Shown here one piece after another: positions 1 to 64,000 of a stretch of DNA of 64,000 nucleotides. The notes beneath the pieces are model-generated. The model made no database searches. It had not been told where the DNA came from and saw only the letters and a list, made by a program, of their open reading frames with translations. The number at the start of each line of letters is the position of its first letter. Within the stretch, counting starts at the first letter, position 1. The translations under genes were made by a program, and so were the position numbers. The stretch is from an uncultured Chloroflexia bacterium (GTDB lineage Bacteria; Chloroflexota; Limnocylindria; Limnocylindrales; CSP1-4), in NCBI GenBank assembly GCA_963757865.1, contig CAVWSU010000004.1, forward strand, positions 23,474 to 87,473. Direction: 5' to 3'.

Positions 1-66
1 CTGGTCGGGGCCGTGATCGTGCGGCTGATCCTGGAGGCCCTGGCGCCGCGCGACCAGCGACGCTGA
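1..66 (+). CDS. 3' end of a CDS entering from upstream of the window; product unknown
   Basis: Frame 1 is open from base 1 and reads LVGAVIVRLILEALAPRDQRR, then TGA at 64-66. Too short to assign. Confidence 0.3.
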   Translation: MVGAVIVRLILEALAPRDQRR

Positions 67-69
67 TAC

Positions 70-138
70 CGGTCTGCCGGCGCTCGGCCGATCAGCCGGC
101 CGCGGTCTGCCGGCGCTCGGCCGATCAGCCGGCCGCGG
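70..138. repeat. Perfect 33-bp tandem duplication (2 copies)
   Basis: ggtctgccggcgctcggccgatcagccggccgc occurs at 71-103 and again at 104-136. It spans the convergent intergenic gap and the last codons plus stop (125-127) of the histidine kinase. Each copy contains the self-complementary GCCGGC twice. Confidence 0.9.
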
Positions 139-1051
139 CGGCCGCCGCCAGGCGCGACAGCTCGGGCAGCTCACCGGCCCGCGTCTCCTCGCGCGCCCCC
201 TCCGTCGACTGGCACGTCGGCAGGCTCAGGGAGACGGCGCCGCCTCTCGCGGTCTCCTCGATCCAGATGCTGCCGCCGTGGGCCTCGACGAGTTCGCGGC
301 AGAGATAGAGGCCGAATCCCATGCCGTCGTGCTGGGAAGCCCGGGCCCGCCGGCCGCGGTAGAACGCGCCGAACACCAGGCTGCGCTCGTCGGGCTCGAA
401 GCCCGGACCGTCGTCCCGCACCGTCACGATGACGGCCTCATCCACGGCACGGGCGTTGATCGCGACGACGCGCGCCCCGCCGTGCTGCAGCGCGTTGCGC
501 ACGAGGTTCCGCAGGACGTGACCGATCCACGTGGGATCGGCGTCGACGAGCGGCAGCTCCCGCGTCTGCTGGTAGCGGATCTGCGCGTGGTCGAGCTCGT
601 CCCCCAGCTCGCGCGCAAGCCGCGCCACGAGCCACTCGAGCGCGACCGGCCGCCGCCGGAGGACGGGCCGGGCCTCGTCGGGGACGGCCACGTCCACGAT
701 CTGGTCGGCGAACTCGGCGAGCACGTCGGTGGCCGCCAGGATGCGCTCGAGGTAGCGGCGCCGGGTGACATCGTCCAGGGGCAGGTGCAGAAGGCTCTGG
801 CCGTATCCGCTGATCAGCGCGAGCGTGGCCCTCAGTTCGTGCGAGACGGCTCCGGCAAGGAGGGGACGCCACGTGTCGTCGGGCTCATCGCCGAACGCGT
901 CGAGGGCCGTGGCGGCCGGCAGCCGTGCCTCGTCCACCGCGGTACCCGACCCGCCGGCTGTCGTGCGCGTGGCGAATTCGCGTGCGGCGGCCGTCCTCGT
1001 GACCATCGATGCGCTTCCTCCCGCTCGGCTGGCCTCGCCCGACGGCAACAA
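125..1051 (-). CDS. Cytoplasmic histidine kinase (HisKA + HATPase_c) with no recognisable sensor domain
   Basis: H-box SHELRATLALISGY. ATPase motifs LVRNALQHG, DDGPGF and GFGLYLCRELVEAHGG. No TM segment and only about 85 aa precede the H-box. Alternative start at M16 (1006). Confidence 0.85.
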   Translation of the reverse strand: MLPSGEASRAGGSASMVTRTAAAREFATRTTAGGSGTAVDEARLPAATALDAFGDEPDDTWRPLLAGAVSHELRATLALISGYGQSLLHLPLDDVTRRRYLERILAATDVLAEFADQIVDVAVPDEARPVLRRRPVALEWLVARLARELGDELDHAQIRYQQTRELPLVDADPTWIGHVLRNLVRNALQHGGARVVAINARAVDEAVIVTVRDDGPGFEPDERSLVFGAFYRGRRARASQHDGMGFGLYLCRELVEAHGGSIWIEETARGGAVSLSLPTCQSTEGAREETRAGELPELSRLAAAAAAG

Positions 1052-1125
1052 AAAACCCGCCCCGACACAACGCCGGAGCGGGACTTCACCTAATCCTAGT
1101 CCCGGAGACTGAGGCTGTCGCCGTT

Positions 1126-1728
1126 CTAGCGGAGCGGGCCCGACATGTCAAGGGCCGATGGCCGGGCTGCGATCGCGGGCGGGCCGCCAGGGCCGCCCGC
1201 GGCGAGCATCGATGGCGGCAGGCGCAGTGCCGTCGCCGCCGACACGACGACCGCGTCGGCACGCGAGAGCAGCCGTTCCACGAGTTCGGGCGTGGCGACC
1301 AGGCCGTACGCGACGAGCGGGCGCGGCAGGCGCTCGAGGTCCTGTGGAAGGAGGTGGGCAAGGACGGGACCGGGGGAGATCGTCGTGCCCACGCCTTCGC
1401 GCCGGGGGTGGGCCTCCAGCGATCGATCGAGGCCGGTCGAGTCGAAGGCGAACACGTGCAGGAGACCCAGGCAGCCGCGCTCGGCCACGGCCGCGGCGAT
1501 GGCGGGACGCCGTGTCAGCACGACGGTCATGCCCAGCTCGCCGGTGACGAACCTGACGGCGGCCGCGTCGGCGTTGAGGCCCTGCACGGTGTCGATGTCC
1601 ACCGCGAGCGGAGGGCGCGCGGACATGGCCACGGAGACAAGTGTCGGGAGGTCCAGGTCGCGCAGGAGCAGGGCGTCCGGCAGGGGCGCGGGGAGATCGA
1701 GCGGCTCTGTCCCATCGGTCGCGACCAT
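1126..1728 (-). CDS. GlpP-like glycerol-3-phosphate-responsive antiterminator family protein (divergent paralog 2)
   Basis: ORF 1126..1830 trimmed to ATG 1728 (MVATDGTEPLDL). It is collinear with the upstream paralog and keeps the GlpP pattern (VDIDTVQGLNADAAAVRFV, LLHVFAFDS, LVAYGLVATPELVERLL). Confidence 0.6.
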   Translation of the reverse strand: MVATDGTEPLDLPAPLPDALLLRDLDLPTLVSVAMSARPPLAVDIDTVQGLNADAAAVRFVTGELGMTVVLTRRPAIAAAVAERGCLGLLHVFAFDSTGLDRSLEAHPRREGVGTTISPGPVLAHLLPQDLERLPRPLVAYGLVATPELVERLLSRADAVVVSAATALRLPPSMLAAGGPGGPPAIAARPSALDMSGPLR

Positions 1729-1756
1729 CAGGCGGGGAAGCTGCCACCTCGACTGG

Positions 1757-2410
1757 CTATCCAAGCGACGCTCCCCACAGGTTCGCCGAGCTCGTGGTGA
1801 CGCCGGCAGCGCCGGCCTCGAGGGCGGCACGTGCCTCGGACTCGGTCCGGATGAAGCCGCCGGCGAGCAGCGGGACCGACAGGCGCGGCATGAGGGGCGC
1901 GATGTCGGGGAGGATGACGCCCGGAAGCAGCTCGACGACGTCGGCGCCGGACTTGGATACCGCGGCGAAAGCGGCGTCCATCAGGCTGTGGCGGATCAGC
2001 AGCAGCCGGTGGATCGCCACGACGCCCTCCCGGCGGATGGCCGGCATGAGCTGGCCCTGCGAGCTGATGATCGCGTCGACTCCGGCATGCGCCAGCCAGG
2101 CGACGCCGGCCCGGTCCGGGCGCACGCCGTCGACGAGATCGAGGTGCACGGCGACGAGGCGCCCCGTGTCGTGAATCCGCCTGACGGTGGGGCGCAGAGC
2201 CAGCCCGTCGGCGCGCAGGATGAAGATGATGCCGACCGGGCTCGCGAGGGCATCGTCCAGCCTGCTCTCGGAGGTGATCGCGGCACAGCACGGCCCGGCC
2301 GCGAGCCGGGACAGGAACGCCTGCCTGTTCGCATCCGACGACGTCACGTGGAACCCACCGTCGAGGACTATACCGGCTCGGTTGACGGCCCCGCTCGGCC
2401 ACTCGACCAT
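1757..2410 (-). CDS. GlpP-like glycerol-3-phosphate-responsive antiterminator family protein (paralog 1)
   Basis: ORF 1757..2737 trimmed to ATG 2410 (MVEWPSG). Clear GlpP-type blocks: VAVHLDLVDGV, GVDAIISSQGQ, VVELLPGV, LLAGGFIRTESEARAALEAGAAGVTTSSANLW. The start lies only 8 bp from the divergent ATG at 2419; an alternative GTG is at 2347. Confidence 0.75.
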   Translation of the reverse strand: MVEWPSGAVNRAGIVLDGGFHVTSSDANRQAFLSRLAAGPCCAAITSESRLDDALASPVGIIFILRADGLALRPTVRRIHDTGRLVAVHLDLVDGVRPDRAGVAWLAHAGVDAIISSQGQLMPAIRREGVVAIHRLLLIRHSLMDAAFAAVSKSGADVVELLPGVILPDIAPLMPRLSVPLLAGGFIRTESEARAALEAGAAGVTTSSANLWGASLG

Positions 2411-2418
2411 GTCACCAC

Positions 2419-3511
2419 ATGAGGCCGATCCGCATCCTGCCGGGCAAGGAGGCGCCGGTCGACGCCCTCGGATCGGTGCTGGTGCGCGACATCTCCGTCG
2501 ACGGAGAGCGGTGGGCGAAGGGGAGGCGCCTGTCGGCCGGCGACCTGGTGCGCCTTGCGGACGGGCACGCCACGGTCGACCTGGGGGCGCGGGGCCGTGA
2601 GTCCGCGGGTCCCGGGACGCGCGACGGCGCGGGCTTCGTTGCCCTGGCACTGGACGAGGGGGACGTGCACGAGGACGAGGCGGCCCTCCGGCTCGCGCAG
2701 GCGATCGCCGGGGCCGGGGTGGAGTTGCGGGGGCCATCGGAGAGCCGCGTCGATTTGCTCGCTGCGGCCCCGGGCGTGCTTCACGTCAGGGCGGAGCGCG
2801 TCGAGCGCATCGACCGGATCGACCCCCTGCAGGTCTTCACGGCGTACGACGGCCAGACGGTCGCCGCCGGCGAGCTCGTGGGCAGCGTGAAGATCGGGCC
2901 GCACGCGGTGGCAGGGGAGGTGCTCGATCGCGGGCTCCTCGCGGCCGGCTCCGGTCCGGCCGTGGTGCGCGTCGCGCCGTTCCTGGAACGGACGGTGGCG
3001 GCCGTGGTCCGGGAGGCGGTACGGCCGGTCGCCCGCGACCGGTTCGAGCGCGGCATCGAGGCCCGGGTCCTCTCGCTCGGCTCGATCCTGACCGGCATCT
3101 CCTACGCGACCGACGCCAGCGGACGTGGCCGGGCACCTCGCGCGGCTCACGCACGGCTCCGATCGCGTGAACCTCGTGCTCACGGCAGGCGCGGCCTCGA
3201 CCGACCCGACCGACCCGTTCTTCGTCGCGATCGAGGGACTCGGCGGCCGCGTGATCCGGCACGGAGTCCCGGCACACCCCGGTTCGATGATCTGGCTCGC
3301 CCGCATCGGCCGCACGGACCTCCTCGGCCTCCCGACCTGCGGCGCGTACTCGCGTGCCACGGCGGTGGACCTGCTGTTGCCGAGGCTCCTGACGGGCGAG
3401 CGCGCGAGCAACCGCATGGCCGCATCGCTCGGACACGGCGGCGTGCTGACGCGCGCCATGCGGTTCCGTTTCCCGCCGTATGCGCGGGAGCTCGAGGCGC
3501 CCGAAGGCTGA
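2419..3511 (+). CDS. Molybdopterin-binding (MoeA/MoCF-biosynthesis-like) protein of the CODH cluster, interrupted by a +1 frameshift at 3121
   Basis: The N-terminal part is in frame 1 (MRPIRILPGKEAPVDALGS ... LTGISYATDAS). After 3120 frame 1 turns into Arg/Pro junk. Frame 2 from 3122 reads DVAGHLARLTHGSDRVNLVLTAGAASTDPTDPFFVAIEGLGG ... PTCGAYSRATAVDLLLPRLL, a molybdopterin-binding domain, with stop at 3509-3511. Confidence 0.7.
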
Positions 3512-3645
3512 TCTCGCGACGTGGGACCGGCGCGGCGGAGCGGTCTCCGGCCGGCGCCGGTGGCATCGTCGGGCGGGCCGTCCGGTCGCGGCGCGACCGT
3601 CCGGGCATCCAGGGGCACGGCCGGTCGCGGTGTAGATTTGCGGGC

Positions 3646-4794
3646 GTGAGCGATCGAGCGTCCCGGCGCCGCGCGACGGCGTCCCCGAACCCTGAAGCTG
3701 CGGTGGCCGGAGAACCGGCCGTCCCCGGCGAACCTGGGGACTCCGGCGAGGCTGCGGCGCCCGCAAACGACGGCCCGGCGGCGGCCTCGTCGATCCAGGA
3801 GCTCACCGACGCGCTTCGCCGGCATGACTACCTGTGCGATCGGTCGCTGGCCACCACCGTGTACCTGTCGCTGCAGCTCGAGCGACCGCTCCTCCTCGAG
3901 GGCGAGGCGGGTGTCGGCAAGACCGAGCTCGCCAAGGTGCTGGCGGACGTGCTCGGCACGCGGCTCATCCGCCTGCAGTGCTACGAGGGGCTCGACGTCA
4001 CGACGGCCGTGTACGAGTGGGACTACGCCCGCCAGATGGTCGAGATCCGGCTGCTCGAGGCACGGGGTGGCGCCGGAGAGACGAGCGCGCGGGACATCTT
4101 CGGCCCGGCGTTCCTGATCCGCCGGCCGCTGCTCCAGGCGCTGGAGTCGCACGAAGGCGCGCCGCCGGTGCTGCTCATCGACGAGATCGATCGCGCCGAC
4201 GAGGAGTTCGAGGCCTACCTGCTCGAGATCCTGTCCGACTTCCAGGTCACCGTGCCGGAGGTCGGCACGATCCGCGCCGAGAGGCCGCCCCGGGTGGTGA
4301 TCACCTCCAACCGCACGCGCGAGGTGCACGACGCCCTGAAGCGGCGCTGCTTCTACCACTGGATCGACTACCCGACGCCGGAGCGCGAGTACGAGATCGT
4401 GCGGGCGCGCGTCCCGGCGGTGCCCGAGCGACTGGCGCATTCGGTGGTCGCGTTCGTGCGGGCGCTGCGCTCGGCCGATCTCACGAAGGTCCCGGGCGTG
4501 GCCGAGACGCTCGACTGGGCGGCGGCGCTGCTGGCGCTCGGCGCCGTGGAACTGGAGCCCGGCGTGATCGACGACACGCTCGGGATCCTCCTCAAGTACG
4601 AGGAGGACGTGAGCGCGGTCCGTGGCGCTCGGGCACAGGCCCTGCTGGCCGCGACGGACGACGATCGGCCAGACGCCGCTCGTTTCGAGGCCGCTCGACC
4701 CGCGGCCGCACGGCCCGAGGCCCCGAGGCCCGAGGCCGCACGGCCCGCAGCCGCACGGCCCGTGGAGGCGCCCGCGCCGCGCCCGGCGGCCTGA
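3646..4794 (+). CDS. coxD: MoxR-type AAA+ ATPase, CoxD-like CODH maturation factor
   Basis: Walker A LLEGEAGVGKTELAK, Walker B VLLIDEIDRADEE, then VVITSNRTREVHDALKRRC. GTG start at 3646, in frame just after the low-GC patch tgtagatttg. The C-terminal tail is an Ala/Pro/Arg repeat (about 4678-4791). Confidence 0.85.
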   Translation: MSDRASRRRATASPNPEAAVAGEPAVPGEPGDSGEAAAPANDGPAAASSIQELTDALRRHDYLCDRSLATTVYLSLQLERPLLLEGEAGVGKTELAKVLADVLGTRLIRLQCYEGLDVTTAVYEWDYARQMVEIRLLEARGGAGETSARDIFGPAFLIRRPLLQALESHEGAPPVLLIDEIDRADEEFEAYLLEILSDFQVTVPEVGTIRAERPPRVVITSNRTREVHDALKRRCFYHWIDYPTPEREYEIVRARVPAVPERLAHSVVAFVRALRSADLTKVPGVAETLDWAAALLALGAVELEPGVIDDTLGILLKYEEDVSAVRGARAQALLAATDDDRPDAARFEAARPAAARPEAPRPEAARPAAARPVEAPAPRPAA

Positions 4795-4799
4795 GGGCG

Positions 4800-6152
4800 A
4801 TGCCTGCCGTGCCAGCGATGCCTGCCATGCCGGCTGAGGGTGCCGTTCGCCCGGCCCTCGTACCACTGGACCCGCCGGGTCATGCCCATGGACGGGCGGT
4901 CGACGGCGAGCTCCTGCTCGCCCGAGCCGTGTCGTTCGCGCGTGCGCTGCGAGCCGCGGGGCTGACTGTCGACACCAACGCGACGATCGACTTCTCGCGG
5001 GCGCTGACGCTGGTGCGGATCGGGGACCGCGACGAGGTGCGCGAGGCGGGCGCGTCGGTGTTCGTCCGGCGCCGCGAGGATCGGCCGATCTACGAGGCGG
5101 TGTTTGCGCGATTCTGGCGTCCCGGGTCTCGCACGATCGGCGGGCCTGCGGCGGCGCCGGCGACACTCATCGACGACAGGGATCCGGTGGAAGCCCCGAC
5201 GGCCGAGCGCGCCCCGGGCGAGGCCGCGGTGTCGGAGGGGGGCGCGAGCGGACCGGAAGGCGAACGGCGCGAGCTGGATGGACCCGGGCCCGACGAATTC
5301 GAGGTGCTCGTGGTCTCGCCACAGGCGTGGAGCCACGACCGGCTCGACCGGCACCGGCAGTTCGACCGGATGACGGGCGCCGAGCTGCGGGAGGCGGAGC
5401 GCTTCGTCGACCTGCTCTCCCCCAACCTCGAGCTGCGTCGCACGCGACGCCGAGAGCTGCACCCGCGGGGCCGGGTGCTCGCCCCCAGGCCGATGTTCCG
5501 GCGCAACCTCAAGACCGGCGGCGACCTCGTGGAATGGGTCTGGCAGCGCAGGGTTCGCCGGCCGCGCACGCTGGTCGTCCTGTGCGACATCTCGGGCTCG
5601 ATGGAGCGGCACTCCCGGCTGCTCCTGCGCTTTGCCCAGGCGCTCGCGGCATCGGCCGTCCGGACAGAGGCCTTCGTGTTCGGGACGCGGCTGACGCGCG
5701 TCACCCGGCTGCTCGACGACCGCGACCGGGATCGCGCCCTCGCGAGGGTGGCGGAGGCGACGACCGACTGGTCGGGCGGGACGCGGATCGGGGATTGCCT
5801 GCGCGAATTCAACCGCCGCTGGGCACGACGCGTGCTCCGTAGCAGCGCGGTCGTGGTGGTGATCAGCGACGGGTGGGACCGGGGAGACCCTGCCGTGGTC
5901 GGCCTCGAGACGGCGCGGCTGCGGCGCTCGTGCCACCGGCTGATCTGGCTCAACCCGCTGGCCAGCTCCCCCGGATATCAGCCGCTCGCCGGAGGCATGG
6001 CCGCCGCGCTTCCCTCGGTGGACGAGTTCGTCGCGGCGGGCACGCTGGCCAGCCTGGAACACCTGGCGGCGCTGCTGTCGGGGCATCGTGGACGCCCGGC
6101 CCGCCGGGCGGCCGGCCTGCCGTGGGTTGCGGCCGGGGAGGCGATCGCATGA
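4800..6152 (+). CDS. coxE: VWA-domain protein, CoxE-like
   Basis: ATG at 4800, 5 nt after the coxD stop. VWA/MIDAS motif LVVLCDISGSM. C-terminal block VVVISDGWDRGDP ... LIWLNPLA is typical of CoxE-family proteins. Confidence 0.85.
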   Translation: MPAVPAMPAMPAEGAVRPALVPLDPPGHAHGRAVDGELLLARAVSFARALRAAGLTVDTNATIDFSRALTLVRIGDRDEVREAGASVFVRRREDRPIYEAVFARFWRPGSRTIGGPAAAPATLIDDRDPVEAPTAERAPGEAAVSEGGASGPEGERRELDGPGPDEFEVLVVSPQAWSHDRLDRHRQFDRMTGAELREAERFVDLLSPNLELRRTRRRELHPRGRVLAPRPMFRRNLKTGGDLVEWVWQRRVRRPRTLVVLCDISGSMERHSRLLLRFAQALAASAVRTEAFVFGTRLTRVTRLLDDRDRDRALARVAEATTDWSGGTRIGDCLREFNRRWARRVLRSSAVVVVISDGWDRGDPAVVGLETARLRRSCHRLIWLNPLASSPGYQPLAGGMAAALPSVDEFVAAGTLASLEHLAALLSGHRGRPARRAAGLPWVAAGEAIA

Positions 6153-7453
6153 AGGAGCTCGTCGAGACGCTCGCCGGCTGGCGCGCCGAGGATCTGGAGG
6201 TCGGGCGTGCCGTGGTCGTCCGCACGTTCGGGTCGGCGCCGCGTCCCGAGGGCGCCGTGCTGCTGCTCGCCTCGGACGGCCGGATCGCGGGGTCCGTCAG
6301 CGGCGGGTGCGTGGAAGGTGCCGCGGCGGACCAGATCCGGCGGGCGCGATCGGACGGACGGTCGCGCGTGATCCGGTACGGCATCAGCGACGAGCAGGCG
6401 TGGGACGTGGGCCTGGCCTGCGGGGGCACGATCGACGTCCTGGTCGAGCCGCTGGTCCGACGGGAGGTCGAAGTGGCGGCGAGGATGGCGGCGGGCCTGG
6501 CCGACGCCGACTCGGGGCCCGGCGCCGACGACCCGGCCGGTGCCGCGGGCGCCAGTGCCGAGAATGCGGCCGCCGGTCGGGCCGACGCCGGCGAACCGGG
6601 CCGTCCGATCAGCCGGTCGCCCGGAGCCTGCGCCGTCGTGACCCCGCTCCCGGCCGATGCGCCGGGACCGGAGATCGGCCCGCACCCGCCCGGCCAGGGC
6701 GAGCCTCCCTCACCGGTGCTCGTGGCATGGGAGGACGGCCGGCTCGACGGGACCCTCGGTGATCCGGCGCTTGACGCGGAGGTCCGGCGGAACGCGGCCG
6801 ACGCGCTCCTGCGTGGCACCTCACGGACGGTCGAGGTCGGCGGGCGATCGCTCTTCATCGAGGCGTTCCCGCGGCGCCCGCGGATCGTGATCGTGGGCGC
6901 GGTGCAGGTCGCGATCCCACTCGTGGCGATCGCCCGGACCATGGGATACGAGACGGTCGTCGTGGACGGGCGGCCGGCGTTCGCGACGCGCGAGCGGTTT
7001 CCCGACGCCGACCGGCTGGTGGTCGGCTGGCCCGACGAGGTGGCCGACGAGATCGGCCTCGGGCCGGCGGACGCGGTGGCCGTCCTGTCGCACGACGTGA
7101 AGTTCGACGAGCCGGCCATCGTGACGGCCCTCGCACGCGGCTGTCGGTACGTGGGGGCCGTGGGGTCGCGACGGACGCAGGCAGATCGACGCGACCGGCT
7201 TCGCGAGGCCGGCGTCCGCGACGAGGATCTGGGGCGGCTGCGCGGGCCGATCGGGCTCGACCTCGGCGGGAGGAATCCCGCCGAGACGGCGCTCGCGATC
7301 ATGTCCGAAGTGGTCGCGGCGCGCTACGGCGGCAGCGGCCGCCCGATGGTGGAGCGATCCCGCGACGGAGCCGCCGGGTCGCAGCTCCCGCCCCCGGCGA
7401 ACGTGCCGGCTGGTCCGGATCGACCGTCGTCCCGGGGCATCGCGGTCCGCTGA
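6149..7453 (+). CDS. XdhC/CoxI family Mo-enzyme maturation protein
   Basis: ATG 6149 overlaps the coxE stop (ATGA). N-domain RAVVVRTFGSAPRPEGAVLLLASDGRIAGSVSGGCVEGA. C-terminal Rossmann-like part PRIVIVGAVQVAIPLVAIA ... GPIGLDLGGRNPAETALAIMSE. About 90 aa of Ala/Gly/Pro-rich insert lies between the domains. Confidence 0.85.
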   Translation: MKELVETLAGWRAEDLEVGRAVVVRTFGSAPRPEGAVLLLASDGRIAGSVSGGCVEGAAADQIRRARSDGRSRVIRYGISDEQAWDVGLACGGTIDVLVEPLVRREVEVAARMAAGLADADSGPGADDPAGAAGASAENAAAGRADAGEPGRPISRSPGACAVVTPLPADAPGPEIGPHPPGQGEPPSPVLVAWEDGRLDGTLGDPALDAEVRRNAADALLRGTSRTVEVGGRSLFIEAFPRRPRIVIVGAVQVAIPLVAIARTMGYETVVVDGRPAFATRERFPDADRLVVGWPDEVADEIGLGPADAVAVLSHDVKFDEPAIVTALARGCRYVGAVGSRRTQADRRDRLREAGVRDEDLGRLRGPIGLDLGGRNPAETALAIMSEVVAARYGGSGRPMVERSRDGAAGSQLPPPANVPAGPDRPSSRGIAVR

Positions 7454-7454
7454 G

Positions 7455-8846
7455 GTGGAGGCCCGTCGGGTCGGTGCCGTCGTCCTCGCCGCCGGCCTGT
7501 CCTCGCGCTTCGGCGCCACCAAGGTCCTTGCCATGCTGGGCGGGCGTCCGATCCTCCAGCACGTCCTCGACGCCGTTGCCGCATCGGGCCTGGGCGAGAC
7601 CGTCGTGGTCCTCGGTATGCGGGCAGACGAGGTCGAGGCGGCGATCCGGTGGCGGGGCGAGCGACGCGTCCGGAACCCGGACCCGGCCGCCGGGCTCTCG
7701 TCGTCGCTCCGTGTCGGGATCGATGCGTTGTCTCCCGACGTCGACGCCGCCCTCATCGTGCTCGGAGACCAGCCGCTGGTCCGTCCCGCCACGATCGCCT
7801 CGCTGCTCCCCGTACTGGAGTCCGGGGATCGAGCCGCCGCCGTCCCCCGGTACGAAGAGGGAGGCGGTCCGAACCCCGTCCTGCTGGGCCGCGCCGCCTG
7901 GCCGCTCGCGTTCGAGACGACCGGCGACCGCGGGCTGGGGCCGCTGCTCCGGGATCACCCCGACATCGTGCGCGACGTGCCCGTCGCCGGCACCAACCCC
8001 GACGTCGACACGCCCGGCGATCTCGCCGCGCTTGCATGGGGGGAGCGCGTGCGCGCGAACCGCGAGCAGGTCGATCGCGTCCGCGAGGTGCCCGACGACG
8101 CGGACTTCTACGCCCCGCTAACCCAGCGATTCCTCGCCGACCCGCGGCGCACCGACGACCCGATCCTCGACCAGATCCTCCCGCTGACTCTGCCCGGGGA
8201 CACGTGGCTCGACATCGGGGCCGGCGCCGGGCGGTTCGCGCTGCCGATTGCACTGCACGTCCACGAGGTGATTGCCGTCGACCCGTCGGCCGGGATGCTT
8301 GCCGCGCTGCGCGAGCAGTCGGCCTCCGCCGGGATCGCGAACGTCCGCACGGTGGAGGTCCGCTGGCCGCCCGACGCGGGGACGGAGGCGGCCGGAATCG
8401 TCGCCGACGTCTCGCTGATCGCGAGCGTGGGCCACGACATCGAGGGGTTCGGCACGTTCCTGGACGCGATGGAGGCGGCGAGCACGCGCCTCTGCGTGGC
8501 GGTGATGTCGGAGCGCCAGCCGTCGGCGGTCGCGGAGCCGTTCTGGCCACGCATTCACGGCGAGGAGCGGGTAACCCTGCCGTCCCTCCCGAGCCTGCTC
8601 GAGCTGCTTCGTGCCAGGGGCCGGCGGGTGGAGCTGACCGTGGTCGAGCAGCCGCTGCGTGGCTATCCCGACGAGGAAACCCTGGTCGAGTTCGTGCGAC
8701 GCCAGCTGTGGATCGCCCCGGGCGGACCGAAGGACCGGCGGCTCCGCGAGCTCGTCCACGCCGACCTCGTCGAACGCGACGGGCTCGTCGGCCTGCGGGG
8801 CGAGTCGCCGCGACGGGTGGGGGTGGCGCGCTGGGAGCCCCGCTGA
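7455..8846 (+). CDS. Fusion protein: MobA/MocA-like molybdenum cofactor nucleotidyltransferase (N-terminal) + class I SAM-dependent methyltransferase (C-terminal)
   Basis: GTG 7455, 1 nt after the xdhC stop. N-terminal motifs are GAVVLAAGLSSRFG, LIVLGDQP and NPDVDTPGDL. The C-terminal half carries SAM motif I LDIGAGAGRFALPIA and VIAVDPSAGML. It is one uninterrupted 463-aa ORF. Confidence 0.8.
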   Translation: MEARRVGAVVLAAGLSSRFGATKVLAMLGGRPILQHVLDAVAASGLGETVVVLGMRADEVEAAIRWRGERRVRNPDPAAGLSSSLRVGIDALSPDVDAALIVLGDQPLVRPATIASLLPVLESGDRAAAVPRYEEGGGPNPVLLGRAAWPLAFETTGDRGLGPLLRDHPDIVRDVPVAGTNPDVDTPGDLAALAWGERVRANREQVDRVREVPDDADFYAPLTQRFLADPRRTDDPILDQILPLTLPGDTWLDIGAGAGRFALPIALHVHEVIAVDPSAGMLAALREQSASAGIANVRTVEVRWPPDAGTEAAGIVADVSLIASVGHDIEGFGTFLDAMEAASTRLCVAVMSERQPSAVAEPFWPRIHGEERVTLPSLPSLLELLRARGRRVELTVVEQPLRGYPDEETLVEFVRRQLWIAPGGPKDRRLRELVHADLVERDGLVGLRGESPRRVGVARWEPR

Positions 8847-8995
8847 GGGCACTCGCCGGAGCCGAGCTCGAGGGGCTCGCGAACCGGACTCTGGCGCCGT
8901 GCCGGCCGGAACGCGGGCGCCGTTCGTCGCGAGGCCCCCGACAGGCGGCGCGGCACGGATGACATGCGATTGAGACACCCGCGTCGTCGGAGTCG

Positions 8996-9024
8996 TTGAC
9001 CCGTCAAGCGACGCCCACTACCAT
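8996..9024 (+). promoter_or_regulatory. Candidate sigma-70-type promoter for coxMSL
   Basis: TTGACC (8996-9001), 17-nt spacer, TACCAT (9019-9024), inside the 343-bp non-coding gap upstream of coxM. Pattern match only. Confidence 0.3.
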
Positions 9025-9189
9025 CCCCGCATCGTTCCTCCGCCTCGGGCGCTGCACGCGCGTCCCCCGTAAGCGCTAGAGGCAACCGGGCGCTCGAGCG
9101 AGCTGCTTGCGATCGCGCCCGCGTGATCGGCGGGCGTCTCCTCTGCCGGCGCAGGCGTGCCGGCTCCGGGTCAGGAGGGCGCCTCGGCG

Positions 9190-10095
9190 ATGATCCCAGC
9201 ACCGTTCGACTACGTTCGGCCGTCGGACATGCCCGACGCGCTCCGGATCCTGAAGGAGCGCGAGGGCGAGGCGAAGGTCCTCTCCGGAGGCTACAGCCTC
9301 ATACCCCTGCTGAAGCTGCGGCTCGCGCAGCCGCCGCTGCTCGTGGACATCGGCGGACTGGCCGGCATGGACGGCATCACGGAGACGGGCGACGAGCTCG
9401 TGATCGGAGCGCGCGCGACGCACCGCCGCATCTTCCAGGCCGAGGCCGTCGCGGCGCGCTACCCGCTGCTGCACGACGCGGCCGGCGGCATCGGGGACCC
9501 GCAGGTCCGCAACTGGGGGACGATCGGCGGCTCCTGCGCGCACGCGGATCCCTCGGCCGACTGGCCGGCCGTCCTCATCGCCTCGCGGGCGACGCTCGTA
9601 TGCCGCAGCCAGGACGGTGAACGCCGCATCGCGGCCCGCGAGTTCTTCCTGGACACGTTCGTCACCGCGATCGAGCCCACCGAGATCCTCACGGAGGTGC
9701 GGATCCCGCGGTCCGGAGAGCGGAGCGGCGGCGCGTACGAGAAGATCGAGCGCAAGGCCGGCGATTTCGCCACGGCGGCCTCCGCGGTGCAGCTGAGGCT
9801 GGGCGCGGACGGACGCATCGAGGACGTCGGGGTCGGGCTCACCGCCGTCGCCGAGACCGCCTTTGCCGCCACGGACGCGGAGCGGGTGCTGGCCGGTGCC
9901 ATGCCGTCGGACGCGCTGTTCCGGCAGGCAGGCGCCGCGGCGGCGGCACAGAGCAGGCCGTCGGCGGATGGGCACGGGCCGGTCGAGTACAAGCGCGCCA
10001 TGGCGGCCGAGATGACCGTCCGGGCCTTGCGCCGGGCGGTCGCCCGGGCGCTCGGTCAGGATGCGCACGGCCCAGTCGGACACGGCGCAGCGTAG
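9190..10095 (+). CDS. coxM: CO dehydrogenase medium (FAD-binding) subunit
   Basis: ATG 9190 preceded by caggaggg. [21 protein letters not shown] ... [17 protein letters not shown] ... [20 protein letters not shown] is the FAD-binding molybdopterin dehydrogenase fold. Sits in coxM-S-L order. Confidence 0.93.
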
Positions 10096-10099
10096 GGGG

Positions 10100-10657
10100 A
10101 TGTCGTCGATGACCACGCAGCACGTGACCGTCACCGTCAACGGCACCGTCCGGGAGGCCGACGTCGAGCCGCGCCTCCTCCTCGTGCACCTGCTCAGGGA
10201 CGTCCTGGGCCTCACCGGCACCCACGTCGGATGCGACACGAGCCACTGCGGGGCGTGCACGGTCCTGCTCGACGGCGCCAGCGCCAAGAGCTGCACCGTC
10301 CTCGCCGTCCAGGCCAGCGGATCGGACATCACGACCATCGAGGGGATGGAGCGCTCCGGCGCGCTGCACCCGCTGCAGCAGGCGTTCTGGGATCAGCACG
10401 GGCTCCAGTGCGGCTTCTGCACGCCGGGCATGATCATGGAATCGGCCTGGCTCCTCTCGCAGAACCCCGACCCCACCGAGCACGAGATCCGCGAAGGGAT
10501 CAGCGGCAACCTCTGCCGTTGCACCGGCTACGTCAACATCGTGAAGGCCGTCCAGCAGGCGGCGGTCGAGCTGCGGGCGCGGTCGGCGGCCCCGGTCGAG
10601 ACGGAGCCGGCCATGGCGGACGCGGGCGGTGCGCAGGCCGCCGGAAGCGCGAGGTAG
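10100..10657 (+). CDS. coxS: CO dehydrogenase small ([2Fe-2S]) subunit
   Basis: Cys motifs [12 protein letters not shown] and [10 protein letters not shown] ... [11 protein letters not shown] lies 4 nt after the coxM stop. Confidence 0.95.
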
Positions 10658-10661
10658 GGAG

Positions 10662-13055
10662 ATGGAGCACGCGCAGGCGCCCACCACCACCCCCGAAGTC
10701 GGAGGCATGGGGCACTCCCTCAAGCGCCGGGAGGACCCGCGCTTCATCCGCGGGAAGGGCGAGTACATCGACGACGTCGTCCTGCCCGGCATGCTCTGGC
10801 TCGACATCGTCCGGAGCCCGTACGCGCACGCCACCATCCGGGGGATCGACGCGTCCGAGGCCCTGAAGGTGCCGGGCGTCCTCGCCGTCATCACCGGCAA
10901 GGACCTCGAGGCCGCGGGGCTCCACTGGATGCCGACGCTCGCGGGCGACCAGCAGATGGTGCTGCCCGTCGACACGGTCATGTACCAGGCCCAGGAGGTC
11001 GCCGCCGTCGTCGCCGAGTCGCGCTATGCCGCGGCCGACGGGGCCGCAGCCGTCCTGGTCGACTACGAGCCGCTCCCGGTGGTGATCGACCCGTTCAAGG
11101 CCATGGACCCGGCGTCCCCGGTGCTCCGGCCGGACCGGGGCCCCGACAAGCAGACCAACCACATCTGGCACTGGGAATCGGGCGACCGGGCGGGCACCGA
11201 CCAGGCGCTGTCGGACGCCGAGGTCGTCGTCAGCGAGGACATCTACATCCCGCGCATCCACGTGGCGTCGATCGAGACGTGCGGCTGCATCGCCGACTGG
11301 GATCCGGTGCGCGAGCACCTGACCGTCCACATGACGACGCAGGCGCCGCACGCCATCCGCACCGTCTTCAGCCTGGTCTCGAAGATCCCCGAGCACAAGA
11401 TCCGGATCAAGACGCACGACATCGGCGGCGGGTTCGGCGGAAAGGTCCCCGTCTACCCCGGGTACGTCCTGGCCGTCGTGGCGTCCCTCACGACCGGGCA
11501 CCCCGTCAAGTGGATCGAGGACCGCTCGGAGAACCTGCAGGCCGACTCGTTCGCCCGCGACTACCACGTGCACGCGGAACTGGCGGCGACGAAGGACGGC
11601 AGGCTCACGGGCCTGCGGGTGAAGACCCTCGCCGACCACGGCTACACCGACGCGGCGGCCGATCCGTCGCGCTTCCCCGCGGGCCTCTTCAACGTGATCA
11701 CCGGGTCGTACGACCTGCCGACGGCGTTCGTCGAGGTCGACGGCGTCTACACCAACAAGCCGCCGGGAGGCGTCGCGTACCGCTGCTCGTTCCGGGTGAC
11801 GGAGGCCGTGCACTCGATCGAGCGGATGGTGGACATCGCGGCACACGAGCTGGGCATCGACCCGGCCGAGATGCGGATGCGCAACTTCATCCAGCCCGAC
11901 CAGTTCCCGTACCTGTCGGCGACCGGCTGGGAGTACGACTCCGGCAACTACCCGGCGGCCCTGCGACGGGCGATGGAGATCATCGACTACGACGGGCTCC
12001 GGCGGGAGCAGGCCGAGAAGCGCGCCCGCGGCGAGCTGATGGGCATCGGGATCAGCAGCTTCACCGAGATCGTGGGCGCGGGTCCGTCGCACACGTTCGA
12101 CATCCTGGGAATCAAGATGTTCGATTCGTGCGAGATCCGGGTCCATCCCACGGGCTCGGCGATCGCGCGCCTCGGCGTGCAGTCGCAGGGCCAGGGCCAC
12201 GAGACGACCTTCGCCCAGATCATCGCCGAGGAACTGGGCATTCCCGCGAAGGACATCACGATCGAGGAGGGCGACACCGACACGGCGCCCTACGGCCTCG
12301 GGACGTACGCCAGTCGCTCGACGCCGACGGCCGGCGCCGCGACCGCCATGGCCGCCCGCAAGCTCCGGGAGAAGGCCCGGCTCATCGCCGCGCACCTGCT
12401 CGAGGCGAACCCCGACGACCTCGAGTGGACGAACGGCAAGTGGAGCGTGAAGGGCTCGCCAGATCGCTTCAAGACGATCCAGGAGATCGCCTTCGCCGCC
12501 TATACGAACCACCCCCAGGGGATGGAGGCCGGCTTCGAGGCGGTCGACTACTACGACCCGCCGAACCTGACCTTCCCCTTCGGAAGCTACATCTGCGTGG
12601 TCGACATCGACAGGGGGACGGGCCAGGTCAAGATCCGGCGCTTCGTGGCGGTGGACGACTGCGGCAACATCATCAACCCGATGATCGTGGACGGCCAGAT
12701 CCACGGCGGCCTCACGATGGGGCTGGCGCCGTCGCTGTACGAGGCCATCGAGTACGACGAGAACGGCAACAACCTTGCCGGGACGTTCCTCGACTACCTC
12801 GTGCCGACCGCGCTCGAGACGCCGAGCTGGGAGACGGACAAGACGGTCACCCCGTCGCCGCACCACCCGATCGGCGCGAAGGGCGTGGGTGAATCCGCGA
12901 CGGTCGGCGCGCCGCCGGCGATCGCCAACGCGGTCGTGGACGCGCTCTGGCACCTGGGCGTGCGCCACGTGGACATCCCGATCACCCCGCAGCGCGTCTG
13001 GGCGATCCTGCAGCGTGCCGAAGGGCAGGCCGCGGACAAGGGGGTGACGGCATAG
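10662..13055 (+). CDS. coxL: Form I CO dehydrogenase large (Mo-Cu, molybdopterin cytosine dinucleotide) subunit
   Basis: 797 aa, RBS gaggtaggga. The active-site loop [14 protein letters not shown] (AYRCSFR at 11775-11795) is the form I signature, as opposed to AYRGAGR of form II. Confidence 0.95.
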
Positions 13056-13156
13056 GCCTCTCTCCCGGAGCCGTCGCGCACCCGGCGGCGCTGCTCGCCC
13101 GCGCCGCCGAGCTCGCCGCCGCGGAGCGGCCGTTCGCGCTGGCGACGGTCGTCGCG

Positions 13157-14240
13157 GTGCGTCGCCCGACGTCGGCGAAGCCGGGAGCGCACGGCATCAT
13201 CCATCCGGACCGGACGATCGAGGGCTGGGTCGGCGGAAGCTGTGCCCAGCCCATCGTCGTCCGAGAGGCGCTCCGCTCGCTCGAGGACGGCCAGCCGCGC
13301 CTGCTGCGCCTGTCCCCGGAGGGCACGTCCGAGGGTCAGCGGGCCGACGGCGTGCTCGAGTTCGTCATGACGTGCCACTCCAGGGGGACCCTCGAGGTGT
13401 ACGTCGAGCCGCATCTGCCGAGGCCGGCGCTGTGGGTGGCGGGAACAACGCCGATCGCGGCGGCACTCGTGGAGCTCGGCGCGTCCGCGGGATACCGGGT
13501 GACGCTCGTGGACCGCGCCGCCGCCGCGGATCCCGGAGCGTTCCCCGCCGCCGACCGGGTGCTGGGGGAGATCGACCTGGCCGATCTGGACCCGGACGTC
13601 ACGCCGTCCATCGTGGTTGCGACGCAGGGCCAGTGGGACGAGGACGCGCTGGATCGGGCGCTGCGTCGGGACCGCGTGGGATACGTGGGACTGATCGCGT
13701 CGCCCCTGCGGGCCGAGGCCGTCCGCGACTACCTCCGCGACGTCGGGATCCCCGAGGAACGGCTCGTGGCCCTGCACGCGCCCGCGGGGCTCGACCTGGG
13801 GGCGGAGACACCCGAGGAGGTCGCGCTGTCGATCCTCGCGGAGCTGGTGCAGCTGCGCCGGCAGGGCAGGGCGGCGAACGCAGCGACCGCGGCCGGCCCG
13901 TCCGCGCATCCGGGCCCGGTGCCCATCGCGATGGTCGCCGTCCCACGCGGCGTGGCCGCGGAAGGCCCGGGCGTGCGGGTTGCCGGCCCCGCGCCCGACG
14001 GCCCGGCCCGCCAGGAGCCCGTGCCGGATCCGGCAACACTCCGTGCGGCGGCGCCCGACATGGTGCTCGTCGATCCCGTCTGCGGCATGACCGTGGACCC
14101 CGCGGACGTCCGTCACACGGCCGAGCACGACGGAATCGACCTATGCCTTCTGCTGCGCGCCGTGCCGCCGGCAGTTCACGAAGAACCCCGACGCGTTCCT
14201 TGCCGAGGCGCTCGCGGCCGAGGCAGCCACGCCGGCCTGA
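13157..14240 (+). CDS. XdhC-like maturation protein fused to a C-terminal YHS/TRASH metal-binding domain; +1 frameshift at 14135 and unresolved start
   Basis: XdhC motifs WVGGSCAQP and PALWVAGTTPIAAALVELG ... APAGLDLGAETPEEVALSILAE. The tail reads DPVCGMTVDPADVRHTAEHDG in frame 2. Dropping one A of GGAA (14132-14135) continues it as STYAFCCAPCRRQFTKNPDAFL in frame 3, with stop at 14238-14240. XdhC N-terminal homology (AALLARAAELAAAERPFALATVV) extends upstream to about 13058, where frame 2 has no ATG/GTG/TTG. Confidence 0.75.
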
Positions 14241-14265
14241 CCGGCCACCGCTCGAGAGGAGACAC

Positions 14266-14727
14266 ATGCACTTTTCCGGCACCGTCGAGATCAGGGCTCC
14301 CCGGGACCGCGTGTGGGCGTTCGTGATCGACCCCGACCAGGTGGGCGGATGCGGCCCGGGCGTGGAGAGCATCGAGGTGACCGACGAGACGCACTTCCGT
14401 GCGCGCGCCAAGGTCGGCGTCGGCTTCATCAGCGCCCGCTTCGTGGTCGATCTCGTGATGGTGGAGCGCCAGCCGCCGGACCGTGCCGTGATCCGTGCCC
14501 ACGGCCAGGCGCCCGGCAGCGCCGTGGATGCGACCGCGTCGATGACCCTGCGCGACGGCCCGGACGGCTCGACCGCGATGGACTGGGTGGCGGATGTCAC
14601 GATTGCCGGTACCATCGCGTCCGTGGGTGCACGGCTCATCGAGGGAACGGCGAACAGGATGATCGGCCAGACATTCGACTGCATGCGAACGAAACTCGAG
14701 GAGCCGGCGGCCCTCCCGGCCGGCTGA
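14266..14727 (+). CDS. coxG: CoxG / SRPBCC carbon monoxide dehydrogenase subunit G family protein
   Basis: ATG 14266 after gagaggagac. [37 protein letters not shown] ... [23 protein letters not shown] is a typical CoxG pattern. Confidence 0.9.
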
Positions 14728-15792
14728 TGCCGCGACCCGGCGACCCTGCCTCCCCCGCGCCCGCTTCCGCCCTGGCGCCCGACGCGCTCGTCCGGGACCG
14801 GCTCGGACGGCGCCTGCACGACCTGCGCATCTCGGTCACCGACCGATGCAACTTCCGCTGCACGTACTGCATGCCGAAGGAGATCTTCGGGCGCGATTAC
14901 GCGTTCCTGCCGCGCGCCGAGATCCTCACGTTCGAGGAGATCGCCCGCCTCGCCCGCATCTTCGCGGGCCGCGGCGTGAGCAAGCTCCGCATCACCGGCG
15001 GCGAGCCGCTCGTGCGGCGCGACCTGCCCGACCTGGTGCGCCAGCTTGCCGCGATCGAGGGCATCGACGACATCGCGCTGACCACCAACGGTGCGCTCCT
15101 GCGAGCGCAGGCGCCCGCCCTGCGCGAGGCGGGCCTCCGGCGCGTCACCGTCAGCCTGGATTCCCTCGACGACGCGGTCTTCGGCGCCATGAACGGCGTC
15201 CAGTTCCCGGTCGCCCGCGTGCTCGACGGGATCCGGGCCGCGCAGGCCGCGGGCCTCAGCCCGGTCAAGGTCAACATGGTGGTCAAGCGCGGGGTCAACG
15301 AGGACAGCGTGCTGCCGATGGCGCGGCATGCCCGCGACAACGGCCTGGTCCTGCGGCTCATCGAGTACATGGACGTAGGGCAGTCCAACGGCTGGCGGCT
15401 CGAGGACGTGGTGCCCGCGTCGGAGCTGGTCGACACGATCGCCGTCGAGTTCCCGCTCGACGCCGTCCCGCCGTCGTACCCGGGCGAGGTCGCGACGCGC
15501 TGGCGGTACGCGGACGGGTCCGGGGAGATCGGCGTGATCAGCTCGGTCACGGAGCCGTTCTGCGGGGCCTGCACGCGCGCACGCATCTCCGCGAAGGGCG
15601 AGCTGTTCACGTGCCTGTTCGCGGCGTCCGGCCTGGACCTGCGGGCCCTCGTGCGCGGAGGCGCCTCCGACGACGAGATCGACGACGGCGATCGCGGGCC
15701 GGTGGCGCCGCCGGACGGACCGCTATTCGGAGCTGCGTTCGGCCGAGACGGTGGGGCTGCGGCGCGTCGAGATGTTCGCGATCGGGGGCTGA
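14727..15792 (+). CDS. moaA: GTP 3',8-cyclase MoaA (radical SAM), with a +1 frameshift at 15687
   Basis: ATG 14727 overlaps the coxG stop. Radical-SAM motif [10 protein letters not shown], plus [21 protein letters not shown]. After DDEIDD the given frame becomes junk and runs to 15977. Skipping G15687 gives [34 protein letters not shown], ending in the conserved C-terminal Gly-Gly, with stop at 15790-15792. Confidence 0.88.
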
Positions 15793-15863
15793 CCCGCCCC
15801 GCGGGCGGCACGTGCCCCCGGGGCCACGCCCTGCCGAGGCATCGCGCGCTCCGGCTGGCCGCG

Positions 15864-16639
15864 TCAGCGGGCGTCCGCTCCGCGATGAACGACTGGACCC
15901 GGCGCCAGGCATCGGCGGACTCCTCCGCGAACTCCTCGGCCTTGCGGTCGAAGAAGCTGTGCGGCGCGTCCGGGTAGGCGTGGAGCTCGTGCGGCACGCC
16001 GCTCGCCGTGAGCGCGGCGTCGAACTGCTCGATCGACGCGGCGGGAATGCTCGGGTCCGCGCCGCCGAACAGTCCGAGGATCGCGCCCGTCATGTCGCCC
16101 GCCACGTCGGCCGGGGCCGGCGAATTGCCGAACCGGTGCGGACCCACCGGCACGCCGTAGAACCCGATGGAGCCGGCAAAGCGCGGCCGCTTCCACGTCG
16201 CGGTGAGGAACGACAGCCGGCCGCCGTAGCAGAAGCCGATCGAGAAGAGCGAACGGCCGGGCGCGGCCGCGTCGAGGTGAGCGGCTCCGGCAGAGATGTC
16301 GGCCGACAGGTGCTCCCAGCGCGTCTGCTGCAGGTGCTCCATGTAGGCGAAGTCGTCCGGCCGGGTGCCCGTGCCGGCCGTCCGCGCGAAGTAGTCGATC
16401 GCCAGCGCGTCGACCCCGGCCTCCGCGAAACGCAGCGCGAGCTCCTCGTAGTAGGCGTGGAGGCCGCGCGCGTCGGGCAGGATCAGGATCGCCGCCGCGG
16501 CCGCCGCTCCGGGTCCGGCATGGGCCTCGAACGCCCTGACGGGCGTGCCGTCCGTCGAGGTGAGCTCGAAGGACCGGTGGTTCGTGGAACCCCCGGCCAT
16601 CGGAGGGATCGGCGGTCGGTCGTGCGGGTCGAAGCACAT
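15864..16639 (-). CDS. Dienelactone hydrolase family protein; no in-frame stop at the expected C-terminus
   Basis: [35 protein letters not shown], nucleophile elbow GFCYGG, then [12 protein letters not shown]. Homology ends near SFIAERTPA (about 15870). The frame stays open to 14897, fully antisense to moaA. A TGA at 15864-15866 lies in the adjacent frame. Confidence 0.7.
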
Positions 16640-16668
16640 GCGGGACGCTCCTCGCGGTTGTCGCCGGG

Positions 16669-18231
16669 TCAGTGGCAGGTGAGGCCGGCCCGGGGCACGG
16701 TCAGGTCGATGAGGTAATCATCCACCGCGGACGCGACGCACGTGCTCACGAGGTATCCGGTGTGGCCCTCGCCGACGCGCGTGACCAGCACCGACGAGCT
16801 CAGCTGCCGCGCCACGTCCTGGGCCCATGCGTACGGGGTGGCGGGATCTCCCGTCGAACCGACGAGCACGATGGGTGGCGCCCCGGGCGCGCTCACGGGA
16901 GCCGGCGTGCGCACCGGCGGCGTCGGCCAGTACGCGCACTGCACGTCGTTGAACGCCAGCAGGCGGCCGACACGTGGCGCCACGCGGGTGAACGTCGCGG
17001 CCATCGCGCTGTACGCGGCCGGGTCGCGCGGGGCGGCCCAGTCGATGCACGTGACGGCGTAGTAGGCGTCGATCAGGTTGGAGTACGAGCCGTCGGGGTT
17101 GCGGCCGCGCAGCGGGTCGCCCATGAGGAGCATGAGGCTCCCGTCGCCCGAGCGCGCCATGGCCAGTGCCTCCGCCAGGACCGGCCATGCGGCGGTGGCG
17201 TAGAGCGCCTGCGTCACCGCTTCCCACGCCTGGGTCGGGCCCACCGGCTCCCGGTTGCCGAGACGGGTGGTCGGGATCGGGTGCAGGTCGATGCGCCGCA
17301 TGAGCGTGTCGAAGGCCGCCGCCGGCTTCCCGGCCGAGTAGAACGCGCATGAAGGACGGGCGGCGCAGTCCGCGAGGAACGCGTCCAGCACCGACTCGAA
17401 CGATTTCGCCTGGTCCTCCCGGAACGTCTCCTCGTCCAGGGTCGGGTCGACGACGCCGTCGAGCGTCATGGCCCGGATCCGCGTCGGGAACAGGGACGCA
17501 TAGTCCTCGCCGATCAGCGTGCCGTACGAGAAGCCGATGTAGGTCAGCTTCCGGTCGCCGAGCGCCTGGCGGATCTGGTCGAGGTCACGGGCCACGTCCA
17601 TCGTCCCCAGGTGGGGGAGGAGGTCGGCGTTGCGCTGGCCGCACTCCGTCGCGAACGTCCGCGCGCCCGCGAGCAGGTCCGAGAGCTCGGCGGGTGTGTC
17701 GGCGGTCGAGTCGGTGGGAATGAAGTGGTCGAGGTTGTCGACGCACCGGATGGGCGTGCTCGAGCCGACGCCACGGGGATCGAACCCGACGATGTCGAAT
17801 CGGGCCCGGATGGCCGCCGGGAAGGCGGTCGCCGCCCCCTGCCGGACGAAATCGACGCCGCTCTCGCCGGGTCCGCCGGGATTGACCACGAGCGAGCCGA
17901 TGCGCTGCGCAGGATCGGTCGCCGGCAGGCGGATGAGTGCCAGCCGGACGGTCGGGCCGAGGGGATCGGCGTAGTCGCGCGGAACGTCGACGATCCCGCA
18001 CTCGAACCCGCCGCCACAGTCGTTCCAGCTGATCGGCGGCTGGGGCGCAAGCGTCGGGGCGGGCACGGGCGTGGCGATGGCCGTGGCCTGCGCCACGGGC
18101 TGAACCGATGGTGCGACTCCGGGGGTGGCGGTGGGCCGCGCGCTCGTCCCGCACGCGGCCGCGAGCAGGGAAGCCGCCAGCGCCAGCGAGAGCAGCCTCG
18201 GGCGGGGCGCGGCCGCGCCGTCGCGTGACAT
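16669..18231 (-). CDS. Secreted lipoprotein alpha/beta hydrolase, tripeptidyl-aminopeptidase (TAP)-like
   Basis: ORF trimmed to ATG 18231. Signal peptide plus lipobox LLAAACG. Motifs NPGGPGESG and nucleophile GFSYGT. C-terminal TAP-like block VGSTGDPATPYAWA ... EGHTGY. Confidence 0.88.
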   Translation of the reverse strand: MSRDGAAAPRPRLLSLALAASLLAAACGTSARPTATPGVAPSVQPVAQATAIATPVPAPTLAPQPPISWNDCGGGFECGIVDVPRDYADPLGPTVRLALIRLPATDPAQRIGSLVVNPGGPGESGVDFVRQGAATAFPAAIRARFDIVGFDPRGVGSSTPIRCVDNLDHFIPTDSTADTPAELSDLLAGARTFATECGQRNADLLPHLGTMDVARDLDQIRQALGDRKLTYIGFSYGTLIGEDYASLFPTRIRAMTLDGVVDPTLDEETFREDQAKSFESVLDAFLADCAARPSCAFYSAGKPAAAFDTLMRRIDLHPIPTTRLGNREPVGPTQAWEAVTQALYATAAWPVLAEALAMARSGDGSLMLLMGDPLRGRNPDGSYSNLIDAYYAVTCIDWAAPRDPAAYSAMAATFTRVAPRVGRLLAFNDVQCAYWPTPPVRTPAPVSAPGAPPIVLVGSTGDPATPYAWAQDVARQLSSSVLVTRVGEGHTGYLVSTCVASAVDDYLIDLTVPRAGLTCH

Positions 18232-18323
18232 GACGCGACTGTACGGGATCGCGATCGTGCCGGGAACAGGGCAGCTCCGATTCAGCGCGGCCGGGTCGTG
18301 GGTCCGATGAGGGTCGTTCGGCG

Positions 18324-18629
18324 TCAGTCGAGGCCGTAGTCGACGATCCGATGGAGCCGGTCGATCTTCGCGGCCGTCGACCTCGGCGACTCCCGGAGCG
18401 TCGCCCTCAGTTCCTGGTCGAGCGTGGCGAGGGCCGCGTCGGTGGAGGCCTCGAGCGCCCGGTCGATGCCGTCCGCCAGCAGCTCGCGCTCCAGGGGCGA
18501 GAGGCCGTCGGGACCCGTCGGTCCGACGAAGTCGAACACGGCGTCGAGAAGCGCGTCGCGGATCCGTCGTCGAGTGCCGGACTCGAGCCCGCGTGCGACG
18601 GTGACGGGTCTGGCGGCGATCATCTCCAT
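18324..18629 (-). CDS. Hypothetical protein (about 100 aa)
   Basis: The frame has high third-position GC and balanced composition (MEMIAARPVTVARGLESGTRRRIRDALLDAVFDF ... KIDRLHRIVDYGLD). No family recognised. Start chosen at the first internal ATG. Confidence 0.4.
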   Translation of the reverse strand: MEMIAARPVTVARGLESGTRRRIRDALLDAVFDFVGPTGPDGLSPLERELLADGIDRALEASTDAALATLDQELRATLRESPRSTAAKIDRLHRIVDYGLD

Positions 18630-18844
18630 CACGGCCTCCGTGGTCGCGGCCGCCGCGGGCAACGGCGGTGGAACCCCACCGAGCTGGGTGATGCGGCAAG
18701 GATCGGCTCGACGAGGATCCCGACACCGACGCCGATGCGTGCATGGTAGGCAGGGGACGTGCCCCGGCGCATAACGCCGCGCTTGCATATCCGTTGCATG
18801 TCGGCGAGTTGTCCACCGCCGGTTGGGCGCGGTAGGCTGCCCTG

Positions 18845-19621
18845 ATGGCGCACACGACGCTCCCGGAGCACGTCCGGCTCAACCGCGCGTACTGGGATTC
18901 GCACGCGGATGAGTGGGTCGGGCCGGGAGAGCGGAACTGGGCCCGCGCAGATCCATCGTGGGGGATCTGGGGCGCCCCCGAATCGGACCTCCACATGATC
19001 GACGACGTGGCCGGCCTCGATGCGATCGAGCTCGGGTGCGGGACGGCCTACGTGTCGGCGTGGCTGGCCCGCCGTGGCGCACGGCCGGTCGGGATCGACA
19101 ACTCGCCGAAGCAGCTCGAGACGGCGCGGCGGCTCCAGCAGGAGCACGGCCTGGAGTTCCCCCTGTACCTGGGCAACGCCGAGTCCGTACCGCTTCCCGA
19201 CGCCAGCTTCGACCTCGCGATCTCCGAGTACGGCGCGTCCATCTGGGCGGACCCGTACGCCTGGATCCCCGAGGCCGCCCGCCTCCTCCGACCGGGTGGC
19301 CGGCTGGTGTTCCTGGTGAACGCGCACCTGTTCATGCTGTGCAGCCCCGACGCCGACGACGAGCCGGCGACCGAGCGCCTGTTGCGCCCGCAGTTCGCGT
19401 CGCGCCGGTTCGAGTGGCCGGATGGGCTGTCGGTCGAGTTCCACCTGCCTCACGGCGAGATGATCCGCGTGCTCCGGGCCGGCGGATTCGACATCGAGGA
19501 CCTGATCGAGATCCAGGCGCCCGAGGATGCCACGACCAGGTTTCCGTGGGTGACCCCGGAGTGGGCGCGCAGATGGCCGAGCGAAGAGGTCTGGAAGGCG
19601 CGGCTGACCCGCCCCCGATAG
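18845..19621 (+). CDS. Class I SAM-dependent methyltransferase
   Basis: Motif I AIELGCGTAYVSAWLARRG, then VGIDNSPKQL, FDLAISEYG and LLRPGGRLVF. Confidence 0.88.
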   Translation: MAHTTLPEHVRLNRAYWDSHADEWVGPGERNWARADPSWGIWGAPESDLHMIDDVAGLDAIELGCGTAYVSAWLARRGARPVGIDNSPKQLETARRLQQEHGLEFPLYLGNAESVPLPDASFDLAISEYGASIWADPYAWIPEAARLLRPGGRLVFLVNAHLFMLCSPDADDEPATERLLRPQFASRRFEWPDGLSVEFHLPHGEMIRVLRAGGFDIEDLIEIQAPEDATTRFPWVTPEWARRWPSEEVWKARLTRPR

Positions 19622-19846
19622 AGCGCCCGGTCCCGCTCAGTACCTGTCGCGAGACCGGGCATCGTCTTCACCGCGGTAGCCGTGGGCCGAACGGCTTATT
19701 GAGGATCGAGCGAAACCGATCGATAGAGCGACGCAGGCGCGGCTGTTCGCGGACCCACGGCCCGGACGAGCGGGACATCCGGCCATGGTTCGGCCGCTCA
19801 CGGGAGTGCACGATCGTGCCGGCGTCCGCCCAGCCGGGGAGCACTC

Positions 19847-20557
19847 ATGAGCCACCTGCCTGCCATCCGCCGTCCCTCCATGCGGCCCGGCGCCGCCCTC
19901 GCCATCCTCCTGTCGATTGCGGCGTGCTCGGCCGTCGGCGTCGGGGGGACGACGCGAGTCGGTTCGCCGCCGTACGAGCGCGGGTCCGGGCACGTGACGA
20001 CCGTGGCCCGCTCGCTCGGTGCGTTTCACGCCGTCACCGCCGCGCAGGGCGTGCGGGTCGCGCTGTCGGCAGGCGCGTCCAGCGGCGCCAGGGTGACCGT
20101 CGACGACAACCTCGCGGACAACATCACGACGGAGGTTCGCGACGGCATCCTGCACGTCGAGGTGAGTGGCAGCATCGAGACGGCGACGCCACTCGACGTC
20201 GCGGTGACCACGAGCACGCCGCTCGACGGGATCTCCGTCGGCACCGGCGCGAGCGTGGACACCGAGGACGTGTCGGCGGGCGCGCTGGCCGTCAGCGTGA
20301 GCACTGGGGCGAGCATCCGCGCCGGCGGCAGGGCGAGCACCATCGACCTGTCGGTGGACACGGGTGCCACGGCCGACATGCGGAACGTCGAGGCGGGCTC
20401 CGCCGAGGTCCACGTCTCGACCGGAAGCACGGCCTACGTCAACGTCGGCGCGAGCGTGCGTGGCGACTGCACCGGCGGCTCGACGCTGCACGTTCGTGGC
20501 GCCCCGGCGACCGTCGACGTGGCCGCCGACGTCTCGTCCAGCGTGGAGCGGGAGTAG
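19847..20557 (+). CDS. Lipoprotein with DUF2807 / head GIN (putative adhesin beta-helix) domain
   Basis: Lipobox LSIAACS. FHAVTAAQGVRVALSAG ... DDNLADNITTEVRDGILHVEV, followed by repeated G-x-S/A-V/I beta-strand units through to the C-terminus. Confidence 0.75.
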   Translation: MSHLPAIRRPSMRPGAALAILLSIAACSAVGVGGTTRVGSPPYERGSGHVTTVARSLGAFHAVTAAQGVRVALSAGASSGARVTVDDNLADNITTEVRDGILHVEVSGSIETATPLDVAVTTSTPLDGISVGTGASVDTEDVSAGALAVSVSTGASIRAGGRASTIDLSVDTGATADMRNVEAGSAEVHVSTGSTAYVNVGASVRGDCTGGSTLHVRGAPATVDVAADVSSSVERE

Positions 20558-20564
20558 GCGAGCG

Positions 20565-20939
20565 TCAGCCCGCCGAGCCCTCGGACGGTCGGGTGCGGAT
20601 CGCGGCATTGATCGCTTTCACCGTGGCGACCGGATCCGCGACCTCGACGACGAGCGCGCGGTAATGCTCATGATCGAGGTCGATCTTCACCGCGTTCTCG
20701 GGACGATGCACGTCCATGAACAGCCACTCGCCGTCGTAGAAGCTCCCCGCCGCAACGACGCCCGGAAGTGACGTGCCCATCAGCCGGATCCCGTGCGGCT
20801 CACGAAGCGCGTCCGGGTCCTGGCTTGCGCCCCGCACGTGCGCGAGCGGCACGTCCAGCGTGCTGTGCAGCGCGAGCACCTTGTCGAACCCTTCGACGAC
20901 GACTCGAAGGTGTCCTTCGCCGATCTCGACCTCGGTCAT
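20565..20939 (-). CDS. Hypothetical small cytoplasmic protein (possibly PH-like fold)
   Basis: ORF 20565..20993 trimmed to ATG 20939 (MTEVEIGEGHLRVVVEGFDKVLAL ...). Good codon bias. No confident family assignment. Confidence 0.5.
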   Translation of the reverse strand: MTEVEIGEGHLRVVVEGFDKVLALHSTLDVPLAHVRGASQDPDALREPHGIRLMGTSLPGVVAAGSFYDGEWLFMDVHRPENAVKIDLDHEHYRALVVEVADPVATVKAINAAIRTRPSEGSAG

Positions 20940-21033
20940 CGGTTCCTCCACAATGCCGGGATGGCCGGACCCGACTGTATGTCCCGGGTCCACCTATAGT
21001 GGCGGAGATGCATCCCGCAGGTCCGGTGACCAC

Positions 21034-21720
21034 ATGATGGAGCGCCCGGCGAACCCGGACGGCATGGAGCGCCCGACGAACCCCGACGGCATGGAGCGCC
21101 CGGCGAATCCCAGCGGCTCCGGTCCGACCCGCCGTGTCGACCGGCGGCGCGTCCGCGGCTGGGTGCTGGAGATCGTCGAGACGGTCGTCCTCACGCTCGT
21201 GCTGTTCCTGGGCATCCAGGCATTCGTCGCGCGTCCGTACCAGGTCCACCAGGAGAGCATGGAAACCACGCTCCTGCCCAACCAGTACGTGCTCGTCGAC
21301 AAGCTGACACCGCACATCGAGCCCTACAAGCGCGGCGACATCGTGATCTTCGCTCCGCCGGGTCAGCCTCCGGGCAGCACGCCGTTCATCAAGCGCGTCA
21401 TCGGTCTCCCCGGCGACCGGATCACGCTGCGAGACGGCCACGTGTTCCTGGACGGCCAGGAGATCGTCGAGCCGTACGTCTACGAGGGGCAACCGACCGA
21501 GCCGATGGGGGGACTGTCCCAGTGGGTGGTCCCGGCGGGCACCCTGTTCGTCCTGGGCGACCACCGGGCGGTCTCCGATGATTCGCGCGTCTTCGGGCCC
21601 GTCCCGATCGCCAGCGTGATCGGCCGGGCGTGGCTGCGCTACTGGCCGATCGACACGTTCGAGGTGCTCGCGACGCCGACGTACCCGAACCTTGGTCACG
21701 CCGGAGGTTCGGGCGGCTGA
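21034..21720 (+). CDS. lepB: Signal peptidase I
   Basis: TM anchor VLEIVETVVLTLVLFLGIQAF. Catalytic Ser motif QESMETTL. FIKRVIGLPGD and GDHRAVSDDSR boxes. The N-terminus carries three ATG-initiated 9-aa repeats. Confidence 0.92.
   Translation: MMERPANPDGMERPTNPDGMERPANPSGSGPTRRVDRRRVRGWVLEIVETVVLTLVLFLGIQAFVARPYQVHQESMETTLLPNQYVLVDKLTPHIEPYKRGDIVIFAPPGQPPGSTPFIKRVIGLPGDRITLRDGHVFLDGQEIVEPYVYEGQPTEPMGGLSQWVVPAGTLFVLGDHRAVSDDSRVFGPVPIASVIGRAWLRYWPIDTFEVLATPTYPNLGHAGGSGG
21037..21117 (+). repeat. 27-bp tandem repeat x3 at the 5' end of lepB
   Basis: atggagcgcccggcgaacccggacggc (21037-21063), then atggagcgcccgacgaaccccgacggc (21064-21090), then atggagcgcccggcgaatcccagcggc (21091-21117). They encode MERPANPDG / MERPTNPDG / MERPANPSG. 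Confidence 0.95.
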
Positions 21721-22334
21721 CCCAGTCGGACGCTCAAGCTCGAGCCGTACCGGCGCTGGAGCGCCTCGTGCGTCAGCCACACGTCGCTGGAACGCAGCGC
21801 GCCATGCCCCCGCTGCAGGCGTTCACGCCCGATGACCGACCAGCGCGCGAGGAGCCAGCGGAGGAACCAGTCGTCCAGGCGGGTCCTGGGCGTGCGCGGA
21901 CGCGGCCGCACCTCGAAGCCGAGACGCCGCGCAAAGGGGCCCATCAGGGTCGCGCCCGTATAGGCGACGGGCCGGCGGCCGGGAGGCTGCCGTTCCGCCC
22001 AGGCGGCCAGCCGGACCAGGTCGGCGCGGGCTTCGCGGAGGCCGCTCACCTGCCAGGCGGGCATCGCGAGGTCGTGCGCCCGCGGATTCCGGATGTGCAA
22101 CGTCGCCACCGGGTCACCGGCCCGGATCGTCGCGCCGTCGCCCAGTTCCAGCCCTGGACCGTGATGCCGACCGAACTCCAGCCCCAGGACTCCGTCGCGC
22201 CGGATGGGCCGGATGTGCCGCCGGCGGCGGTCGAGCTCCTCCCAGCGCCGCAGGATCGGGTCGAGCAGGCGCGCCGGTGCGGGCCGGTGGAAGCGGGGCC
22301 GTCGACGCGCGCGATGCGGCCGGGACTCAGGCAT
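21696..22334 (-). CDS. Hypothetical protein, possibly YkoP-like
   Basis: 212-aa Arg-rich ORF. Its start overlaps the stop of the upstream MFS gene by 8 nt, suggesting an operon. The block GLEFGRHHGPGLELGDGATIRAGDPVATLHIRN resembles YkoP-type proteins from memory only. Confidence 0.5.
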   Translation of the reverse strand: MPESRPHRARRRPRFHRPAPARLLDPILRRWEELDRRRRHIRPIRRDGVLGLEFGRHHGPGLELGDGATIRAGDPVATLHIRNPRAHDLAMPAWQVSGLREARADLVRLAAWAERQPPGRRPVAYTGATLMGPFARRLGFEVRPRPRTPRTRLDDWFLRWLLARWSVIGRERLQRGHGALRSSDVWLTHEALQRRYGSSLSVRLGQPPEPPA

Positions 22335-23760
22335 CGCCGGGCTCCAGCGGATCGATCGACGGCGTGGCCGCCCCGGCCGCCGGCTCGTGAACGTGCATGA
22401 CGCTCCACGCGCCCAGCGCGAACTCGAGCGCGGCGATGACGAAGATCACGCGATATCCCAGGCCGAACCGGTAGCCGTTGACGAGATCCGCGACCGGGCC
22501 GCCGACCGCCACGGCCAGCACGCCCGCACCCGCCGTCACCGTGTTCGACAGCCCCAGGTACCTTCCGGCCTGGTCGAGCGGCGCCACATCGGTGAGGAGC
22601 GCCCAGTCGGCCGACAGGAACACGCCGAGCGCCAGGCCGAACGGGATGGCGATGGCGAAGAGCGAGAGGTAGTTCGGGGCGACGGCGAACAGGAAGGCAC
22701 CCACCGTCCCGCTGACCGCGCTCAGGGCCACCGTCCGGACGCGCCCCCAGCGCGCCGTGAGAGCCCCGCCCGGGATCGCCGACACGAGGGCCACGAGCGC
22801 GACAGCACCGGCCAGCGGCGCGAACGCGAGGCCGGCATTCGCCCCGAGCCCGAGCGTGTCCTCCAGGTAGTAGTAGGCGAACGGCTGGAGCGTGCCGGCG
22901 GCCATCAGGATCGCGAGGCGCGAGCCCAGCAGCCAGAGATAGTCGCGCTGCTCCAGCACGTCCCGTCCCCAGACCTCGAGCACCATCCGGCGCACGGGGA
23001 CGGCCCAGCGGCCGGGATGGGCGAGCTCGCGGGCCCAGTCGACGGTCGCACCGCGGTCGCCCGAGGAACGGCCGAGCGTCTCGTGCATCGTCGTCGCCGT
23101 GATCACCGTCCCGACGAGCAGGGCACCCGCCGAGAAGACGACGGCGAGCGGGACGTCACCAACGGCCAGCGCCACGCCGCTCAGCGCGACGCCGACGACG
23201 TTGCCGGCCAGGTTCCCCGCGCCGATGAAGCCCGACGCAAGGCCACGCTCGCCCGGCGGGACCATGTCGGGCAGCAGTCCCTGGTACGGACCCTGCGCGG
23301 TGTTCGACGCGAGCTCGATGGAGAGCATGACGAGCAGGATCGCCCAGTACGCCCCGGCAACGACGAGGAGCAGGATCAGCACCGTCTGGGCCGCGACGCC
23401 CGCCACCATCAGCGGCCGGCGGCGCCCCCACGGCGTGACGAGATGGTCGCTCGCCGCCCCACTCAGGGGCTGGACCAGGATCGACACGAGGGCCTGCAGG
23501 GCCGCGATCGCCGAGAGCGCGGTCGTCTTGATCGAGCCCGGCACCGCCTGTTCGACAAGTCGTGGCAGGACGATCGTGGTGAGGCTGCCCCAGGTGATCG
23601 AGAGCCCGAGCCAGTAGGCGGTCATCGCGCCCAGCTCGCGCAGCCCCATCCTGGCCCGTAGGTCGGGGCCGCTCGCTGCGATCGCGGCTGACGGACCGGT
23701 CATCGCGGGTGTGGGGCCGGTCGCGGGCGTGGGGCCGGTCGCAGGCGCCGGACCGGTCAT
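22327..23760 (-). CDS. MFS transporter
   Basis: About 12 predicted TM helices. SDHLVTPWGRRRPLMV loop motif. The N-terminus has a repeated TGP(A/T)PA segment with three possible ATG starts (23760, 23703, 23649). Confidence 0.85.
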   Translation of the reverse strand: MTGPAPATGPTPATGPTPAMTGPSAAIAASGPDLRARMGLRELGAMTAYWLGLSITWGSLTTIVLPRLVEQAVPGSIKTTALSAIAALQALVSILVQPLSGAASDHLVTPWGRRRPLMVAGVAAQTVLILLLVVAGAYWAILLVMLSIELASNTAQGPYQGLLPDMVPPGERGLASGFIGAGNLAGNVVGVALSGVALAVGDVPLAVVFSAGALLVGTVITATTMHETLGRSSGDRGATVDWARELAHPGRWAVPVRRMVLEVWGRDVLEQRDYLWLLGSRLAILMAAGTLQPFAYYYLEDTLGLGANAGLAFAPLAGAVALVALVSAIPGGALTARWGRVRTVALSAVSGTVGAFLFAVAPNYLSLFAIAIPFGLALGVFLSADWALLTDVAPLDQAGRYLGLSNTVTAGAGVLAVAVGGPVADLVNGYRFGLGYRVIFVIAALEFALGAWSVMHVHEPAAGAATPSIDPLEPGDA

Positions 23761-23998
23761 CGCGGCCGGCTCCGGGCGCCCCGCGGGGTCCGGATCGAGC
23801 CGGAGGACGCCTGCGGCCAGGACGCGCTGGTGTCGGACACGACCTCCACGGTGGGCCCCCGGTCTCGCGCTCGTTACCGTCCGCTGCCGGATGCGACGGT
23901 ACCGCCTTCCGGTTCGGGCCGCACGTGCGCGACTGGGCCGGCGCTCGGAGCTCGTCAGCGTGGCCGGATGCGTGCCGCTGCCGGCACGCTCGCGTCGA

Positions 23999-24523
23999 TC
24001 AGGCGGTCGGGCTGCCGGTCACCGGAGTCGTGGGCGTCGAAGCGGGTGAGGGAGTCGGCCGCGATGCGGCGGGGGTCGGGGTCGGAGGAGGTGTCGGGGT
24101 GGCCCGCGGCGTGGGCGTGGGCGTCGGAGCAGGAGTCGGCGTCGCCGTGGGAGAAGGAGTCGGCTTCGGCGTGGGCCGTGGGGTCGGCGCCGGGGTGCGC
24201 GTGGGGGAGGGGGTCGGCGAAGGCGTCGGAGCCTGGTCCGACGCGCCCGGGATCGGGCTCGACGCGAACTCGCTGGCTCCCGCGCTCGCAGCCGGCGGCA
24301 GGCTTGCAGCGCCGGGCGACGTGGCGGAGACGGTCGCCGCGGCACTCGGTGGTTGGGAGGTGGTGACGACGGGTGTCGAGGACGACCCGAGGTCCGGCAG
24401 GGAGACCACGGCGAAGCCGATGAGCGCCGCAATGAAGAGCAGCAGCATCAGGGTCGTGCCCAGGTCGGACGCGTCGAGAAGCCCCGTCCAGGGTGACTGC
24501 CGCCGATCGCGTCCCGAGCGCAT
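23999..24523 (-). CDS. Single-pass membrane protein with a long Pro/Thr-rich extracellular tail
   Basis: TM segment [20 protein letters not shown], followed by about 110 aa of PT/PS repeats ([40 protein letters not shown]). Codon bias fits this frame. Confidence 0.5.
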
Positions 24524-24742
24524 GGGATGAGGCTACAGGGTCTGGCCCCGGACGTGGGGCGGGGCCGCGGCGACGACTGCTTCTTCGGGGTGCTTCAGTA
24601 ACACCAGGACCAATCAGGTGTTTGTCGGGTCAGGGATCCGAGCGTCTCGAAACGCGACCGCTTCACCGGCGTTTCCGACGCCTCCGGGCGGCATCGCCTG
24701 CCGGCGACGCTACACGGCCGGAATCGGGCGCGAACCCGGCCG

Positions 24743-25480
24743 TCACTTCCACTCGATCGTGACGACATCGATCGGTTCGGCCAGACCTTTGAGCTGGAGC
24801 GACCGTGGATTCGAGGTCACGAAGTGTGACCCCTCCACCGTGACGCGGCTGGCGATGATCTCGCCGCTGTCGGCGGCCGAGCCGATGCGCGCTGCCTCGT
24901 GGACACCCTTGCCGTGGTAGTTCTGGCCGACCTGCTGGGCGTTCGCGAGGTGGATGCCGATCCGGATCTGCGGCGCGAACCCGGAGGTCCGGCGGTGATC
25001 CGCGAGCGTCCGTTGAATGGCCACGGCGCAGGCCAGCGCATCGTCCGGTGCGTCGAAGCCGACGAAGAAGCCGTCTCCCGTCGAGACGACCTCCTGACCG
25101 TGGTGCGTCGCGAACTGGCCCCGCAGGGTCTCGTCGTGCCACTGGAGCAGGGTCTGCCAGGCATCGTCACCGAGGGCGACGGCGAGGTTGGTCGAGCCGA
25201 CCATGTCGGTGAACATGAACGTCTTGACGACGCGGCGCGTCGCGGCCGCCCGGCCACGCTGGGCCCACGGCAGGACGTCTCCGACCTCCTCGAGCTCGAT
25301 AGCCATGGTCGGGCAGGCGCTCGCCGCCTCCCTGAGCATCTCCTCGTCGACACTGTCCGCCGCAAGGACGTCGGCCTTGAACAGGTCGCCCTTGAGCCAA
25401 TCGAAGACGGTCGGCGCGATGGCCATGCAGTTGCCGGCGCCGATGCATCGCGGGCGATCGATCCGGACCTGCAGCGTCAC
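24743..25480 (-). CDS. Fusion: [3Fe-4S]-type ferredoxin domain + class III adenylate/guanylate cyclase catalytic domain
   Basis: N-terminal VRIDRPRCIGAGNCMAIAPTVFD ... ASACPTMAIELEE is a C-x5-C ... CP single-cluster ferredoxin pattern. C-terminal cyclase motifs are KTFMFTDMVGSTNL, STGDGFFVGFD, IRIGIHLA and GKGVHEAARI. The GTG start overlaps the stop of the upstream regulator (GTGA at 25477-25480). Confidence 0.85.
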   Translation of the reverse strand: MTLQVRIDRPRCIGAGNCMAIAPTVFDWLKGDLFKADVLAADSVDEEMLREAASACPTMAIELEEVGDVLPWAQRGRAAATRRVVKTFMFTDMVGSTNLAVALGDDAWQTLLQWHDETLRGQFATHHGQEVVSTGDGFFVGFDAPDDALACAVAIQRTLADHRRTSGFAPQIRIGIHLANAQQVGQNYHGKGVHEAARIGSAADSGEIIASRVTVEGSHFVTSNPRSLQLKGLAEPIDVVTIEWK

Positions 25481-28400
25481 CGTGCGTCCTCCCCGGTGGG
25501 TTGCGGGCCAGCGCCCGTCGTCGACCGTGCTTCCTCGCGCAGGGCGAGCGCCGTCGCCTCGGACCGCGAACTCACACCGAGCCGCGCGTACATCCCGACC
25601 AGCGCCCGCTCGATCGCAGGCTCCGAGAGTCCAAGCGCCTCGGCAATCTCGGTGTTGGTGCGGCCGTCGGTCACGAGCCGCAGCAGGTCCCGGCCGGTGT
25701 CATCGAGCCCGAGAACCGCCCGTGCGGCTCCGGCATCGGCGCTGACGCCGGCGCCCAGCGCGGCCAGGTGTCGACCGAGCGGGCCGCGGAACCAGCGGAC
25801 CCGCACGGACTCGTCGAGCGTGCGCTGGGCGATGAGAGCTCGGAGCCGTAGTACCTCCTGGCGCAGCGCCTGGTTCTCATCCGGTGGACTGCCGGCGAGA
25901 ACGATCCGCGCGGCCGGGATGAAGATCTCGAGGTGCGGGTCCTCGCGCATCGCGGCTTCGCGCTGCTCGAGCGCCGCTCTCGCGAAGTCCCGGGCCCGGT
26001 CTCCATCTCCTCGTGCGTCGGCGACGACGGCGGCCGCAGCGTCCGCCTGCGCCCCCCAGAGGGGGTGGCCGGGCAGGAGGAGCACGAGTTGGCGGGCCTC
26101 GTCTGCGGCGGCCTCGGCGAGGTCCAGCAGCGCCCGGTCACCTGACGCAGCGCCCAGCCCAGCGGCCTGGAGCGCAAGGGTCGCTGATGCTTCACAGCGC
26201 CCGGCCGGCCGCGCCTGGGTCGTCGCCAGGTCGCGGGCCTGCTCGAGATGCACGACCATGCTCGCCGCGTCCCCCCGGGCTGCGGCCAGCATTCCTCTCC
26301 AGGTCTCGAGCTGGCGAGCCCGGAGCGGGCTCGGGGCCGCGGACACGGCGTTCGCCGCACGGTCCAGCCACCGGTCGGCCTCGCCCGGATCGTCGAGCTC
26401 GAGCAGCGCCATCGCGGTCCCTCCGGCCGCAAGGAACTCGATGGCCTGGTCCCCGACCTCTCTCGCCTTCTCGTATGCCTCGGCACCGCGCGAGACCGCG
26501 AGGTCCGGGATGACCTTGGAGCGCGCGAAGAGGTGAACCCCGTAGATCAGCTGGGCCTCCGCCGTGGAGCGCTCGCTCTCCCGGCTCAGCGACCGCATCT
26601 GGGCCGCGAGACGCCGGATTTCCTCGAACGCCTGCGCGGGGTTTCCACCCAGGTGGACCTCGGCTGCCTGGCTGTGGTAGGCGACGGCGATGACGGCCGA
26701 CATCGTGCCGCGGCGATCCCCGAGGCTCTCGTACAGCTCCAGGGACCGCTGGAGGAAGGCGCCCGTCTCGATGAAGAGCGGCAGGATCGGGAGTTCCGGC
26801 AGGATCGCCGCGAGCTCGACGCCCTGCGCGACTCGCTCGATGACGCCGACGTGCGCGCCCGTCCGGACCCAGTCGACGAACCAGGCCCGGATGCGTGCCA
26901 CGCCGATGACGCCGCGCTCGCGAAGGGCCGCGGCGAGGCTCGGTCGGTCCTCGAGTTGCTCGGCGAGCTCGATGGCGCGTTCATAGGCCTCGGCGCCGCC
27001 ATCGAGGTCGACATCGCCCGAGGCAGGCGTGTATCCCTCGCCGATCGCCATGTGCAGACAGTCCTGTCCCAGTTCGAGGCACGCGGCCAGCTCGCGGCCG
27101 GGGTCGCCTGCTTCCGCGGCCCGGCGCCGAACCTCGCGGGCGAGGACGGCGGCGCGGTCGTGCTGTTCGTCGAGACGAAGCGAGGCAGCGCGGCGGAGCA
27201 TGACCTCGAGCTCGAGCGGCCCGTCGCCGGCCGCTTCGGCAAGCGCGGCGAGCTCGGCCAGTCCCTCGAGGCGCTCAGGTAACCGACACAACATGTCGAG
27301 CGCGTCGTCGCGCGCGCGAAGGAGCGCCACGCGCTCGGCTCGCGTCGCGGCCATCGGGAGCGCCTCCTCGACGATCCTGAGCGCTTCCTCGGGGGCGTTC
27401 GCAGCAAGCGCCGCCGCCGCCGCGCCCACGGAGAACCTGATACTGCGCTCGGTGTCGCCGGCGGCGAGCGCGTGCCGAGCAAGGACCGGCATGAGCGATG
27501 CGGGTGGATCGCCGTCGGCGGTAAGCATGTCGATGACTGCCGCGTGAAGGGCGCGCCGGCGCTCGGCCGCGAGGAGCCCGAGTGCGAACTGCCGTACTTG
27601 CTCATGGCTGAACCGGTAGACCGCGGCTGTGCCATCGCCGGGCGCCTCGAGCAGCCCGGCAGCGAGAGCCGGCTGGAGGCTGTCCGCGAGCGTCGCGACG
27701 GTACAGGTTGCATCGCCGAGCTGCGTTCGAAGGCCGCAGAGGTCCTCCAGTCGGAAGCTCCGGCCGAGGACGGCGGCCTCGGAGAGGGCGATCCTCGAGG
27801 TGCCGTCGAGGTGAGCTGCACGCCGGTCGACGAGGGTCCGGACGGCCGAGGGGAGGAGACGACGGGCTTTCCAGTCGAGCCGCCACACGCCATCGATCCG
27901 TTGGAGCAGGCTGGCGTCACGGTAGCTCCGGACCAGTTCCACGGCGACGAACGGGACTCCCTCGGCCTGTCCGTGGATCGTCGCTGCGCTTGCCGGTTCG
28001 ACCTGACCGCCAAGCCCGAGCCGGAGGAGTTCCGCCGTCTCGGACTGGCGGAACCGGCCGAGTCGCATGCGCCGAACGATGCCCATCCGCTCGAGGTCGG
28101 CGAGGAGGTTGACCAGCTCACTGGCCTGGGCAGCCTCCTCGGACCGCAGGGCCAGCACCACGAGGATCGGAAGGGTCGGCTCGGTCCGGATGAGATAGCG
28201 CAGCAGGCGAAGGCTGTCGGTGTCGGCCCACTGGACGTCATCGAGGAGGAGGGCGATTGGATGCTCCAGCGCCATCATCCGCAGCGCGATCGTCGCCTGG
28301 TCGAGGGCCCGAAGCATCCGCTCGTCGGGTGGCAGGCCGCTCAGGTCCGGATCGCGTCCGGCGAGCGCGCCACGCGCACGGTCGACGGCCTCGAGTGCCG

Positions 28401-28755
28401 GAGATCCTGGCTCGGCAGCCATGGCCCAGCCACTGAGGATCCCCCTGGCGAACAGAAAAGGCCCGCGGATTTCCTCGTCCGCGGTCGCCTCGACCGGCAT
28501 GAACCCCGCGTCCTCGGCCAGCGGCGCGTCTGCGCGCAGGAGGTAGCTCTTGCCGATCCCGGGCTCACCCTCGAGGCTCAGGGCGGTGATTCCCGAGCGC
28601 GATCTCGTGAGCGCTGTCTCGACCGCGGCCAACTCTGCGGAACGCCCGACCACGGTCTCGGCGATGCGCCGTGATCGAGGAGCCGGGCTCGGGGACGCGC
28701 CGCTGATCACGTCTGGTTGCGGGCTGCTGCCGCCGCCATGATTGTGAAGGCCCAC
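25477..28755 (-). CDS. Large ATP-dependent LuxR-family (LAL/MalT-like) regulator: AAA_16 NTPase + TPR-like helical repeats + C-terminal LuxR HTH
   Basis: VVGRSAELAAVE ... LSLEGEPGIGKSYLL (P-loop), LLLDDVQWADTDSL (Walker B), about 700 aa of helical repeats, then C-terminal LLRLVTDGRTNTEIAEALGLSEPAIERALVGMYARLGV. The ORF extends to 29415 but upstream of about 28760 it is junk and crosses tRNA-His. Start candidates are GTG 28755 or GTG 28710. Confidence 0.85.
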   Translation of the reverse strand: MGLHNHGGGSSPQPDVISGASPSPAPRSRRIAETVVGRSAELAAVETALTRSRSGITALSLEGEPGIGKSYLLRADAPLAEDAGFMPVEATADEEIRGPFLFARGILSGWAMAAEPGSPALEAVDRARGALAGRDPDLSGLPPDERMLRALDQATIALRMMALEHPIALLLDDVQWADTDSLRLLRYLIRTEPTLPILVVLALRSEEAAQASELVNLLADLERMGIVRRMRLGRFRQSETAELLRLGLGGQVEPASAATIHGQAEGVPFVAVELVRSYRDASLLQRIDGVWRLDWKARRLLPSAVRTLVDRRAAHLDGTSRIALSEAAVLGRSFRLEDLCGLRTQLGDATCTVATLADSLQPALAAGLLEAPGDGTAAVYRFSHEQVRQFALGLLAAERRRALHAAVIDMLTADGDPPASLMPVLARHALAAGDTERSIRFSVGAAAAALAANAPEEALRIVEEALPMAATRAERVALLRARDDALDMLCRLPERLEGLAELAALAEAAGDGPLELEVMLRRAASLRLDEQHDRAAVLAREVRRRAAEAGDPGRELAACLELGQDCLHMAIGEGYTPASGDVDLDGGAEAYERAIELAEQLEDRPSLAAALRERGVIGVARIRAWFVDWVRTGAHVGVIERVAQGVELAAILPELPILPLFIETGAFLQRSLELYESLGDRRGTMSAVIAVAYHSQAAEVHLGGNPAQAFEEIRRLAAQMRSLSRESERSTAEAQLIYGVHLFARSKVIPDLAVSRGAEAYEKAREVGDQAIEFLAAGGTAMALLELDDPGEADRWLDRAANAVSAAPSPLRARQLETWRGMLAAARGDAASMVVHLEQARDLATTQARPAGRCEASATLALQAAGLGAASGDRALLDLAEAAADEARQLVLLLPGHPLWGAQADAAAAVVADARGDGDRARDFARAALEQREAAMREDPHLEIFIPAARIVLAGSPPDENQALRQEVLRLRALIAQRTLDESVRVRWFRGPLGRHLAALGAGVSADAGAARAVLGLDDTGRDLLRLVTDGRTNTEIAEALGLSEPAIERALVGMYARLGVSSRSEATALALREEARSTTGAGPQPTGEDAR

Positions 28756-28969
28756 GACGGCCCGTTCGGCCCCCCGACAGAGTCGCTGGGGATGTGCGTC
28801 ACGTGGTCCTCCGCGACCGCCGCCCCGCCGGGCAATGTCCGGGCGCCGCGATCGCGGGACGGACAAGCAGCTTAGCAGGACTCGACATCGCGCAGCCCCA
28901 CAGGTGGGCCCGAAAGGGCGACGGGTACCACGCGCCGGTGGTGGGTTGCCCGTCGCGACCTGCCGGCCG

Positions 28970-29068
28970 GCGCTGGCCGACGTCGCCGTCGACGTCGGGT
29001 TCGCCGACCAGGCACATCTCTCCCGCCGCTTCCGGCAGTACCTGGGCACCTCGCCGGGGCAATTCCGG
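28970..29068 (+). pseudogene. Remnant of the C-terminal HTH of an AraC-family regulator
   Basis: LADVAVDVGFADQAHLSRRFRQYLGTSPGQFR matches the second AraC HTH signature (GF-x-D/S-x-x-x-F/L-S-R-x-F-x-x-x-x-G-x-S/T-P-x-x-F/Y-R). No intact N-terminal part exists in any frame, and the ORF runs into tRNA-His. Confidence 0.5.
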
Positions 29069-29113
29069 ACGGCAGACTCGTGCTCAGCAGTTCGTGCCCA
29101 GAACGGGGGGAAT

Positions 29114-29190
29114 TGGGGTGGCCTACGGGACTTGAACCCGTAACCATCGGATCCACAATCCGATGCTCTGCCAATTGAGCTAAGGCCACC
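29114..29190 (-). tRNA. tRNA-His (anticodon GTG), with encoded G-1 and CCA
   Basis: GGTGGCCTTAGCTCAATTGGCAGAGCATCGGATTGTGGATCCGATGGTTACGGGTTCAAGTCCCGTAGGCCACCCCA. The cloverleaf folds by hand, the anticodon loop is TTGTGGA, and G-1 pairs with C73, the His hallmark. Confidence 0.95.
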
Positions 29191-29405
29191 ACGGGCGCGC
29201 AGCCGATCGGGGTCGTGCGGCAGGCGGCAGTATGGCATGAACGCGGTCGTCGCGTGGCGCCCGGCGTGGAATGACGGCGAGCGCCCGGAAGGACCCCGAG
29301 CCTCGCCCGGCCCGGATGCATGAGCCCGACTGGTACCCACGGCTGCGGGGATACCGGGACGTACGGGCGATAGGGCTGGGCACTGCCGGCCCCTAGCCTG
29401 CAGTC

Positions 29406-30390
29406 GTGATCTCACGTTCCGAACCCGCGCGCACCCGAGGATCGCTGCGCCGCAGGCTGGCGCGGTTCATGGTCATCCTGCTCGTGGCCTTCACGGCCGT
29501 CGGCTGGACGCTCGCCGTCCCGGGAGCCCAGGTTGCGCGCGCATGGAGTGCCGGCGCCTTCAGCTCGGCCGACGAGAGCCTCCTCTTCTCGCTGACGAAC
29601 CAGGCCCGGGCCGCGGCCGGTCTCGCCCCGCTGCGCTGGGACGCGCAGCTGGCGAGCATCGCGCGATGGCGCGTGCAGGACATGTCCACGCGCGACTACT
29701 TCTCGCACCAGATCCCGCCGCAGGGCTACTACGTCTTCTACTACATGGACCAGCGAGGCGTGTCGTACGTGCTCGCCGGCGAGAACATCGGCTGGGTCTC
29801 GAACATCGCCGACGACGCGGCAACCCCGTGGATCCAGCAGCAGTTCATGAACTCCCCGGAGCACCGCTCCAACATCCTGGGAAGCACGTGGGACGCCGCG
29901 GGAGTCGGGGCATACAAGGGCGCGGACGGCAAGTTCATGTACTGCGTGCTCTTCAAGGAGTCGAAGGCGGCGGCGACGCCACGGCCGACACCCACTCCGA
30001 CGCCCCGCCCGGTCGCCACGGCGAAGCCGAAGCCGACCGCGACGCCCAGGCCGACGACGAAGCCGACCGTGAGGCCGACGACGCGGCCCACGACGAAACC
30101 GGCGGCAACCCTCCGACCGACATCCGCGCCGACGCCGACACCGACGCCGGTCCTCACCCCGAGCCCGACGGCGACGCCGACACCCACGCCCGAGGCGACC
30201 CCGACGCCCGAGCCGACGACGGTCCCGTCCGCAGCAGAGCGCTCCGTCGCTCGCGCCGACCGAACCGGCGGCGTCGGCCGCGGCCAGCCCCGACGCGGCG
30301 ACCTCAAGCCAGCGGATCGTCGACGCGCCTGCGCCGGGACTCCTCGAGTCACTCATCGGCGGCCTGTTCGGACTCGTCAGCGGGTCGTAG
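29406..30390 (+). CDS. Secreted CAP/SCP (YkwD-like) domain protein with a Pro/Thr-rich linker and hydrophobic C-terminus; frameshift near 30240
   Basis: GTG 29406. Signal anchor [27 protein letters not shown] motifs [21 protein letters not shown] and [12 protein letters not shown] linker at about 29950-30235. After SAAE the given frame becomes Arg-rich junk and runs into the ABC gene. Frame 1 from 30241 reads [49 protein letters not shown] with stop at 30388-30390. Confidence 0.75.
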
Positions 30391-30476
30391 TCCGGCCGCC
30401 AGGCACCGGCTGCCGTCGCGCCGGTCCTGCACCGCCTGGTGTCGCACCGGCCCCGCGCCCCGGTACACTCCAACCC

Positions 30477-31229
30477 ATGCCGCCGATCCTCGAGGCGCGT
30501 GACCTCACCAAGACCTACCGCGCCGGCGACAGCGATGTCCGCGCGCTGCGCGGTGTCTCCCTGGCCGTGCAGCCCGGGGAGTTCGTCGCCCTCATGGGGC
30601 CGTCCGGCAGCGGGAAGACCACGCTGCTCCAGTTGCTCGGCGGACTGGACCGTCCCTCGTCCGGCGAGGTCGTCCTCGACGGGGTGACCATCTCGTCGCT
30701 GAACGACGACGCCGCCACCCGGCTTCGGCGCGAGAAGACCGGGTTCGTGTTCCAGGCGTTCAACCTGGTGCCGCTGCTCTCCGCGAGGGAGAACGTGGCG
30801 CTTCCGTTCCTGCTGGCGGGCGGCAACCCGCGCGACGGCGACGTGCGCTCGCGGGTGGACGAAGCGCTCCGGCTGGTGGAGCTCGACGCGAAGGCCGATC
30901 GCCGGCCGGACGAGCTCGCGTTCGGCGAGCAGCAGCGCGTGGCGATCGCCCGGGCCATCGCCGGCCGCCCCGCCATCCTGTTCGCCGACGAGCCGACCGG
31001 CAACCTCGACTACGCCACCGGCACGGAGATCCTGCAGTACCTCTTCCGCTCCTGCTCGGAGCGCGGGCAGACGGTGGTCCTCGTCACCCACGACGCGCAG
31101 GCGGGCGCATTTGCCGACCGGGTCCTGTTCCTGCGGGACGGCGGCGTCCTGGAGGAGATCACGCTCGGCCGCCGGACCGAGCATCCGGCTCGCCCGCTCA
31201 TCGAGCGGCTCGCGCTGCTCGGGCAGTAG
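30477..31229 (+). CDS. ABC transporter ATP-binding protein (MacB/LolD/FtsE-like)
   Basis: Walker [11 protein letters not shown]-loop FQAFNL, signature [12 protein letters not shown], Walker [14 protein letters not shown]-loop VTHD. Confidence 0.93.
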
Positions 31230-31238
31230 GTCGCGGCG

Positions 31239-33831
31239 GTGCGAGGCCCCGCAGGGCTCGGCTGGCGGGCGCTCCGTCGGCGGCCGCTGCGGACCGCGCT
31301 CACCATCCTGGGCATCGCCATCGGGGTCGGGCTCGTGTTCGGCACGCTGTCCGTGGACGGCGCGGCGTCCAGCGGGGCGGCGGGCTACGCCGGGCAGCTC
31401 TCGGGTCGCGCCGACCTGGTCGTCCGGGCCTTCGGCGAGGGGACGCTCTCCGCCGGCACGCTGTCGGCGGTGGCGGACACCTCCGGCGTGCTGGAGACGT
31501 CGCCCCAGGTCCGCCGGCCCACGTTCGCCACGGGTTCGGGACAGGAGGCCGGATCGTCGTTCGGACCGGTCACGCTGGTGGGCGTCGATCCGGCCGTCGA
31601 CCGCGCGCTGCACGACGAAGCGCTTGCAGGAGGCGCCTTCCTCGCGGCAGGCGACGCGGACGGAGCGCTGGTCGCCGAGACCTGGGCCCGCGCCCATCGC
31701 CTCGCCGTGGGCTCGCCGGATCTCGCTCGTCGGAGGTGGCGGCCAGCGCACGTTCACCGTCCGCGGTCTGCTCGCCCCGTCCGGGCCCGCCCTGGCGGAC
31801 GGCGGCCGCGTCCTGTTCGTCACCATCGACGCGGCGCGAGGGCTCTTCGCGGTACCTGCAGGCGAAGCTGACCTCGTCGAGGTGCGCGTGGATCCGGCGG
31901 TGGGCGTGGCCACGGTCGAGACGCGCCTGGAGACGCGGCTCACGTCCCAGCCGTACGTGCTGTCGACCGCGTCCGACGATGCCGCCGCCCTCGGCGGTGC
32001 CACCCGGGACGTGGGGTCGGCCCTGCTGCTCGTGGCCGCGATCGTGCTGTTCGTCGGAGCGCTGCTCGTGTCCGATGCGCTCGCCATGTCGGTCGCCGAA
32101 CGGACGCGCGAGGTCGGCCTGCTCCGGTCGGCCGGCGCGACCCGCGGGCAGGTGCACCGGATGGTGCTCGCGGAGGCCCTGTGGCTCGGCGCCGCGGGCA
32201 CCCTGCTCGGAATCCTGTTCGGTGCCGTGTTCGCGGTCGGTCTCGCGCCCGTCGTCGCGTCGATCACGGGGGCGCCCGTGGCGGGAGTCGCGATCGACCC
32301 GACGGCGCTCGTCGTCTCGTGCCTTGTCGGCGTGCTCGTGACGCTGGCCTCGGCCCTGGAACCGGCGCGCCGGGCCGGTCGCGTCTCGCCTGTCGAGGCC
32401 CTTCGCCGCGGCCGGCCGTTCTCTCCGCCGGCGTCGGGAGCGCGACGCGCCGTGGTCGCCGGCGCCGTGGCCGCACTCGTCGGGGTGGCCGTGCTGGCCG
32501 GTGGAGGCTGGGCAGGCGCCGTGGCGACCACGGGGACCGGCGGCCAGGCAGGCTCACCGCTCGTTGCCGCCGTTCTGCCCGGGGCCGCCGCCGCCCTGGG
32601 CGCGTTCCTCCTCCTGCTCGTCACCGGGCTCGTGTCGCCCTTCGTGCTGCGCGCCGCGGGCGGCATCTTCGGGCTTGCGGCCACCCCGGTCCGGCGCGGT
32701 CTGGGCGCCGAGCTTCGTCTCGCGCGCGGCGCACTGGCGCACGACCCCGGCCGGATCGCGATCACGTTCGCCGCCCTGACGGTGGGCCTGGGCCTGGTGG
32801 TGGCCGTCTCCGGCGTGGCCGACGGCACCCGCCGTGCCGGGGAGGCCTGGATCTCGGACGTCGCCCCCGTCGACGAGGCCGTCGTGGCGATCTCGCCGGT
32901 GCCGGACGACTTCGCGACGGACATGGCCTCCGTGCCCGGCGTGGCATCCGTGACGCCGGTGCGGCTGTTCGACGTGGCCATCGCCGGTCGCCGCGCGTCG
33001 GCGGTCGCGGTGGATCCCGTCGCGTATGCGGCACTGGGGGCGCTCACGGTGGAGGGCGGCAGCCGGGATGCCGCGTTTGCCGCGCTCAGGGCCGGCGGTG
33101 CGGCACTGGTGCCCCAGTCCGTCGCCGACCGCTTCGGCCTGCGGCCGGGTGACCGGCTCGAGGTGCGCACGGCGCAGGGCGACGCGCGGCTCAGCGTGGC
33201 CGCCATCGTGGCGCACAGCCTCCCGGGCTCCGCCGGCGAGTCGGTCGTCGTCTCGCAGGCCGATGCCGCCCGCTCGCTCGGGATCGCCGGGGCGTCGATG
33301 TTCCTCGTTCGCGCCGCTCCCGGGGCGGCGCCCGGACTCGCCGCTCGCCTCTCGTCGGTGGCCGGCCGGTACGCCATGTCGGTCGTGGCTCCGTCGGCGG
33401 TCGGTGGCGCCGTGGGCGGAGCCCTCGACCGGACCTTCGGGCTCCTCGACCTCCTCGCGCTCGCCGCCGTGATCGTCGCGGCGCTCTGCATCGTGGACGT
33501 GCTGGCGATGGACGTCGGGCAACGGGTCGGGGAACTCGGTCTCCTGCGGGCGGCCGGCCTGACGCGCCGGCAGGCCTGGCGGTCCGTGGTGCTGGAGGCC
33601 GGGATCCTCGGGCTGGCCGGTGGAATCCTGGGCAGCATCGTGGGCGTCGTCGCGTCGGTCCTCGTGCTCGTGGGCGGCGGCACGGACGGGATCCGCTCGG
33701 CGCTCGATCTGCCATGGGCGGCCGTCGCGCTCGCCCTGGTCCTGGGGCTCGGAGGATCCATCCTGGCGGCCGCATATCCGGCGCGCCTGGCGTCGCGCGT
33801 CGAGATCGCGCGCGCCCTGCGGGCGGAGTGA
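31239..33831 (+). CDS. ABC transporter permease with duplicated FtsX domains (MacB-type); +1 frameshift at 31719
   Basis: GTG 31239 (frame 3) reads WRALRRRPLRTALTILGIAIGVGLVFG ... HRLAVGSP. Skipping G31719 continues it in frame 1 as ISLVGGGGQRTFTVRGLL. Two FtsX blocks follow (REVGLLRSAGATRGQV and GELGLLRAAGLTRRQA). Confidence 0.85.
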
Positions 33832-33835
33832 CCAT

Positions 33836-34816
33836 ATGCCGCCCCCTCTCAGGTTCGTGGCGCACGCCGGGGCGGGCCGTGGCGCGTTCGCCCGCCGGTG
33901 GCCGCCCATAGCCGCCGCGCTCTCGGCCCGGGGGCTCGAGCACACCGTCGACCTGACGTCGCGTCCCGGCGAGGCCGCGGACCTGGCCCGCAGGGCCGCC
34001 GACGAGGGAGCGCGGCTGGTGGTGGCCGTGGGAGGGGACGGCACGCTCCACGAGGTGGCGAACGGGCTGCTGGATCGTGCCGGGGAGGGCCATGAGACAC
34101 CGCTCGTCGGGCTCGTGTCGGCCGGGCGGGGCAGCGACTACGCCAGGGGCACGCGGATGCCGGTGGATGCCGGCGTCCTCGTCGAGCGGTTCGCCAGGGC
34201 ACTGGCGGGCGATGCCTCGGTCGTGCACGTCGTCGACGCCGGCCGGGTCCGCTACCGCCCGACGCACTGGGCGGGTGGCCGGGGTGTCGACGGGCCCGCC
34301 AGCGAGTCGACGAGCCGGTGGTTCGTCAACGCCGCCGGCATCGGCTTCAGCCCGTTCATCGCCCGGCGGGTGTCACGGTTCCCCGCCCGGCTGGGCGCCT
34401 ACCTGTACACCGTCGCCGGCGTCGTCACGATCGTGGACTGGCGCGACCGGCTGGTCGAGCTGGGCTGGGACGACCTCACGCGGGACCAGGTTCGCGTCGA
34501 ATTGGTCGAGGTGGCGATCGGCCCGTTCGAAGGGGGCGGCATGCGCGTCGCTCCGGGAGCCGATCCCTCGGACGGGGTCTTCGACGTCGTGACGGTGGGT
34601 GCGATCGACCGGCTCGAGACGCTGACCTTCGCCTGGAGGATCCGCACGGGCGATCACCTGCGCAGCCCCGCGGTCTCCGTGAGGCGGACCCGCTCGCTGA
34701 CGATCCGCGCCCTCGACGACGCGGGCCCGATTTACCTGCAGGCCGACGGGGAGCTGCTCGGGCGCGATCCGTTCGCCTTCGACATCGTCCCGTCCGCCCT
34801 GCGCGTCGTCTGGTAG
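33836..34816 (+). CDS. Diacylglycerol/lipid kinase family protein (YegS/DagK-like)
   Basis: ATG 33836, 4 nt after the permease stop. LVVAVGGDGTLHEVANGL and GLVSAGRGSDYAR. C-terminal YLQADGELLG. Confidence 0.88.
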   Translation: MPPPLRFVAHAGAGRGAFARRWPPIAAALSARGLEHTVDLTSRPGEAADLARRAADEGARLVVAVGGDGTLHEVANGLLDRAGEGHETPLVGLVSAGRGSDYARGTRMPVDAGVLVERFARALAGDASVVHVVDAGRVRYRPTHWAGGRGVDGPASESTSRWFVNAAGIGFSPFIARRVSRFPARLGAYLYTVAGVVTIVDWRDRLVELGWDDLTRDQVRVELVEVAIGPFEGGGMRVAPGADPSDGVFDVVTVGAIDRLETLTFAWRIRTGDHLRSPAVSVRRTRSLTIRALDDAGPIYLQADGELLGRDPFAFDIVPSALRVVW

Positions 34817-34825
34817 GCTTCGGCC

Positions 34826-35491
34826 ATGTTCGCCCAGCCCCGCATGCTCCGCGTCCCGCCGTACGAGCGCGGGATCACGCTCGGCGACTTCATCCTCCCC
34901 ATCCGGATCGGAGAACGGACTTCCGTCCGCCAGCACCACCTCGCCCTGGTCCTGCTCGGCGTGGTCGTCATGGCCGTCTCCGCCCAGATCGCCATCCCCA
35001 TCCCGGGGAGCCCGGTCCCGATCACCGGACAGACGTTCGGGGTACTGACCACGGCGACCGCGCTGGGGTTCCGCCGCGGCATCGCGTCGGTGGGGCTGTA
35101 CCTCCTGCTGGGGTTCTTCCTGCCGGTCTACGCGGCCGGCGCGTCCGGCTCGGCGCACATCCTCGCGTTGCAGGACGGGCACATCGTGCTCGGAGCCACC
35201 GGCGGATACCTGGTGGGGTTCCTGCTCGCGGCGGCCGTGGTCGGGCGCCTGGCCGAGCTCGGTTGGGATCGCCGGTACGCAGGAGCGCTCGCCGCGATGC
35301 TGCTCGGCAACGCGCTCGTGTACGCCGTGGGGCTGCCCTGGCTCGCGGCCGCGACCGGATTGTCCGCCAGCCAGGCAGTGGTCGAGGGCCTGTACCCGTT
35401 CCTGCTCGGCGACGCGATCAAGTTCGCGCTCGCGGCGGCGGTCTTCCCGCTCGGATGGTGGCTGGTGGGCCGCCGTCCCAGCGACCGCTGA
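34826..35491 (+). CDS. bioY: Biotin transporter BioY (ECF S-component type)
   Basis: SAQIAIPIPGSPVPITGQTFGVLTTATALG ... GATGGYLVGFLLAA ... LYPFLLGDAIKFALAAAV is the BioY family pattern. No ecfAT genes are adjacent. Confidence 0.88.
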   Translation: MFAQPRMLRVPPYERGITLGDFILPIRIGERTSVRQHHLALVLLGVVVMAVSAQIAIPIPGSPVPITGQTFGVLTTATALGFRRGIASVGLYLLLGFFLPVYAAGASGSAHILALQDGHIVLGATGGYLVGFLLAAAVVGRLAELGWDRRYAGALAAMLLGNALVYAVGLPWLAAATGLSASQAVVEGLYPFLLGDAIKFALAAAVFPLGWWLVGRRPSDR

Positions 35492-35594
35492 GAGGGCCCG
35501 AGATCCTCAGGACCCGCGTTACGGGGCCCGTCCGGAGCCCTGGTTCTGCCACTCCCTCACGAGCGTCCGCCGCGGCGGGTACCATACGGCGCGC

Positions 35595-35670
35595 GCGCCT
35601 GTAGCTCAGTGGATAGAGCGAGTGGCTTCGGACCACTAGGTCGCGGGTTCGAATCCTGCCGGGCGCGCCA
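35595..35670 (+). tRNA. tRNA-Arg (anticodon TCG)
   Basis: GCGCCTGTAGCTCAGTGGATAGAGCGAGTGGCTTCGGACCACTAGGTCGCGGGTTCGAATCCTGCCGGGCGCGCCA. The cloverleaf folds by hand, the anticodon loop is CTTCGGA, and CCA is encoded. Confidence 0.93.
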
Positions 35671-35708
35671 GAACCACGTAGTCGGGGAGCGCGACTGACC
35701 GGACTCCG

Positions 35709-36329
35709 TCAGAGGCCGGCGTCCTCGCGCAGCGTGCCGGTAAGGTCGATCGTACGCGGGGAGGGCGGGACCCCCGGACGTGCGGCCTCCCAGGGCACGG
35801 CCACGCCGTCGACCTCGAGCTCCTTGAAGGACGAGGCCAGCGTCCGGTTGACGAGGAGCGTCTCGATCTCGTCGCGCACGTCCTCGTCACCCCGCCGGTA
35901 GGAGATCGTGGCGTCGGTGAGCGGCACCCAGGCTGCGCGGCGAAGCGCAAGGTAGAGCGGGTCCGATGCCGGCGTGCCGTGCACGTGGCCCTCCACGTGG
36001 TACACGCCCAGCTCCACGGCCACGCGGGTGGTGTGCGTGCGCACGCGGCGCGCGACATCGCCGCGGGAGCCATAGGCGACCACGGCGTACAGCTCATCGC
36101 GGCCGACCTCGAGTTCCGGCACTTCCACGACGTGCCCGTCGTCAAGCGCCTCGAGTTGCGCGTCCGAGAGCTGCAGTTCCGGGTTCGCGTTGAGCGCATC
36201 GGTCAGGCGTCGGTCGCCCAGGTCGACGAGCCCGTGCAGGCGGCAGTCGGCGGCGTATGCGTCGAACTGGACGGGAACGCTGGCAGGGCTGTCCATGGCG
36301 GCATGGTCCCCGGTTGACCTTGCAATCAT
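35709..36329 (-). CDS. Hypothetical protein
   Basis: 206-aa ORF with coding-like composition (VQFDAYAADCRLHGLVDLGDRRLTDALN ... YHVEGHVHGTPASDPLYLALRRAAWVPLTDA). Alternative start at M12 (36296). No family recognised. Confidence 0.5.
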   Translation of the reverse strand: MIARSTGDHAAMDSPASVPVQFDAYAADCRLHGLVDLGDRRLTDALNANPELQLSDAQLEALDDGHVVEVPELEVGRDELYAVVAYGSRGDVARRVRTHTTRVAVELGVYHVEGHVHGTPASDPLYLALRRAAWVPLTDATISYRRGDEDVRDEIETLLVNRTLASSFKELEVDGVAVPWEAARPGVPPSPRTIDLTGTLREDAGL

Positions 36330-36448
36330 CCTTGCAGTTCCATCTCATCCGGCGGGTGGCCGGTGATCGCCGCCGCAGGCGCGATCCGTCGTGGCCCGAG
36401 GAATCGCGGCCGTTGCCCGGGCGTTCGCCGCGCCGGGGCCCCAGGCCG

Positions 36449-37645
36449 TCACGGCTCGAAGGCGACCGGCTCGGCCAGCGCGAACGAGAAGGGACGCAGG
36501 GCCAGGGTGCTGACCAGCACGATCGCGGCAAAGGCCGAGATCACGAGGAACCCGCTGCCGAATCCTCCGGAGACGTCGAGCAGCTGACCGACGAGCGGCG
36601 GCCCGATCACGGCGGTCAGGTTCCCCCCGAAACCGACGAACGCCTGCGCCGACGCCGGGCTGGCCGGCATGCTCGCGGCGGCCCCGTTGAACACGGCGGC
36701 ATACGGCATCCCGGCTCCGAGGCCGGTCGCGAGCAGCCCGAGGATCGCGATCTGCAGCGAGCCCGCGAAGGCCATGGTCGCGAGGCCACCTGCGGCCAGC
36801 GCCAGTCCGAGACGGATCAGCTGGATCGGCGGGATGCCGCGCTCGAGGATGATGCCCCCGCCCGAGCGGCCCGCGATGCCGAGCACCAGGACCAGGGACC
36901 CGAGCAGGCCGGCGTTCACGATCGACAGGCCGAATCCCTCGACGACGTACGTCACCACCCACGTGCCCAGGACCATCGCCAGGCCGAAGCCGCAGGTGTG
37001 ACAGAGGGCGAGGAGCCAGCTGTTGCGGGCGCGCAGCGCGGGCACGAGGCCGGAGCCGATGCCCGCCGCCCTGCCCAGCGGGGCCGGGCCCGCGGGCGCG
37101 AACCTCCACCACCCGACCAGGATCGTGACTGCCGCCAGCCCGGAGATCACGTAGGCACGCCGCCAGTCCCCGCCGGCGCCCGCCAGGATCGGCATGTAGA
37201 TCAGGGTGCTCGCCGATCCCGCGAGGAACGAGGCCCCGTACAGGCCCTGCGCCAGGTGCTGGCCGCGCGTCGCGAAGATCGCACGCGTGTAGCTCGCGCC
37301 GGCCGCGAAGGCGAAGCCGCCGCCCAGCCCGCCCACGAAACGCCACGCCAGGAGGGCTGGGTAGGTAGGAGCCAGCAGCCCGCAGCCGATGGTGCCGATG
37401 CACGTGACGGCGAATCCGGCGCTGACCGCTCCCCGCGCGCCGTACCGGTCGGCGAAGTCGCCGCCGAAGAGCATGAGCACCGCCGACCCGACGAAGAAGG
37501 CGGTCGCCATCGCGCCTGCGCTCGCGGCGTTGAGCGCGAACTCGTCGCTGATGAAGCCGAGCACCGGGCCGTGGTTGGTGTAGTTCGTCGAGACGGCGAA
37601 CGCCACGCCGCAGATCAGGAGCAGCGCGCGTCGCGCGTCAGTCAC
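36449..37645 (-). CDS. MFS transporter
   Basis: ORF 36449..38407 trimmed to GTG 37645 (VTDARRALLLICGVAFAV). 12-TM pattern with GDFADRYGARG loop motif. Lies downstream of the PLP decarboxylase on the same strand. Confidence 0.8.
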   Translation of the reverse strand: MTDARRALLLICGVAFAVSTNYTNHGPVLGFISDEFALNAASAGAMATAFFVGSAVLMLFGGDFADRYGARGAVSAGFAVTCIGTIGCGLLAPTYPALLAWRFVGGLGGGFAFAAGASYTRAIFATRGQHLAQGLYGASFLAGSASTLIYMPILAGAGGDWRRAYVISGLAAVTILVGWWRFAPAGPAPLGRAAGIGSGLVPALRARNSWLLALCHTCGFGLAMVLGTWVVTYVVEGFGLSIVNAGLLGSLVLVLGIAGRSGGGIILERGIPPIQLIRLGLALAAGGLATMAFAGSLQIAILGLLATGLGAGMPYAAVFNGAAASMPASPASAQAFVGFGGNLTAVIGPPLVGQLLDVSGGFGSGFLVISAFAAIVLVSTLALRPFSFALAEPVAFEP

Positions 37646-37716
37646 GGGCACCAGCGGACTGTACCCGGTCGGGATCGGCGCGGAAGTGGGTCCCGACAGC
37701 GGACGTCGCGGCTCCC

Positions 37717-39225
37717 TCACCGACCGGCGACCCGGTCGAAGCACCGCAGAATCGCCTCGACGGAGCGGTCCGCATCGGCCTCCGTCGTCGACCAGTTCAC
37801 CACCGAGATCCGCATCGCCGCCATGTCGTGCCAGGTCGTGCCCGACAGCCAGCACGTGCCGTCGCGCTGGACCGCGGCGATGACGTCCCGCGTGAGGCGG
37901 TCCGCGGCCGCCGGATCGTGCGCCGCCGGACCTCGCGCCGCCGCGGCGTCCTCCTCGGCACCCGCGCCGGCCGGCGTGAAGCGCACGAGGACCTGGTCGA
38001 GCACGACGTCGTTGAGGATCGTGACACCGGGATGCGCGCCCAGCCGGTCCGCCATCCGCGCCGCCAGGTCGCAGCAGCGCTCGACCATCTCGCCGACGCC
38101 TCGTCTGCCCAGTGCGCGCAGCGCGGCGTACACGGGCACGCCGCGGGCGCGACGCGAGAATTCCGGCGCCCAGTCCACGCCATCCCGATCGCCCGTGCCC
38201 TGCACCAGGTACGCGGCCGTGATCGACATCGCGGCACGGTGGGCGTCCGGATCGGCGCAGGCGACGAAGCCGCAGTCGTACGGGACGTTCAGCCACTTGT
38301 GGGCGTCGGTGGTCCAGGAGTCGGCCTGCTCGGCGCCGTCGAGGAGATGCGCGAAGCGAGGCGAGGTCGCGGCCCAGAGCCCGAACGCGCCGTCGACGTG
38401 GAGCCACGCGTCCGGACGGGCACGCACGATCCGCACGACGTCGCGCATGGGATCGAAGGCGCCCGTGTTCACGTTGCCGGCCTGCGCGCAGACGAGCACG
38501 GGCCCGTCGAGTCCGCCGAGGATCGAGGCAAGCTCACCAGCCCGCATGCGACCCTGCGCGTCCGTCGGGACGACGTGGACCCGCTCGCGCCCGAGGCCGA
38601 GGTACTGCAACGCCAGGTGGATCGTGGCGTGCGCCTCCGCGCCGACCACGACGTCGATCCGCGGTGCGCCGTAGAGGCCCTGCCGCTCGACGTCCCACCC
38701 CGACCGCGCCAGGAGGGCGTGCCGTCCCGCCGCCATGCCCGTGAAGTTCGCCATCATCGCCCCGGTGGTGAACCCGAAGCTGGCGGTCGCGGGCAGCCCG
38801 AGCAGGTCGAGCATCCAGCCGCCCGCCACCTCTTCGACGATCGAGAGGGCCGGCCCTCCGGCGAAGAGCCCGACGTTCTGGTCCCAGGTCGCGGTGAGCC
38901 AGTCGGCAGCAAGCGCGGCCGGATGGTGCCCGCCGATGACGAACCCGAAGTACCGCGGGCCGGCCATCGCGACGAGCCCGTCATCGACGGCACGGGCCAG
39001 GCGGTCGATCACTGCTTCGCCGGGCTCGCCCGTGTCCTCGAGTGGACCTCCGAGGGCGGCCCTCAGCGCCGCCGCGTCCGCGATCGCCCCGACCGGGCGC
39101 GAGGGGAGGCCATCCAGGAACTCGAGCGCAAGCTCGGTGGCCCGCTCCAAGGCAGGGCGCGTGCCCTCCGCGTCCGGGCGTGTCTCGTCCGCGTTCGGGT
39201 CGTCGTCGCGTGGCAGGCGGGCCAT
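37717..39225 (-). CDS. PLP-dependent group II decarboxylase-like enzyme (aspartate aminotransferase fold)
   Basis: PRYFGFVIGG, HATIHLALQYLG, WLHVDGAFG. PLP-lysine motif SWTTDAHKWLNVPYDCG. Confidence 0.88.
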   Translation of the reverse strand: MARLPRDDDPNADETRPDAEGTRPALERATELALEFLDGLPSRPVGAIADAAALRAALGGPLEDTGEPGEAVIDRLARAVDDGLVAMAGPRYFGFVIGGHHPAALAADWLTATWDQNVGLFAGGPALSIVEEVAGGWMLDLLGLPATASFGFTTGAMMANFTGMAAGRHALLARSGWDVERQGLYGAPRIDVVVGAEAHATIHLALQYLGLGRERVHVVPTDAQGRMRAGELASILGGLDGPVLVCAQAGNVNTGAFDPMRDVVRIVRARPDAWLHVDGAFGLWAATSPRFAHLLDGAEQADSWTTDAHKWLNVPYDCGFVACADPDAHRAAMSITAAYLVQGTGDRDGVDWAPEFSRRARGVPVYAALRALGRRGVGEMVERCCDLAARMADRLGAHPGVTILNDVVLDQVLVRFTPAGAGAEEDAAAARGPAAHDPAAADRLTRDVIAAVQRDGTCWLSGTTWHDMAAMRISVVNWSTTEADADRSVEAILRCFDRVAGR

Positions 39226-39384
39226 CTCGCTCCCCCTCTCGGTGCGGAAGCAGGCGACGCAGGGCCGGCGCGCCGTTCCGGAGCCGGAGTATCGCCCACG
39301 TGGCCTCCGAGGTCGAGGTTCAGGGGGACGCGGGCCGCCGTGGCCGCGACGAACGGGATGGGAGTGGCCCGCGGCAGGGTGTGC

Positions 39385-40644
39385 TCAGGGGGCCACCGGC
39401 CGGATCTCGATGATCGAGGCGAGCACGACGCTGTTCTCGCCGCCGAGCAGGTAGGCGTCCGCGCCCACCACGGCGAGAGCCGCGTACGCCACCGGCCTGG
39501 GAAGGCGACCGGCCGCCGAGACCGCGCCCGTTGCCGGGTCGAAGCGCCATACCCTGTCGGTCGCGTTGCCGCCCTCGTCTCCGCCAAGCACGAAGATGTC
39601 GCCGCCGAAGGCCACGGCGGACGACCCTGCCACCGCGGCCGGCAGGGCGCCCGCGATCGTTGCCCGCCCCGTGGCCGGATCGAAGCGCTGGATGGTCGAC
39701 ACGTCGCCGTGCGCACCCTGGCCGCCGAAGACCCACACCGCACCGGCCGCGGCCGCCACGGCACCGTAGCGCACCGGAACCGCGAGCGTGCCGATGGTCG
39801 TGACGGTGCCGGTCCCCTTCGCGGCAAGCACGTCGGGAAGGATCCGCGTCCCGTTCCATCCGCCGAGGAGCAGCGCGGTCGAGCCGAGGGCGACGGAGGA
39901 GACGTCCGATCGTGGCGCGGGCAAGCGGCCTGCGATCCGCCCCGCGCCGGCAGGCCCGGCGGGTGCCGCCAGGTCGAACGCCTGGATCGCGTCCGTGCTG
40001 GTGACGGCACCCCCGCCGAACACGTAGGCCGTGCTTCCGAAGAGCGCTGCGGCGGCGTCATGCGTGCTCGCGGCAAGCCGGCCGGCGGATCGGACGGCAC
40101 CCGTGGCCGGATCCAGGCGGAGGACCTCTGACAGCGTGCCCCGACCGTCGAAGCCGCCCAGGAGGAGGATCGCGCCCCCGGCGGTCACGGCCGCCTCGCG
40201 GCTCAGCGGGTGCGGGAGGCTGAACGCGGCCGTCCGTACCTCGATCCCGGTGACCTGGCGCGCAATGGCCGGTGACGGGCCGGTGCCGGGCGAGGTGGCG
40301 CCCGGCGAGTGGTCGCCCGACGCCCGCGGCAGCGAGGACGGCGAAGCCGGCAGCGTGTCGGCGGCCGACGGCGGCCCCACGCTCGGCGACGGCGGGCGCG
40401 CCGAGGCTCCCCCGCACGCGGACAGGCCGAGCAGTGCGACGAGAGCCAGCACGGACGACGCCGGCCGGATGGCCCTCCGGAGGCGTCGGGACGGGTTCAG
40501 GGGAGGGGACCGGACATGGCGCGACGATACCCGGTTCCTCCGAAGGGAGGCCCGCGTCGACCTCGGCAACGCGTCGACCTGCGTCGACGGGGCGACTACG
40601 CTGTGCGCGGCTGCAGGGAGCGGCCCCAGGGGAGGGCAGGACAT
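39385..40644 (-). CDS. Kelch-repeat beta-propeller lipoprotein; start uncertain
   Basis: Lipobox LLGLSACG. A Ser/Pro linker is followed by 5-6 Kelch-like units (LLLGGFDG, YVFGGG, LLLGGWNG, WVFGGQG, FVLGGDEG, YLLGGEN). ATG 40644 would leave about 60 aa before the signal peptide and overlaps the divergent usp ATG. An in-frame TTG is at 40569. Confidence 0.75.
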   Translation of the reverse strand: MSCPPLGPLPAAAHSVVAPSTQVDALPRSTRASLRRNRVSSRHVRSPPLNPSRRLRRAIRPASSVLALVALLGLSACGGASARPPSPSVGPPSAADTLPASPSSLPRASGDHSPGATSPGTGPSPAIARQVTGIEVRTAAFSLPHPLSREAAVTAGGAILLLGGFDGRGTLSEVLRLDPATGAVRSAGRLAASTHDAAAALFGSTAYVFGGGAVTSTDAIQAFDLAAPAGPAGAGRIAGRLPAPRSDVSSVALGSTALLLGGWNGTRILPDVLAAKGTGTVTTIGTLAVPVRYGAVAAAAGAVWVFGGQGAHGDVSTIQRFDPATGRATIAGALPAAVAGSSAVAFGGDIFVLGGDEGGNATDRVWRFDPATGAVSAAGRLPRPVAYAALAVVGADAYLLGGENSVVLASIIEIRPVAP

Positions 40645-41077
40645 GTTCAGTCACATCGTGGTGGCCGTCGACGGCAGCGACCACTCACGGCGGGCGGCTC
40701 TCACTGCGGCCCGATTGGCGAGAGAGCTCGGGGCCTCGCTGACGCTCCTGACCGTGTACCACCAGCCACCCGGGTTCGAGGGCGAGCCGGACTACTCCGA
40801 CGACCTCGAGTCCGCGATGCGGCGGGCCGAGGCCACCCTGGACGCCGAGGTGGCCGCCGTCGAGGCCGAGGGCGGCCCGGCCGTCGAACGAGAGGCGCTG
40901 GGAGGCTCGCAACCGGGCCGAACCCTGCTCGATGCCGCCGAGTCGGGCCGGTTCGACCTGCTTGTCATGGGAACGCGCGGACTGGGCCGCCTGCAGCGTG
41001 CGCTCCTGGGCTCCGTGTCGGCGCAGGTCGCCGCGCACAGCCCGATCCCGGTCCTGATCGTCCACGGCCAGGACTGA
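40643..41077 (+). CDS. Universal stress protein (UspA family)
   Basis: MFSHIVVAVDGSDHSRRAL ... DLLVMGTRGLGRLQRALLGSVSAQVAAHSPIPVLIV. Confidence 0.9.
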   Translation: MFSHIVVAVDGSDHSRRAALTAARLARELGASLTLLTVYHQPPGFEGEPDYSDDLESAMRRAEATLDAEVAAVEAEGGPAVEREALGGSQPGRTLLDAAESGRFDLLVMGTRGLGRLQRALLGSVSAQVAAHSPIPVLIVHGQD

Positions 41078-41097
41078 CACGGCACCCGGAGGAACGC

Positions 41098-41553
41098 ATG
41101 AAGCGCGAGCTTGGGGCCCGCAAGCGGATCGGCCTGGTGGCCCACGACAACAAGAAACCCGACCTGGTCGAGTGGGCGCGCTACAACCGCCGCCTGCTGG
41201 CCGAACACGACCTGTTCGCGACCGGCACGACCGGCGCGCTGCTCGAGCGCGAACTCGAGCTTCCCATCACGCGGCTCCAATCGGGACCGCTCGGCGGCGA
41301 CCTCCAGATCGGGGCGATGATCGCCGACGGGACGATCGACTTCCTCGTGTTCTTCTGGGATCCGCTCGAGCCGCAGCCCCACGACCCCGACGTGAAGGCG
41401 CTCCTGCGGATCGCGGTGGTCTGGAACATCCCCTTCGCGTGCAACCGCGCGTCCGCCGACTTCATGATCGCGTCGCCGCTCATGACCGACGGATACGAAC
41501 GCGTGCTGCCCGACTACTCGGCGCACATCGACCGGCCGATGTCCGCCGGCTAG
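41098..41553 (+). CDS. mgsA: Methylglyoxal synthase
   Basis: RBS ggagga. RIGLVAHDNKKPDLVEWA ... LFATGTTG ... GPLGGDLQIGAMIADGTIDFLVFFWDPLEPQPHDPDVKALLRIAVVWNIPFACN. Confidence 0.93.
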   Translation: MKRELGARKRIGLVAHDNKKPDLVEWARYNRRLLAEHDLFATGTTGALLERELELPITRLQSGPLGGDLQIGAMIADGTIDFLVFFWDPLEPQPHDPDVKALLRIAVVWNIPFACNRASADFMIASPLMTDGYERVLPDYSAHIDRPMSAG

Positions 41554-41647
41554 GACGCCACGAACCGGCCGCCCGAGCGTCGAGGTCCAGCGGCATGGAG
41601 TGGAGACAGGGGACGGCTTGCGCCGCCCCCTGGAACCGTCGAGCAGG

Positions 41648-43303
41648 CTAGTCCTGCGCCCCTGCTCGTCGAAGCACCGTGGCCTCCGCGTGCTCGACCG
41701 CGTGGGTCGACCGGAGCGGAAGCTCGTGGAGCAGGACCGATGCGCCGGCGGCGACGACCGCGGCGGCGACCCCGATCCACATCGAGTTGGCGAGCGCGAT
41801 CGAGAACGCCTGGTGGAAACCGTCCAGGAAGATCGGCTGGAACTGCGCGGGAACCTGCGACAGGAACTGGTTCGTCGCGCTGCCACCCACCGACGTCAAC
41901 TCCTGGCCGATGTTCAGTGACGCAGGTGCGGTCGCCGGCACCAGCGCCGCCGGGGCACCGGCCTGGATGATCTGCGTGCGCAGCAGGCCCCAGGTCAGGT
42001 TGTTCTGGAACAGGGTGAACGCGATCGTCAGCCCGAACGAGGTGCCGATCTGCCTCATCAGGGTCAGGTCGCTCGTGGCCGTACCCAGCAACTGGAAGGA
42101 CACGGCGTTCTGCACGATGAGGGTGAAGACCGCCATCATCGGCCCGACGCCCACCCCGGCGACGATCATCCACAGCCACAGGGAGGTGGTGGGCGTGTCG
42201 GCGCGCAGGTTCGTGAACAGGCCGAGCCCGATGGCCACCAGGACCATCGAGATGACGAGCATCCACTTGTAGTGGCCGGTGCGGCTCACGATCTGCCCCG
42301 AGACCACCGAGCTCGCGATGAGCCCGAACAGGAACGGGAACAGGTCGTAACCCGAGGCCGTCGAGCTGGCGTTCTGGACGACCTGGAACCAGAGCGGCAG
42401 GAAGATGATCGCCGTCGCGAAGCCGAACGAGGCGAGGAACGTCGCCACCACCGACACGCTGAACGTCCGGTTGCGGAACAGGGAAAGCGGGATCACGGGA
42501 TCCTCGGCGCGGGTCTCCGCGACCACGAATGCCACGAGGAACACGAGGCCCATCGCGAACCCGCCGATGACGCCGGGCGCCGACCAGTCCCCGTTCTCGG
42601 CGATGGTCAGTGCAATCAGGACCGGCACGATGGCCAGGGTGATCGTCACGACGCCGGGCAGGTCGAGGTTGAAGCGCGACCCCTCGCGGCGAACCGTCGG
42701 CAGCAGGTGCCAGATGAGGTACAGCGAGACGAGGCCGATGGGCAGGTTGACGTAGAAGACCCAGTGCCAGCTCACGTTGTCGGTGAGGAAACCGCCGAGG
42801 AACGGGCCGACCAGGAACGCGACGCCGAAGACGGCGCCGAAGAGCCCCTGGTACTTGCCGCGCTCGGCCGGCGTGAACAGGTCACCGATGACGGCCAGCG
42901 AGATGGGGAAGAGGGCGCCTGCGCCCAGGCCCTGGATGGCACGGAACGCAATCAGCTGCCACATGGTCTGGCTCAGGCCCGAGAGCGCGGACCCCACCAG
43001 GAACAGCACGATTCCGATCATCAGCATCGGCCGCCGGCCGTAGAGGTCGGACAGCTTCCCGTAGACCGGGATGGTGACCGTGCTGGTGAGCAGGTAGGCG
43101 GTGACGACCCACGTGTACAGGTCGGCGCCGTTGAGGTCCGTCACGATGCGTGGCAGCACCGGACCCACGATCGTCTGGTCGAGGGCGCTCAGGAACAACC
43201 CGAGCAGGACGGCAAAGAGGATCTCGAACCTGGCACGCGACCCCACCTCGATGGCGGGATGGACCGTGCCGGCCGAGCCGGGGATGGCCGGCATCGTTTC
43301 CAT
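41648..43303 (-). CDS. DHA2-family (EmrB/QacA, 14-TMS) MFS efflux transporter
   Basis: LDQTIVGPVLPRIVTDL, GKLSDLYGRRPML, FRAIQGLGAGALFP. About 14 TM segments over 551 aa. Confidence 0.9.
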   Translation of the reverse strand: METMPAIPGSAGTVHPAIEVGSRARFEILFAVLLGLFLSALDQTIVGPVLPRIVTDLNGADLYTWVVTAYLLTSTVTIPVYGKLSDLYGRRPMLMIGIVLFLVGSALSGLSQTMWQLIAFRAIQGLGAGALFPISLAVIGDLFTPAERGKYQGLFGAVFGVAFLVGPFLGGFLTDNVSWHWVFYVNLPIGLVSLYLIWHLLPTVRREGSRFNLDLPGVVTITLAIVPVLIALTIAENGDWSAPGVIGGFAMGLVFLVAFVVAETRAEDPVIPLSLFRNRTFSVSVVATFLASFGFATAIIFLPLWFQVVQNASSTASGYDLFPFLFGLIASSVVSGQIVSRTGHYKWMLVISMVLVAIGLGLFTNLRADTPTTSLWLWMIVAGVGVGPMMAVFTLIVQNAVSFQLLGTATSDLTLMRQIGTSFGLTIAFTLFQNNLTWGLLRTQIIQAGAPAALVPATAPASLNIGQELTSVGGSATNQFLSQVPAQFQPIFLDGFHQAFSIALANSMWIGVAAAVVAAGASVLLHELPLRSTHAVEHAEATVLRRAGAQD

Positions 43304-43380
43304 GGGCTGATACTCCTGGGTGGTAGGGCCGGTGTCCGCCGTCCTGACGGGCGGACGCTGTCGTCTTCTGGTGAACCCGG

Positions 43381-43938
43381 TCAGATCGTTGCCGGGATGG
43401 GCGGGACGTCGGGCCTGGCGAACGGATCGTCGACGTCGTCGTCGACCAGGCTGCCTTCGGCACGGAGCCGCTCGGCCGTGGCGATGAACTCGCGGAGGGC
43501 CTGGACGAAGGTGCCGCGCTGTCGCGCGGTCATCGCGCCGAGGACGATCCGGAGCTGCTCCGCCTTCATGAACTCACGGTCCTCCAGGACCCTGCGGCCG
43601 CGCTCGGTGGATGTCACGAACACGACGCGGCGGTCCGCCTCGTCGTGCCTGCGCTGGACGAGGCCGCGCTCCTCCATCCGCGTGACGATGCCCGTTGCGT
43701 TCGATACCGCGACGTCGAGGATCTCGGCGAGGCGGCTCATCGTCAGCGGGCTGTGGGCTTCGATGGCCAGGAGCACGTGGATCGCCGTCATGCTGACGTC
43801 CTGGCGGCACCAGCGACGGAGGTGGGACGCCCTCTCGCGGGCGATCAGCGCGAGGAGCTCGCCGACGGCGGACTCGGTGTCCGCGTCGTGCGCCGATGGA
43901 GCGGCGTCGGGCGGGCTCGTTGAGACGATGGTTTGCAT
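43381..43938 (-). CDS. MarR family transcriptional regulator
   Basis: Winged helix LTMSRLAEILDVAVSNATGIVTRMEERGLVQRRHDEADRRVVFVTSTERG. Lies directly upstream of the DHA2 pump on the same strand. Confidence 0.9.
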   Translation of the reverse strand: MQTIVSTSPPDAAPSAHDADTESAVGELLALIARERASHLRRWCRQDVSMTAIHVLLAIEAHSPLTMSRLAEILDVAVSNATGIVTRMEERGLVQRRHDEADRRVVFVTSTERGRRVLEDREFMKAEQLRIVLGAMTARQRGTFVQALREFIATAERLRAEGSLVDDDVDDPFARPDVPPIPATI

Positions 43939-43972
43939 GTGCTCCGTGGAATAGTTCTTTGATCGGGACCCA

Positions 43973-44005
43973 TTATGCTACTGACGACAGTTATGTCAAG
44001 CATAA
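43973..44005. promoter_or_regulatory. Candidate MarR operator (inverted repeat in an AT-rich divergent promoter region)
   Basis: TTATGCT (43973-43979) and AGCATAA (43999-44005) form a perfect 7-bp inverted repeat, with a direct TTATGTC at 43991-43997. They sit in the only strongly AT-rich patch between marR (ATG 43938) and the divergent DUF2269 gene. Confidence 0.4.
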
Positions 44006-44140
44006 ACATTGGAGTCGCACCAAGGACCCTGGTGTCGCCCGGTTGCCGGGCGCCAGATCGTCCGGGCCCCGTTGCCGACACCTGCCTCCGGCTGGTACTG
44101 TCCGCGCCGACGTCCCGGATGGACGCGGAGGGGGGATACC

Positions 44141-44620
44141 GTGTTCCAGCTGTTCCTGTTTCTGCACGTGCTGAGCGCCATCGTGGCGTTCGGGCCTTCG
44201 TTCACGTTTCCGTTGATCGGTTCCCTGGGGGGCAGGGAGCGTGAGCACGGCAATTTCGCGCTCCGGGTCACCGAGCTGATCGAGAAGCGGCTGGTGATCA
44301 CGGTCGGGCTGACGATGCCCCTCACCGGCGCGGGGCTGATCTACTTCGGCGGCTTCGACCTGTTCCAGAGCGCATGGCTGGTGATCGCCATCGCCGTGTA
44401 CGCGACCGCGATGACGTTCGCGATCTTCGTGCAGACGCCGACGGTGGCGCGGCTCATCGAGCTCACGAGTGCCCGGCCGCTCCCGGCGGGACCCGGGGCG
44501 GCGCTCGCCGGTCCGCCGCCGGAGGTGCTCGCGCTCCTGCGGCGGACGCAGCTCGGCGGCGTGTTCCTCACCGTGGCGCTCGTGGTGATCATCTTCCTGA
44601 TGGTCACGCGGCCGGTCTAG
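44141..44620 (+). CDS. DUF2269-family integral membrane protein
   Basis: GTG 44141 after ggagggggga. VFQLFLFLHVLSAIVAFGPSFTF plus 4 TM helices. Confidence 0.7.
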   Translation: MFQLFLFLHVLSAIVAFGPSFTFPLIGSLGGREREHGNFALRVTELIEKRLVITVGLTMPLTGAGLIYFGGFDLFQSAWLVIAIAVYATAMTFAIFVQTPTVARLIELTSARPLPAGPGAALAGPPPEVLALLRRTQLGGVFLTVALVVIIFLMVTRPV

Positions 44621-44710
44621 CCGGCGTCGACCGGGCAGCCGGAGGCGTCCCCGGGTCTGCTCTCCGCGGGATGTTCACTTCCCGCGGAACCGTCACTGTC
44701 CGCGGAACCG

Positions 44711-46393
44711 TCAGTCGAGGAAGGCGCGCTCGTGCCAGTGGGGGACGTGGGGCTCGAGGCCGAGCGCCCGGACCTTCGGCTCGATCGCTTCCTGGGCCTC
44801 GGGGTCACCGTGCACGATGAAGACCCGTCGCGGGACGCCGGGATCCCCGGGCTGTCGTCCCTCGATGAAACCCCCGAGCCAGGCGAGGACGCCGGCCTCG
44901 TCGGCGTGCGCGGAGAAGCCGGAGATGGACCGGACCTGGCAGCGGACCGGGTGTGGCTGGCCGTCGATGCGGACCGTCTTCGCGCCGGCCTGCAGATGGG
45001 CTCCCAGCGTCCCCTCGCCCTGGTATCCCACGAAGAGGAGCACGGCGCGCGGGTCACCGACGAGTTCGCGCAGGTGGCCCAGGACGCGGCCGCCGGTGAG
45101 CATGCCGTTGGATGCGACGATCATGTACGGCCGCCGGGCACGCGAGATCGCCTGTGAATCGTGCACGTCGTTCGTGACCACCTGCGACGGGAAGTCCAGG
45201 GGGGCGGGATTGCGGGCCAGCAGGGCCCGCGTCTCCTCGTCGTAGTAGTCGCTGTAGTGCCGGTAGATATCGCTCGCGTGCGACGCCATGGGTGAGTCGA
45301 GGAACAGCGGCAGCTGGGGGATGCGTCCGGCCTCGACGAGGCGGTTGAGCTCCCAGACGATCTCCTGGGTTCGGCCGATGGCGAACGACGGAACGAGCAG
45401 GACGCCCTTGTGCTCGGCGACGAGCTGCACCGCCTCGGCCAGGAGCCGGACGGCCTCCGCCTGGGGCTCGTGCTCGCGGCCGCCGTACGTGGACTCGACG
45501 AAGACGTAGTCGGCGTCGCGCACGGTCGTCGGGTCGCGCAGGATGGGCGTCCCGCTCTGGCCGAGGTCGCCGGAGAACACGAGCGTCCGCGCCGGCTGGT
45601 CGCCGCCCGCCTCGATCTCCAGGCGGATGATCGCGGACCCCAGGATGTGGCCGGCGTCGAGGAACGTCGCGGTGATGCCCGGCGCGACCCGGACGTGCTG
45701 CCCGTAGTCCACGCCGCGGAACTGTTCGAGTGCGGCACGGGCCTCGCGCTGGTCGTACAGCGGCTCCTCGATTTCGGCATCCACGCCGGCGGGTGCCGTG
45801 AGGATGGCGTGCTCCGGGTTCGGGCGGCCCTTGGGTGTCGCCGAAGGGGGCAGCGTGCCGCCGCCGGTGCTCGGGTGGACGGGCGCCGGATTCGTCGTGC
45901 CCGGTGCGACGTCGGTTTGCGGCGCGGCGCCTGTCTCGCCGGCCGCGGCGTTCGCGCCGAAGGTCTCGTCAGCCTCGGCGAGCAGCACCTGCTCGTGCAG
46001 CTCCTGCTCCCGCTCACGCTCTTCCTGCTCCGCCCGATCGGGGTGCCGCCGGGCCCACCGAGCCTCCCGCTTCGCGAATTCCTCCTGGAGCTTGCCCGAG
46101 TCGAGGAGCACCAGGCCCGCCAGCTCGACGGTCCCCTTCGTGGCATAGATCGGGCCGGCGAAGCCCTCCGTGACCACGTGCGGAATCAGGCCGCAGTGAT
46201 CGAGGTGCGCATGCGTCAGGACGATCGCGTCCAGCGAGGCGGGGTCGTAGGCGAGGGGCACGCGGTTGCGTACCGCCTCGTTCGGACTGCCCTGGAACAT
46301 GCCGCAGTCGACGAGGATCCGCGCCCGGTCCGTTGTCAGAAGGAACTGCGAGCCGGTGACGGTGTTGGCGGCACCGAGAAAGTGGACGTCCAT
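44711..46393 (-). CDS. MBL-fold metallo-hydrolase with beta-CASP and RNA-specificity domains (CPSF/RNase J-like)
   Basis: ORF trimmed to ATG 46393 (MDVHFLGAANTVTGSQ). THAHLDHCG motif, ESTYGGREH, GFSAHAD. About 90 aa of low-complexity insert follows LQEEFAKRE. Confidence 0.88.
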   Translation of the reverse strand: MDVHFLGAANTVTGSQFLLTTDRARILVDCGMFQGSPNEAVRNRVPLAYDPASLDAIVLTHAHLDHCGLIPHVVTEGFAGPIYATKGTVELAGLVLLDSGKLQEEFAKREARWARRHPDRAEQEEREREQELHEQVLLAEADETFGANAAAGETGAAPQTDVAPGTTNPAPVHPSTGGGTLPPSATPKGRPNPEHAILTAPAGVDAEIEEPLYDQREARAALEQFRGVDYGQHVRVAPGITATFLDAGHILGSAIIRLEIEAGGDQPARTLVFSGDLGQSGTPILRDPTTVRDADYVFVESTYGGREHEPQAEAVRLLAEAVQLVAEHKGVLLVPSFAIGRTQEIVWELNRLVEAGRIPQLPLFLDSPMASHASDIYRHYSDYYDEETRALLARNPAPLDFPSQVVTNDVHDSQAISRARRPYMIVASNGMLTGGRVLGHLRELVGDPRAVLLFVGYQGEGTLGAHLQAGAKTVRIDGQPHPVRCQVRSISGFSAHADEAGVLAWLGGFIEGRQPGDPGVPRRVFIVHGDPEAQEAIEPKVRALGLEPHVPHWHERAFLD

Positions 46394-46617
46394 CCGTGCA
46401 TCGTGCCACGGCCCGTGGCCGATCGCGCAGCAATTCCGGCCTTGGGTTCGACCAATTCCGGCCTCGCGCTCCATGGATTCCGGCCTCGTCTGCGTCGCGG
46501 CGGCCGGTCCGGTGGCCCCCGCGGTCCCCGGTCCCTCTGCCCGGCCGCCCGGCGGACCCATCTCGGTGCCGCGCCGCTCGACGGTCGACGCCCGCGAGCG
46601 GCTACACTCACGCGGCC

Positions 46618-48006
46618 GTGTCATCCGATCAGCCGGCCGGGTCTCGTGACCCGTTCGCCGCCGGCCCCCTCGACCGTCCCTCTGCGCTCGCCCTGCTCCA
46701 GCGCGCCGATGCGCTCGCGGCCCAGGGCGAGTACCAGCAGGCTGCCGTCCTGTACTCGCGCGTGGTCGGCAACCGGGATCCCGACCTCCACGTCGCAGCC
46801 CTGCTTGGCCTTTCCGAGTGCCGGTACCGCATGGACGAGGACGATGCCGCGCTCGAAGGCTGGCGGCTCGCCACGCAGGCCCCCGACACGCCGCTCAGCT
46901 GGATGGCGTGGCGGCAGCTCGCCGCGGCGCGGGTCCGGGCGGGCGACCTGCGAGGCGCGCTCGAGGCCTACCGCCAGGCGGACAGGCGGGCTCCCCGGGA
47001 GGCGAAGGCGGAGATCGCGTCGCGCCTCGGGTGGCTGAACAAGGAGCTGGGCAACCAGCGCGCGGCCGGCCGGTACTTCGGCCGGTCACGGGCAGGAGGG
47101 ATCGACGCGCCCGTCGTCACGTACGCGATTCTCGCCGTTACGATCGCGATCGGGCTGTTCCAGATAGTGGGAGGCTCGCAGGCCAACGACGTCACGAACC
47201 TGCTGATGCTCGACAAGGCCGCGGTGGCGCGGGGCGAGTGGTGGCGTCTCCTGACGGTCGTGCTCGTCCACGCCGGACTGCTCCACCTGGCGTTCAACAT
47301 GTACGCCCTGTACCTCGTCGGGCCGATGGTCGAGCGGATCTACGGCCGCGCCCAGTACCTGCTGATCTACGTGCTCGCTGGCATCGCAGGATCCATCGCC
47401 AGCTACATCTTCCTGCCCAATCCCGCCGTGGGGGCCAGCGGGGCGATCTTCGGCCTGTTCGGCGTGGTCTTCATCGCCTTCCGTGTGCATAGCCCGCTGC
47501 TCGGCCGGGCCGCCGATGCCATCGCCCGCCAGATCGGCTTCCTGATCGTGTTCAACCTGGTCCTCGACGTCGGGCTCATCGGCGGGGGCGTGGGGATCGA
47601 CATCTTCGCCCACATCGGCGGGCTCATCGCCGGCGTCTGGCTCGCCCTGGTCCTGCTGCCCACGGGGCTCACCCTCGCGAGCCTGTGGCAGCACCCCGCC
47701 GGCGCCCCGAAGGCGGCCGCGGCGCCGATGTCGGGCGTGCTGCGCGTCGCCGGTGTGCTGCTGCTCGTGGCCGTGCTCGCGGTCGGGCTGCAGATCGGCA
47801 CGACGATCCGGACGGGCGGGACGGGCGTGGCCGCCGCCCCGGACTCCGGCCGCCGGGTGGCAAGCTCGTACTCCGTTGGCCGGGTGGCCGGCGCCGCGGA
47901 CTCCGGACGCCACGTGGCCGCGTCGCGGGTGAATCCGCCAGCGACCGGAACGAGCACGCGACCCGGGTCGGCGACGCAGCGGACGGCGGGCAGGCCGGAC
48001 TCCTAG
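46618..48006 (+). CDS. Rhomboid-family intramembrane serine protease with an N-terminal TPR-like region
   Basis: WWRLLTVVLVHAGLLHLAFNM, catalytic GASGAIFGLFG and AHIGGLIAG. The GTG 46618 start is tentative. Confidence 0.8.
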   Translation: MSSDQPAGSRDPFAAGPLDRPSALALLQRADALAAQGEYQQAAVLYSRVVGNRDPDLHVAALLGLSECRYRMDEDDAALEGWRLATQAPDTPLSWMAWRQLAAARVRAGDLRGALEAYRQADRRAPREAKAEIASRLGWLNKELGNQRAAGRYFGRSRAGGIDAPVVTYAILAVTIAIGLFQIVGGSQANDVTNLLMLDKAAVARGEWWRLLTVVLVHAGLLHLAFNMYALYLVGPMVERIYGRAQYLLIYVLAGIAGSIASYIFLPNPAVGASGAIFGLFGVVFIAFRVHSPLLGRAADAIARQIGFLIVFNLVLDVGLIGGGVGIDIFAHIGGLIAGVWLALVLLPTGLTLASLWQHPAGAPKAAAAPMSGVLRVAGVLLLVAVLAVGLQIGTTIRTGGTGVAAAPDSGRRVASSYSVGRVAGAADSGRHVAASRVNPPATGTSTRPGSATQRTAGRPDS

Positions 48007-49010
48007 CCCGGGTTGCCCTTCCGGCCCGGGGCCACCGACTCCAGGAGCAGGTCCCGTCGCGCCCCGAACCGGTCGATGATCCGGTAGAAGTTGCGGCGGC
48101 TCAACCGTTCGCGCTCGGGCTCGGGGAGGCTGGTGTACCCGCGGTGCGCGTGGCGGGTCGCCGGGAGCTCCACCCGGACCGCCCGTCGGTGAGAGCCGTT
48201 CTCGCCGGCATCGCGCAGGACGAGGCTCCACCAGATGTCCAGGTTCCGGTAGAACCGGAAGTGCTCGTCGAGGGGTCCACGTTCGACGTAATCCTCCCGC
48301 CGGAACGCCAGCACGTACGCCTCGATGGCGTCCACGTCGCCCGGCGCGGCGTCGTCGAAGTGGCGGAGATCGTGCGAGCGGATCCCCCAGCCGCCGGTGA
48401 CGGCAACCGTGGGGGCGCCGAGCGCCTCGACGAGGGGCGTCACGAAGTCGCCCGTGGGCTCGATGCTCGTGTCGAGCAGGATCACGACCTCACCCGTGCT
48501 TCGCCGGATCCCGGCGTTCTGCGCGGCGGCATGCCCCAGCGGGGCACTGGTCCAGATCTGCTCGGGAGCCGCACCCGCGATGGGTACCGGCCCGTCCCCG
48601 ACTTCGAGCGCGTCCGCCTGCTCGGGGGTCGGGTCGTTGACGACGATCACCACCTGCGTCCCGACCGGGGCGTGCGCGCGCAGGCCGTCCAGCGCCCGTT
48701 CGAGATCCTCGGGCCATCGATCGGCGAGAAGCACCACGGTGGCGAGCGCCGTGGGAGGCTCGTGCAGCCGCGACGGCACGGACTCGCTCGATCCGTACCG
48801 GGTTCGCCCGCCAACCTCCAGGTCCGGTGGGCGGGCCGTCTCGAGGCGGAAGCGCAGCCCCTGGTCGATCACCTTCCAACCCGCGGCCTCGATCTCCGCC
48901 CGGAGGACGTCGGCGGCGGCCCAGTCCCTTGCAGCACGGGCCTCGGCCCGCCGGCGGGCGAGGTCCTCGATCTCGTGTGGAACGGTGGTCTGGGCGGACT
49001 GTCCGGTCAT
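48003..49010 (-). CDS. Family 2 glycosyltransferase with an N-terminal CysRS-C-terminal-like helical domain
   Basis: ATG 49010. The N-terminal EDLARRRAEARAARDWAAADVLRAEIEAAGWKVID resembles the extreme C-terminus of cysteinyl-tRNA synthetase. A GT-A core follows (VVLLADRWPEDLERAL ... VVILLDTS). Its stop overlaps the rhomboid stop in the palindrome CTAG (48003-48006). Confidence 0.75.
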   Translation of the reverse strand: MTGQSAQTTVPHEIEDLARRRAEARAARDWAAADVLRAEIEAAGWKVIDQGLRFRLETARPPDLEVGGRTRYGSSESVPSRLHEPPTALATVVLLADRWPEDLERALDGLRAHAPVGTQVVIVVNDPTPEQADALEVGDGPVPIAGAAPEQIWTSAPLGHAAAQNAGIRRSTGEVVILLDTSIEPTGDFVTPLVEALGAPTVAVTGGWGIRSHDLRHFDDAAPGDVDAIEAYVLAFRREDYVERGPLDEHFRFYRNLDIWWSLVLRDAGENGSHRRAVRVELPATRHAHRGYTSLPEPERERLSRRNFYRIIDRFGARRDLLLESVAPGRKGNPG

Positions 49011-49207
49011 GTCGCGGCAGTCTAGCCGAGAGGGCTGCGGGGCGGCGTGCAGGGCCTGATCGGCCCCCGGCCCCGGGCTGGCGTGGGTGGGGCTTGATCG
49101 GGCGCGAGCCCGGGCCGGTGTGCGGGGCCGATCGGCGGGGATCGTCGGCCCGCGGACGGCCTGATCGCAACGGGTTCCGGGGCCGTCCGGCATTCGCTAC
49201 CCTTGCC

Positions 49208-50527
49208 GTGGTGGATCGATCGCTCGTCGCCGTCCTGGTCGGCACGTTCACGTTGCGGTTCAGCACGGGCCTCACGGGGGCGCTGCTCGTCTACTACCTG
49301 GCCCAGCTGCCGGCGCACGGCGGCCAGCCGGTCGATCCGGTCGTCGTCGGCATGCTGGCCGCGATGTTCTTCGTGGCGGAACTCGTCCTGTCGCCGCCGT
49401 TCGGCATCGCCTCGGACCGCCTCGGACAGCGTCGCGTGATGCAGCTGGGGCCGGGGTTCGGGGCGGTGGCCGTCGTCCTGACCGGGCTGACCACGAGCAT
49501 CCCGCTGCTCGGCGTCACGCGGCTCCTCGAGGGCGGCTCGAGCGCGGCGAGCGTGCCGTCGCTGCTCGGGTACATCGCCCGGGCCACGGCGCAGGACGAG
49601 GCGCTTCGCGGGCGGGCCGTTGCGCGGTTCGAGCTGGCCACGCTGGCCGGGCTCGGGGCCGGGCTCGTCGCGGCCGGGCCCCTCTGGGAGCTCGTGGGAC
49701 GGACCGGGTTCTTCATCAACGCGCTCGTGTACGGCGGTTCGTGGCTGATCTACCGCTGGGGCGTGCGGGAGCTTCCGGCGTCGGCGACGGCCTCCCCGGC
49801 TCGACAGCACACGGGGCCCCGACGCTACCTGGCGCTCCTGGCGAGCTCGCACGTCTGGCTGCTCGCGCCGACGTGGATCGCCATCAACGCCGCCATCGGG
49901 CTGTGGACCAGCCAGTCGCTGTTCCAGCTCGTGCAGCGAGCCGACAAACCGCCGATGGCGCGCAACCAGCTGCTCATGGGCGGCTTCACGCCCACCCAGG
50001 TCAGCGTGGGCCTGACCGTCGGCCTGCTCGTGTTCTTCGCCGGGCTGCTGTACTGGGGCGGTCGATTTCGTACGCTGCGCCGGACGACGATCATCCTCTA
50101 CGGTCTCGCCGGCGGGGCCGTGTCGATGGGCAGCACGTTCATCGTCAACCACAGTGGCGGGCAGCCCCTCGTCATCCCCGTGCTCTTCGTGCTCGGCGCG
50201 GCGGTCGGGCTGTTCGTCCTTGCCGGTGCGACACCGGCGGCGCTCGGCCTGCTGGCGGACGTGTCCGAGGCGTACCCGCACGACCGCGGCGCGATCATGG
50301 GGCTGTACAGCGTCTTCCTGGCGCTGGGCCAGGTGGCGGGCAGCCTGATCGGCGGCGAGGCGGCCCAGCTTCTCGGGATCGACGGCCTGCTCGCGGCGAC
50401 CGTCCTCCTGCTCTGCGTCGCGGTGGTCCCGCTGTGGCGCCTGCGCGCGTTCGAGCACAGGCTGGACGCCGCGGGGCGCCGGAGCGGCGATGCCGCCGGG
50501 AGCCTGAACATACAATCCGGCTCATGA
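49208..50527 (+). CDS. MFS transporter
   Basis: GTG 49208 (VVDRSLVAVLVGTFTLRF). GIASDRLGQRRVM loop motif, 12-TM pattern. The stop overlaps the next ATG (ATGA). Confidence 0.8.
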   Translation: MVDRSLVAVLVGTFTLRFSTGLTGALLVYYLAQLPAHGGQPVDPVVVGMLAAMFFVAELVLSPPFGIASDRLGQRRVMQLGPGFGAVAVVLTGLTTSIPLLGVTRLLEGGSSAASVPSLLGYIARATAQDEALRGRAVARFELATLAGLGAGLVAAGPLWELVGRTGFFINALVYGGSWLIYRWGVRELPASATASPARQHTGPRRYLALLASSHVWLLAPTWIAINAAIGLWTSQSLFQLVQRADKPPMARNQLLMGGFTPTQVSVGLTVGLLVFFAGLLYWGGRFRTLRRTTIILYGLAGGAVSMGSTFIVNHSGGQPLVIPVLFVLGAAVGLFVLAGATPAALGLLADVSEAYPHDRGAIMGLYSVFLALGQVAGSLIGGEAAQLLGIDGLLAATVLLLCVAVVPLWRLRAFEHRLDAAGRRSGDAAGSLNIQSGS

Positions 50528-52035
50528 CGGACGTGCGGGCGAGCGCCCCCACCCGGGGCAACTTCATCGGCGGGGAATGGGCCGAGGCGGTCGGCGGGCG
50601 GACGTTCGAGTCCGTCAACCCCGCGGACACCCGGGACGTCGTGGGGCGCTTCCAGGCCTCGGGTCCCGCCGACGTCGCGATGGCCATCCGCGCCGCCGAC
50701 GTCGCGTTGCCGGCCTGGCGAGCCATGCCCGCGCCCAAGCGCGCGGAGATCATGTTCCGCTTCGCCGCGCTGCTGGCCCGGCACAAGGAGCGGCTGGCCC
50801 GCGAGATGACGCGCGAGATGGGCAAGGTCCTGGCCGAGGCCCGCGGGGACGTCCAGGAAGGCATCGACATCGCGTTCCTGATGGCGGGGGAGGGGCGCCG
50901 CATGTTCGGCGACACCGTCCCCTCCGAGCTGCCGGACAAGTGGGCGATGAGCGTGCGCGAGCCCCTCGGCGTGGCCGCGATCGTCACGCCGTGGAACTTC
51001 CCGATCGCGATCCCCTGCTGGAAGATGATGCCGGCCCTGATCAGCGGCAACACCGTGGTCTGGAAGCCCGCGTCCGACACGCCCGGGTGCGCCGTGCTCC
51101 TGGTCGAGCTGCTCGCCGAGGCCGGCTTCCCCGCCGGCACCGTCAACCTCGTCACCGGCACGGGCGAAGAGGCCGGGGCCGCGCTCGTGGCGAATCCCGA
51201 CGTGGACGTGATCAGCTTCACGGGCAACACCGCAACCGGCCGGCGGATCGCCGAGGTGGCGGCCGCGCGCCTCAAGCGCGTCTCGCTCGAGCTCGGCGGC
51301 AAGAACGCGATCGCCGTGATGGACGACGCCGACCTGGACCTGGCGGTCGAGGGCATCGTCTGGTCGGCCTTCGGGACCACGGGCCAGCGGTGCACGGCAT
51401 GCAGCCGGCTCATCGCCCACGAACGGATCCTCGAGCCGCTCCTCGAGCGGCTGGTCGACCGGGTGGGGCGGCTGCGGCTCGGCGACGGGCTCGACCCCGC
51501 CACGGACGTCGGCCCCCTGGTGAACGCGGCCGCCCTGGCCAAGACCTCCTCGTATGCCGACCTGGCGCGGGCGGAGCACACCGTGGCGTGCGGCGGCGGC
51601 CTCGCCACCGGACGGCCCGGGCTGGAACACGGTCACTTCTTCGAGCCCACGATCGTGCGGGGCGTGCGGCCGATGGACCGGCTGGCCCAGGAGGAGATCT
51701 TCGGGCCGATCCTCTCGGTCATCTCCGTGCCCGACTTCGAGGCGGCGATTACTGCGGCCAACCAGACGCGGTACGGCCTCTCGGCCAGCCTGTACACCTC
51801 GAGCGTGAACACCGCGTTCCGCGCGATGCGCGACCTGCGGGCCGGGCTCGTGTACATCAACGCCGGGACGATCGGCGCGGAGACGCACCTGCCCTTCGGG
51901 GGGATGAAGCAGAGCGGCAACGGGCACCGCGAGGCGGGGCACGCGGCCCTCGACACGTTCACCGAGTGGAAGGCCATCTACGTGGACTACTCGGGCCGAC
52001 TGCAGCGCGCGCAGATCGACAACCAGCCGGGGTAG
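50524..52035 (+). CDS. NAD(P)-dependent aldehyde dehydrogenase
   Basis: FIGGEW, IVTPWNFP, FTGNTATGR, catalytic LELGGKNA and GQRCTACSR, EEIFGPIL. Confidence 0.93.
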   Translation: MTDVRASAPTRGNFIGGEWAEAVGGRTFESVNPADTRDVVGRFQASGPADVAMAIRAADVALPAWRAMPAPKRAEIMFRFAALLARHKERLAREMTREMGKVLAEARGDVQEGIDIAFLMAGEGRRMFGDTVPSELPDKWAMSVREPLGVAAIVTPWNFPIAIPCWKMMPALISGNTVVWKPASDTPGCAVLLVELLAEAGFPAGTVNLVTGTGEEAGAALVANPDVDVISFTGNTATGRRIAEVAAARLKRVSLELGGKNAIAVMDDADLDLAVEGIVWSAFGTTGQRCTACSRLIAHERILEPLLERLVDRVGRLRLGDGLDPATDVGPLVNAAALAKTSSYADLARAEHTVACGGGLATGRPGLEHGHFFEPTIVRGVRPMDRLAQEEIFGPILSVISVPDFEAAITAANQTRYGLSASLYTSSVNTAFRAMRDLRAGLVYINAGTIGAETHLPFGGMKQSGNGHREAGHAALDTFTEWKAIYVDYSGRLQRAQIDNQPG

Positions 52036-52129
52036 GTGCCCGCGGCGCGCCGCGTCAGGCGGGCGCGCCCTGATCCGTCTGGAGACCCGGGCCGGACGGC
52101 CCACGCCGCTGGGGCCACATGCGCCTGTG

Positions 52130-52168
52130 ACATCTCAGATCGGCTTGACACACTGCCGCCTGAGATGT
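52130..52168. promoter_or_regulatory. 9-bp perfect inverted repeat flanking a TTGACA box upstream of the fmdE-like operon
   Basis: ACATCTCAG (52130-52138) and CTGAGATGT (52160-52168), with TTGACA at 52145-52150 in the 21-nt spacer. Contains the TGACACACTG motif shared with 54848-54857. Confidence 0.45.
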
Positions 52169-52254
52169 TGCTGCCGGTTCTCACCCGCTCAGGGCGCCAC
52201 ACCCACGCGGCGCGGCCCCGCCGCCCCGCCGCGCCCTACCTCAAGGAGTCATCC

Positions 52255-52875
52255 ATGGACGCCACTTCCACCCTGGACACCACCGACATCCTGAACCAGG
52301 CCCTGGCATTCCACGGCCACAAGTGCTGGGCCAGCACGGCCGGGGTACGCCTGGGGCTCGCGGCCATGGACGCCCTCGGCGTGACGCGCGCAGGCGCCAA
52401 GGAGCTGCACGCGATCATCGAGATCGGCGACCATCACGGCGGGATGTGCTTCGGCGACGGCATCCAGTTCACCACCGGATGCACGTTCGGCAAGGGCAAC
52501 ATCGAGAAGTCGGGCGAGGGGAAGTTCGCGGTCACCCTCGTCGACAAGGCGTCCGGCCGCGCGGTCCGCGTGGCGTACAAGCCCACCCTCCAGCCGCGCA
52601 TCAAGGCGAGCGCCTTCATGCAGAAGCGAGCGGCAGGCGTGCCCGCCTCGCAGATCCCCGACGACGAGCAGGCGGAGGTCGTGCACCTCGTCTGGGACGC
52701 GCCTGCCGAGGCGATCCTGACGGTCGGACCCGTCGAGCCGCGCACCTGGAGCGAGCCCGCGGAGGTCGTGCGCTTCGCGGTCTGCCCGAGTTGCGGCGAA
52801 CTCGTCGCCGAGCCGTACCTGCGCGTCGCCGAGGGCAGGATCGTGTGCGCGGCGTGCTCGGGCTACCCGCGCTGA
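52255..52875 (+). CDS. FmdE-family protein with a C-terminal zinc-ribbon
   Basis: RBS aaggag. ALAFHGHKCWAS, GMCFGDGIQFTTGCTFGKGN, C-terminal CPSCGE ... CAAC. Confidence 0.85.
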   Translation: MDATSTLDTTDILNQALAFHGHKCWASTAGVRLGLAAMDALGVTRAGAKELHAIIEIGDHHGGMCFGDGIQFTTGCTFGKGNIEKSGEGKFAVTLVDKASGRAVRVAYKPTLQPRIKASAFMQKRAAGVPASQIPDDEQAEVVHLVWDAPAEAILTVGPVEPRTWSEPAEVVRFAVCPSCGELVAEPYLRVAEGRIVCAACSGYPR

Positions 52876-52894
52876 GCGCGCCAGGGCACCGACC

Positions 52895-53641
52895 ATGCTG
52901 CTCTACGCCATCGGCGGCGCCAGCGTCTTCGTCTTCTCCGGCGTCATGGCGATGGCGGGACTGGGCGCCGCCTTTCTCTTCGTGCCGCTCTTCTACTACC
53001 TGGGAGTGCCCCTCGGCCAGGCGACCTCGACCGCGCTGCTCCTGAACGCGGTGAGCCTCTCGGCGGCAACCGTCGCCTACTGGCGGGGCCACCTGATCGA
53101 CTGGCGTGCCGGCGTGCCGGTGCTCGTCGCGGCGGTCATCCTCGCGCCCGTCGGCGCCCGCCTGACGGCCAGCGTCGATCGCGACGTGCTCCTTGCCCTG
53201 TTCGTCTGCTTCCTCGTGTTCGCCGGCGCGATGATGCTGCTCTATCGCGCGAAGGCCGGGCGCCGCGAGCTGAACCGGACCGCGGAGGCGGGGGTGGGCG
53301 CCGGCGTGGGGGGCGTGGCCGGGTTCGTGGGCGGCCTGCTCGGGGTGGGCGGCGGCAACGTCATCCTGCCCGGCCTGACCTGGCTCGGGCTCGAGCCCAA
53401 GATCGCGGCCGGCACCACCGCCCTCGCGGTCTTCTTCTCGTCGCTGTCAGGGTTCGCCGGCCACGCGGCACTGGGCGGGCTCGACGCCCGCTTCACCCTC
53501 ACGATGGCCGTCCTCGCGGCCGCCGGCTCGCTGGCGGGCTCGCACGTCATGCGGACGCGCCTGACCGGGCCACAGCTCAAGCGGATCGTCGGGGTCCTGC
53601 TCTGGGTGATCGCGGCCAAGATGGCGCTCGATCTTCTCTGA
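52895..53641 (+). CDS. TauE/SafE family anion (sulfite-type) exporter
   Basis: 248 aa, 7-8 TM. Duplicated G-rich helices (GFVGGLLGVGGGNVILP). Confidence 0.85.
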   Translation: MLLYAIGGASVFVFSGVMAMAGLGAAFLFVPLFYYLGVPLGQATSTALLLNAVSLSAATVAYWRGHLIDWRAGVPVLVAAVILAPVGARLTASVDRDVLLALFVCFLVFAGAMMLLYRAKAGRRELNRTAEAGVGAGVGGVAGFVGGLLGVGGGNVILPGLTWLGLEPKIAAGTTALAVFFSSLSGFAGHAALGGLDARFTLTMAVLAAAGSLAGSHVMRTRLTGPQLKRIVGVLLWVIAAKMALDLL

Positions 53642-53655
53642 TCGGAGGAACAGTC

Positions 53656-54768
53656 GTGTCCACCACTCTCTCAGTCGCGCAGGACGCCGTGGCCGTACCC
53701 GCGGTCCGCCTGCGCGGGTTCCACCCCGGCTGGTACGGCGCCGTCATGGGCACCGCCATCGTCGGGATCATCGCCTACCAGGACCCGGGGCAACTCGCCG
53801 GCCTGGGTGACCTCTCCCGGGCGTTCGGCGTCGGCATGGTCGCGCTCTCGGCCGTGCTCGCGGTGCTGCTGGGGGTTCCGTACGTCGCCCGCTGGGTGCA
53901 GCACCCGGACGCCGCGCGCGAGGACCTGCGCAACCCCGTCGCCGGCGCGCTGTACGGCACGTTCCCGGGCGGCATCCTCGTCCTGGCGGTGGGGATCGCG
54001 ACCATCGGGCCGTCGATCGGTGCCCCGGATGACGTCGCGCTCACCGTCGGCGTGCTGGCGGCCATCGGGCTCGTGCTGGCCTTCGCGGTCAGCGTGATCT
54101 TCGCCCACCTGCTGTTCGTGTCGCACCCGGTCGGCCCCGAGCTGGCCAACGGGGCGTGGTTCATCCCGCCGGTGGTGAACATCGTGGTGCCCCTCGCGCT
54201 GCTCCCGCTCCTGGCGCACGTGGGGCATGAAGAGGCGGCCGCGCTGCTCTTCGGCGCATACGCCTTCTGGGGCATGGGCTTCGTGCTGTTCGTGCTCGTG
54301 GCCTCGCTCGTCTACGACCGGCTGATCTTCCATCCGCTCCCGGCGGCGCCACTGGCGCCCTCGCTCTGGATCGGCCTGGGGCCGATCGGGGTGGGGAGCC
54401 TGGTGCTGCTCCGGACCGCGCAGGCGGGCGCGTCGCTGTGGGGGACCGCGGCGCCGGTCGTCGCGCAGGTCTCCACCCTGGCCGCGACCGCGCTGTGGGG
54501 ATTCGGCCTCTGGTGGCTGGCCACGGCGATCCTGCTGCTGGCGGCCTACCTGCGCCGGGGCGAACTGCCGTACGGCCTCGGCTGGTGGGGCTTCACGTTC
54601 CCGCTGGGCGCCTACACCGCGAGCACCCTGGCGCTGGCGCGTGCCTGGCAGCTGGGCTTCCTCGAAGCCACCGCGGTTGGCCTCTTCGTGCTGCTGCTCG
54701 GCTTCTGGCTGGTGGTCAGCGCGGGCACGCTGCGGGCCGTGGCGTCCGGCCAGGTCTGGCGGCGCTAG
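53656..54768 (+). CDS. TDT (TehA/Mae1/SLAC1) family transporter
   Basis: GTG 53656. FHPGWYGAVMGTAIVG start typical of the family, 10 TM, WWGFTFPLGAY near the C-terminus. Confidence 0.85.
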   Translation: MSTTLSVAQDAVAVPAVRLRGFHPGWYGAVMGTAIVGIIAYQDPGQLAGLGDLSRAFGVGMVALSAVLAVLLGVPYVARWVQHPDAAREDLRNPVAGALYGTFPGGILVLAVGIATIGPSIGAPDDVALTVGVLAAIGLVLAFAVSVIFAHLLFVSHPVGPELANGAWFIPPVVNIVVPLALLPLLAHVGHEEAAALLFGAYAFWGMGFVLFVLVASLVYDRLIFHPLPAAPLAPSLWIGLGPIGVGSLVLLRTAQAGASLWGTAAPVVAQVSTLAATALWGFGLWWLATAILLLAAYLRRGELPYGLGWWGFTFPLGAYTASTLALARAWQLGFLEATAVGLFVLLLGFWLVVSAGTLRAVASGQVWRR

Positions 54769-54846
54769 CCGCGGTCTCCAGCAGGCGGACGGGCCGGTCG
54801 GCAGGGCAACGGCGGGCGCTCCGGGTCTTCGATGCATCACACCTGC

Positions 54847-54874
54847 ATGACACACTGTCGGCTGAAATGACACA
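54847..54874. promoter_or_regulatory. Direct ATGACACA repeats / shared TGACACACTG motif upstream of arsR
   Basis: ATGACACA at 54847-54854 and 54867-54874 (20-bp spacing), with a third ATGAC at about 54886. Positions 54848-54869 match 52146-52167 at 19 of 22 bases. Confidence 0.45.
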
Positions 54875-54944
54875 GCGCCAACTGATATGACCTCTCGTGC
54901 GTTCCACGTACCGGTCTCCGATCGCATCCGCCTGGAGGTGCGCC

Positions 54945-55283
54945 ATGCCCACTGAGCTGCCGGTCCTGCCGGACCTGCGCATGGAACTGCCCGCGCCACG
55001 CGTCGACGCACCGTTGGAGGCCGCCGCCCTGCTCGCCGACCGCAGTCGCGCCGGGATCCTCGCGATCCTGCGTGACGGGCCGCACTGCGTCTGCGAGATG
55101 GCCGCCTCGCTCGGGGAGCGCCAGAACAACGTGAGCAACCATCTCGCCCGACTGCGCGACGCCGGCCTCGTGCGCGCCACCCGCTACGGCGGCGACACCC
55201 GCCGCGTGTACTACGAGCGCGACGAGGCGGCCTGCGCGAAGGCGCTCGCCGATCTCCGCGCGCTCCTGGAGACCCCCGCATGA
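54945..55283 (+). CDS. ArsR/SmtB family metalloregulator
   Basis: ATG 54945 after ggagg. LADRSRAGILAILRDGPHCVCEMAASLGERQNNVSNHLARLRDAGLV, where CVC sits at the alpha-3 sensing position. Confidence 0.9.
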   Translation: MPTELPVLPDLRMELPAPRVDAPLEAAALLADRSRAGILAILRDGPHCVCEMAASLGERQNNVSNHLARLRDAGLVRATRYGGDTRRVYYERDEAACAKALADLRALLETPA

Positions 55284-56326
55284 CCGCGCTCTCGCTCAGC
55301 CGCCCCCGCCGCCCGTCGCTGGGGGTCACCGCGACAGCCGGCGTGCTCGCCTGGCTCGTCGCGTGGTTCGCCGAGGCACCACTCGCCGACTGGGCGAGCT
55401 ACGAGCTCCTCGGCCTGGAGCGCGGGAGCCACCTGGGGGACGCAGTCGACTTCTTCCTCATGGACGTCCCGAAGGTGCTGCTCCTGCTGCTCGGCATCGT
55501 CACCGTGGTCACGCTGATCCGCGGCTTCTTCCCGCCGGAACGCGTGCGAGCCGCGCTGGCCGGCCGCGGTCTCATGGCAGGGACCGTGGGGGCCGCGTCG
55601 TTCGGGATCGTGACGCCGTTCTGTTCGTGCTCGGCCGTCCCGCTGTTCATCGGCTTCGTCGAGGCGGGGATCCCGCTGGGGGTCACGTTCGCCTTCCTCA
55701 TCAGTTCGCCAATGGTCAACGAGGTCGCGCTGGTCCTGCTCTGGGGGCTCTTCGGGCCCGGCATCGCGCTCGTGTACATGGCGGCCGGTCTCACCGTCGC
55801 GATCGTCGGCGGGCTCGTCATCGGCAGGCTCCACATGGAGCGCTACGTCGAGGACTACGTGTGGGCGCTCCAGGGCACCGGCGGGCAGCTGGCCGAGGTG
55901 AAGCTCACGTGGGCCGATCGCCTCACCGACGCATGGCGATACACCATCGACCTCGTGCGCCGGATCACGCCCTATCTCCTCGTCGGGATCGGGATCGGGG
56001 CGCTCATCCACGGCTACGCCCCGACCGAGCTGGTGGCAGCCATCGGCGGGCGCTCCAACCCCTTCGCGGTGCCGATCGTGGTGCTCCTCGCCATCCCGCT
56101 CTATTCGAACGCGGCGGGCACGATCCCCATCGTCCAGGCGCTGCTCGGTAAGGGCATGCCCCTGGGCACGACGCTGGCCTTCATGATGGCCATCACCGCG
56201 ATCAGCCTGCCGGAGTTCATCATCCTGCGCCGCGTCATGAAGCCGCCGCTCATCGCGGTCTTCATCACGGTCGTCACGATCGGGATCCTCTGCATCGGCT
56301 ACCTGTTCAACGCCCTCATCGCGTGA
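55280..56326 (+). CDS. DUF318 / ArsP-like permease
   Basis: ATGA overlap with arsR. Vicinal-Cys motif IVTPFCSCSAVPLF. Two-lobed structure of about 8-10 TM. Confidence 0.85.
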   Translation: MTALSLSRPRRPSLGVTATAGVLAWLVAWFAEAPLADWASYELLGLERGSHLGDAVDFFLMDVPKVLLLLLGIVTVVTLIRGFFPPERVRAALAGRGLMAGTVGAASFGIVTPFCSCSAVPLFIGFVEAGIPLGVTFAFLISSPMVNEVALVLLWGLFGPGIALVYMAAGLTVAIVGGLVIGRLHMERYVEDYVWALQGTGGQLAEVKLTWADRLTDAWRYTIDLVRRITPYLLVGIGIGALIHGYAPTELVAAIGGRSNPFAVPIVVLLAIPLYSNAAGTIPIVQALLGKGMPLGTTLAFMMAITAISLPEFIILRRVMKPPLIAVFITVVTIGILCIGYLFNALIA

Positions 56327-56373
56327 TTGGAGGCGCCCGCAGGGGCGCTTCTCCCCAACAAGGAGTCGGCGAC

Positions 56374-56610
56374 ATGAAGAAGATCGAGGTCCTGGGACCG
56401 GGCTGCGCCAACTGCCAGCGCCTGGAGGCCAATGCCCGGCAGGCGGTCATGATGGCCGGCGTCGAGGCGGAGATCGTCAAGGTGACCGATTACCGGCAGA
56501 TCGTGGCCTACGGCGTGATGAGCACGCCCGGGCTCGTCATCGACGGCACGGTCGTGAGCTTCGGCCGGATCCCGTCGGCCGGCGACATCGCGGAGTGGCT
56601 CTCCGCGTAG
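56374..56610 (+). CDS. Small thioredoxin-fold protein (redox-active disulfide protein 2 type)
   Basis: RBS aaggag. MKKIEVLGPGCANCQRL ... YGVMSTPGLVIDG. Confidence 0.88.
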   Translation: MKKIEVLGPGCANCQRLEANARQAVMMAGVEAEIVKVTDYRQIVAYGVMSTPGLVIDGTVVSFGRIPSAGDIAEWLSA

Positions 56611-56746
56611 TCCACCCATCGCGGCAGACGCACGGGGCCCGGCCGCAGCGACGGCCGGGGAGACGCTCACGCCGAACGGCGGCGCCACCGGGATGAGCGC
56701 CGGGGTGAAGGCATCGCACCAGCGTCGGGCGCTGGCCTTGCGCCTG

Positions 56747-56845
56747 GGTCAGGCCCGCCCGGCTCGCCTCAGGCCCTGCCCGGCTTGCCTCAGGCCCTGC
56801 CCGGCTCGTCTGACGCCCCGCCCGCCTCAGGCCCCGCCCGCCTCG
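56747..56845. repeat. Degenerate 21-bp tandem repeat (about 5 units)
   Basis: cctcaggccctgcccggcttg (56767-56787) and cctcaggccctgcccggctcg (56788-56808), flanked by diverged units at 56747-56766, 56809-56824 and 56825-56845. Spans the stop of the minus-strand hypothetical gene. Confidence 0.85.
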
Positions 56846-57485
56846 CCGGCGTGCCGCCAGGTTCGGCCGTCTCGGTTCCGGAATCGACGGGCTCGCCGAT
56901 TGCGGCGTCCCACGGACCGAGCAGCACCTCGAGTGCGGCGGGCTCGAGGAGGTCCGCGAGGACGGTGGCGGCCACGGCGTCGAGCACCGCGGGAAATGCC
57001 TCGCGCCGGATACCGGCCCAGTCCCGCGTGTGACCGGAAGCCCCCTCCGAGCCCCACAGGTCCGACGAGCCGGACTCCTCGTTGAGCCAGCGCATCGCCT
57101 CCGTCTGGGCCGCCCGGGCGGCCGACCGCCTGCCGCTCCGCTGCGCGGTCGCCTGTGCCGCCGCGTGTGCATCCGCGCGCTCCGCCGCCGGGATGGCCGA
57201 CCAGAAGCTGATGAGCCGCTCCGCCTGCTCGGGACCGAGCGCACCGACGCGGCCGAGGAGCTCGAGCACCGCATCGCTGTTCCGGCCGAACGGCAGGCCC
57301 TGCCCGCGAGCCACGAGGTGTGCCGCGCGATCGAGCGAGCGCGCCACGACATTGGGGCGCGCGACCCCGCCCTGAAGGCTGTTCGGCTGGATCGGACGGC
57401 GGGGCACGGACGCTCCTTCGCTGGGCCGGCGCGGCACCGCCGATCGGGATCGAGACCACGTGCGACCGGGTCCGCGGGGCGCCAT
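56790..57485 (-). CDS. Hypothetical helical protein downstream of the hydrogenase operon
   Basis: Best codon bias of three overlapping minus-strand ORFs (LELLGRVGALGPEQAERLISFWSAIPAAERADAHAAA ... AMRWLNEESGSSDLW). The likely start is an internal GTG at 57344. Confidence 0.4.
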   Translation of the reverse strand: MAPRGPGRTWSRSRSAVPRRPSEGASVPRRPIQPNSLQGGVARPNVVARSLDRAAHLVARGQGLPFGRNSDAVLELLGRVGALGPEQAERLISFWSAIPAAERADAHAAAQATAQRSGRRSAARAAQTEAMRWLNEESGSSDLWGSEGASGHTRDWAGIRREAFPAVLDAVAATVLADLLEPAALEVLLGPWDAAIGEPVDSGTETAEPGGTPARRAGPEAGGASDEPGRA

Positions 57486-57605
57486 TGTCGCGGATACGGG
57501 CAGACGTCATCGGGGCACGTGCATGAACGGATTGCGGGCCGGCCGGCATCTTCGGCACCGCCCGGCCACTTCGGCACCGCCCGGCCCTTCGGCGCCGCCG
57601 CGCGA

Positions 57606-58142
57606 TCAGTCCCTGGCGAGCCGAACCGCCTCCTCGAGCGCGGCCGCGGCCAGCGCCGGGATCGCCTCGTGCACGGGGCTCGACACGGGGTCGCCCAGCC
57701 CGAACGCCGATCCGCCCAGACCGACGAACGTGCCTCGAGGCAGCGAGCCGCGCAGCGTCTGCACCAGCCCGAGCACGTCGCGCAGTGGCAGCATGTGCGA
57801 CGAGCGAGGCGCCGGGCCTCCCGAGGTCAGGTCGGCCAGTGCCCGGCGGACGAGCGTTCCGGGCTCTGGGCCGCTCACGGCGTCGATCACCACCAGGGCA
57901 TCGTCGGGGTCGAGCGCCAGCAGTTCGTCCGGTTCCAGCTGCCCGACGGACTGCACGTCCGCGCGCCCGCGGAGCGCCTCGACGGCGTCCACCAGGGCCG
58001 GCGGCGGCGGTTCCACGCCATCGAGCCAGGCGCGCAGGAGGTCGGCGGCGAGGAATCCGGCCGCGTCGTCGCCCCGCGCCGACTCGCCGCAGGCGAGCAC
58101 GCGGATGCGGCGAGCGGTGCTATCGCTTCCGGGCTGCGCCAT
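57606..58142 (-). CDS. Hydrogenase maturation endopeptidase (HyaD/HybD/FrhD family)
   Basis: RVLACGESARGDDAAG (metal-binding Asp region), VVIDAV, SSHMLPL. Confidence 0.85.
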   Translation of the reverse strand: MAQPGSDSTARRIRVLACGESARGDDAAGFLAADLLRAWLDGVEPPPPALVDAVEALRGRADVQSVGQLEPDELLALDPDDALVVIDAVSGPEPGTLVRRALADLTSGGPAPRSSHMLPLRDVLGLVQTLRGSLPRGTFVGLGGSAFGLGDPVSSPVHEAIPALAAAALEEAVRLARD

Positions 58143-58160
58143 GGCCGGGGAGGACCGCGG

Positions 58161-59474
58161 TCACGCCCCCTCGACGGTCAGGTCGAGGAAGTGGGTGGCG
58201 CAGGAGATGCACGGGTCGTAGCTGCGGATCAGCTGCTCCAGCCGCCGGGTCGCCTCGGCGTGCTCGAGTTCGAGGATCGACGGCGCGAAGTCGCGCAGGT
58301 CCGCCTCGATCTGCCCCTGGTTCTGGCTCGTGGGTGGAACGATCTGGGCGTGGGTGACCATGCCCGCGGCATCCGTCTCCCAGTGATGCCAGCAGATGCC
58401 GCGAGGCGCCTCCGAGCCCCATCCCGCGGCGCCTGCCCGCGGCGTCCACGGCTCGAACGGCCGCTTCGGCGGCTCGTAGGCGTCGAGGATGTCGATGGCC
58501 TCGGCGCAGTAGTGGATCAGCTCCACGCCGCGTGCCGCGATGCTCCAGAACGGGTTGCGGGCGATCTGCGCGGCGAGCCCGGTCCGCTCGAGCGCCTCGC
58601 GGGCGATCGGGTGCAGCTGGTCCGCCGCGATCGTGACGCGCGCGGACGGGCCGAGCTGGTACGTCTCGCCGGTCGCCGTCCGGGCGTGCAGCGCGTTCGT
58701 GCCCTCGTGGTGCTCCTCGTGGAACACCGTGCGCCAGTCGCCGATGCCGATGTCGATCGACCCGTCGTGGGACACGATGCGCCCGTCGAACAGCGGGTAC
58801 TCGGTGGGGTGCTTCAGCGACACGAGGCGGACGTCGCGCTCGAACGGCGGCGCCTGGAACTCGGCCACGAAGTCGAGAGTGGCCTTCGCCTGCTCGAGCG
58901 CCCTGACGAGCGCGGGCCGCATCGCCATCAGCTCGGCGCGGGGCGGAACCCGGTAGAGGCCGCCGATCCGGACGTTCACGGGGTGGATGGCGCGACCGCC
59001 CACGACCGCCATCAGGTCGTTGCCGACCTTCTTGAGGGCAAGTCCCTGCTCCACGACCGCGCGATGGTCCTTCGCGAGGTCGATCGCGCTCGCGTAGCCC
59101 AGGAAGTCGGGCGCATGCAGGAGGTAGACGTGCAGCGCGTGGCTCTCGATGTACTCGCCGGCGTAGAGCAGACGGCGGAGGGCCCGCACCTGGGGATCGA
59201 TCTGGACCCCGAAGATCGACTCGAAGGCGCCCGCGGCGCTCATCTGGTACGCCTCGGGGCAGATGCCGCAGATGCGCGCCACGATGTCCAGGACCTGGTC
59301 CGGATGACGCCCCACGACGAGCTGCTCGAAGTAGCGGGGCGCCTCGAAGATCTTGAGGCGCGCCTCGGTCACGGCGCCGTCGCGCACGACCAGGTGCAGC
59401 GAGCCTTCGCCCTCGACCCGGGTGATCCCCTCCACGCGAAAGGATCGCTCGAAGGGCGGTGCGTCGGTGGTCAT
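58161..59474 (-). CDS. hyhL: [NiFe]-hydrogenase large subunit, group 3b (alpha)
   Basis: ATG 59474 after gggaggga. N-terminal Ni-binding RICGICP and C-terminal DPCISCATH. 437 aa. Operon partners are diagnostic of group 3b. Confidence 0.92.
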   Translation of the reverse strand: MTTDAPPFERSFRVEGITRVEGEGSLHLVVRDGAVTEARLKIFEAPRYFEQLVVGRHPDQVLDIVARICGICPEAYQMSAAGAFESIFGVQIDPQVRALRRLLYAGEYIESHALHVYLLHAPDFLGYASAIDLAKDHRAVVEQGLALKKVGNDLMAVVGGRAIHPVNVRIGGLYRVPPRAELMAMRPALVRALEQAKATLDFVAEFQAPPFERDVRLVSLKHPTEYPLFDGRIVSHDGSIDIGIGDWRTVFHEEHHEGTNALHARTATGETYQLGPSARVTIAADQLHPIAREALERTGLAAQIARNPFWSIAARGVELIHYCAEAIDILDAYEPPKRPFEPWTPRAGAAGWGSEAPRGICWHHWETDAAGMVTHAQIVPPTSQNQGQIEADLRDFAPSILELEHAEATRRLEQLIRSYDPCISCATHFLDLTVEGA

Positions 59475-60334
59475 CACTTCCCTCCCGAGCGCGCGGTCGC
59501 GCTGGTCGCGGCTGGCGGCTTGTCGCCGGCGGGAGCCGTGCCCGGCACCCCGCCAAGCTCGGTGATCACGTCGCGGAACGGCTCGGCGTAGCCCGTGAAG
59601 CCGGCGAAGAGCCGGCCGGCCTCGGTCGGGGCCATGCCCTTCCAGATGAAGGCGCGGCTGAGGCTGGACGCGTTGGCCTGCTCCCGCGGACCGAAGCAGC
59701 CGTAGCAGCCGCGGTCGAACCCCGGGCACAGCGCGCCGCAGCCGGTCATCGTCACCGGGCCCAGGCACGGAATGCCCCTGGCGACCATCACGCAGACACG
59801 GCCGGCCCGTTTGCAGGCCGCGCAGACCGCCTCGTCCGGGAGGTTGGCACGACGCCCGGTCAGGAGCGCCGTGACGAACTCGACGAGCTGCTCGGCATTG
59901 ATGGGGCAGCCGCGAAGCTCGGCATCGACCTTGACGTAGTCCGCGACCGGCTGGGCCGTCGCGAGCGAGTCGATGTATTCCGGGTGGGCGTACACCGCGG
60001 CCCTGAACGCGTCGTGGTCCCGCCAGTTGCGCATCGCCTGGATCCCGCCCGCGGTCGCGCAGGCCCCGATCGTGACCAGGAGCTTGGCCTCCCGCCGGAT
60101 CTCGTGGATCTGCTCCAGCTGCTCGGGCGTGCTGACGGCGCCCTCGACGAGGACCACGTCGTACGGGCCGCTCGAGCGATGCGTCGTCGCCTCGGGGAAC
60201 TCGACGATGTCGATCCGCTCGGCGATCGCGAGCAGCTCGTCCTCGAGGTCGAGCAGCATCAGCTGGCACCCGTCGCACGACGCGAGCTTGACGACGCCGA
60301 GCCGGGGGCGCGGCGTGGTGGCGGCGCGGCCCAT
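59474..60334 (-). CDS. hyhS: [NiFe]-hydrogenase small subunit, group 3b (delta)
   Basis: VVKLASCDGCQ, TIGACATAGGIQ, GCPI, CAACKRAGRVCV, CLGPVTMTGCGALCP. Start and stop both overlap the neighbouring genes. Confidence 0.92.
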   Translation of the reverse strand: MGRAATTPRPRLGVVKLASCDGCQLMLLDLEDELLAIAERIDIVEFPEATTHRSSGPYDVVLVEGAVSTPEQLEQIHEIRREAKLLVTIGACATAGGIQAMRNWRDHDAFRAAVYAHPEYIDSLATAQPVADYVKVDAELRGCPINAEQLVEFVTALLTGRRANLPDEAVCAACKRAGRVCVMVARGIPCLGPVTMTGCGALCPGFDRGCYGCFGPREQANASSLSRAFIWKGMAPTEAGRLFAGFTGYAEPFRDVITELGGVPGTAPAGDKPPAATSATARSGGK

Positions 60335-62299
60335 CAGATGCCCTCCCGTCCGAACACGTCGCCGAGCTGCGCGAGCGAGAAGACGGGTCCGTCCTTGCAC
60401 ACGAAGTACGGTCCCACCTGGCAGTGCCCGCAGAGTCCGACGCCGCATTCCATGTGGCGTTCCATCGAGATGTAGATGCGGTCCGGCGTGACGCCGTGCG
60501 CCGCCAGCGTGTTGACGGTGGCCTGGATCATGCGCTCGGGTCCGCACACGAAGGCGATCGCCTTCGTCCCGTCCCAGCGCGCGTGGTCGAACAGGTGGGT
60601 CACGATGCCCACCCGGCCGAGCCAGGTCGCATCCGCGCGATCGACCGTCACGCCCACGTCGAGGTCACCCCTGGCGGCCCAGGCCGCGAGCTCCTCGGTG
60701 TAGAGCAGGTCTCCGGGGGTCCGGGCCCCGTGGTAGATGCGCACCTCGCCGTACTTCGAGCGGTGCTCGACGATCTCGTCGATCACGGGCCGGAGCGGTG
60801 GCAGTCCCATGCCCACCGCCGACGATCACGACATCGTGATCTTCGGCGACCTCGACGGGCCAGCCATGGCCCAGGGGGGCAGAGAGCCCGACTTCGGCGC
60901 CGCGCTCGAGCCCGGTCAGGATGGTGCTCGCCGGACCGACCCCCCGGATCGTGAGTTCCATGCCCTCGGGCAGCCGCCGGGAGATGGAGATGGGCACCGA
61001 ACCCACCGCGGGCACGGATGCCATCACGAACTCGCCGTGGGTCTTCGACCAGTCGATGCCGCCGGGCGTCGCCAGCGAGAGCGTGACGGTGTCGTGGGTC
61101 TCGTTCCGGGCGGCCTCCACCCGGAACACGCTGGTCTTTGGCGAGTGCGCCTCGGCCGCGTGGCCGTCACCGGCCGCGACCTGCGGCGGCGGGGCGATGA
61201 TGTTGAGCTCCTCGCGGACATCGATCCCGACGGGGCACCACGTGATGCAGCGACCGCAGCCCACGCACCCGGAGGTCCCGAACTGGTCGATCCAGGTGGC
61301 GAACTTGTGGGTGAGCCATTGCCGGTAGCGGTCCTGTACGCGCGGGCGGAAGTTGCCGCCCAGGGCGACCGCGGAGAAGCCCTTCGTGAAGCACGATTCC
61401 CAGCGCCGCTCGGTGACCGCGTTGTGGCCGTCGAGGTCGGAGCGCTGGCTGACGCTCGTGCAGAAGCACGTCGGGCACGAGGCCGTGCAGTTCGTGCAGG
61501 CCAGGCACCGCTCGGCGATCTGGGCCCAGCGGGGGCTGTCGAGCTTCGCCATCAGCCGGTCGTGCAGGCCGGCCGTGACCACGGGATCCCCGATCCGCTC
61601 GCGGGCGGAGGCGAGCTGATCCGCGCCTGCGCCGATCTGGTCGGCGCTCGCGTCCTCGAGATCCAGCCGGTCGAAGATGGCCGACCCGGACGGAGACCCG
61701 GCCGTCACGACGAAGCCGTCCTCGAGTTCGATGAGCGAGAGGTCGTGGCCGCTGCGGACGCCGGGTCCGGTGCCCATCGACGTGCAGAAGCAGGTTCCGC
61801 CGGGCTCCGCGCACTGGACCGCCACGACGAGCGAATGCGTGCGCCGTGCTCGGTAATCCTCGTCCGTGTACGGGCCACCGAGGAACACGCGGTCCTCGAT
61901 GCCCAGCGCCGCGAGCTCGCAGGCGCGCACGCCGAGGAACGCGAGCTTCGGGATCTCCTTGTCGACGGGCCCGAAGGACACGTGTCCCTGCTCGTCCCTG
62001 TGGGACTGGCTCACGCCGAGAGTCGGTGGGAACACGAAGCGCTTCCACGAGGTGGGGCCGACCGCGTATGCGAAGTAGCGGTCGTCCCTGTGCTCCACCA
62101 GCCGGTACGAGCCGGGGGCCTGCTCCGCGCCGACGCCCCTGGGAAGGTCCTCGACCGCGTGGACCTCGCCGTAGACGATCGCGCCGTCCGACACGGTCGG
62201 CCCGATCACGGTGCGGCCGTCCTCGGCCAGCAGGTCGATGAGTCGCTGGAAACCGGCGCGGGGCAGGAAACCGATCGCGCTCCTGGTCACGGTGGTCAT
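60334..62299 (-). CDS. Group 3b hydrogenase beta (4Fe-4S, AsrA-like) and gamma (FAD/NAD(P)/2Fe-2S, AsrB-like) modules in one reading frame; +1 frameshift at 60811
   Basis: Beta module: FLGVRACE, GGTCFCTSMG, CLACTNCTASCPTCFC, CVGCGRCITWCP. With no stop it continues into gamma: FRVEAARNETHDTVTLSL ... VVIVGGG. The frame then breaks (ORF 60665..62299). ORF 60334..60816 resumes as MGLPPLRPVIDEIV ... CGVGLCGHCQVGP. Confidence 0.85.
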
Positions 62300-62308
62300 G
62301 TCGTTCCG

Positions 62309-62803
62309 CTACTTCGCGAAGAGGTCGAGCATCTGCAGCCGCGTCGCGCTCAGCCGGCGCGCCATCGCCTGGAGGACACGCGGGTAGAGCTCGGCGGCCA
62401 GGTCGTGGTCGGCGGCGAGGGCGGCCCGGAGACCCGGCCCGTCGAGCGCCAGCACGTCGACCGACTGCAGCGCCACGACTGTCGATGTCGAGCGGTAGGG
62501 GGAGACGAGCGACGACTGGCCGAAGATGTCGCCGGGTTCGACCGTCAGGATCGTGATCCAGCCTTCCTCGGGCACGAGGGTCCGCAGCGAGACGCGGCCC
62601 GACAGCACGATGCCCAGCTCGTTGGTCAGCTGGCCCTCGGTGAGCAGGGTCGTTCCGGCCGTCGCCTGGTAGCGGCGTGCGAGACCCGCAAGGCGCACCT
62701 GCGTATCGGGGGGCAGGTTCGCGCCGAACCACGTCGCGTTCAGCGACGCGACGAGCGAGGCGGTATCGTCGTTCCGGGGCACGGAGCCCTCGGTCTGAGG
62801 CAT
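62309..62803 (-). CDS. Stand-alone cyclic-nucleotide-binding domain protein (no HTH)
   Basis: ATG 62803 after ggagga. LLTEGQLTNELGIVLSGRVSL ... VEPGDIFGQSSLVSPYRSTSTVVA is a phosphate-binding-cassette-like FG-x ... R-S/T-x. The stop lies 9 nt before the hydrogenase beta start. Confidence 0.8.
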   Translation of the reverse strand: MPQTEGSVPRNDDTASLVASLNATWFGANLPPDTQVRLAGLARRYQATAGTTLLTEGQLTNELGIVLSGRVSLRTLVPEEGWITILTVEPGDIFGQSSLVSPYRSTSTVVALQSVDVLALDGPGLRAALAADHDLAAELYPRVLQAMARRLSATRLQMLDLFAK

Positions 62804-63176
62804 GCGGTCGTCCTCCAAGGGGGGGCAGGCGGGACACACGGCTGCAGCCATATGGGACCATCCGGCCGGGTGGCGACGACAGGGCCTGCGGTCACGCGAA
62901 CGCGGTCCGTCCGACCCGCGATGAGCTCCCCGCGAGAGCAGGCGGAGTGCACGAGACCCCGGGTGCACCTCGCCACCGGCGGTTGGGCCGCAGCCGGGAT
63001 CGCGTGGCCGACGGGGCACAGCACCTCCTGTCCGTGTCCCATCCGTGACGTCCGCGTGGCTACCATGGCGACGTGACCGCCGTGCATGGCATATCCGGCA
63101 ATCAGCATCCCCACCCCGGCGCGCCGGGCCCGGGGACCGGGCCGAGCGGTCGCTGGCGGCAGCCGTGTCGGCCGGC

Positions 63177-63668
63177 GTGAACCGAGGCGTTCCGCGCAGG
63201 TGGTTGCTCGGCCCAACTGCGCGGGCCATTGCCTACGGGATCGTGGGATCTGCGATGGAGAGCGCGTTCACGTCTGTTCGGCTGTCGCGAGGGTCCGGAT
63301 CGCTGAGGGCGTCGGGACCGGCGACGCCCTGGATGCTCCCGATCTACGCGCTGGCGCTGCCGTTGTTCGAGCCCGTTCACGATCGCCTGCGCGACCGGCC
63401 GGCGTGGGCGCGCGCGATCGCGTACGCGGCGGGGATCATGGCGGTCGAGGGAGGCACGGGCTGGATGCTGCGCCGCCAAACCGGTCGATGCCCGTGGGAC
63501 TACACCGGGCGGACGCGATGGCACGTCTCGGGGCTCGTCCGGCTGGACTACGGGCCGCTCTGGGCGCTCGCGGGACTGGGGGCGGAACGCCTGCACGATG
63601 CGATGACCGGCGCGGCCGGCGCCGCATGCGCTACAATCGGCCGCCGTGGGCCGGTAGCTCAACGGTAG
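63177..63668 (+). CDS. Small membrane protein, possibly DUF1113 / putative ABC-transporter type IV family
   Basis: IAYGIVGSAMESAFT ... PWMLPIYALALPLFEP ... CPWDYTG ... RLDYGPLWALAG. The start is tentative (GTG 63177 or TTG 63204). The 3' end overlaps tRNA-Lys by about 20 nt. Confidence 0.4.
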   Translation: MNRGVPRRWLLGPTARAIAYGIVGSAMESAFTSVRLSRGSGSLRASGPATPWMLPIYALALPLFEPVHDRLRDRPAWARAIAYAAGIMAVEGGTGWMLRRQTGRCPWDYTGRTRWHVSGLVRLDYGPLWALAGLGAERLHDAMTGAAGAACATIGRRGPVAQR

Positions 63669-63722
63669 AGCAGCTGCCTCTTAAGCAGCGGGTTGAGAGT
63701 TCGAGTCTCTCCCGGCTCACCA
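63648..63722 (+). tRNA. tRNA-Lys (anticodon CTT)
   Basis: GGGCCGGTAGCTCAACGGTAGAGCAGCTGCCTCTTAAGCAGCGGGTTGAGAGTTCGAGTCTCTCCCGGCTCACCA. The cloverleaf folds by hand, the anticodon loop is CTCTTAA, and CCA is encoded. Confidence 0.93.
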
Positions 63723-63857
63723 CGGTTTTCGCACGGACTGATGCGCGCGTTGGCCCGACAAGGATCGATAGGCCCAAAGGGCCGTCCGATGCCAGAAGTC
63801 CTCGATGTGCCACTCGATGCCACGTACTCGTCGCGTAGAACCCCTCAGGAGGATCGC

Positions 63858-64000
63858 GTGAGCGCCGCGGCATCCCTTCTCGTCGGGACGGCGGTCGAGT
63901 TCACGTGGACCGGAGTCCGCGAGGTCGGCGGCTTCGCTGACATCCGGCCGCCTGCGCCCAATGGCCTCGGCGTTGTGACGAAGGGTATCGTCCAGCTCGT
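63858..64000 (+). CDS. Possible 5' end of a CDS running out of the window; product unknown
   Basis: GTG 63858 lies 4 nt after aggagga. Frame reads VSAAASLLVGTAVEFTWTGVREVGGFADIRPPAPNGLGVVTKGIVQL with mostly G/C third positions. No homology recognised. Confidence 0.25.
   Translation, partial: MSAAASLLVGTAVEFTWTGVREVGGFADIRPPAPNGLGVVTKGIVQL

Follow-up and report, generated by a model that had tools for sequence, protein, structure and literature searches.

A CoxF-type maturation factor with a tethered YHS domain, a candidate copper donor for form I CO dehydrogenase, in an uncultured Chloroflexia bacterium

A coxF::km mutant of Oligotropha carboxidovorans was found to form a CO dehydrogenase (CODH) without Cu (Pelzmann 2014, PMC4240915). 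CoxF has been proposed to dock on apo-CODH, while XdhC proteins are described as protecting or delivering the sulfurated cofactor, and the Oligotropha model of Cu insertion rests on motif spotting in CoxF (PMC4240915). A YHS domain, on the other side, was found to give a specific response to 1-10 uM Cu2+ (Linder 2015, PMC4626032). No paper linking XdhC, CoxF or CODH with YHS or TRASH domains was found in the open-access literature searched, and NCBIfam has no equivalog for a CoxF-YHS family. Here we describe a gene, located in a 64,000-nucleotide stretch of DNA from an uncultured Chloroflexia bacterium (the window), whose product joins an XdhC body through a disordered Pro/Ala linker to a YHS domain at the C-terminus. 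Our reading of the locus as a whole, to which we assign a probability of about 0.6, is that it encodes a CoxF-type factor of a form I CODH which hands off Cu(I) through its tethered YHS domain, that the gene is intact and that its translation starts at a near-cognate codon. The gene stands in the following cluster:

3829-4794, + strand: coxD-like MoxR/AAA+ ATPase gene (54% identity to O. carboxidovorans CoxD by tblastn; Pfam AAA_5, AAA, AAA_3); its ORF is open from 2419 and the start at 3829 is approximate
4794-6152, + strand: coxE-like VWA gene, start approximate (VWA_CoxE 5.9e-60; 41% identity to residues 194-397 of the Oligotropha protein, OcCoxE)
6179-7453, + strand: second XdhC paralogue without YHS (CoxI / Rv0376c-like), within ORF 5873-7453
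7455-8846, + strand: mocA-like nucleotidyltransferase fused to a SAM methyltransferase domain (NTP_transf_3 1.5e-32, Methyltransf_25)
9157-10095, + strand: coxM, FAD subunit, ORF coordinates (FAD_binding_5, CO_deh_flav_C)
10061-10657, + strand: coxS, [2Fe-2S] subunit, ORF coordinates (Fer2_2, Fer2)
10629-13055, + strand: coxL, form I Mo-Cu CO dehydrogenase large subunit, probable start ATG 10662
13052/13055-14240, + strand: coxF-YHS gene (XdhC-family maturation factor, linker and YHS), with one extra base inside
14266-14727, + strand: coxG (Pfam COXG 1.3e-34)
14727-15792, + strand: moaA (Pfam Radical_SAM, Mob_synth_C), with a second lone 1-nt insertion near 15686

The large subunit scores 1236.8 bits with the NCBIfam model TIGR02416 (cut-off 991.15) and carries the active-site loop AYRCSFR at residues 383-389 of the ORF product, which together (AYXCSFR plus TIGR02416) identify it as form I. 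Directly behind the coxL stop codon (TAG, 13053-13055) the next frame reads ...GGSCAQP..., in agreement with the earlier note, which had placed an XdhC-like CODH maturation factor at this position. This assignment can be given more exactly, as by its sequence the window protein is a CoxF orthologue: it is 40% identical to OcCoxF over 272 aa (E 1e-47) versus about 25% to CoxI, and tblastn returned 173 bits and 41% for OcCoxF versus 55 bits and 25% for OcCoxI, so that it is nearer to CoxF than to CoxI or other XdhC proteins. Moreover, it is encoded in a form I cox cluster that contains both coxD and coxE, and in Paraburkholderia a YHS protein occupies the coxF slot after these two genes. In line with these results, CoxF and the YHS proteins form a group apart from the CoxI-like paralogues in an NJ tree. 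The second XdhC gene of the window, with two XdhC_CoxI stretches and an XdhC_C match of 9e-39 (Pfam), is the best OcCoxI match in the window, and the 463-aa mocA-like gene next to it is also present in L001, the corresponding locus of a relative. When the extra base is removed, the coxF-YHS product is divided as follows:

13115-13309, + strand: XdhC_CoxI N-terminal domain, holding the GGSCAQP Cys (PF02625, 4.1e-19, residues 21-85 of the repaired product)
13430-13846, + strand: XdhC_C Rossmann-like domain (PF13478, 8.1e-31, residues 126-264)
13847-14068, + strand: Pro/Ala-rich variable linker (gap-rich, non-conserved alignment columns)
14069-14201, + strand: YHS domain, DPVCGMTV...RH...YAFCCAPC (PF04945, repaired product), split by the frameshift

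The HMM searches that had been suggested for this gene thus matched all three domains on the repaired product. XdhC_CoxI (68.7 bits, cut-off 24.3) and XdhC_C (107.6 bits, cut-off 29.7) both exceeded their gathering thresholds, which places the protein in the XdhC/CoxI family (PF02625 plus PF13478), and the product without G14138 matched YHS at 3e-8 and 34.0 bits (cut-off 30.3); the 3' half of this domain by itself yields 16.3 bits, and intact relatives exceed the window score, such as Thermomicrobium roseum with 58 bits. Of the YHS/TRASH ending claimed before, the YHS part holds, while a TRASH domain in the strict sense is not found: TRASH_HVO_1752_C reached 25.6 bits, below its cut-off of 27, and the first pair of the domain is C-G-M, one Cys and a Met, which departs from the strict four-Cys pattern C-x2-C-x19-22-C-x3-C that Ettema et al. 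reportedly gave for TRASH in 2003. Based on this first pair and the sub-threshold score we file the domain as a YHS, TRASH-related variant. The linker preceding it comprises about 70 disordered residues, and the window differs from L001 in this region by an 81-nt in-frame indel. Likewise, in the AF2 model of P0002, the intact protein of a relative, both domains have a pLDDT >90 and the linker (residues 268-293) one of <50; the best Foldseek match of this model is 2WE7/2WE8. The gene ends with TGA at 14238-14240, and the 25 nt that had been given as the distance from this stop to the ribosome binding site of coxG are in fact the distance to the coxG ATG (14266), the RBS-like GAGAGGAGA being only about 13 nt away.

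Proteins with the XdhC-YHS fusion are the common form of CoxF and no peculiarity of the present genome. More than 3000 protein matches and at least 556 species-level genome matches were obtained from about 10 phyla, archaea included, and at 71 of 73 assessable loci, again from about 10 phyla, the fusion gene has as its neighbour a form I coxL (62 loci with an (A/S)Y[RA]CSFR loop) or a coxL fragment directly upstream (9 loci). The same linkage was seen in four annotated replicons from Thermomicrobia, Betaproteobacteria, Deinococcota and Haloarchaea. The two remaining assessable loci, L021 and L054, have no coxL within their flanks, and the ORFs chosen at L021 had no Pfam matches. The survey proposed in the earlier note therefore revealed a preferential linkage of the fusion to form I coxL. 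Only the alphaproteobacterial CoxF proteins lack YHS, apparently by loss.

In the deposited sequence the frame of the gene is broken by one extra base, as previously claimed, which is located at G14138 and not three bases upstream at A14135:

14138, + strand: extra G, frameshift, probable assembly error, missing from L001 and L002 (context ggaatc[G]acctat)

L001 and L002, which both lack this base, are about 93% identical to the window. As it stands, ORF 13157-14326 reads ...AEHDGIDLCLLLRAV..., and the +1 frame reads ...STYAFCCAPCRRQFTKNPDAFLAEALAAEAATPA up to a stop codon. The database protein P0001 (389 aa) corresponds exactly to the shifted ORF, and the frameshift is thus present in the public record; P0001 as annotated has a truncated XdhC_CoxI match (42 bits, profile positions 18-66) and gives no YHS match in Pfam. 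The corrected reading is HDG-I-TYAFCC, not HDG-S-TYAFCC, and is identical in P0002. If the frameshift were real, the YHS domain would be destroyed and replaced by a junk tail of 63 residues running into coxG, and the product would resemble a YHS-less CoxF or come from a fresh pseudogene. The base does stand in the deposited sequence and in P0001, the Oligotropha CoxF is functional without YHS, and the frame of L002 is likewise broken ahead of the YHS domain; however, this last break lies in a G6/C5 homopolymer and coxM, coxS and coxL of L002 are shattered too, which is typical of long-read errors, and many frame breaks occur in long-read MAG contigs of relatives. We consider a real frameshift distinctly unlikely, as the 34 codons 3' of G14138 contain six synonymous and no non-synonymous changes relative to L001 and specify the same amino acids as P0002, and the DPVCGMTV...C-x3-C pattern is in frame at all 80 loci of other genomes in the genome scan. 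In addition, moaA, about 1.5 kb away, carries its own lone insertion, which destroys a conserved C-terminal tail; without that base its C-terminus is identical to that of L001 and ends in ...VEMFAIGG. Because the downstream changes are synonymous only and moaA contains this second lone insertion, G14138 most likely represents an assembly error, and the gene is almost certainly intact in the living organism.

Programmed frameshifting at 14138 was rejected, since the additional base is missing from the relatives, neither a slippery nor a stall motif is present at the site, and the shift needed would be +1. GC3 frame plots, applied to the frameshift load across the window, were insensitive and missed both known insertions, and no genome-wide error rate is claimed. 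The hexamer ATCGAC occurs at or near both insertions; as it is a common motif (99 copies, an Ile-Asp codon pair), it was not taken as evidence.

The start of the gene deviates from the canonical situation as well, and three elements at the coxL junction are relevant here:

13038-13047, + strand: Shine-Dalgarno (SD)-like AAGGGGGTGA in the coxL 3' end, kept in L001, L002, L088, L089, L090 and L022
13052-13054, + strand: ATA, best candidate start codon, overlapping the coxL TAG (ATAG); the sole near-cognate codon at proper SD spacing
13091-13093, + strand: CTG, alternative candidate start (TTG in L001 and L090); JGI gene calls for the related proteins P0002 and P0010 begin there

The earlier note had stated that no ATG, GTG or TTG precedes GTG 13157 in a frame beginning at the coxL stop and had left initiation unexplained. 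The lack of a canonical start codon was confirmed and, judged by the comparison of sequences, is real and common to relatives; the frame itself, however, is open from 12893. A likely explanation is now available: initiation is probably at a near-cognate codon, AUA or CUG, and coupled to the termination of coxL. Our best guess is AUA 13052 in the AUAG overlap, which would be served by the strong SD-like motif whose GGGGG core is seven nt away. The ATAG arrangement is common to the window, L001, L002, L088, L089, L090 and L019, and in L088 and L089 the ATA occupies the very position of the ATG or GTG of other family members. Moreover, overlaps of the type ATAG, CTGA or GTAG, each preceded by an SD-like motif, were found repeatedly in independent assemblies from short reads. 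The SD-like motif also doubles as coding sequence for conserved CoxL residues (E/D-K-G-V). CTG 13091 is a serious alternative, with no SD at proper spacing. The annotated start at GTG 13157, the first canonical one and the choice of the gene callers for P0001, P0004, P0006 and P0073, is unlikely, and that the homology upstream of it is merely a non-translated relic appears highly improbable: in all homologues its Val lies inside the protein, as a conserved residue of the ATVVAV strand, the codon has no SD in front, and between 13055 and 13156 10 of the 12 substitutions among three relatives are synonymous third-position changes. A start at this codon would also remove helix 1 and strand 1, both confidently modelled (pLDDT 96-97, AF2), and lower the XdhC_CoxI Pfam score from 69 to 42 bits. 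A CoxL-CoxF fusion produced by -1 frameshifting into the open XdhC frame was rejected, as the sequence ahead of the stop lacks an X XXY YYZ site, and in most relatives this position is taken by a spacer or by an in-frame stop.

Across 117 aligned homologues the YHS domain keeps six residues without exception (D, C, M, H, C and C). The pattern D-P-V-C-G-M ... F-C-x3-C thereby includes the Asp and three Cys that were proposed as metal ligands (Linder 2015). As proposed for CoxF, the XdhC body might dock on folded apo-CODH or on the sulfurated Mo-MCD site, where the tethered YHS domain would capture Cu(I) via the invariant Asp, the three Cys and Met/His. The metal could then be passed to Mo-SH either directly or via conserved Cys/His residues of the XdhC body (GGSC, TCHS), and its arrival would complete the [CuSMoO2] cluster. 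We infer such Cu binding and donation, and hence a role of CoxF-YHS as copper metallochaperone, from the Cu-free CODH of the coxF mutant (PMC4240915) together with the Cu-responsive YHS domain (PMC4626032). The YHS domain is not essential to the mechanism as such, given that CoxF proteins of Alphaproteobacteria function without it. It could instead serve as a sensor or gate, in which binding of Cu or another metal would allosterically switch the XdhC body, or the way this body interacts with CoxD/CoxE, so that the cofactor matures only if Cu is at hand, the Cu itself coming from elsewhere. The only biochemically studied YHS domain that we found is indeed a Cu-dependent adenylyl cyclase switch (PMC4626032), and the Oligotropha protein still supports Cu insertion, so that another Cu route must exist at least there. 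We nevertheless regard a sensor function as rather unlikely, as a long disordered tether is more in keeping with a swinging hand-off arm than with an allosteric module (the linker of the cyclase has only 8 residues) and the fusion is strictly associated with the one enzyme family that needs Cu insertion.

Structural Zn ribbons, too, are known among the YHS/TRASH folds, and the only PDB sequence matches of the YHS domain, weak ones, are to ribosomal protein eL24, whose Zn ribbon belongs to the TRASH-type folds. This would suit a domain without any role in Cu handling, either a structural Zn ribbon or an adaptor for CoxL, CoxE or the membrane, and the role of XdhC proteins in protecting or delivering sulfurated cofactor (PMC4240915) could likewise suggest a sulfur carrier that supplies the mu-sulfido ligand through a Cys persulfide. 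All these functions seem very unlikely to us, as the retained Asp, Cys-Gly-Met and Cys-x3-Cys favour soft Cu(I) over a four-Cys Zn site, and none of the loci examined had the fusion next to a form II or a xanthine-dehydrogenase-type enzyme, both of which need sulfuration and not Cu.

Atmospheric CO oxidisers belong mostly to Actinomycetota, Chloroflexota and similar phyla, not to Alphaproteobacteria. The CoxF of those lineages bears a recognisable metal-binding domain attached by a flexible arm and is encoded beside form I coxL, which makes this YHS domain a concrete candidate Cu donor for the Mo-S-Cu site of aerobic CODH and could help to explain which accessory genes are required for active enzyme in heterologous hosts. 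A wider proposal, tentative and somewhat doubtful as it stands, is that CoxF-YHS is the ancestral and predominant Cu insertase with YHS as its dedicated Cu(I) donor, that the Oligotropha CoxF is derived by YHS loss, and that near-cognate, termination-coupled starts (AUAG, CUGA, GUAG) are used in several lineages. Public annotation masks the feature under the generic name 'XdhC family protein', with both start and C-terminus wrong in the window record, and indels in long-read MAGs may pass for domain loss.

Compared with the described systems, the window protein shares XdhC_CoxI and XdhC_C with OcCoxF (O. (Afipia) carboxidovorans OM5, pHCG3, WP_013913733.1, 280 aa), as well as Cys motifs (GGGC/GGSC; MCPSHGT aligned with TCHSRGT) and a form I cox cluster with coxD, coxE and coxG. 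However, OcCoxF ends directly after XdhC_C, without linker or YHS, and its gene follows coxD-coxE instead of coxL; in the tree it falls into a YHS-less alphaproteobacterial subclade beside YHS-bearing beta- and gammaproteobacterial proteins. WP_143714800.1 from Thermomicrobium roseum DSM 5159, annotated only generically and with no experiment found on it, belongs to the same family and has the same three-part architecture (38% identity, YHS 58 bits), with equivalents in Paraburkholderia, Deinococcus, Natronorubrum and Streptomyces. Its gene also lies directly after coxMSL, but begins with a canonical ATG after an 83-nt spacer, encodes a shorter linker and has no coxD, coxE or coxG adjacent. 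The XdhC proteins of xanthine dehydrogenase systems and the M. smegmatis Rv0376c homologue (2WE7/2WE8) have the same fold (Foldseek E 7e-20, phmmer 1.3e-27) and are likewise cofactor chaperones for molybdenum hydroxylases; in contrast to the window protein they lack YHS and serve Moco sulfuration and insertion, not Cu, and the window contains its own paralogue of this type (6179-7453). Finally, the YHS/TRASH domains of Cu-ATPase N-termini and of the M. phlei adenylyl cyclase share the signature of Asp and three Cys, and the cyclase domain, similar to that of the window protein, is found at the C-terminus of an enzyme or chaperone body, whereas the fusion partner in the window is an XdhC-family chaperone and the tether spans about 70 residues compared to 8 in the cyclase (PMC4626032).

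The gene directly downstream of coxL in the window, whose G+C content is 72%, encodes after repair of a single base an XdhC-like body followed by a C-terminal YHS domain. It lies in a cox cluster that was delineated with Oligotropha (Afipia) carboxidovorans pHCG3 proteins (OcCoxD and others) as probes and comprises the following genes:

3829-4794, + strand, coxD (54% identity to OcCoxD)
4794-6152, + strand, coxE (VWA_CoxE, 6e-60)
6179-7453 (ORF 5873-7453), + strand, second XdhC paralogue without YHS, between coxE and mocA (two XdhC_CoxI stretches)
7455-8846, + strand, mocA-methyltransferase fusion (NTP_transf_3 and Methyltransf_25)
9157-13055, + strand, coxM, coxS and coxL (TIGR02416, 1237 bits; AYRCSFR)
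13052-14240, + strand, XdhC-YHS gene (Pfam domains on the repaired product)
14266-14727, + strand, coxG (COXG, 1.3e-34)
14727-15792, + strand, moaA (Radical_SAM and Mob_synth_C)

Read from the window, the frame of 13055 runs through ...GWVGGSCAQP...MTCHSRGTLEVYVEP... to ...VDPVCGMTVDPADVRHTAEHDGI, then degenerates into DLCLLLRAV... and ends at 14326 within coxG, while the +1 frame carries on as ...TYAFCCAPCRRQFTKNPDAFLAEALAAEAATPA* with the TGA at 14238-14240. Profile searches of the repaired product against Pfam found XdhC_CoxI (4e-19), XdhC_C (8e-31) and YHS (3e-8; 34.0 bits versus a cut-off of 30.3), in agreement with the fusion that the earlier note had read from the sequence. In the public record the locus is represented by P0001 (389 aa), whose start is GTG 13157 and whose C-terminus is read from the shifted frame; as deposited this protein has no YHS match and only a truncated XdhC_CoxI match in Pfam. 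The domains of the repaired product, together with a frame break also present in P0001, indicate that the original observation was real, and the frameshift belongs to the deposited record rather than having been introduced into the window. Elsewhere in the cluster, the MocA-like cytidylyltransferase and the SAM-dependent methyltransferase domain form one protein of 463 aa, a fusion also found in two related contigs, L001 and L002. Directly upstream of coxD and in the same frame lies a 470-codon open frame (2419-3828) that has no Pfam match and for which the GC3 frame plot suggests mixed frames; either an unknown gene or a further break in frame may account for it.

The two contigs L001 (JGI metagenome) and L002 (ENA 'contig_60780') are approximately 93% identical to the window at the DNA level, and L001 encodes an intact product of 355 aa (P0002). 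A single G of ggaatc[G]acctat is missing from both, which identifies G14138 as the extra base rather than, as proposed earlier, the base at 14135; the true reading at the site is HDG-I-TYAFCC instead of HDG-S-TYAFCC. The deposited frame, taken at face value, would represent a genuinely truncated protein in the source organism. However, the 34 codons after the shift differ from L001 by six synonymous and no non-synonymous changes (five and one, respectively, relative to L002). Moreover, a lone 1-nt insertion in moaA near 15686 (GACGA[C]GGCG), about 1.5-1.6 kb downstream of G14138, swaps the conserved tail at the C-terminus for 97 junk residues up to 15977; without this base the C-terminus is that of L001 (...VEMFAIGG*), and the insertion is probably a second assembly error. 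The coxM, coxS and coxL genes of L002 and of several 'MFD...bin / contig_N' MAG loci are shattered across frames, and indel errors, which can mimic pseudogenes, seem to be common in these public MAGs. The synonymous-only changes relative to L001, the moaA insertion and the shattered cox genes favor an assembly error over gene decay as the origin of G14138, with a probability of roughly 0.85. Programmed frameshifting was rejected, as the relatives do not carry the base and no shift motif is present at the site. Contigs with coxM, coxS and coxL broken over several frames (L002, L010, L012 and L032) are of long-read style, and another locus (L091) has an in-frame TAG within the 3' end of coxL.

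The XdhC-YHS protein shares 40% identity with OcCoxF over 272 residues (E 1e-47) and about 25% with CoxI, for which the other XdhC of the window is the better match; this second XdhC, with its two XdhC_CoxI stretches, resembles the Mycobacterium smegmatis Rv0376c homologue (PDB 2WE7). In Paraburkholderia aromaticivorans the gene order coxMSL-coxG-coxD-coxE-XdhC(YHS)-mocA-...-XdhC places the YHS protein exactly in the coxF slot. From the identity to CoxF relative to CoxI and from this position, we conclude that the XdhC-YHS gene is a CoxF orthologue to which a linker and a YHS domain have been added.

This architecture is widespread. A protein search gave 3023 matches (E ≤ 1e-3) among 8000 scored candidates, and almost all of the 120 matches listed combine PF02625, PF13478 and PF04945 at 56-86% identity. 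A scan of species-representative genomes yielded at least 556 confirmed relatives, of which 80 loci were kept. These belong to Chloroflexota, Actinomycetota (Streptomyces, Nocardioides, Amycolatopsis, Actinoplanes, Cryobacterium and others), Acidobacteriota, Myxococcota, Gemmatimonadota, Deinococcota, Dormibacterota, Bacteroidota and Gammaproteobacteria, and DPVCGMTV...[FYW]C-x3-C is in frame with the XdhC body in all 80. Linkage to coxL was counted in 82 metagenome and genome-scan loci (L001-L082). A coxL with the (A/S)Y[RA]CSFR loop lies directly upstream in 56 and elsewhere in the locus in six; nine have a coxL 3' fragment directly upstream at the contig edge, the flanks of nine are too short for assessment, and two (L021, 8001-8954, and L054) lack a coxL within 8 kb on each side. 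With 62 loci carrying a loop-bearing coxL, nine a coxL fragment and two neither, the survey bears out the association with form I coxL noticed in the window. The two exceptions depart from an otherwise strict linkage, and in L054 coxD is directly downstream of the XdhC-YHS gene. In many loci, especially of Actinomycetota, coxD and coxE are found inside the 8-kb flanks, often directly downstream. In the annotated replicons of Thermomicrobium roseum, Paraburkholderia, Deinococcus and the archaeon Natronorubrum, the neighboring coxL is named 'aerobic carbon-monoxide dehydrogenase large subunit' by PGAP. On the megaplasmid of T. roseum, a cultured CO oxidiser, the XdhC-YHS gene is the sole accessory gene adjoining coxMSL (L083, 5085-9915), and no coxD, coxE or coxG occurs within 9 kb, which makes this locus a convenient minimal system for work on the YHS domain.

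AlphaFold2 modeling of P0002 with a 117-sequence alignment gave a mean pLDDT of 87; values exceed 90 in the XdhC body as well as in the YHS domain (residues ~297-340) and drop below 50 at linker residues 268-293. The best solved structure match was the M. smegmatis Rv0376c homologue (2WE7/2WE8). The linker is the sole hypervariable part of the alignment: an in-frame indel of 81 nt in its Pro/Ala-rich stretch separates the window (13933-14014) from L001, to which it is otherwise 93% identical, and tether length is fast-evolving. The linker of L002 is longer still. Invariant among the 117 homologues are the Asp, Cys and Met of DPVCGM, R-H, Y-A-F-C and C-R in the YHS domain, and GGxC and the C-H-S of MTCHSGG in the XdhC body; the counterpart of this C-H-S in the alignment is the 'MCPSHGTM' stretch of CoxF, the Cu site proposed by Pelzmann et al. 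(PMC4240915). Oligotropha coxE and coxF mutants contain CODH with sulfurated Mo and without Cu, and CoxF was proposed as a Cu escort (PMC4240915). The analysis established the domain composition, CoxF orthology, the association with form I CODH as well as CoxD/CoxE, a conserved set of candidate ligands and the flexibility of the tether; to these we would add a mechanism in which the YHS domain may serve as a tethered module for Cu(I) acquisition and hand-off in the last step of [CuSMoO2] assembly. Specific responsiveness to 1-10 uM Cu2+ is conferred by a mycobacterial YHS domain, for which one Asp and three Cys were proposed as ligands (PMC4626032); alternatively, the domain of the XdhC-YHS protein might have a sensing or gating role. 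A further rival is a structural Zn ribbon, adaptor or sulfur carrier, and the YHS part gave weak sequence matches only, to the eL24 Zn ribbon.

As stated in the earlier note, no ATG, GTG or TTG precedes GTG 13157 in the XdhC frame, which is open from 12893; initiation is, in part, no longer unexplained, with ATA 13052 and CTG 13091 as candidates. The family usually starts at an ATG or GTG 21-24 nt upstream of the codon aligned with R16 of ...ARAAEL, and neither codon is found at this position in the window, L001 or L002. Between 13055 and 13156, 10 of 12 substitutions among these three sequences are synonymous third-position changes, from the first codons past the coxL stop (TAG 13053-13055), and a start at GTG 13157, which we consider very improbable, would cut off a helix and a strand modeled at pLDDT 96-97. 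An SD-like AAGGGGGTGA at 13038-13047 has its GGGGG core 7 nt before ATA 13052, a codon that shares bases with the coxL stop (ATAG). An ATAG junction also occurs in L001, L002, L088, L089, L090 and L019 (in L088 and L089 with the ATA exactly at the canonical family position), CTGA in L004 and L009, and GTAG in L022; apart from L001 and L002, these are independent, mostly short-read assemblies. Several family members without a canonical start show a near-cognate codon in a 4-nt overlap with the coxL stop, 5-7 nt past an SD-like AAGGGG or GAAAGG, which suggests termination-coupled initiation at AUA, CUG or GUA. ATA and CTG are rare initiators in NCBI translation table 11. We tentatively favor ATA 13052, at somewhat below even odds; CTG 13091, a TTG in L001 and L090 where gene callers used it, is a less likely but serious alternative, and the remainder falls to some other candidate. 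Initiation at either ATA 13052 or CTG 13091 would be non-canonical, and it is probably coupled to coxL termination, as would suit a factor needed in small amounts. At near-cognate junctions gene callers truncate the protein or extend it into coxL. The XdhC-frame codon across the conserved coxL 'V-W' codons (12998-13000) is always NTG: CTG in the window, and ATG or GTG in six database proteins (P0007, P0031, P0038, P0045, P0049 and P0092), for which callers take it as the start with a 57-nt overlap.

Apart from the probable assembly error and the non-canonical start, the window copy itself is nothing unusual, and XdhC family, CoxF and YHS are known components. Thousands of database proteins share the architecture but are named only 'XdhC family protein' or 'xanthine dehydrogenase accessory factor', and no NCBIfam equivalog reaches its cut-off on the protein. 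The open-access papers searched contained neither XdhC/CoxF with YHS nor a TRASH domain with carbon monoxide dehydrogenase; as far as searchable literature shows, XdhC-YHS is an undescribed variant. It deserves attention because it supplies a tangible Cu-donor candidate for Mo-Cu CODH among the lineages dominating atmospheric CO oxidation. In contrast to this variant, CoxF of the Alphaproteobacteria Oligotropha, Bradyrhizobium, Shinella and Roseivivax ends after XdhC_C without YHS. In a neighbor-joining tree of 260 XdhC-core columns, in which the CoxF/YHS proteins are set apart from CoxI-like outgroups, the proteins without YHS fall into a single clade (bootstrap 94), nested in a larger proteobacterial one (bootstrap 93) that also takes in YHS-bearing Paraburkholderia and a gammaproteobacterial MAG. 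For the proteins compared, the parsimonious reading is that YHS was lost once, in Alphaproteobacteria, which would make the model organism the exception.

Follow-up and report, generated by a model that had tools for sequence, protein, structure and literature searches.

A conserved stand-alone cyclic nucleotide-binding fold protein encoded with group 3b [NiFe]-hydrogenases, a putative HoxI-like accessory subunit

Group 3b [NiFe]-hydrogenases occur widely among bacteria of soil and sediment and are thought either to get rid of surplus reductant as H2 under hypoxia or to deliver electrons from H2 to NAD(P). Current models of these enzymes derive from the four-subunit systems of Pyrococcus and Mycobacterium smegmatis. 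To our knowledge, the Pyrococcus group 3b enzymes function as four-subunit enzymes, and no gene for a cyclic nucleotide-binding (CNB) domain protein accompanies them. The M. smegmatis group 3b enzyme, Hyd3, is also encoded without a CNB gene (PMC2799521). HoxI, in turn, is a CNB-domain protein that forms the complex HoxHYFUI2 and leaves it at high ionic strength; it is described as a loosely bound regulatory dimer, is thought to bind NADPH, and is credited with NADPH-dependent activation (PMC3189943, PMC12809855, PMC12319191). The hoxI locus of Cupriavidus necator (Ralstonia eutropha) H16 (L015:14836-15339), where HoxI belongs to the soluble NAD+-reducing [NiFe]-hydrogenase, encodes 167 aa. 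CNB genes within group 3b operons have appeared in print as annotations only (PMC13332983, PMC12319191).

We analyzed a 64,000-nucleotide stretch of Chloroflexota DNA, called the window here, in which a CNB gene leads a group 3b operon. Its product is most likely an extra, non-catalytic, HoxI-like subunit, which we favor over a cAMP switch. The first-pass annotation of this DNA had overlooked both the HoxI precedent and a frameshift in the beta-gamma gene.

The hydrogenase operon and its transcription

The operon runs on the minus strand from the CNB gene through a fused beta-gamma gene, delta, and alpha to a protease, and all genes lie where the first-pass annotation had placed them (Table 1). 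Its assignment of the enzyme to group 3b is borne out by the large subunit, which contains the motifs RICGIC and DPCISCATH (N- and C-terminal CxxC Ni-Fe ligands), and by NCBIfam, which ranks the Pyrococcus sulfhydrogenase subunits HydB (9.5e-45), ShyD, and ShyA highest. The large subunit is closer to ShyA and HydA than to VhuA (7e-38) or FrhA (3e-36). The beta-gamma protein contains the Pfam domains Fer4_22 (2.4e-30), NAD_binding_1 (1.1e-14), and DHODB_Fe-S_bind (8.9e-11) and is matched by the HydB, HydG, AsrA, and AsrB models of NCBIfam. By sequence, the enzyme is a group 3b [NiFe]-hydrogenase of the HyhBGSL/sulfhydrogenase type, and the operon is ordinary for its clade.

Table 1. Features of the operon and its upstream region (window positions; values after model names are E values)
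Feature	Position	Strand	Details
Conserved upstream element	62842..62917	-	Near-invariant in 4 genus-level relatives
GGAGGA ribosome-binding site of CNB gene	62811..62816	-	Direct sequence reading; ATG at 62803 7 nt downstream
Stand-alone CNB-fold gene	62309..62803	-	164 aa; putative HoxI-like "fifth gene" of group 3b operon; PF00027 5.6e-13
hyhBG, fused beta (AsrA-like, Fer4_22) and gamma (AsrB-like FAD/NAD + 2Fe-2S)	60334..62299	-	Pfam, NCBIfam
hyhS (delta), small subunit	59474..60334	-	286 aa; PF01058 6e-25; ShyD 1.2e-47
hyhL (alpha), [NiFe] large subunit	58161..59465	-	434 aa; PF00374; ShyA 2.2e-71, HydA 9.1e-66
Hydrogenase maturation endopeptidase	57606..58142	-	178 aa; TIGR00072 2.7e-17; PF01750

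The CNB gene is tightly coupled to the enzyme genes, as had been noted: it has its own ribosome-binding site, and its TAG stop codon (62311-62309) is separated by a 9-nt spacer from the hyhBG ATG at 62299. A strong SD is missing in front of hyhBG, and no terminator-like site was found. The delta gene starts in a TGATG overlap with the end of beta-gamma, alpha has a TGATG overlap with delta, and an 18-nt gap separates the protease start from alpha. A metatranscriptome contig of 796 nt from a close relative (~94% identical) covers 62039-62835 across the junction of the CNB gene with hyhBG; with caveats, this agrees with the joint expression that the earlier annotation had assumed. RNA runs also yielded near-identical contigs matching the CNB gene and the genes for alpha, delta, and gamma.

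The conserved upstream element consists of a near-invariant block of 36 to 41 nt (GGGTCGGACGGACCGCGTTCGCGTGACCGCAGGCCCTGTCG, 62917-62877) and a second block containing CCCATAT (62863-62842), and the remaining intergenic region is unalignable among the four relatives that share it. The element is present in a single copy in the genome and has no Rfam match, and RNA contigs terminate near it, at 62820 and 62835. It is a likely promoter or operator.

The beta-gamma gene lies where it was first described, but in this assembly its frame is broken: with one surplus G in ggcggtgggc (60820-60811), its 1,966 nt (3n+1) give two ORFs, of 544 and 160 aa, while relatives carry an intact beta-gamma protein of 654 to 680 aa. 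The extra G is probably an assembly error, since it is missing from the two closest genomes (L002 and L003; a single-base gap in the alignment) and from contigs of all four public DNA runs covering the site (X1 to X4).

Fold and ligand pocket of the CNB protein

PF00027 (49.1 bits versus a cutoff of 27.5) is the only domain that Pfam finds in the CNB protein, and no HTH family of Pfam or NCBIfam matches its 164 aa, in keeping with the earlier statement that it lacks a DNA-binding domain. The 164-aa start is favored over a 306-aa ORF because the homologues (n = 198) are 160 to 175 aa long and have the same N terminus. An AF2 model (mean pLDDT, 91.3) gave Foldseek matches to 3gyd, 3mdp (rmsd, 1.5), GlxR, Mtb CRP, and PKG with a probability of 1.00. 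As modeled, the protein has the CNB/CAP effector-domain fold, with an eight-stranded beta-barrel, a helix in the phosphate-binding cassette (PBC), and a C-helix. The barrel and the long C-helix suggest that it is probably a dimer. It belongs to a conserved family of CRP-type effector domains without an HTH and carries the family features, namely, G-[WQ]-S...P-[YH]-R-x-T-[SA]-S, a C-terminal RRL-x-A-T-R-L-Q-L-L-D-L, and adjacency to group 3b genes. The second motif, invariant as RRL.ATRLQ.LDL, is borne by the C-terminal helix (133-163), and the C terminus is equivalent to the CRP hinge, RRL..T......LDLFA aligning with CRP RRLQVTSEKVGNLAFLDV.

The first-pass annotation had proposed cAMP-dependent control of the hydrogenase and had connected this with the Fe-S cyclase encoded at 24743-25480. 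The CNB protein would then be a receptor subunit for cAMP or cGMP, and a ligand made by a cyclase, possibly that one 37 kb away, would switch the enzyme on or off. The CNB fold is genuine, but alignment of the PBC region (G91-A111, GDIFGQSSLVSPYRSTSTVVA) did not recover the canonical contacts of Gly-Glu with the ribose 2'-OH and of Arg-Ser/Thr with the phosphate. In the alignment with CRP and GlxR, Gln96 takes the place of the ribose-contacting Glu; the protein thus has FGQ, and Epac tolerates a Glu-to-Gln change in the PBC. Most close homologues (41 of 55) have Trp at this position. When the beta-7 strand anchors the alignment, the column of the canonical phosphate-contacting Arg is Ser or Ala in the family (Ser105 here). 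An Arg one residue earlier (R104) is retained in 54 of the 55 homologues, but members from Streptomyces, Rhodococcus, and L019 have lost it, as has the genus with split operons, and 3mdp, the closest relative with a solved structure, has neither residue. The counterparts of CRP R123 and T127 (R150 and T154) are invariant, which would suit a cAMP receptor, as would the 12 cyclase domains encoded in the genome. However, with nine CNB domains alongside them, nothing pairs this protein with the Fe-S cyclase, and the proposed link is without specific support. We consider a cAMP- or cGMP-operated switch unlikely.

A ligand other than canonically bound cAMP or cGMP is probable. Our leading guess is an adenine-containing redox nucleotide, e.g., NADPH/NADP+, because of the HoxI precedent and the conserved R150 and T154.

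Conservation beside group 3b genes

Among 301 Chloroflexota genomes, 43 carry HyhL at an identity of at least 45%, and a family CNB gene accompanies the group 3b genes in 39 of them. It lies on the same strand within 1.6 to 3.1 kb in 33 carriers and is convergent in 1; in the other 5, it is beside beta-gamma-delta, with alpha and the protease at another locus. In 301 Actinomycetota genomes with 25 group 3b carriers, the gene is found in 11, all with the layout beta-cNMP-gamma, and is missing from about half of the sampled operons. Its place in the operon is variable. It is first, followed by fused beta-gamma, delta, alpha, and protease, in L002 and L003 (CNB protein, 84 to 85% identical) and in L008, L010, and L011 (53 to 55% identical; 7-nt overlap); on plasmids of Burkholderia thailandensis and Rhodococcus qingshengii, it separates beta from gamma and overlaps both; it follows alpha in L019 and L020; and it is convergent in L023. 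The CNB gene is real and widely conserved next to the group 3b enzyme in three phyla, with shuffled gene order. This conserved synteny points toward the subunit-like or regulatory partner that the first-pass annotation had envisaged. Two apparent cNMP+Fer4_22 proteins, candidate fusions of the CNB domain to beta or gamma, proved to be frameshift-riddled gene calls, and long open frames in other genomes were rejected as fusions, as the frames differ.

A family paralogue is flanked by HdrC/B-like genes and by a gene for an NAD(P)H flavo-Fe-S oxidoreductase, which suggests that the family accompanies NAD(P)H-linked Fe-S flavoenzymes in general. Other members occur away from hydrogenases, e.g., in a hypoxia-type island of Streptomyces. 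Such islands, the DosS/DosR-like genes nearby in L010 and L011, and a protein that ends exactly at the CRP hinge are what one would expect of a truncated CRP/FNR-type sensor that pairs through its C-helix with a full-length CRP/FNR or another partner and tunes transcription of the operon or a hypoxia regulon. We rate this free-standing regulator as less likely again than a cAMP receptor, as the CNB gene is repeatedly inserted among structural genes, its start and stop codons overlapping theirs, and stays with beta-gamma-delta in split operons, a placement typical of stoichiometric complex partners and not of trans-acting regulators.

The tightest linkage of the gene is to beta-gamma, which is also compatible with a factor that assembles or matures this module (flavin/Fe-S insertion or subunit docking) and is absent from the mature enzyme. 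We find this improbable, the least probable of the readings considered. In all characterized cases that we know of, the CNB fold is a ligand sensor. The protein contains no Cys and a single His and thus shows no obvious features for handling metals or clusters, and the M. smegmatis group 3b enzyme matures normally without a CNB gene (PMC2799521).

The reading we prefer, to which we assign a probability of roughly 0.55, is that the cytosolic NAD(P)-linked group 3b hydrogenase would have the CNB protein, docked on beta-gamma, as an accessory or regulatory subunit with no catalytic function. Its observed basis is the fold, the lack of an HTH, a neighborhood kept across three phyla, translational coupling, and co-retention with beta-gamma-delta. 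We infer that the protein binds the enzyme: a dimer would dock on the AsrA/AsrB-like, NAD(P)H-reacting flavin/Fe-S module, by analogy with the HoxI dimer of the C. necator enzyme, and a small ligand sensed by it would modulate hydrogenase activity or activation. More tentatively, many bacterial group 3b hydrogenases may be five-component enzymes, in which an independently recruited dimeric pseudo-cyclic-nucleotide receptor on beta-gamma would provide allosteric gating by an adenine-containing redox metabolite (NADPH/NADP+ or similar); paralogues might act likewise on Hdr-type or other NAD(P)H flavo-Fe-S oxidoreductases.

For the 64-kb window, the outcome is mostly tidy annotation. More widely, most Chloroflexota and about half of the sampled actinobacterial group 3b operons contain a gene for a sensor-fold partner. 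If the protein binds the enzyme, a direct posttranslational control of group 3b hydrogenases has been overlooked so far, and cofactor specificity or activation could then be engineered through this protein, in the way HoxI permits in the Cupriavidus enzyme.

Comparison with known systems

With the CRP/FNR factors (E. coli CRP, M. tuberculosis CRP, and C. glutamicum GlxR), the CNB protein shares the effector-domain fold, the C-helix, and the conserved equivalents of R123/T127; unlike them, it has no DNA-binding domain, and its PBC Glu and Arg positions are non-canonical. Among solved structures, PDB 3mdp (Gmet_1532 of Geobacter metallireducens), a 142-aa structural-genomics "putative cyclic nucleotide-binding protein," is closest by sequence (profile E = 3.9e-17). 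Its fold is close (rmsd of 1.5 A over 133 columns) and PG.IFG.SSL..PY..TS is common to both, but 3mdp lacks the family Arg (PYHYTSS).

CNB genes of the same family accompany the same enzyme in Rhodococcus (R. equi and R. qingshengii), B. thailandensis, and "Methylocystis/Methylocapsa acidophilus" 29. Their products score ~94 bits against the family profile and have PPYR and the C-terminal motifs in common with the protein of the window. There, beta and gamma are separate genes with the CNB gene between them, whereas here they are fused and come after the CNB gene, which leads the operon; the PBC position occupied by Gln here has Trp, Ala, or Val in those members.

HoxI, like the CNB protein, is a stand-alone single CNB domain of ~18 kDa without an HTH, and its gene is part of an operon for a cytosolic [NiFe]-hydrogenase linked to pyridine nucleotides. 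Its cNMP signature is also incomplete, Gly-Glu being kept and His standing at the Arg position. The HoxI enzyme belongs to group 3d and has a HoxFU diaphorase, while the enzyme here is of group 3b with an AsrA/AsrB-like beta-gamma, and hoxI is the last gene, behind the protease, where the CNB gene here is the first. HoxI lacks the family motifs GWS...PYR.TS and RRL.ATRLQLLDL, and its score against the family profile (31.6 bits) is below that of unrelated paralogues of this genome (up to 70 bits); no specific sequence kinship with the CNB protein was found (BLASTP E = 0.22). By analogy of setting and architecture, HoxI is the closest known analogue of the CNB protein, alike in role and not as a close relative.

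Layout, integrity and expression of the operon

Five closely packed genes run along the minus strand of the window, which has a G+C content of 72% and whose nearest relatives are "Candidatus Limnocylindria"/Chloroflexota genomes assembled from metagenomes. All five were found where the first-pass annotation had placed them and as it had described them, except for a frameshift in hyhBG. The first encodes a 164-aa protein with a cyclic-nucleotide-binding fold (the CNB protein). All four structural modules of the enzyme are closest to subunits of the Pyrococcus sulfhydrogenase (NCBIfam), and the hydrogenase is therefore assigned to group 3b. The gamma module of hyhBG is of the AsrB-like FAD/NAD(P) type with a 2Fe-2S cluster. 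Elsewhere in the genome, contig C19 (739143-740570) encodes a second [NiFe] large subunit, which is HoxH-like and 39% identical to Cupriavidus necator HoxH. A hypF-hypC-hypD-hypE cluster lies at C13:105866-110836, on a separate contig from the operon; its hypD matches in two pieces, possibly through another indel. On the plus strand, a divergent membrane-protein-like ORF (63045-63668) overlaps the start of tRNA-Lys(CTT) (63648-63722).

Features of the group 3b hydrogenase operon and its upstream region
Feature	Position	Strand	Description
Conserved upstream element	62842-62917	-	~40-nt near-invariant block GGGTCGGACGGACCGCGTTCGCGTGACCGCAGGCCCTGTCG and CCCATAT box, 5' of the CNB gene
Ribosome-binding site	7 nt 5' of the CNB-gene ATG	-	GGAGGA
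CNB protein	62803-62309	-	164 aa; sole domain PF00027 (cNMP_binding), E = 5.6e-13
hyhBG (beta-gamma)	60334-62299	-	1966 nt; ATG 9 nt past the CNB-gene TAG; Fer4_22 AsrA-like beta module joined in frame to gamma
hyhS (delta, small subunit)	after hyhBG	-	TGATG overlap with hyhBG
hyhL (alpha, large subunit)	after delta	-	TGATG overlap with delta; RICGIC and DPCISCATH motifs
Maturation endopeptidase	last gene, operon end 57606	-

As assembled, hyhBG is broken into ORFs of 544 and 160 aa. Alignment to the two closest genomes (loci L002 and L003), each of which carries one uninterrupted 654-aa ORF, located a single surplus G in minus-strand ggcggtgggc at 60820-60811. The base is missing from the contigs of all four public DNA runs that cover the site, two of which are ~99% identical to the window. 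A pseudogene and programmed frameshifting were both rejected because the base is found neither in the relatives nor in any of the four independent runs; the extra G is probably an assembly error, or else a strain-private indel. A non-coding run of seven C residues (62819-62825), just 5' of the ribosome-binding site, is one C shorter in the contigs of public runs X2, X4, and X21, probably marking a second such error. Both 1-nt indels are most simply read as homopolymer errors of the assembly.

The upstream element is kept in four genus-level relatives, and the remaining intergenic region is unalignable. It was rejected as a known RNA or regulon operator: it had no Rfam match and no second copy anywhere in the genome, its consensus fold was unconvincing with just four sequences, and no DosR-like palindrome was seen by eye. 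A role as promoter or operator is possible. Scans of 57000-64000 for sigma-70 promoters and intrinsic terminators, which are uninformative for a Chloroflexota genome of 72% GC, returned no matches, and so no terminator-like site in the 9-nt gap or elsewhere in the operon.

In one sediment metatranscriptome, the CNB gene was matched over 62613-62820 with 0 differences, and near-identical contigs also lay on the genes for alpha, delta, and gamma. A second RNA run yielded one contig of 796 nt that derives from a close relative (45 differences); it covers 62039-62835 and comprises the complete CNB gene and 260 nt of hyhBG. All of these contigs were assembled from RNA libraries, in which DNA carry-over is possible, and the junction contig comes from a different strain; with that proviso, it is what cotranscription predicts. 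Subject to the same proviso, termination of transcripts between the CNB gene and hyhB, which would have spoken against the first-pass interpretation, was not borne out. Both RNA contigs stop 17 to 32 nt 5' of the CNB-gene ATG, just 3' of the CCCATAT box.

Conservation of the gene neighborhood

A word-indexed search retrieved 198 homologues of the CNB protein, every one 154 to 194 aa long, and when 1.84 billion representatives were searched with a profile, 2990 cluster representatives matched at E ≤ 1e-10. The order CNB gene, fused beta-gamma, delta, alpha, protease was found in every close-subfamily context examined; at the more distant loci L008, L010, and L011, there is a 7-nt overlap between the CNB gene and beta-gamma. 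On plasmids of Burkholderia thailandensis and Rhodococcus qingshengii, beta and gamma are separate genes, and the family gene sits between them with an overlap on either side.

Whole-genome matches were cross-tabulated for 301 Chloroflexota and 301 Actinomycetota genomes. Of the Chloroflexota genomes, 43 carried a HyhL with 45% or more identity to that of the window. The family gene lies on the hyhL strand in 33 of these, either 2.8 to 3.1 kb from hyhL (19 genomes, gene first) or ~1.65 kb from it (14 genomes, between beta and gamma). One further carrier has the gene in convergent orientation 0.5 kb off, two have it on a different contig of a fragmented assembly, and two lack it. In the other five, the CNB gene remains with beta-gamma and delta, and alpha and the protease occupy a different locus. 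This split was seen in five of five genomes of one same-family genus (L016, G178:C6; L017, G178:C4; L018, G151:C3), where alpha and the protease are on a separate contig. The predicted synteny with the hydrogenase in related genomes thus held, with the gene adjoining enzyme genes in 39 of the 43 carriers. An operon headed by the CNB gene and with beta-gamma fused is the layout typical of Limnocylindria. Among the 25 Actinomycetota genomes with the enzyme, 11 had beta-CNB-gamma spacing, one was ambiguous, and 13 lacked the gene. Mycobacterium smegmatis Hyd3, annotated with only beta, gamma, delta, alpha, and protease genes (PMC2799521), matches this last group.

Adjacency to the enzyme genes through at least four gene orders, together with retention beside beta-gamma-delta when alpha relocates, argues strongly for functional coupling of the CNB gene to the hydrogenase. 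The same two patterns indicate that the CNB protein partners the NAD(P)H-reacting module.

In remoter hydrogenases (alpha 38 to 39% identical), the family gene directly follows alpha (L019 and L020). A second member at L019 (9209-9688, G025:C5) has HdrC-like (Fer4_8) and HdrB-like (CCG) genes to one side; its other neighbor encodes an NAD(P)H flavo-Fe-S oxidoreductase of at least 755 aa (Pyr_redox_2/Fer4_20). The family therefore extends beyond hydrogenases. An orphan member on a plasmid of Streptomyces sp. strain SAT1 (L014, 6980-7432) lies in an island with no hydrogenase. Its neighbors encode a universal stress protein, CBS, PNPOx, and Zn-ADH proteins, and a GAF-histidine kinase/response regulator, and the island looks to be of a hypoxia/dormancy type.

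Two apparent fusions of the CNB domain to Fer4_22, the public gene calls P0136 and P0211, emerged from the profile search. Both were rejected as error-laden calls that repeatedly lose and regain the correct frame, with Arg/Pro-rich junk; they are artifacts of frameshifted assemblies from this high-GC clade and show how readily such errors pass for domain fusions. Within the long open frames of seven other genomes, the CNB gene and beta are in different frames, and no genuine CNB-beta fusion was found there or among the 1.84 billion representatives.

Fold and ligand pocket of the CNB protein

A confident AlphaFold2 model (pLDDT of 91.3, from a 55-sequence alignment) shows the CNB beta-barrel leading into a C-terminal helix of 30 residues. 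By structure and sequence, the best PDB matches are 3gyd and 3mdp (rmsd of 1.5 Å and profile E = 3.9e-17 for the latter), two functionally uncharacterized CNB proteins from structural genomics, followed by GlxR and Mycobacterium tuberculosis CRP. The C-terminus falls at the start of the CRP hinge to the DNA-binding domain, with ARRLSATRLQMLDLFAK aligned to CRP ARRLQVTSEKVGNLAFLDV. The protein therefore corresponds to a CRP-type effector domain and dimerization helix without the HTH. It lacks Cys, and its one His is not conserved; Fe-S or heme sensing as in FNR or CooA is therefore excluded.

The position of CRP Glu72 is Gln96 in the CNB protein and, across 55 close homologues, is Trp in 41, Gln in 10, Lys in 2, and Glu and Val in 1 each. 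With the next beta-strand as the alignment anchor, CRP Arg82 corresponds to Ser105. One residue earlier lies Arg104, which is present in 54 of the 55 close homologues and missing in the split-operon genus (Ser), one post-alpha member, Rhodococcus, and Streptomyces. R150 and T154 (CRP R123 and T127) are invariant, as is most of the C-helix (R149, R150, L151, T154, R155, Q157, L159, D160, and L161). Given these pocket residues, it is doubtful that the family binds cAMP or cGMP in the canonical manner, and such binding is unproven for the window member. An adenine-containing ligand is possible.

Because the pocket is non-canonical at the Glu72 and Arg82 positions, cAMP-dependent control of H2 metabolism, as proposed in the first-pass annotation, is unsupported. 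The same applies to its pairing of the CNB protein with the Fe-S cyclase at 24743-25480, 37 kb off: the genome has 9 PF00027 and 12 PF00211 matches, and nothing links these two proteins. What stands is a likely role for the CNB protein as a subunit-like partner of the hydrogenase, as suggested by the conserved neighborhood.

Comparison with HoxI

CNB genes of group 3b clusters have been listed in Rhodococcus equi (PMC13332983) and, in a methanotroph, simply termed HoxI (PMC12319191); in the literature searched, we found such passing mentions and no functional study. A clear precedent exists in HoxI, a CNB-domain protein belonging to the soluble hydrogenase of C. necator, whose gene follows hoxW. 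HoxI forms part of a HoxHYFUI2 complex, from which it dissociates at high ionic strength (PMC3189943), and is described as a regulatory dimer (PMC12809855). A passage of PMC12319191 citing Burgdorf 2005 states that it is thought to bind NADPH. Orthology was rejected on scores: BLASTP gave E = 0.22, and HoxI scored 31.6 bits against the family profile versus 94 for the Rhodococcus and Burkholderia members and 70 for an unrelated paralogue in this genome. Like HoxI, however, the CNB protein has a CNB domain and is encoded with a soluble hydrogenase, making it HoxI-like in role on paper. It is an uncharacterized member of a kind known through HoxI and previously noticed in annotation.
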